From assembly GCA_009914755.4 (NCBI GenBank), contig CP086569.2:256001-320000 (forward strand): DNA of 64,000 bases. Reading direction: 5' to 3'. The DNA is from the human T2T-CHM13v2.0 reference genome, Homo sapiens. A program made the translations under genes and the position numbers. The notes under the pieces are model-generated. The model was not told the DNA's origin. It did not search any database and was given only the letters and a program-made list of their open reading frames with translations. This document shows positions 1 through 64,000 of the stretch, piece after piece. The stretch's first letter is position 1. The number at the start of each line of letters is the position of its first letter.

Positions 1-30399: not shown

Positions 30400-30620
30400 C
30401 TGCATGGCTTAGAAACAATAAGACATTTACTGCTCACAGCTGTAGAGGCTGGGAAGTCTCAGATCAACGCGTGGTAGATTTGGTGTTTGGTGGGGAAAGT
30501 CCCAGATCAAGGCGTGGTAGATTTTGTGTTTGATGGGGACCTGTTTGCTCATTCATAGACGGTGCCATCAGGCTGTGTCCTCATATGGTGAAAGGGGTGA
30601 GGGAGCTCTCTGAGGTCCCC
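30400..30620 (+). mobile_element. Fragment of an old interspersed repeat with an internal 45-bp duplication (the same family as 63105-64000)
   Basis: gcttagaaacaataagacatttactgctcacagctgtagaggctgggaagtctcagatcaacgcgtggtagatttggtg is duplicated as aagtcccagatcaaggcgtggtagattttgtg. It resembles the common consensus ...gcttaaaacaacagaaatttattctctcacagttctggaggccagaagtc.gaaatcaaggtgtc. Confidence 0.5.
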
Positions 30621-30624
30621 CCTT

Positions 30625-31221
<597 letters not shown>

Positions 31222-32654
31222 TAATTTTTATAAAGGCACTAATCCCATTCATGAGGCTTCATCCTCACAATCTCATCACCTTCCAAAACTCTACTTCCTA
31301 ACACCATCACCTTAGCGGTTAGGGATTCAACATAGCAATTTGTCGGGGGAACACGACATTCAGTGTATACTGACCGTTGTTCTTCAAACACCTGCTAAAT
31401 TATAATTAATATCATTATGGGAGAACACCCTTACCATAGAATATTCCCACCACCAGGATCTCCGTGATATACCTTCCAACTCTGCAAAATAACAAAACAG
31501 CAAAACAACACAACGCAAACGGAATAAAACCCTTTTCTTTTGACTGAGTGCAGGGCAAGTTAGAAAACTCCCCAAAGATGAGTTTCTCCTCCTTTTTTTT
31601 TTTTTTTTTTTGAGTTATGAGCAGAAAAAGTTTGGACACTTTCGCAGAACTCAGAAACATATTAATTTTTCACGGCCTCGTAAGTCAAAAATGGCTTGTC
31701 CAATTTGCTTCAAACTTCGCAGCCTGATAGAAAGCCCCAGAACTTTCCAGCCAGAGAAGATATTTTGTCAGAGTTGGAAGGAGGTCAGAAGAGGGCATTA
31801 ATGTGGAGGATGTGAAGACCTGGGCCCCAACCCTTGATGGGCCTATCTGTAATTAGCTGGAGCCCTCCCCCGGATTTGGGGTTGACAGACGCTCAGGACA
31901 GCACGATGATCTCAAGGGCGTCAAAGGGCAAAGCTTCCCCATCAATGGCTCTGTTTGGAGAGGGAGTAGCTGGGGGAGTCAGGGACTCAGCGTGGGGCTC
32001 ACACCCTCTTTTACCGAGCACTTCTGATTTATATTATAAAAATCTCATTTTCAGAAAAAAAGAAGGGAGTTTTACATGGGATAGGGTGGTGTGAAATCAG
32101 CAAAAAGAAAACAAAACAAAACAAAAACGCTTTTCAGGAAAACGATGATGGATTTGGGTGGGGAGAGGGCAGAGCTCCTGGGACCTGATTACTGTTAATT
32201 TGTAATCCAGGGAGGTCCTGAGCCTGGTGAAATATTAATGCTTGAGAAAGGCCACTGTCTTCTGATTCTTTCTGTGCTTTTGGGACAATCCCAATGGATG
32301 CAACACACCCCCGCGTTGATTTATTTATGTTCACAGCATGGCCGAGGCAGCAGGAGACCCCAAGTTGTATTCAAAATATCCAAAAGGGGCTTTTCTTTTT
32401 CCCTTTGTTTATTCAAAATATTCAAAAAGAGCTTTTCTTTTTCCCTTTGTTTCCGCGATTTCTGCGCTGTTGGCTGAAAGTGCTCTGAGTTCACGCGCTA
32501 CGGGGGGTGACTTCCATTTCTGCAGACAGCAGCCTTGGGGATGGCCTGGCGAGGGCTAGGAATACCACACCCTGATCCCATTCTTCCTGGCTCAGTCCTG
32601 ACTGTGAGAGTCACGGTGGACTCTGGGTTTTTCGGTTTTTTTGTTTGTTTGTTT

Positions 32655-33340
32655 TTTTGTTTTTTGTTTTTTTTTTTTGACAGGGAGTCTCGCTCTGTCG
32701 CCCAGGCTGGAGTGCAGTGGTGCACCCTAGGCTCACTGCAACCTCCGACTCCTGGGTTCGATTCTACTGCCTCAGCCTCCCGAGTAGCTGAGACTACAGG
32801 CACCGGCCACCACGCCTGGCTAATTTTTTTTATTTTTTAAATAGAGATGTGGTTTTGCCGTGTTGGCCAGGCTGGTCTCGATCTCCTGATCTCAGGTGAT
32901 CCACCTGCCTCGGCCTCCTAAAGTGCTGGGATTATAGGCGTGAGACACCATGCCTGGCCTCTGAACTCTGTTTTAAGTTTTTTTTTTTTTTTAATTGAGG
33001 TGAGTTTCACGAAACATGCAATCAACCATTTTATTTTTATTACTTATGTATTTATTTTGAGACAGGGTCTCACTCTGCTGCCCAGGCTAGGGTGCACTGG
33101 TGCAATCACAGCTCACTGCAGCCTCAATGTCCTGGGCTCAGGTGATCCTCCTGCCTCAGCCTCCTGAGTAGGTGAGACCGTGGGCATGCCCCACCATGCC
33201 TGGCTAATTTTTGTATTATTACTATTTTCTTGGTAGAGACAGGGTCTCACTGTGTTGCCCAGGCCCATCTTGTACTCCTGGTCTCAAGCGATCCTCCTGC
33301 CTCGGCCTCCCAAAGTGCTGCAATTACACAGGTGAGGCAA
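32655..33340 (-). mobile_element. Two antisense Alus (32655-32950 and 33060-33340)
   Basis: gacagggagtctcgctctgtcgcccaggctggagtgcagtggtgcaccctaggctcactgcaacc... and gagacagggtctcactctgctgcccaggctagggtgcactggtgcaatcacagctcactgcagcc... Confidence 0.85.
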
Positions 33341-33584
33341 CGCAGCCAGCAACCCTTTCAAGCAGAAGGATTTGTTGGTATTTACTGAATTCACCTTGTT
33401 GTGGTAGCATATCATCTACATAATACCAGAATATTGTCATCCCTCAAAAACAGAGCCAGGAGAAGAACTGCCCATTTTCCCTCCCCATTCCCAGGCAACT
33501 CAAAATCTTCCTTCTGTCTCTATGGGTTTGCCTGTTCTACACATTTCGTATATGATGGGAATAGGCTTTTTTTTTTTTTTTTTT

Positions 33585-34593
<1,009 letters not shown>

Positions 34594-35284
34594 TAGACCT
34601 GGGGTTTTGCTATGTTGCTCCGGGTGCTCTCCAATTGCTGGGCTCAAGCAATCCTTCCACCTCAGCCTCCCAAAGTGCTGGGATTACAGGCACGAACCGT
34701 AGCACCCGACCGGCCTCTTTATACTATTTTGCAGGAACATTACCTTGCTTTCAGTGAGTGCAGTTCCCACGAAAAAGCCGCGAGTATGGAGAAGTTTGCC
34801 TAGAAAACTTAGGCAGTTACTCCTTTTAGATAATTTAACTTCAAAGTCGAAACAGGGCATCGCAGAAAGGATCTGAATTTAGAGGTATGTTTTATTGAAT
34901 CACTCAAGGCCTAGAAATAGAAATGATCAAAGGGTGTTTGCGAGCGTGCTTTCCAGCTTCTGAGGAGCTGAGCCCAGCTCACTAATGATGGCAATTGTGG
35001 TCATAGGTGACTCGCCCCCGAGCTGGGGGTGCCTCTGAGCGCCTCTGCCTTCCACCCTACTGGGGAGCAAGGCTGTGGGGCCACCTCTAATGATTGGTTG
35101 TTATTGTCTGAGGATATCTAGAAATTCAAGAGAGATCTACTTTATACTCTGGAAATGAAGAGCCTTTTGTATTCAGCAAAGGGATCGGTGTTGAGAGGGG
35201 GCTTCACGGGTGTACACCGTGGGGAGTATCCCTCCTGGGTTCCAAGCTCAGACAGGTGGCCCAAGACAAGATGTCTGGCTTTTT

Positions 35285-35685
<401 letters not shown>

Positions 35686-35939
35686 TTATTTTTAGTACAG
35701 ATGAGGCTTTTCTCTGTTGCCCAGGCTGAAGTGCAGTGACGTGATCAGGGTCCTTGCATTTTTTGTTTTGAGACAGGGTCTTGCTCTGTCGCTCAGGATG
35801 GACTGCAGGGATGTGATCCCAGCTCAGTGCAGCCTCAGCCTCCTGGGCTCAAGCCATACTCCTGCCTCAGCCTCCTGAGTAGCTGGACTACAGGTGTGTG
35901 CCAGTATGCCTGGCTGTTTTTTTCTAAATGATTTTTTTT

Positions 35940-37180
35940 GGTAGAGATGGGGTCTCACTATGTCTCCCAGGCTGAAGCTCTGTGGTGTGATCATAGCTCA
36001 CTGCAGCCTCGAACTCCTGAGCTCAACTGATCCTCCCACCTCAGCCTCCTGAAGTGCTGGGATTGGGGGGGTGAGCCACTGCACTCAGCCAACAGATAGA
36101 GATGGGGTCTCGCTATGTCTCCCAGGCTGAAGCTCTGTGGTGTCATCATAGCTCACTGTAGCCTCGAACTCCTGGGCTCAACTGATCCTCCCACCTCAGC
36201 CTCCTGAAGTGCTGGGATTAGGGGGGTGAGCCACTGCACTCAGCCAACAGATAGAGATGGGGTCTCGCTATGTCTCCCAGGCTGAAGCTCTGTGGTGTCA
36301 TCATAGCTCACTGTAGCCTCGAACTCCTGGGCTCAACTGATCCTCCCACCTCAGCCTCCTGAAGTGCTGGGATTAGGGGGGTGAGCCACTGCACTCAGCC
36401 AACAGATAGAGATGGGGTCTCGCTATGTCTCCCAGGCTGAAGCTCTGTGGTGTCATCATAGCTCACTGCAGCCTCGAACTCCTGAGCTCAACTGATCCTC
36501 CCACCTCAGCCTCCTGAAGTGCTGGGATTAGGGGGGTGAGCCACTGCACTCAGCCAACAGATAGAGATGGGGTCTCGCTATGTCTCCCAGGCTGAAGCTC
36601 TGTGGTGTCATCATAGCTCACTGCAGCCTCGAACTCCTGAGCTCAACTGATCCTCCCACCTCAGCCTCCTGAAGTGCTGGGATTACGGGTGTGAGCCACT
36701 GCACTCAGCCAACAGATAGAGATGGGGTCTCGCTATGTCTCCCAGGCTGAAGCTCTGTGGTGTCATCATAGCTCACTGCAGCCTCGAACTCCTGAGCTCA
36801 ACTGATCCTCCCACCTCAGCCTCCTGAAGTGCTGGGATTACGGGTGTGAGCCACTGCACTCAGCCAACAGATAGAGATGGGGTCTCGCTATGTCTCCCAG
36901 GCTGAAGCTCTGTGGTGTCATCATAGCTCACTGCAGCCTCGAACTCCTGAGCTCAACTGATCCTCCCACCTCAGCCTCCTGAAGTGCTGGGATTAGGGGG
37001 GTGAGCCACTGCACTCAGCCAACAGATAGAGATGGGGTCTCGCTATGTCTCCCAGGCTGAAGCTCTGTGGTGTCATCATAGCTCACTGCAGCCTCGAACT
37101 CCTGGGCTCAACTGATCCTCCCGCCTCAGACTCCTGAAGTGCTGGGATTAGGGGGGTGAGCCACTGCACTCAGCCAACAC
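35940..37180 (-). repeat. Tandem array of 8 near-identical copies of a 155-bp Alu-derived chimeric monomer. The monomer is the start of the antisense right arm fused, across the shared gatcctcccacctcagcctcc region, to the end of the antisense left arm.
   Basis: Unit agatagagatggggtctcgctatgtctcccaggctgaagctctgtggtgtcatcatagctcactgcagcctcgaactcctgagctcaactgatcctcccacctcagcctcctgaagtgctgggattaggggggtgagccactgcactcagccaacag. cagccaacag recurs at 36084, 36241 and 36396, then at 155-bp steps to 37171. Copies differ at only a few positions. Confidence 0.95.
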
Positions 37181-37321
37181 ATCTGTAAATATGCCTAAGG
37201 CATCTATACCGTAGTAGGTTTGCTACAAGGATCAAGCAAGATAGTGTTCTGGAAATACAAGCCTCACCCTTACGAAGCTGTTTCAGCAGGTGTAACAAAT
37301 GGCCGTTCACAGAGTGGCTCA

Positions 37322-37990
<669 letters not shown>

Positions 37991-38219
37991 TTCCTTTATC
38001 TTTTACAACTCCAGGACTTTAGCATAAGCCTACAAGTCCTCCCCCTTCTTTTAAGATTTTTTTCCTCTTCAATTTCACTCAGCTGAGAGAAAGGGGAGAC
38101 CCCCCCTCCCTTTTCACCAAACACCTACTCATTTTCCCAAGCTGTACCCACCATACTCACAGCAAATTTCATTTAGGATAGACATTTTATTTTATTTATT
38201 TTTATTTTCATTTTTTTGA

Positions 38220-38327
<108 letters not shown>

Positions 38328-38616
38328 TAGCTGGGATGACAGGTGCACGTCAACCTCAGCCCACAAGGTGGCCCAAGGCACACGGAGTTCACATTGTACC
38401 CACCATGGGTCGAAGGTGGGCGTCTGATTCCTCCTGAAGGGTGGGGAGCTGTGATGTGAACAGGCCACTTCAATGGGACAGGCGTGATCTCCATTTGGGA
38501 CTAAATACAAGCCCATGGAGGGTCCACAGAGCACCAAGGGAAGCTGGCATTTCAAAACATCTGCCTCGTTTGTCTAAACCACACCACACCACACACCACT
38601 CTGGGGTCTGTTTGGC

Positions 38617-38915
38617 CACAGAGAATCCTCTAGCCCCAAATGTCAGCAGAGCTGAGGCTGAGAGACACTGACTGAGGGACTCTATCTATCATCTGTCAAT
38701 CAATCAATCAATCATCTATCTGTCTATCCATTATCTATCTATTTATCCACCTATCATCTATCTATCTATCATCTATCTCTCTCTCATCCGTCCATCCATC
38801 GTCTATTCTATCTGTCATCTATGTATCTATCCATCTAGTCATCCATCTATCTATCCTGTGTGTATTTATCCATTCTATGTATCTATCTATGTATCTATCT
38901 ATGTATCTATCTATG

Positions 38916-38960
<45 letters not shown>

Positions 38961-39620
38961 GTCATCTATGTATCTATCCATCTATTCATCCATCTATCCT
39001 GTATGTATTTGTCCATCCATCCATCCATCTATTCTATCATCTATCTTCATCTATGTATCTATCCATCTATTCATCCATCTATCCTGCATGTATTTATCTA
39101 TCCATCATCCATCTATTCTATCATCTATCATCTATGTATCTATCCATCTATTCATCCATCTATCCTGCATGTATTTATCTATCCATCCATCCATCTATTC
39201 TATCATCTATCTATCATCTATGTATCTATCCACCTATTCATCCATCTATCTTGTATGTATTCATCCATCCATCCATCTATTCTATTATCTATCTATCATC
39301 TATTCATCCATCTATCTATCCTGCATGTATTTATCTATCCATCCATCCATCCATCTATTCTATCATCTATCTGTCTTCTATGTATCTATCCATCTATTCA
39401 TCCATCTTGTATGTATTTATCCATCCATGCATCTACTCAACCATCCCTCCTCTATTTATCATCTCTATCATCTGTAAGTCAATCAGTTTATCCATCATCT
39501 ATCAATCACCCACATCTATCTTTATTATCTATCACCTGTCTATTTATCTATCTATCCTGTATGTATTTATCCATCCATCCATCCCTCCATCCATCCATTC
39601 CCTGTCTATCTCTATCATAT
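38617..39620 (+). repeat. Module copy 1: junction (38617-38682), then a (TCTA/TCCA/TCAT)n GATA-type array (38683-39620, about 940 bp)
   Basis: cacagagaatcctctagccccaaatgtcagcagagctgaggctgagagacactgactgagggactctatctatcatctgtcaatcaatcaatcaatc, then hundreds of tcta/tcca/tcat tetramers. Confidence 0.9.
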
Positions 39621-39669
39621 AGAGAAAAATGGCAGCCGCGTCCACACTGGCCTCAGAACTCTCTGGTGA

Positions 39670-40010
<341 letters not shown>

Positions 40011-40399
40011 ACGTCACTTTTCTTTGAATAGTTTAGATCAAACCGCACCAACTGTATGTGACTTTGTTATATCTTTTATTATATGTATAACAGAAATACA
40101 TAGTTATATGTGTTGTATTTGGAAGTGTATCACTGAATGTGGTTCTGAGGACCTTGGGGAATTATTTAATTTAATTTAATTAATTTATTGTAGAGATGGG
40201 GTGTCATGAGGTTGCTCAGACTGATCTCAAACTTCTGGGCTCAAGGGATCCTCCCTTCTCGGCCTCCTAAAGTGCTGGGATTACAAGTGGGAGCCACTGT
40301 GCCTGGCAGGGGGATTATTTTAAATGCTTCCTAAGCAAAATAAATAATGCATGAGACACTTACTGCATCTGCTCCTCAAATTCCTTCCAAAAGTGCTTT

Positions 40400-40970
<571 letters not shown>

Positions 40971-40974
40971 ACTC

Positions 40975-41650
40975 TCATTGTTCAACTCCCACTTAGGAGT
41001 AAGAACTTGCGGTGTTTGGTTTTCTGTTCCTGTGTGAGTTTGCTGAGAATGATGGTTTCCAGCTTCGTCCATGTCCCTGCAAATGACAGGAGCTCACCCT
41101 TTTTCATGGCTGCATAGTATTCCATGGTGTCTGTGTGCCACATTTTCTTTATCCAGTCTATCATTGATGGGCATTTGGGTTGGTCCCAAGTCTTTTGCTA
41201 TTCCCAGCAGGTTTTCAAAGCCCGTCGTCTTTGCTTAGCGTGCACCATGATGTCGGCTCTCTGAATTCACCGTCTTTCTAGATGAGTCCCAGAGTTTTTC
41301 TTCATCACTCAGTATTTGGCAACAGGGAAGTTTTTCTAAGCAAGTCAACCCATCAATGATAGACTGGATAAAGAAAATGTGGCACATAGACACCATGGAA
41401 TACTATGCAGCCATCAAAAAGGATGAGTTCATGTCGTTTGCAGGGACATGGATGAAGCTGGAATCCATCATTCTCAGCAAACTCACACAGGAACAGAAAA
41501 CCAAACACTGCATGTTCTCACTCCTAAGTGGGAGGTGAACAATGAGAACACATGGACACAGGAAGGGGAACATCACACACCGGGGCCTGTCGAGGGCTGT
41601 GGGGCTGTGGAAGGGATTGCATTAGGAGAAATTCTCACCATCTATGAACC
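40975..41650. mobile_element. Inverted pair of L1 ORF2 3'-terminal fragments: antisense at 40975-41180 and sense at 41345-41650, separated by about 165 bp
   Basis: Antisense: ...tcatggctgcatagtattccatggtgtctgtgtgccacattttctttatccagtctatcattgatgggcatttgggttggt. Sense: caacccatcaatgatagactggataaagaaaatgtggcacatagacaccatggaatactatgcagccatcaaaaaggatgagttcatgtcgtttgcagggacatggatgaagctggaatccatcattctcagcaaactcacacaggaacagaaaaccaaacactgcatgttctcactcctaagtgggag. Both encode the ...IDWIKKMWHI[DT]TMEYYAA.KK.E..SFAGTW.KLE.IILSKLTQEQKTKH peptides. Confidence 0.9.
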
Positions 41651-42360
41651 CCTCATTTCCTCATCGGGAAAAATGTACCTGAAAATAGCGCCTGCCTCTG
41701 CGTGTTGTGGTAAGGAAGCAATGCCATTATTTATGTCTCATTTATGTCTCATGCTGTGGCTTGAGACTGTGTCTGTTTATGCTGCTCTGGTTTGTGGTGG
41801 AGGCTGCCGTCTGTCAGCCTCTGCACCTGCCGTCTGTCAGCCTCTGCACCTGCTCTGAAGTTTTCCTCTCGGTGGTACCCACCCATCATCCTGCTGCCCT
41901 TGAGTTCCCAGGAGCCCACAGGAGCTGCACTTTCTCCAGGCCTTTTGCCGGTGGAGCTGCCTCTTGGAATGTGCGTCTCCATCCGATGCACTCTGTTTTC
42001 GTGTGAAAATCCATGGGAATAAAAAGGCTCTTTTTGTGCTGAAAAATTGAGCCCAGGGGTTCAGCCAGCAGAGGACTCTGTGGGTATAAATATGAATGGA
42101 GAGGATTCTAAATATATAGCAGAGCAGAAGTCAGATGTTTGTGGAGAGGTGAAACGGCCTGGCCAGGTTCTTGGAACTTTAGAAATGAGGATGGCTTCCG
42201 GGGGAATTGGGGAGCGACTGTTCTCAAGTGGGGATGAACATGCACCCCGACGGACACTCGGCACTGTCTGGGGCAGTTCTGGGTGTCGTAACTGGGAGGG
42301 GGGTGCTCCTGGCACCTGGTTTGTGGAGCCCGGGGATGCTGCTCACCACCTTACAGTGAC

Positions 42361-43020
42361 CACAGAGAATCCTCCAGCCCCAAATGTCAGCAGAGGTGAG
42401 GCTGAGAGACACTATCTGAGGGACTCTATCTATCATCTGTCAATCAATCAATCCATCTCTCAATCTATTATCTATCTATCTATCTATCTACCCACCTATC
42501 ATCTATCATCTATCTATGTATCTATGTATCTATCTACCTATCATCTATCTATCTATCATCTATCTATGTATCTATCTATCTATCTATTATCTATCTATCC
42601 ACCTATCATCTATCTATAATCTCTCTCTCTCCCAATCATCCATCTATCCATCCATCCATCCATCTATCCATGTATCCATTATCTATCATACATCTATCTA
42701 TTCATCCATCCATCATCTATCATCTCTATCATCTATAAATCAATTTATCCATCATCTGTCATTCATCCATCCATCACCCATCTTTATTATCTATCATCTA
42801 TCTATCCATCTATCATTCATCTATCATCTACCCATCCATTACCTATCTATCTCTATCATATATAAATCAATCATCTATCATCCACCAATCTACCTATTTA
42901 TCTATATCTGTCTATCTACCTTTATCTATTATCTATCATCAATCTTTATTATCTATCATCTATCTACAGATCTATTTATTGACCCATTATCTATCTATTA
43001 TCTATCTACCTATCTAATCT
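42361..43020 (+). repeat. Module copy 2: junction (42361-42425), then a GATA-type (TCTA/TCAT/TCCA)n array (42426-43020)
   Basis: cacagagaatcctccagccccaaatgtcagcagaggtgaggctgagagacactatctgagggactctatctatcatctgtcaatcaatcaatc is near-identical to 38617-38700. Confidence 0.9.
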
Positions 43021-43149
43021 GTGCTTTTCAGCTGCTGCCGATTGTCTCCTCTGAGGACACTTTGTCAGTCTCTGGGGACACTTTTGGTTGTCTGGATTGT
43101 GGAGTGAGGGTGCTCCTGGATTGGGAGTGAGGGTGCTTCTGGTCGCTGG

Positions 43150-44820
43150 TGGGTGAAGCCCAGGGACACTGCTCAACACCCTACAGTGCACAGATCAGCC
43201 CCACCAGAGAGAATCGTCCAGTCCCATGTGTCAGAAGTACCAGGGCTGAAAGACACTGCCTGAGGCTGAGACAATCTCTGTTTGTCCATCTATCACCTAT
43301 CAGTGATCTATCAGTCAATTATCTACCTATTAACTGTCTATATCAATTATCTGTCATACCTATCAATCAGCTATCAATCATTAATCATCTGTCTATATCA
43401 ATTATCCATCATACCTATCAATCAGCTATCATCAATCATCTATCTATACTAATTATCCATCATACATATCAATCAACTAACAATCATCAATCATCAAGCA
43501 TCTATATCAATTATCCATCAAACCTATCAATCATATATCATCAATCATCTATCTGTGTGAATTATCCATCATACCTATCAATCAGCTATCAATCGTCAAT
43601 CATATATATCAATTATCCATCATACCTATCAACCATCTATCAATCATCAATCATCTATATCAATTATCTGTCATACCTATTAATCATCAATCATCTATAT
43701 CAATTATCCATCATACTTATCAATCAACCATCTATCTATATGAATTATCCATCATATCTATCAATCAACTACCTATCATCAATCTATATCAATTATCCAT
43801 CACACCTATCGATCAGCTATCTATCAATCATCAATCATCTATATCAATTATCCATCACACCTATCAATCAACTATTTGTCAATTATCAATCATCTATATC
43901 AATTATGCATCATACCTATTAACTATCATCAATCATCTATCTATATGAATTATCCATCATACCTATCAATCAACTACCTATCAATCTATATCAATTATCC
44001 ATCACACCTATCAATCAACTATTTATCAATTATCAATCATCTATATCAATTATGCATCATACCTATCAACTATCTATCATCAATCATCTATATCAATTAT
44101 CCATCATACCTATCAATCAGCTATCAATCGTCAATCATATATATCAATTATCCATCATACCTATCAACCATCTATCAATCATCAATCATCTATCTATATC
44201 AATTATCTGTCATACCTATTAATCATCAATCATCTATATCAATTATCCATCATACTTATCAATCAACCATCTATCTATATGAATTATCCATCATATCTAT
44301 CAATCAACTACCTATCATCAATCTATATCAATTATCCGTCACACCTATCGATCAGCTATCTATCAATCATCAATCATCTATATCAATTATCCATCACACC
44401 TATCAATCAACTATTTGTCAATTATCAATCATCTATATCAATTATGCATCATACCTATCAACTATCATCAATCATCTATCTATATGAATTATCCATCATA
44501 CCTATCAATCAACTACCTATCAATCTATATCAATTATCCATCACACCTATCAATCAACTATTTATCAATTATCAATCATCTATTTATATCAATTATGCAT
44601 CATACCTATCAACTATCTATCATCAATCATCTATATCAATTATCCATCATACCTATCAATCAGCTATCAATCATCAATCCTTGATCTATATCATTTATGC
44701 ATCAATCATCAATCATCTGTATCAATTATCAATCATCTATTTACCTATCAAATCAACAATCTATCATCTTTCATCATATCTATCAATTGTCCATCAGTCA
44801 GTTATCTACCTGTCTATTCA
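43150..44820 (+). repeat. Module copy 3 (most diverged): pre-junction (43150-43202), junction (43203-43270), then a TATCAAT-rich array (43275-44820) with about 55-bp units in a higher-order repeat of about 540 bp (about 2.8 copies)
   Basis: ctcaacaccctacagtgcacagatcagccccaccagagagaatcgtccagtcccatgtgtcagaagtaccagggctgaaagacactgcctgaggctgagac. The array unit is tatatcaattatccatcatacctatcaatca.ctatcaatcatcaatcatc. The block ctatcaatcagctatcaatcgtcaatcatatatatcaattatccatcatacctatcaaccatctatcaatcatcaatcatc recurs at about 43565 and about 44105. Confidence 0.9.
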
Positions 44821-44866
44821 ATGGTTTGCAAACAGGATGATTTTCTTTTTTTGAGAAGAGGTCTCA

Positions 44867-45160
<294 letters not shown>

Positions 45161-45407
45161 ATTAAAAATAAAAAATAAAATCTTCATTTTGTCCTGAGTT
45201 GAAACTGAAGGGCCGGCATCGTGCTTCCCAAAGATGTCCTGTTTTATGCTGGAGGTGGCAGTTTCTTGTATTTGCAGATATGTGTGAAAAACCAGACCTT
45301 GGCAATGACCTTGACAATAGGCGGTAAATAACTCCCAGATGCTTAGTGTTCCAATAATGGAACGCTAGGCATCGATAGGTTTAAGCCCCCTATGATTTTA
45401 GCACTGA

Positions 45408-46404
<997 letters not shown>

Positions 46405-46839
46405 TTATTTCAGGATTTCTTTACGTTGCTGTGAAAACCTGGATGTTGGGGGCTCTGTCTGTGTATCGTAGACGGAGTTTTGAATTGCTCCAGTGAAACA
46501 CAAGTATTTTACCTTACGCTGTCAACCTGCTGGGGGAAGCGTGAAGACAGTTTAACCTTCTGGCTCCGGTAATCATCTTGTCTCAGAGACCTCGGAGAGC
46601 TCCCAGAGCCTGGCTGCCACGGTGGTTCTATATACCCTCCAGCCCTGGCCTGCCTTGGGACACCCCTCTCCGCCTGCCGGCCCCAGAATTTCCCCACACA
46701 CGCGGTCATCACAGCCCGAGATGTTTAATGACGGCTTCATGCACCAGGCTATTGCCCTAAACACGGGTGACAGGCCAAACACACACTAATTACCTAACTC
46801 AATTCAAGCCCGCCTGGCCCCGTGGAAAGGCTGAGCTGG

Positions 46840-48140
46840 GGATGCACGCAGGTGCCCCGTCGTTACCTCCGGATGTCAAATTGAAGTGAGGTTTTCCCGC
46901 ATGAGCGGGGAGAGCTGTTTCTACGCACCAAGATTTCCACGGTTTGCAGGAGAAAGAGTTTTGTGTCTGCCCTCTGGACAGCCCTGTCAGTTTTATCAAG
47001 CGTGTCTGATTAAGGAATATTTAAAGGTATGTGTTCAGAAGCGTTTCTCCCCTTCTTTTGTGTGTGTGTGTGGCCATGTTTAAAAAAAACAAATGTAAAA
47101 CCAGTTACAGGCAAAGTAGGCTAGTTTGGTGCTGAAATAACGCCGTCGTTCATGAGCCGGCTTAAATAATGCAGTTGTTAGAAACCAGCTCTCAAAGCTG
47201 TGGGTTGGCTGAGGAGGGTTAGTACGAGGTCCTGACCCCAAACCTGTGTGTATCTGGAGCCGGCGGGAGACATTTGGCCTGGAGTATGAGGCTGGCTGGA
47301 CCTGGAAGGTCCTCAGCGTTAGAGGGACTGTTTCGGGAAGGTTTTCTGGCAGCTGAGTCCCAATTCCAGGAGGAAGTAGGCATTGAGTAGATAATTTCAG
47401 CTCCCCCATTGAAGCCGTCCAGCCTGCAGAGAAAGATAGCAGTGGCCCCCTGCCCTATCCCGGCAAAGCTGACCCCGAGAATGCCCGGGTCACAAGCCCA
47501 GGTGGACAGTGTCTCCTTGTGCCTCGGAAGAGAATTCTGCATTAGGAAGGAATCCAGGGGGAATGGGGAGAAAAGGCCCGAGATACGTGAGCAGAGGTGA
47601 GAGCCGTGCCAGGGCTGAGCCACGCTTCAGGAGAGACCAGCTACGTCTCTCTCTGTGTTGGGAGCCGTTGGGTAAAGCGGGGACTTCTGGGTGAGCCAAC
47701 ATTACAGACTTATATGGGGATTTAAGGCTCGGTTAAATATGCCCCTCAAAAAAGTTTCCTGACTTTTTTTGATACGCCAGTTTCATTATCAGGGGGCTCA
47801 TCAGCCGGGGACGCGGTGCAGGACGGATGGAAGCCGTGGGCCGTGTCAACTCTACAGGGCTGTATTTCTTTTTTTTTTTCGTGCTCATTACGATTCTTGG
47901 ATGTGTGTAATTTACATCTAAATGCACTGACTAATTTTGATCCAATCATGTCAAAAATGATAGGTACTGTGTGGGAGGAGATGACAGCCGTACCAGCGCG
48001 CGTTGCCAGAGTGAGAGTCCCTCGGGGCAATGATTTAATGCCCCCAGTCAGCCGGGCCTGTCAGCTTCGGAGGCCAAATTATGACACATCATGTCGACGA
48101 CCGGTCCACACGGAGGCTGCGGTGGGGGGAGCCCTGGTTC
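46840..48140. promoter_or_regulatory. Candidate conserved non-coding elements: two unique AT-rich islands (46840-47060 and 47870-48140) with retained CpGs and homeodomain/TALE-type motifs
   Basis: tgtctgattaaggaatatttaaaggtatgtg ; gtgtgtaatttacatctaaatgcactgactaattttgatccaatcatgtcaaaaatgataggtactgtgtgggaggagatgacagccgtaccagcgcgcgttgcc ... catgtcgacgaccggtccacacgg. TAAT/ATTA, TGATNNAT-like and TGACAG motifs are present. CpGs survive in an AT-rich context. Confidence 0.3.
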
Positions 48141-48339
48141 ACCCAGCACTGTCCTGGCCGACCCCCGGCCCCGGCTGCCGCCCCGTGCCCCGTCACACAC
48201 GCAAGATGCAGAGTGGGGAGAAATGATGCGCTAACCCCCCTGTAAAAGAGTCATTTGCATCTGTATTTTTTACTCCAGCAAGGGCATGTCAGGTGTTTGC
48301 GGGAAGGGCAGGCTGGACGGCCTCCATGCAGCGTGAGCG

Positions 48340-50145
48340 TGTCCGCGTGTGTGTGTGCACGTGTGTCCACATGTGTGTGTGGTGTCTGCGTGCCTCTGTG
48401 TGTGTCCGTGTGTGCGCACGCGCCCGTGTGTGTGCATCTGTGTGTGGCGTCAGCATGTGTCTATGTGTGTCCATGTGTGTATGTATGTGTGCATGCATGC
48501 ACCTGTATGTGTGTCTGTGTGCATGCATGTGAGTGTATGTGTGTGTGTCTGAGTGTGAGCGTGCCTATGCACGTGTGTGTGTGCATGTTTCTGTGTGTGC
48601 ATACGCCCATATGTGTGTCTGTGTGCATGCGTGTGAGTGTGTGTGTATGTTAGTGTGAGGGTGGACGTGTGCCTATGCACCTATGTGTGTATGTGTTTCT
48701 GCATGTCTGTGCATGCATGCACCTGTATGCGTGTCTGAGTGCATGCGTGGGAGTGTATGTGCGTGTCTCAGTGTGGGCATGCCTATGCACATATGTGTGC
48801 ACATGTTTCTGTGTGCATATGCTTGCATGTGTGTGTGCATGCATGTGAGTGGATGTGTGTGTGAGTGTGGGCATGCCTATACACGTGTGTGTGTGCATGT
48901 TTCTGTGTGTCTGTATACGCCTGTGTCTTGAGTGTGTGAATGTGCCTATGGACATGTGTGTACATGTTTCTGCATGTCTGTGCATGCATATGCCTGTGTG
49001 TCTGTGTGCATGCGTGTGAGTGTGTGTGTATGTTAGTGTGTGGGTGGACGTGTGCCTATGCACCTATGTGTGTATGTGTTTCTGCATGTCTGTGCATGCA
49101 TGCACCTGTATGCGTGTCTGAGTGCATGCGTGGGAGTATGCGTGTCTCAGTGTGGGCATGCCTATGCACATATGTGTGCACATGTTTCTGTGTGCATATG
49201 CTTGCATGTGTGTGTGCATGCATGTGAGTGGATGTGTGTGTGAGTGTGGGCATGCCTATGCACGTGTGTGTGTGCATGTTTCTGTGTGTCTGTGTATACG
49301 CCTGTGTCTTGAGTGTGTGAATGTGCCTATGGACATGTGTGTACATGTTTCTGCATGTCTGTGCATGCATATGCCTGTGTGTCTCTGTGTGCATGCGTGT
49401 GAGTGTGTGTGTGTGTTAGTGTGAGGGTGGACGTGTGCCTATGCACCTATGTGTGTATGTGTTTCTGCATGTCTGTGCATGCATGCACCTGTATGCGTGT
49501 CTGAGTGCATGCGTGGGAGTGTATGTGCGTGTCTCAGTGTGGACATGCCTATGCACATATGTGTGCACATGTTTCTGTGTGCATATGCTTGCATGTGTGT
49601 GTGCGTGCATGTGAGTGGATGTGTGTGTGTGGGCATGCCTATGCACGTGTGTGTGTGCATGTTTCTGTGTGTCTGTATACGCCTGTGTCTTGAGTGTGTG
49701 AATGTGCCTATGGACATGTGTGTACATGTTTCTGCATGTCTGTGCATGCATATGCCTGTGTGTCTCTGTGTGTATGCGTGTGAGTGGCATTCATGTGTGT
49801 GTATTTGCGTGAGGTGGGCATGCCTATGCACGTATATGTGTACATGTTTCTGTATGTCTGTGCATGCATATGCCTGTATATGTGTCTGTGTGCACATGTG
49901 TTCATATATGTGTGTCTGTGTGAGTGTACATATGCCTATGTACGTACGTGTGTACGTTTCTGTGTATCTGTGTGTCTGTGCGTGCATCTGCCTGTATATG
50001 TGTCTGTGTGTGTGCAAATGTGTCTGTATGTGTGTGTCTGTGTGAATGTGGGTGTGCCTTGTACGTATGTGTGTACATGTTTCTGTGTATCTGTGTACCT
50101 GTGTGTGCATTCGCCTGCATGTCTGTGTGTGTGCATGCATGTCAG
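48340..50145. repeat. TG-rich complex tandem repeat (GTGTGCATGC-type) organised as a higher-order repeat of about 382 bp, about 4.7 copies
   Basis: gggtggacgtgtgcctatgcacctatgtgtgtatgtgtttctgcatgtctgtgcatgcatgcacctgtatgcgtgtctgagtgcatgcgtgggagt recurs at about 48660, about 49042 and about 49424. Track ORFs such as MCVCVSACLCMHAPVCVSECMRGS... are its translations. Confidence 0.9.
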
Positions 50146-50774
50146 TGAACGTTGGCGGTCCCTCCTCAGAGCCCCTCTTGCCTGAAGGAAGTGTCACCCC
50201 CAGCCCCCCTTTGCTTTGTTTTGCGTCTCGGGAGTGACGTCACTGTCGGCTCCGCAGGATCCTCCCATCCTTGTTCGTCCTGGGCTTGCGGGATGAGTCT
50301 GTCAGGAGCAGACACGCCGTGGTGGGCCGTGCACACGTTTGCACCTGCTCTCAGAAGTCCTTTCCCCGAGGAGGAGGCTCTGTTGGAGAGAGAGACCCTT
50401 GGGCACCTGTGGGCCCTCACTGCTCTCTTCTGAGACTGTGGTACCGGCCATCTCCAGCCCTGGCCCTGGCCCGGTGACTTCCCCAGGGCACCCCAGGGAT
50501 GTGCCAAAGGAGGACTCCCCGGGGAGGGTGGGTGAGGTGCGTGCCCGCCGTGCCGAGACGCTCCTGAAGGCAGAGGCTGCTCAGGAAAGTCGGCTGCTTC
50601 CTAATCTCCGTCCGTGCTCACGCAAAGTCCTCGGTCGCCGTCTGCCACACGCTTATTTTATTTGGCAGAAGTTACAGCTCAGGCAATTTCGTTAGGAAAC
50701 CTGTTGGGGTTTCTTGGTTCTATGCAGGATGGCTGGTGCTTTAGGAGGAGGTGGGGATTAGAAAGAGTCTTGAG

Positions 50775-51200
<426 letters not shown>

Positions 51201-51731
51201 AGGTTGCAAGATTCTGTCTCGGAAAAAAAAAAAAGAAAATATGATCCATCTGTAACATTGAATGCTACACAGCCATGAAAAAGAATCAAATCATGTCCTT
51301 TGCAGAAATACGGATGCAGCTGGAGGCGCTTCTTCTTCTTCTTCTTTTTTTTTTTTTTAGACGGATTCTCACTCTGTCGCCCAGGCTGGAGTGCAGTGGC
51401 GCGGTCTCGGCTCACTGCAAGCTCCGCCTCCTTGGTTCACGCCATTCTCTTGCCTCAGTGGAGGCCCACATAAGAGGGAGCTAAAATTGGGTACAAATAG
51501 TCATAGAAATGGGAACAATAGATGCTGGCGTCTGCTAGACGGGGGAGGGAAGGATGGAGGCAAAGGCGGAAAAATCATACGTTGGGTCCCATGCTCAGTA
51601 CTTGGATGGCACAATCCTTCATGCCCCAAACTTCAGCATCACACATTATACTCAAGCAACAAATGTGCACATGAGCCTCCTGAATCCGAAATAAAAGTTG
51701 CCATGATTTAAAAAAGAAATAAAGATGATGA

Positions 51732-52711
<980 letters not shown>

Positions 52712-52879
52712 TAGCAGCCACCCGTCTGGGTCCCCACAGTGTTTGGGGAAAGGGATTTGGGGGTGTGGTACGCCCTGTGTTCCCCGGCGGGCAGCTGGGG
52801 CCGGACTCCCTTCCCGACATCCTGTGTGTTCTCTGCATCTCGAAGTTGTCACGAACTCTCATGGCAACCCCCTTCTCGT

Positions 52880-53180
52880 GCTATGGGTTCCGTTTAGCCT
52901 CCCTCAGAATTAGCTAAAAACCCACCGGCTTGATTTCTGGCATTTGCAACGGCCGCGCTCAGGAAACCTCCTGCCTCCTGAAAATGCTCATGCTGGCGGA
53001 ACGGGAAGGCAAATAGGAATCCGTGGATGATAAATGGGCGTTTTAAGCAGCAGTTTACTTAATATCCCTATTAAACGAGACTCTTTGCATTAATCACTTC
53101 ATTCTCCAGCAGTCTATAAGGCCCTTTAATTGCTTCTTAAATGAGGACTGAGTTTCCGTCCAAACTCAATCTTGGATGGG
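52880..53180. promoter_or_regulatory. Candidate conserved non-coding element
   Basis: A unique island between Alus: ggatgataaatgggcgttttaagcagcagtttacttaatatccctattaaacgagactctttgcattaatcacttcattctccagcag. CpGs are retained in an AT context (ggccgcgctc, gcggaacggg, aaacgagac). Confidence 0.3.
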
Positions 53181-53304
53181 GAGAGAGAGATGCTAGCCAG
53201 GGCTCAGCTGCCCGGCTGCCAAGAACTGTCAGAATTGATCACGTATGTGTTCACGTTTCCTACAGTCTCATTGGAGTTCTCTGAGATTGACAGGAGAAAG
53301 TATC

Positions 53305-53345
53305 ACATACTTTGTGTGTGTGTGTGTGTGTGTGTCTGTGTGTGT
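53305..53345. repeat. (GT)n microsatellite
   Basis: gtgtgtgtgtgtgtgtgtgtgtctgtgtgtgtc. Confidence 0.95.
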
Positions 53346-53472
53346 CAGAGACAGAGGGACACAGAGGCCGGGAGCAGGGGTGTGTAAGTGTGAGGTTCTG
53401 AACGCAAAGACAGGCCGTTCTGCTCACAATCCACAGGCCAGCGACCTTGTGGACCATTGCATTATGTATTAG

Positions 53473-54567
<1,095 letters not shown>

Positions 54568-54665
54568 TAGTTATTCAAACCTAGGGCTAAAAATGATGTG
54601 GCTGCTGGGGTGACCTTTGGGGTAGGATCGGGAATTGGGGTGTAGCCCTCCTCCAGGCTCCATAG

Positions 54666-56205
<1,540 letters not shown>

Positions 56206-56689
56206 TCACGTTTGTAGGAGCACACACATGGAAACCATCCAGGTGTCCCTCAGTGGATGAATCGATAAACAAACAGTGGTTCACTCACTTTGTGCCCACC
56301 CAGTGGAGTACTATACAGCCATGAAAAAGAATGAGGCTGTGACCTAGGCTGCAACGTGGATACACCCTGAAGAAGTCACACTCAGCGATATTTCCTTTGG
56401 CTTATTGTACAATCCCCTTACGTCAACTGTCCGGAAGCGGCCAATGCACAGAGAGAGAGCTCAGATGAGTGGTTGCCACAGGCTGTGGGGAGGGAATGAG
56501 GAGGAACTGCTTCCTGGGGAGGGGGTCTCCTTTTATGGGGAGAAGGATGTTCTGGAAGTAGACAGAGGGGGTGGTTACACGGCGCAGTGATGTTCTCAAT
56601 GCCACTGAGATTTTCACGGCGGTTAAAGTGGTGAGTTTTATGTTGTGAAATTTATGGTGAATTTCATATAATACGTTTTATGTCATTGC

Positions 56690-56900
56690 AGTGAAAAACA
56701 ACACAATCCCGGCCCTCCTACGGCCCCCGCCTTCCCTCTGTGTCTGCGGTCTGTACCCTACGAACGCCTAGGACGCTAGACGGGATCCCTCCCCACGGAG
56801 CTATATAGGAAGGTGAACCCAGTCTGGGGTTCCTGAGCTGCTACGGCTCACTGCTTCCTTTCGGAAATTGGTGTATTGTCTTTGGAAAATGACTTCACAC
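56690..56900 (+). promoter_or_regulatory. Candidate TATA-type promoter (tatatagg at about 56803) in a unique CpG-retaining island
   Basis: ctacgaacgcctaggacgctagacgggatccctccccacggagctatataggaaggtgaacccagtctggggttcctgagctgctacggctcactgcttcctttcggaaattgg. A TATA-like box has CpG-rich flanks. No downstream ORF is identified. Confidence 0.2.
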
Positions 56901-56965
56901 AAACCTGCTCACAGATATACCCGGTCCCAGATATGCCTAAGTGAGCGGAGACTACCGTGTCCTGA

Positions 56966-57650
<685 letters not shown>

Positions 57651-57694
57651 TGTTTTTGAGACAAGGTCTGAAATAACAACTATCTGTAAAAAAA

Positions 57695-57860
57695 AAATAT
57701 ATATATATATATATGGTTTTAATGTTATATATATAAGGTTTTAATGTTATATATAAATGTTTTATATTTATATATGACATATATAACATTTTAATGCTAT
57801 ATACATATAATGTTTTAATGTTATATATACATACAAATATATAAATATATATATTTTTAA
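57695..57860. repeat. AT-rich minisatellite: (TA)n plus about 25-bp units ggttttaatgttatatata
   Basis: aaaaaaaatatatatatatatatatggttttaatgttatatatataaggttttaatgttatatataaatgttttatatttatatatgacatatataacattttaatgctatatacatataatgttttaatgttatatatac. Confidence 0.9.
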
Positions 57861-58399
57861 ACAGGGTCTTGCTCTGTCACCTGGGCTGGAGTACCCTGGT
57901 GTGATCACAGCTCACGGTTGCTTCGACCTCCTGGTCTCCAGCGATCCTCCTGTCTCAGCCTCCCCAAAATGCTGGGATTACAGGTGTGAGCCGCCGCTCC
58001 TGGCCAGCACCTTCTCTTATGCGGTACCTGGAAAGTCCCACATCATGCGAACGTCTCCACCAGGTACCCGGGAGGTGGCATTCGGGGAATGAGGGGGACC
58101 AGGGCTCAGAGCATCCCCAAAGTGGCTTCCTTGCCTCATAGGGTCACCCCCTTAGCCCAGAGCTGGAGGTGAGTGGGGGCGTGAAAGAGGCATCTTCCCT
58201 TCCAGAGGGCGGCAGTGGGGTTGAATGGATAACTTTAATCCTGACACACGTATTTCAGAAGACCTACCGCCAACTTTCCAGCTATGGGCAGCAGGTGTGA
58301 TGAACACACGGGCCCCGGTGAGGGCTGAATGGGCCCAGATGGCAGGGGCAGAGAGGTTTGCATTCATTTTAATGTTCTCAGAAACTAGGATAAGCACTG

Positions 58400-59160
58400 G
58401 CAGCGGATGGAATGAGGAGAGCTGCATATTCGGTGAACTGTGTTGAAAGCACAGGGTTTTCACGGAAAATAAATAATGTCCAATGCAGCTAAAATACCGT
58501 GCGCCACCCGTAAGCCGGCGTTTATCCAGAGCTCCGAGTGTCTGTGAGATTTTAAGGAAAAGAAAGGAAGCTGGAAAAAAAAATAATAATCCAAATGAAT
58601 CACAGACCAACGATCCCTAAAAGGTTTGCTTTAATAATTTTTTTTTTTTTTTTTTTGTGGCTGTGGAAGATGACTCGGATTCAAAATAATGAGGATGTTT
58701 ATGTCTGCAGTCTGTTCCTCTCTTGAAGATTCAATTCTAAATAATGCAGGTCTCCTAAATGCTAGCAAATAGTGTCATACACTCCTTTTCACAAAATAGC
58801 TTTGACTTTGGGGAAGGCAACTATCATTAACTGGGCACCGGCACCTTTAAGCAAAGGTTTCCTGGAATAACAGTCAGCTAAGGAAATATAATGAGAGCTA
58901 TTTCTTGCCCTTCCTGCTCGAAACCGTTGGCTGGAACTCAGCCTGCCCCTCAGCTGAAGCACGTCTGGTTTAAATTCATACGGCATAGATTTACAATTTT
59001 TAAACGACTGGATATGTATTTTTTTTTTTCTACGCTGTTTGCAGACCTGGTGGACACCTGTTGTTTCTGGTTAGGAAAGGAGGAGATAATTGGATACCAG
59101 AGAGAGCCTGACTTCTTGAGCCACCATTTAACCGGCTGATTTCAGCAATAAATTGGAGGG
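58400..59160. promoter_or_regulatory. Candidate conserved non-coding elements (two unique islands at 58400-58620 and 58780-59160)
   Basis: ggaaaataaataatgtccaatgcagctaaaataccgtgcgccacccgtaagccggcgtttatccagagctccgagtgtctgtgag ; ggcaactatcattaactgggcaccggcacctttaagcaaaggtttcctggaataacagtcagctaaggaaatataatgagagctatttcttgcc. These are AT-rich and repeat-free with retained CpGs. Confidence 0.3.
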
Positions 59161-59384
59161 GGGCGGGGATGGGGAAAAAATAACACCCAAGAAACATTCA
59201 GACAGATTTGCAACCACAAAGTCTGTCTCCTTTATTATTTTAATTTTATTATTATTATTACTTTTGCTTTGTTTAACATAAAAACGATCTAGGCGAGTCC
59301 TTCTGGGCTGATGTGTATGTGCTTTTTCCTGCCTGGCTATACTGTAGCTTTATCTAAGGCAAATCGGAGTACGTGTAAATAAAT

Positions 59385-60025
59385 TAGTTCAACCATTGTG
59401 GAAGACAGCGTGGCGATTCCTCAAGGATGTAGAACTAGAAATACCGTTTGACCCAGCCATCCCGTTACTGGGTATATACCCAAAGGATTATAAATCACTC
59501 TACCATAAAGACACATGCACACGTATGTTTATTGAGGCACTGTTCACAACAGCAAAGACTTGGAACCAACCCAAATGCCCATCAATGATAGACTGGATAC
59601 AGAGAATGTGGCACACAGACACCATGGAATACTATGCAGCCACGAAAAAGGATGGGTTCATGTCCTTTGCAGGGACATGGATGAAGCTGGAAACCATCAT
59701 TCTCAGCAAACTCGCACAGGAACAGAAAACCACACACCGCATGTTCTCACTCCTAAGTGGGAGCTGAACGATGAGAACACAGGGACGCAGGGAGGGGAAC
59801 ATCACACACCGGGGCCTGTCAGTGGGTTGCGGGCCAAGGAGTGGGATTGCATTAGGATGCTATCCTAATGCTAACAAATATCTAATCCATCCAGGGCTTA
59901 ACACCTAGATGACGGGTTAATGGGTGCAGCAAACCACCATGAAACATGCACACCTGCGTAACAAGCCTGCACATTCTGCACGTGTATCCCAGAACTTTAA
60001 GATAAAATGTAAAAAAAAAAAGTAA
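59385..60025 (+). mobile_element. L1 3'-end fragment (ORF2 C-terminus plus 3'UTR), sense, with poly-A tail at 60013-60024
   Basis: agttcaaccattgtggaagacagcgtggcgattcctcaaggatgtagaactagaaataccgtttgacccagccatcccgttactgggtatatacccaaaggattataaatcac... Track ORF 59396..59767 gives the ORF2p C-terminal peptides ...TAKTWNQPKCPSMIDWIQRMWHTDTMEYYAATKKDGFMSFAGTWMKLETIILSKLAQEQKTTHRMFSLLSGS. Confidence 0.9.
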
Positions 60026-60316
60026 ATTGTCTTAAACACACTTTTCCCTGTAGCGTATTAAAATGCGTCGGTTACTGCTTATTAAAAATGTAGGATTTTG
60101 AGGATCATTTTTTTTCCTCAAGCACAGAGAGGGCGTTGCTATATTTTCTGATCCAAACTGGGGTATTTTTGAAGGCGAGGAGGAATATCTCACTACCCAG
60201 GTACCCAGGAGCAAAGTGGCCGGGGCTCTGAGACGGCTTGGAGACCCGTTCCACAGACCTTCGTTTTGGGAGTGGCCGGTTTCCCACACTGTTGGGGTCG
60301 ATGGACAAATGCCTCA

Positions 60317-60780
<464 letters not shown>

Positions 60781-61019
60781 TAAAATGAGGTGGGTGAGGT
60801 GACTTGTGCTCATAGTCCTAGCTAGTTGGGAGCCTGACTGGAAGAATCTCTTGAACCTGGACAACATAGCAAGACCCCATCTCAACAAAAAATACAAAAT
60901 ACAAAACATTATAATAAATAAAGCAAAGATGATGACTCTGAACAGGGTTTTTGAGTTCTCAGAGATTCGGGGTTCTCCCAGCTGGACTGCACCCCAGTGA
61001 CCATTTTTAAGGCCCTGCC

Positions 61020-61460
61020 ACGTGGACGAGGATCTGTATTCGGTTCTGCGTCTCATCCTGGACGGAGCTGTCAACATGCCAACATCCGTTTCACATTTCA
61101 GCCTTAACGACGCCTTTAAAACATGCACAAGTCGTTTTGTGCAAAAATAAAATAAGTACTCGAAAATGCATTCAATTATCCTTTTGTAAAATGAAATCGT
61201 GCCGGGGTTTTGACAGGTAAATAGATGGGTCTTATTACGCCGGGGATTACGGGTGGAGGTTATTTAGTATTCGTATTTTATGGTGGTGTTGGAGTCTGCA
61301 GAGGACTGGACGTCCTGTTGCTTCATTTCCAGCATCGATTCTTAGATAAGGGACCTCCTCTGAATAATTAATATACTCCTGGTGATAGATGATCCGCACG
61401 GTCTGGATATTAGGTTATCAATCACGACCCACTTGTTTTAACGTAATCCTATTGAACACG
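61020..61460. promoter_or_regulatory. Candidate conserved non-coding element, unusually CpG-retaining for AT-rich DNA
   Basis: ttaacgacgcctttaaaacatgcacaagtcgttttgtgc...aaatcgtgccggggttttgacaggtaaatagatgggtcttattacgccggggattacgggtgg...agcatcgattcttagataagg...gatgatccgcacggtctggatattaggttatcaatcacgacccacttgttttaacgtaatcctattgaacacgtgtcagg. Confidence 0.3.
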
Positions 61461-61494
61461 TGTCAGGAGCTGTTTACCCAGAGGTGACAGCTAC

Positions 61495-61625
61495 ACAGCA
61501 CCCCCATTTCCAGCCAGAAAATCGTACCATTTCCTTTCCTTCGACTGCCGCTTCCCGACCCCTTTCCCCGTTTCCGGCCAGAAAATCGTACCATTTCCTT
61601 TCCTTAACCTGCCGCTTCCTGACAC
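61495..61625. repeat. Tandem duplication, 2 copies of an about 62-bp unit
   Basis: ccagccagaaaatcgtaccatttcctttccttcgactgccgcttcccgacccctttcccc, then gtttccggccagaaaatcgtaccatttcctttccttaacctgccgcttcctgacactttcccc. Confidence 0.9.
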
Positions 61626-61639
61626 TTTCCCCCCAGTGT

Positions 61640-62650
<1,011 letters not shown>

Positions 62651-63104
62651 CCACAGTGTTTATCTTTCTGTGTCTGGCTTCGTCACTGCTCCAAGACTCA
62701 CGTTTGTTGTAGCAAGCGCCAAATTTTCTTCCTTTTGGCTGGCTTATGAGGATTTTAGGAGGGACTTCAGTCTCCCAGTTTGTTATTTATTTTCTACGTG
62801 CTTTCTACGTCACGCGTTTCCTGTGTTTCTGTCCTCTTGTGTGTTTCATTGATTTATTTTTATTTTTGTAGACACGAAGTCTTGCTCTGTCACCCAGTGA
62901 GACTCCAACTCCTGGGCTCAAGCAATCCTCCTGCCTCAGCCTCCCGAGTAGCTGGGAGCACAGGCATGCACCACCACGCCTGGCTAATTTTTTTTTTTTT
63001 TTTTTTTTTGGTAGGGACAGGCTCCTGGGGAAGAGGGGGAAGGAAAGGAGTGGTCTTGGGCCCTGTATTGTAGGAGTTTCTGGGCTTCTAACAACAGCAA
63101 CTTG

Positions 63105-64000
63105 TTTTCTCCCAGTCCCGGTGTCCAGGAGTCTGAGATCAAGGTGTAGGCAGGACCACAGTCCCTCCAGAGGTTCTAGGGGAGGGTCCTTCCTGCCTCT
63201 CCCAGCTCCCGGGGGCTCCAGGCTTCCTGGGCTTGTGGCCGCGTCACTCCAGTCTCTGCCTCCGTTCTCCACGTGGCCTTCTTCTCTGTGTCTGTGTCTT
63301 CTCTTCTGTCTCTTACAAGGACACCTGCCATTGCATTTAGGGCCCAGCCTACTCCAGGATGACCTCATCTCAAACTTCTTGAGTTAACTGTGTCTGCAAA
63401 GACCCTATTTTCAAATAAGTTCTCATTCACAGATACTGGGAGCTTAAAACAACAGAAATTTATCCTCTCCCAGTCCTGCAGACCAGGAGTCTGAGATGAA
63501 GCGGTCTCAGGGCTGAGCTCCCTCCAGAGGCCCTAGGGGAGGGTCCTTCCTGCCTCTCCCAGCTCCTGGGGGCTCCAGGCTTCCTGGGCTTGTGGCCGCA
63601 TCACTCCAGTCTCTGCCTCTGTTCTCCACGTGGCCTTCTCCTCTGTGTCTGTGTCTCCTCTTCTGTCTCTTAGAAGGACACCTGTCAATGGATTTAGGAC
63701 TCACCTAATCCAGGATCATCTCATTTCGAAATCCTTGACTTAGTTACATCTGTAAAGACCTCATATCCGAATAAGATTCCATTCATGGGTTGAGGGAGTT
63801 AGGATGTAGACATAGCTTTTCGGGGAGACTATGGTTCAACCCATTCCGATTGTATCCAGTTCCTTCTGGAGGTTCTAGGGGAGGGTCCTTCCTGCCTCTC
63901 CCAGCTCCTGGGGGCTCCAGGCATCCCTGGGCTTGTGGCCGCCTCACTCCAGTCTCTGCCTCCGTCTCCACGTGGACTTCTCCTCTGTGTCTGTGTCTCC
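63105..64000 (+). repeat. Tandem triplication (period about 380 bp; copies starting at about 63105, about 63468 and about 63850) of a fragment of an old interspersed repeat. The array runs off the window end.
   Basis: tcccagtcc.g..g.ccaggagtctgagat.aag...cctccagagg..ctaggggagggtccttcctgcctctcccagctcc.gggggctccaggc.tcctgggcttgtggccgc.tcactccagtctctgcctc.gt.ctccacgtgg.cttct.ctctgtgtctgtgtct.c is present three times. Confidence 0.9.

What the first reader, a model, noticed from the sequence alone, without database searches (positions are those of the whole stretch)
35940..37180. Eight near-identical tandem copies of a 155-bp chimeric Alu-derived monomer
Alu sequence is normally dispersed, not tandem. 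Here a 155-bp unit is reiterated 8 times head to tail with only a handful of differences (gattgggggggtgag, gattaggggggtgag and gattacgggtgtgag). The unit is the start of the antisense right arm joined to the end of the left arm through the shared gatcctcccacctcagcctcc segment. Such similarity implies a very recent expansion or ongoing homogenisation. This is likely a polymorphic Alu-derived VNTR.
Basis: seen in the sequence. Interest (0 to 1): 0.6.

Follow-up and report, generated by a model that had tools for sequence, protein, structure and literature searches.

The report
Alu-arm-derived 155-bp tandem array
One arm of an old Alu element, plus six bases of its flank, has been copied head to tail eight times on the spot; this is an ordinary transposon-derived minisatellite of a kind already catalogued by the thousand in the human genome.

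Summary
Window 35942-37181 holds exactly eight head-to-tail copies of a 155-bp unit (TRF score 2378, 98% matches, no indels). Adjacent copies are 97-100% identical, against 82±5% between unrelated Alu arms in the same window.

Unit 1 sits in the left-arm slot of a complete antisense AluJ-like element, after its right arm (35770-35916) and A-rich linker. The unit is a left arm at both ends with the right-arm-type 31-bp segment in the middle, followed by 6 bp that match the unique 5' flank at 5 of 6 positions.

There are no A-tails or target-site duplications between units, so the array grew in place and not by retrotransposition. The unit is about 16% diverged from the AluJ consensus, while the copies differ by only 1.4-3.9%. 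The amplification is therefore late. Variant sites are tree-incompatible, which points to exchange between units.

The window is 21% minisatellite and holds three more Alus with multiplied arms. [quoted passage not shown] Copy-number polymorphism could not be tested with the tools available. No function is indicated, and interest is low.

The parts
35759..35916 (-). A-tail (35759-35769, seen as T-run on + strand) and right arm (35770-35916) of the host AluJ-like element
   Evidence: The arm shows 24 mismatches and 3 indels over 150 bp against the AluJo right arm. It gives an RF00017 hit of 59.2 bits at 35768-35914 on the - strand.
35917..35940 (-). A-rich middle linker of the host Alu (tttttttctaaatgattttttttg on + strand), about 8 bp longer than the consensus linker
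   Evidence: It aligns to the AluJo linker between the right arm and unit 1. The sequence was read.
35942..36096 (-). Unit 1 (edge copy), occupying the left-arm slot of the host Alu. It has 3 private differences (A16, G48, G124); G48 is the ancestral Alu state.
36097..36406 (-). Units 2 and 3, identical to each other (T63, G79)
36407..36561 (-). Unit 4, identical to the array consensus and to unit 7
36562..36871 (-). Units 5 and 6, identical to each other. They carry ACGGGTG (C125, T129), which lies between the Alu consensus ACAGGCG and the AGGGGGG of the other units.
   Evidence: These are the highest RF00017 scores among the units (59.1 bits).
36872..37026 (-). Unit 7, identical to the consensus and to unit 4
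37027..37181 (-). Unit 8 (edge copy). The Alu 5' end is at 37175, and 37176-37181 (AACACA) is the original unique flank that the inter-unit spacer AACAGA copies. It retains the ancestral CpG at position 97 and G79.
37321..37643 (+). Neighbouring AluJ in the opposite orientation. This is context and not part of the array. It forms a weak inverted repeat with the last units.
   Evidence: AluJo 1-286, 79%. (73-78% complementary, spacers of 312 nt or more).

Best explanation
This is a transposon-derived minisatellite that arose in place.

An old antisense AluJ-like dimer inserted here. Its left arm acquired the right-arm-type 31-bp segment. That could have happened by unequal exchange between the two homologous arms followed by a second exchange, or by a short gene-conversion patch.

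Long after most of its CpGs had decayed, a 155-bp segment was duplicated in tandem. This segment is the whole mosaic left arm plus 6 bp of the flank next to the Alu 5' end. Misaligned exchange between copies then took the array to eight copies and kept the interior copies nearly identical. Candidate processes are unequal sister-chromatid or homologue exchange, replication slippage and gene conversion. The latest events look like single-unit gains (units 2=3 and 5=6).

It most likely has no function of its own. It is a by-product of a region prone to unequal exchange, and it is predicted to vary in copy number between individuals and between apes.

Shown here: periodicity, anatomy, growth in place, late timing and reticulate variant pattern.

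Inferred: the molecular mechanism of the first duplication, unequal exchange as the driver, neutrality and polymorphism.
For: Array: eight exact 155-bp units, 98% matches, no indels.

Anatomy:
- The AluJo consensus aligns 1-289 over 35763-36090, with one 31-bp insertion exactly at the right-arm insert site.
- The unit's 5' block is left-type at 8 of 10 diagnostic sites. Its 3' end (T,T,C) matches 15/26 left arms and 0/26 right arms. None of the 26 left arms carries the 31-bp segment.
- The L-R-L model fits best among the full-length models (24 mismatches, against 26, 30 and 32).

Growth in place:
- The spacer AACAGA is identical at all 7 junctions and matches the unique flank AACACA at 5 of 6 positions.
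- There are no A-tails or target-site duplications between units.

Timing:
- The unit is 16.1% diverged from the AluJ-based consensus (10.1% excluding CpG transitions), similar to the host right arm at 24/150.
- The units differ from each other by 1.4% (interior), 2.0% (all) and 3.9% (edge against edge).
- CpG observed/expected is 0.18.

Exchange between units:
- The edge units are the most divergent and keep ancestral states (G48 in unit 1, G97 in unit 8).
- 5 of 10 pairs of polarised sites are tree-incompatible.

Local propensity:
- 21% of the window is in tandem arrays of period 7 or more.
- Three other Alus have multiplied arms: 3050-3603 (L x3), 33570-34580 (R x5) and 57011-57669 (R x3, with left/right hybrid arms). 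Their adjacent-arm identities are 0.87-0.93, against a background of 0.82.

Literature:
[quoted passage not shown] Expansion is by local duplication (PMC3389668).
- VNTRs with GC above 60% and units longer than 15 bp are 21-fold enriched in subtelomeres, and unequal crossover is invoked there (PMC7608644).
Against: - No flanking direct repeat explains the first duplication (0-1 nt shared), and the last unit is complete. Neither classical initiation model (slipped-strand mispairing, or short flanking direct repeats) is supported, so the first step stays unexplained. The same is true for 94% of such arrays in PMC3389668.
- The L-R-L reading rests on few diagnostic sites at the 3' end. One site there (GGGxGAC) is right-type.
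- The 31-bp segment of the unit shares no private changes with the host's own right arm, so the donor is unknown.
- Tree-incompatibility could partly reflect recurrent CpG mutation (site 97).
- Polymorphism, species distribution and lack of function were not tested.
Its S-type counterpart was reproduced by the window's own 26-copy consensus.
Confidence: 0.85

Rival explanations
1. One reading: the unit is a simple internal-deletion chimera. In antisense order it would be the right-arm start joined to the left-arm end, and in the sense orientation a left 5' half plus a right 3' half. It would have inserted as a monomer-sized Alu with its own short A-tail (the tttttttt at 35932-39) next to a 5'-truncated Alu, and then been amplified.
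For: It is only 2 mismatches worse than the L-R-L model (26 vs 24). The unit does contain the right-arm 31-bp segment and one right-type site just 3' of it. A run of 8 T precedes unit 1.
Against: The three best diagnostic sites at the sense 3' end are left-type (T,T,C in 15/26 left arms and 0/26 right arms). This includes the TCTCTAC ending that right arms lack. The sequence upstream of unit 1 aligns collinearly as linker plus a complete right arm of one dimeric Alu. No left arm of the supposed truncated neighbour lies downstream of the array.
Confidence: 0.1
2. The array is an assembly artefact: a repeat that the assembler over-expanded or collapsed wrongly.
For: Nothing positive. Perfectly identical neighbouring units (2=3, 5=6) are what an over-expansion would also produce.
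Against: The array has structured internal variation. There are four interior and edge haplotypes, the edges are distinct and keep ancestral Alu states, and the period is exact with no indels. That is typical of real minisatellites. The neighbourhood holds many other cleanly resolved arrays.
Confidence: 0.03
3. The array is a functional element, for example a cluster of Pol III-transcribed genes derived from Alu monomers (as with snaR or BC200), or a cis-regulatory VNTR under selection.
For: On the - strand each unit spans the whole Alu-domain part of the SRP RNA model (RF00017, 40.8-59.1 bits). It keeps a left-arm-type A-box region (TGGCTCAC) and a GTTCGAGGC box; the promoter reading comes from my own knowledge and was not tested. 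The window resembles subtelomeric VNTR clusters, where VNTR length has been associated with impaired transcription (PMC7608644).
Against: All RF00017 scores are below the gathering score of 70 and no better than the ordinary host right arm (59.2 bits). There is no BC200 or snaR match at E<=1 and no Rfam family at gathering score anywhere in the window. CpG observed/expected is 0.18, so it is not a CpG island. There is no ORF of 60 aa or more. The units lack a T4 terminator between them.
Confidence: 0.04

Closest known systems
Alu-derived minisatellites / TE-derived tandem repeats (Jurka & Gentles 2006, Gene 365:21, cited in PMC3389668; Ahmed & Liang 2012, PMC3389668)
   Same: Part of an Alu is repeated head to tail in place. 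The repeated part lies next to the 5' end of an otherwise complete Alu, which matches the 136-case pattern in PMC3389668. Units are best matched to one another, and expansion is by local duplication long after insertion. AluJ-derived arrays tend to have more units.
   Different: The unit is long (155 bp, against a mean of 88.6 bp for that pattern). The copy number is high (8, against a mean of 2.42 for AluJ-derived arrays; 8.11% of the arrays from older AluS subfamilies exceed 3 units). The unit is a whole arm plus 6 bp of flank, and that arm is an L-R-L mosaic. No short flanking direct repeats are present, unlike the Jurka & Gentles initiation model.
Subtelomeric GC-rich VNTR clusters (Linthorst et al. 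2020, PMC7608644; Course et al. 2021, PMC8327921)
   Same: The unit is long (over 15 bp) and moderately GC-rich (57%). It sits among many other minisatellites, which cover 21% of the window. Duplications and deletions anywhere in the array, attributed to unequal exchange, are the proposed dynamics.
   Different: The chromosomal position of this window is unknown. GC is just below the 60% class that shows the 21-fold enrichment. Those catalogues mostly exclude or ignore retrotransposon-derived arrays.
Alus with multiplied arms produced by unequal exchange between the homologous left and right arms or between the two A-rich tracts (examples in this window: 57011-57669, 33570-34580, 3050-3603)
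   Same: The substrate is the same (a dimeric Alu) and so is the neighbourhood. The hybrid left/right arms at 57011-57669 show the kind of exchange that can place the 31-bp segment behind a left-type arm start.
   Different: Those arrays have periods of 132-183 bp that include the linker, only 3-5 copies and 87-93% identity. In the 155-bp array the unit excludes the linker and includes flank, so its first duplication was not a simple arm-to-arm exchange.
SVA / LAVA / PVA / FVA composite retrotransposons (Alu-like region plus VNTR)
   Same: Alu-derived sequence is associated with a VNTR in hominoid genomes.
   Different: In those elements the VNTR unit is not an Alu arm and the element is mobile. 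Here there is no CCCTCT hexamer array and no composite structure.
snaR gene arrays and BC200 (RNA genes derived from free left Alu monomers; PMC3337139, PMC3045588)
   Same: They derive from a left Alu monomer, and snaR genes sit in tandem arrays.
   Different: The Rfam scan lists no match other than RF00017 (SRP RNA), mir-3135, mir-1268 and one chance hit at E<=1, so nothing resembling snaR or BC200. The unit here is a plain decayed Alu arm.

Membership tests
TE-derived tandem repeat / Alu-derived minisatellite (criteria of Ahmed & Liang 2012) | Tandem array with unit of 20 bp or more, at least 2 copies, GC of 40% or more, and similarity among units of 95% or more | tested here: met
   Period 155, 8.0 copies, 98% matches. 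GC is 56.7%.
TE-derived tandem repeat / Alu-derived minisatellite (criteria of Ahmed & Liang 2012) | Unit sequence derived from a transposable element | tested here: met
   The unit aligns to the AluJo arms at 84% identity. Every unit gives an RF00017 (7SL/Alu domain) hit at E of 1e-8 to 1e-14.
TE-derived tandem repeat / Alu-derived minisatellite (criteria of Ahmed & Liang 2012) | Generated by local duplication and not by repeated insertion | tested here: met
   The 6-bp spacer is identical at all junctions and derived from the local flank. There are no A-tails or target-site duplications. All units share the same CpG decay.
Jurka & Gentles type initiation (short direct repeats flanking the duplicated segment) | Direct repeats of 5-20 bp at the array boundaries | tested here: not met
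   Shared boundary sequence is 0 nt on the left and 1 nt on the right.
Slipped-strand mispairing type initiation | Truncated terminal unit | tested here: not met
   There are 8.0 complete units.
VNTR in the strict sense | Copy number varies between individuals | not testable with these tools
   No human or primate assemblies are available. Exact-pattern scans of the metagenome, prokaryote-genome and viral collections gave 0 hits. Ten flanking ORFs are absent from the protein collection.
SVA-type composite retrotransposon | CCCTCT hexamer array 5' of an Alu-like region, a VNTR of short GC-rich units (about 35-50 bp, figure from memory), SINE-R and a poly-A tail | tested here: not met
   There is no (CCCTCT)3 in the window even with 2 mismatches allowed. 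The unit is 155 bp and is itself an Alu arm.
snaR / BC200 (Alu-monomer-derived RNA genes) | Match to the family covariance model | tested here: not met
   The scan of all 4,227 Rfam families over 35700-37700 at E<=1 returned only RF00017, mir-3135, mir-1268 and one chance hit. I assume snaR and BC200 models are in the library and did not check this separately.
Metazoan SRP RNA gene (RF00017) | Score at or above the gathering threshold of 70 bits, with the S domain present | tested here: not met
   Scores are 40.8-59.1 bits. The matches are about 148 nt for a 299-position model, so only the Alu domain is present, as in any Alu arm.

The most novel reading that the evidence does not exclude
The array could be the youngest product of a local hotspot of unequal exchange that repeatedly multiplies Alu arms. 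Four of roughly 65 Alus in this 64-kb window are affected, against a genome-wide figure that I read as about 0.2-0.4% in PMC3389668. It could also be a hominid- or human-specific, copy-number-polymorphic VNTR made of eight complete Alu-domain units, each roughly nucleosome-sized. Such an array might phase nucleosomes or modulate expression of a host gene in a subtelomeric VNTR cluster.
Probability: 0.1. Interest if true: 0.45.

Novelty: new member of a known kind. Interest (0 to 1): 0.2.

Why it matters
It matters little in itself. It is a clean, well-resolved example of how a dispersed repeat turns into a minisatellite. It is useful as a possible polymorphic marker and as a caution for read mapping and Alu annotation.

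The slightly more interesting point is regional. Four Alus with multiplied arms sit among dense minisatellites in one 64-kb window. This suggests that Alu arm number could serve as a simple read-out of local unequal-exchange activity. If the array proves to be polymorphic and lies inside a gene, it would be one more candidate for association studies of VNTR length with expression.

Tried and rejected
1. Finding the same locus elsewhere, to compare copy number:
- Exact scans used a junction/flank pattern, a unique right-flank 24-mer and a unit-specific 26-mer. They covered metagenome contigs, genome contigs and viral contigs, and all gave 0 hits. These collections evidently do not hold this primate locus.
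- Ten flanking ORFs were looked up exactly in the 15-billion-protein collection, and none is present. The look-up of encoding contigs was therefore not usable.

2. A fuzzy-regex arm annotation timed out. It was replaced by BLAST with arm-specific markers, which is noisy and was used only to pick out clusters for direct inspection.

3. Explanations considered and rejected:
- Independent Alu insertions: there are no A-tails or target-site duplications, and the spacer is identical throughout.
- SVA-type VNTR: no hexamer array.
- snaR/BC200-like gene array: no matches to those families.
- PRDM9 13-mer hotspot motif inside the units: none in the array.
- Strong inverted-repeat instability with the neighbouring opposite-strand AluJ: only 73-78% complementary, with spacers of 312 nt or more.
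- Higher-order repeat structure: TRF reports only the 155-bp period, and the variant pattern a,a,c,b,b,c is not a repeated block.
- Ectopic conversion as the source of the ACGGGTG variant in units 5-6: it shares the derived G126 with all other units, so it looks like an older haplotype of this array and not an import from another Alu.

4. The locus and species were not identified. No Rfam family reaches its gathering score in the window, and no convincing coding ORFs were seen.

Full report

Yes. Tandem Repeats Finder reports a single array at 35942-37179 with period 155, 8.0 copies, 98% matches, no indels and score 2378. Cutting the sequence at 155-bp steps from 35942 gives eight units that differ from their consensus at 0-4 positions. 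Only ten columns vary.

A unit-specific 26-mer occurs eight times in the window, always inside the array, and zero times in dinucleotide-preserving shuffles.

Adjacent units are 96.8-100% identical. Arms of unrelated Alus in the same window are 82% identical on average, with sd 5% and a maximum of 93%.

**2. Setting**

The window is primate DNA with 51% G+C. About 32% of it matches Alu consensus sequences, in roughly 65 elements. The consensus of 26 full-length copies taken from the window itself reproduces the S-type consensus.

The window is unusually rich in minisatellites. About 21% of it lies in tandem arrays with a period of 7 or more, not counting the Alu-arm arrays. This resembles the subtelomeric VNTR clusters described by Linthorst et al. 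(PMC7608644). The chromosomal position could not be established with the tools available.

**3. Anatomy of the unit**

The AluJo consensus aligns over its full length (1-289) to 35763-36090 on the minus strand. In + strand order the alignment runs as follows:
- A-tail and right arm at 35759-35916.
- An A-rich linker at 35917-35940.
- Unit 1, which occupies the left-arm slot.

The only large difference in that alignment is a 31-bp insertion in the left arm. It lies exactly where right arms carry their extra 31-bp segment, and it is homologous to that segment.

I scored the sites that distinguish the two arms against the window's own 26 full-length Alus:
- At the sense 5' end, the unit has the left-arm state at 8 of 10 diagnostic sites (GGCTCAC...TAATCCCAGCACTT).
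- At the sense 3' end, its joint state T,T,C (CATAG...TCTCTAC) is found in 15 of 26 left arms and in none of 26 right arms.
- None of the 26 left arms carries the 31-bp segment.

The unit is therefore a left arm at both ends with a right-arm-type patch in the middle. Counting mismatches against composite consensus models gave these results:

| Model | Mismatches |
|---|---|
| L-R-L mosaic | 24 |
| Right-5' plus insert plus left-3' | 30 |
| Pure right arm | 32 |
| Pure left arm | 18, plus a 31-bp gap |

The sequence-only margin between the first two models is small. The position of unit 1 behind the linker and the 3'-end diagnostic sites decide in favour of the mosaic.

The switch back from right-type to left-type lies somewhere in the segment shared by both arms.

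The 31-bp segment of the unit shares no private changes with the host's own right arm, so the donor is unknown.

A comparator sits in the same window. At 57011-57669 an antisense AluJ has three right arms, and the second and third begin left-type and continue with the right-type insert. That is the expected product of unequal exchange between the two homologous arms. One further exchange in the shared segment, or a short conversion tract, would give the mosaic seen here.

**4. Growth in place**

Each unit ends with the Alu 5' end (…cactcagcc) followed by the 6 bases AACAGA. After the eighth unit the unique flank reads AACACA and then tctgtaaatatgcc. The spacer is thus a copy of the local flank, matching at 5 of 6 positions.

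All seven junctions are identical. There are no A-tails or target-site duplications between units. This excludes repeated retrotransposition and points to local origin, as Ahmed & Liang found for Alu-derived arrays in general (PMC3389668).

The boundaries share only 0-1 nt and the last unit is complete. Neither the flanking-direct-repeat model nor the truncated-unit slippage model explains the first duplication. The same is true for 94% of TE-derived arrays in that study. [quoted passage not shown] The present array fits that pattern, with a longer unit.

**5. Timing and dynamics**

The unit consensus is 16.1% diverged from the AluJ-based mosaic consensus, or 10.1% without CpG transitions. The host right arm is similar, at 24 of 150 positions. 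All units share the same decayed CpGs, and CpG observed/expected is 0.18.

Divergence between units is much lower:

| Comparison | Mean pairwise divergence |
|---|---|
| Interior units | 1.4% |
| All units | 2.0% |
| The two edge units | 3.9% |

Amplification therefore came late in the life of the element. Per lineage this is roughly the last tenth of the element's age. That estimate is rough and is blurred by homogenisation.

The edge units are the most divergent and keep ancestral Alu states (G48 in unit 1; the CpG at position 97 and G79 in unit 8), as is usual for arrays that exchange mainly in the interior. The interior consists of the identical pairs 2=3 and 5=6, plus 4=7. This is most simply explained by recent single-unit gains.

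I polarised the variants with the Alu consensus. Five of ten pairs of informative sites are incompatible with any tree. This indicates exchange or conversion between units, although recurrent CpG mutation may contribute at site 97.

Units 5-6 carry ACGGGTG. This lies between the Alu consensus ACAGGCG and the AGGGGGG of the other six units, and it shares the derived G at position 126 with them. It therefore looks like an older haplotype of this array that has been largely overwritten, even at both edges.

**6. Function**

Nothing suggests a function:
- There is no ORF of 60 codons or more.
- No Rfam family reaches its gathering score anywhere in the window.
- In a permissive scan, every unit matches the Alu-domain part of the SRP RNA model on the minus strand at 40.8-59.1 bits. 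That is below the threshold of 70 and no better than the ordinary host right arm at 59.2 bits.
- That scan lists nothing resembling BC200 or snaR. The sub-threshold mir-3135 and mir-1268 hits appear on every Alu arm in the scanned stretch, not only in the array, which fits my recollection that these miRNA families are Alu-derived.
- The units contain no PRDM9-type 13-mer.
- There is no SVA hexamer array in the window.
- The opposite-strand AluJ at 37321-37643 forms only a weak inverted repeat with the last units (73-78% complementary, spacers of 312 nt or more).

**7. Regional pattern**

Three more Alus in the window have multiplied arms:
- 3050-3603: three left arms and one right arm.
- 33570-34580: five right arms and one left arm.
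- 57011-57669: three right arms and one left arm.

Their adjacent arms are 87-93% identical, above the 82% background. Ahmed & Liang count 2,663 Alu-derived tandem repeats genome-wide and give a relative abundance of 0.18-0.40, which I read as per cent of Alus. Four in about 65 Alus looks like a local excess. The criteria differ, however: only the 155-bp array meets their cut-off of 95% similarity. The 155-bp array is the youngest and largest product of what seems to be a locally recurrent process.

**8. Comparison with what is known, and verdict**

The array meets the operational definition of a TE-derived tandem repeat, or Alu-derived minisatellite, on every feature tested. It fails the tests for SVA-type elements, snaR/BC200-type genes and a true SRP RNA gene.

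Compared with catalogued Alu-derived arrays it sits at the high end for unit length and copy number. It has 8 units, against a mean of 2.42 for AluJ-derived arrays, and 8.11% of the arrays from older AluS subfamilies exceed 3 units. Its unit is an unusual L-R-L mosaic arm.

Whether the copy number is polymorphic or lineage-specific could not be tested. No human or primate assemblies were reachable.

The kind is known, so I score interest as low.

Noticed in passing
window 33570-34580 (- strand): An Alu with five consecutive right arms, each preceded by a T-run, followed by the linker and one left arm. TRF periods are 158-183 bp and adjacent arms are 91-93% identical. It is a second, older Alu-arm tandem array only about 1.4 kb upstream of the 155-bp array.
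   Followed up: partly
window 57011-57669 (- strand): An AluJ with three right arms plus linker (period 166, 3.1 copies, 88-93% identity) followed by one left arm. The second and third arms start left-type and continue with the right-type 31-bp segment, so they are left/right hybrid arms produced by unequal exchange.
   Followed up: partly
window 3050-3603 (+ strand): An Alu with three left arms plus linker (period 132, 3.1 copies, 87-89% identity) followed by one right arm. This is the reciprocal kind of arm multiplication.
   Followed up: partly
window 4481-5684 (- strand): Four complete Alus lie head to tail with period 305 and 82-88% identity. This could be an old tandem duplication of a whole Alu or serial insertion into A-tails; the two were not distinguished.
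   Followed up: no
window 7450-8296; 10275-11116; 15399-19284; 48612-49894; 38681-39473; 42425-44796; 25586-26632: Minisatellites are very dense, covering about 21% of the window. Examples are 65 bp x13 at 97%, 20 bp x42, 41/80 bp x93 (3.9 kb, open for about 1000 codons in three frames of the - strand), 383 bp x3.3 at 94%, TCTA-rich blocks and CA-rich blocks. The pattern is subtelomere-like, but the locus was not identified.
   Followed up: partly
window-wide (e.g. 2263-2297, 5856, 6600, 28988, 44922, 45808): The PRDM9-type 13-mer CCNCCNTNNCCNC occurs 12 times, against 3.9 expected (0 of 100 shuffles reach 12). Several matches lie in positions annotated as Alu, and none lies in the 155-bp array.
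   Followed up: no
window 36562-36871 (units 5-6), unit positions 125 and 129: These units carry two linked differences 4 bp apart (ACGGGTG against AGGGGGG). The rarer form is closer to the Alu consensus, yet both edge units carry the derived form. Either the derived form was spread to the edges by conversion, or it arose as one multi-nucleotide event early on.
   Followed up: partly
window 35690-35747 (- strand): A short 5'-truncated Alu 3' fragment with an A-rich tail lies between an AluY (35374-35678) and the host AluJ. It shares the CTCCAG to CTTCAG change with the array unit, which may be coincidence.
   Followed up: no
window 20581-21321 (+) and 59396-59767 (+): These ORFs contain the motif IPLLGIYPKDYKS, which I recall as typical of the C-terminal part of L1 ORF2. 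They are probably L1 fragments.
   Followed up: no
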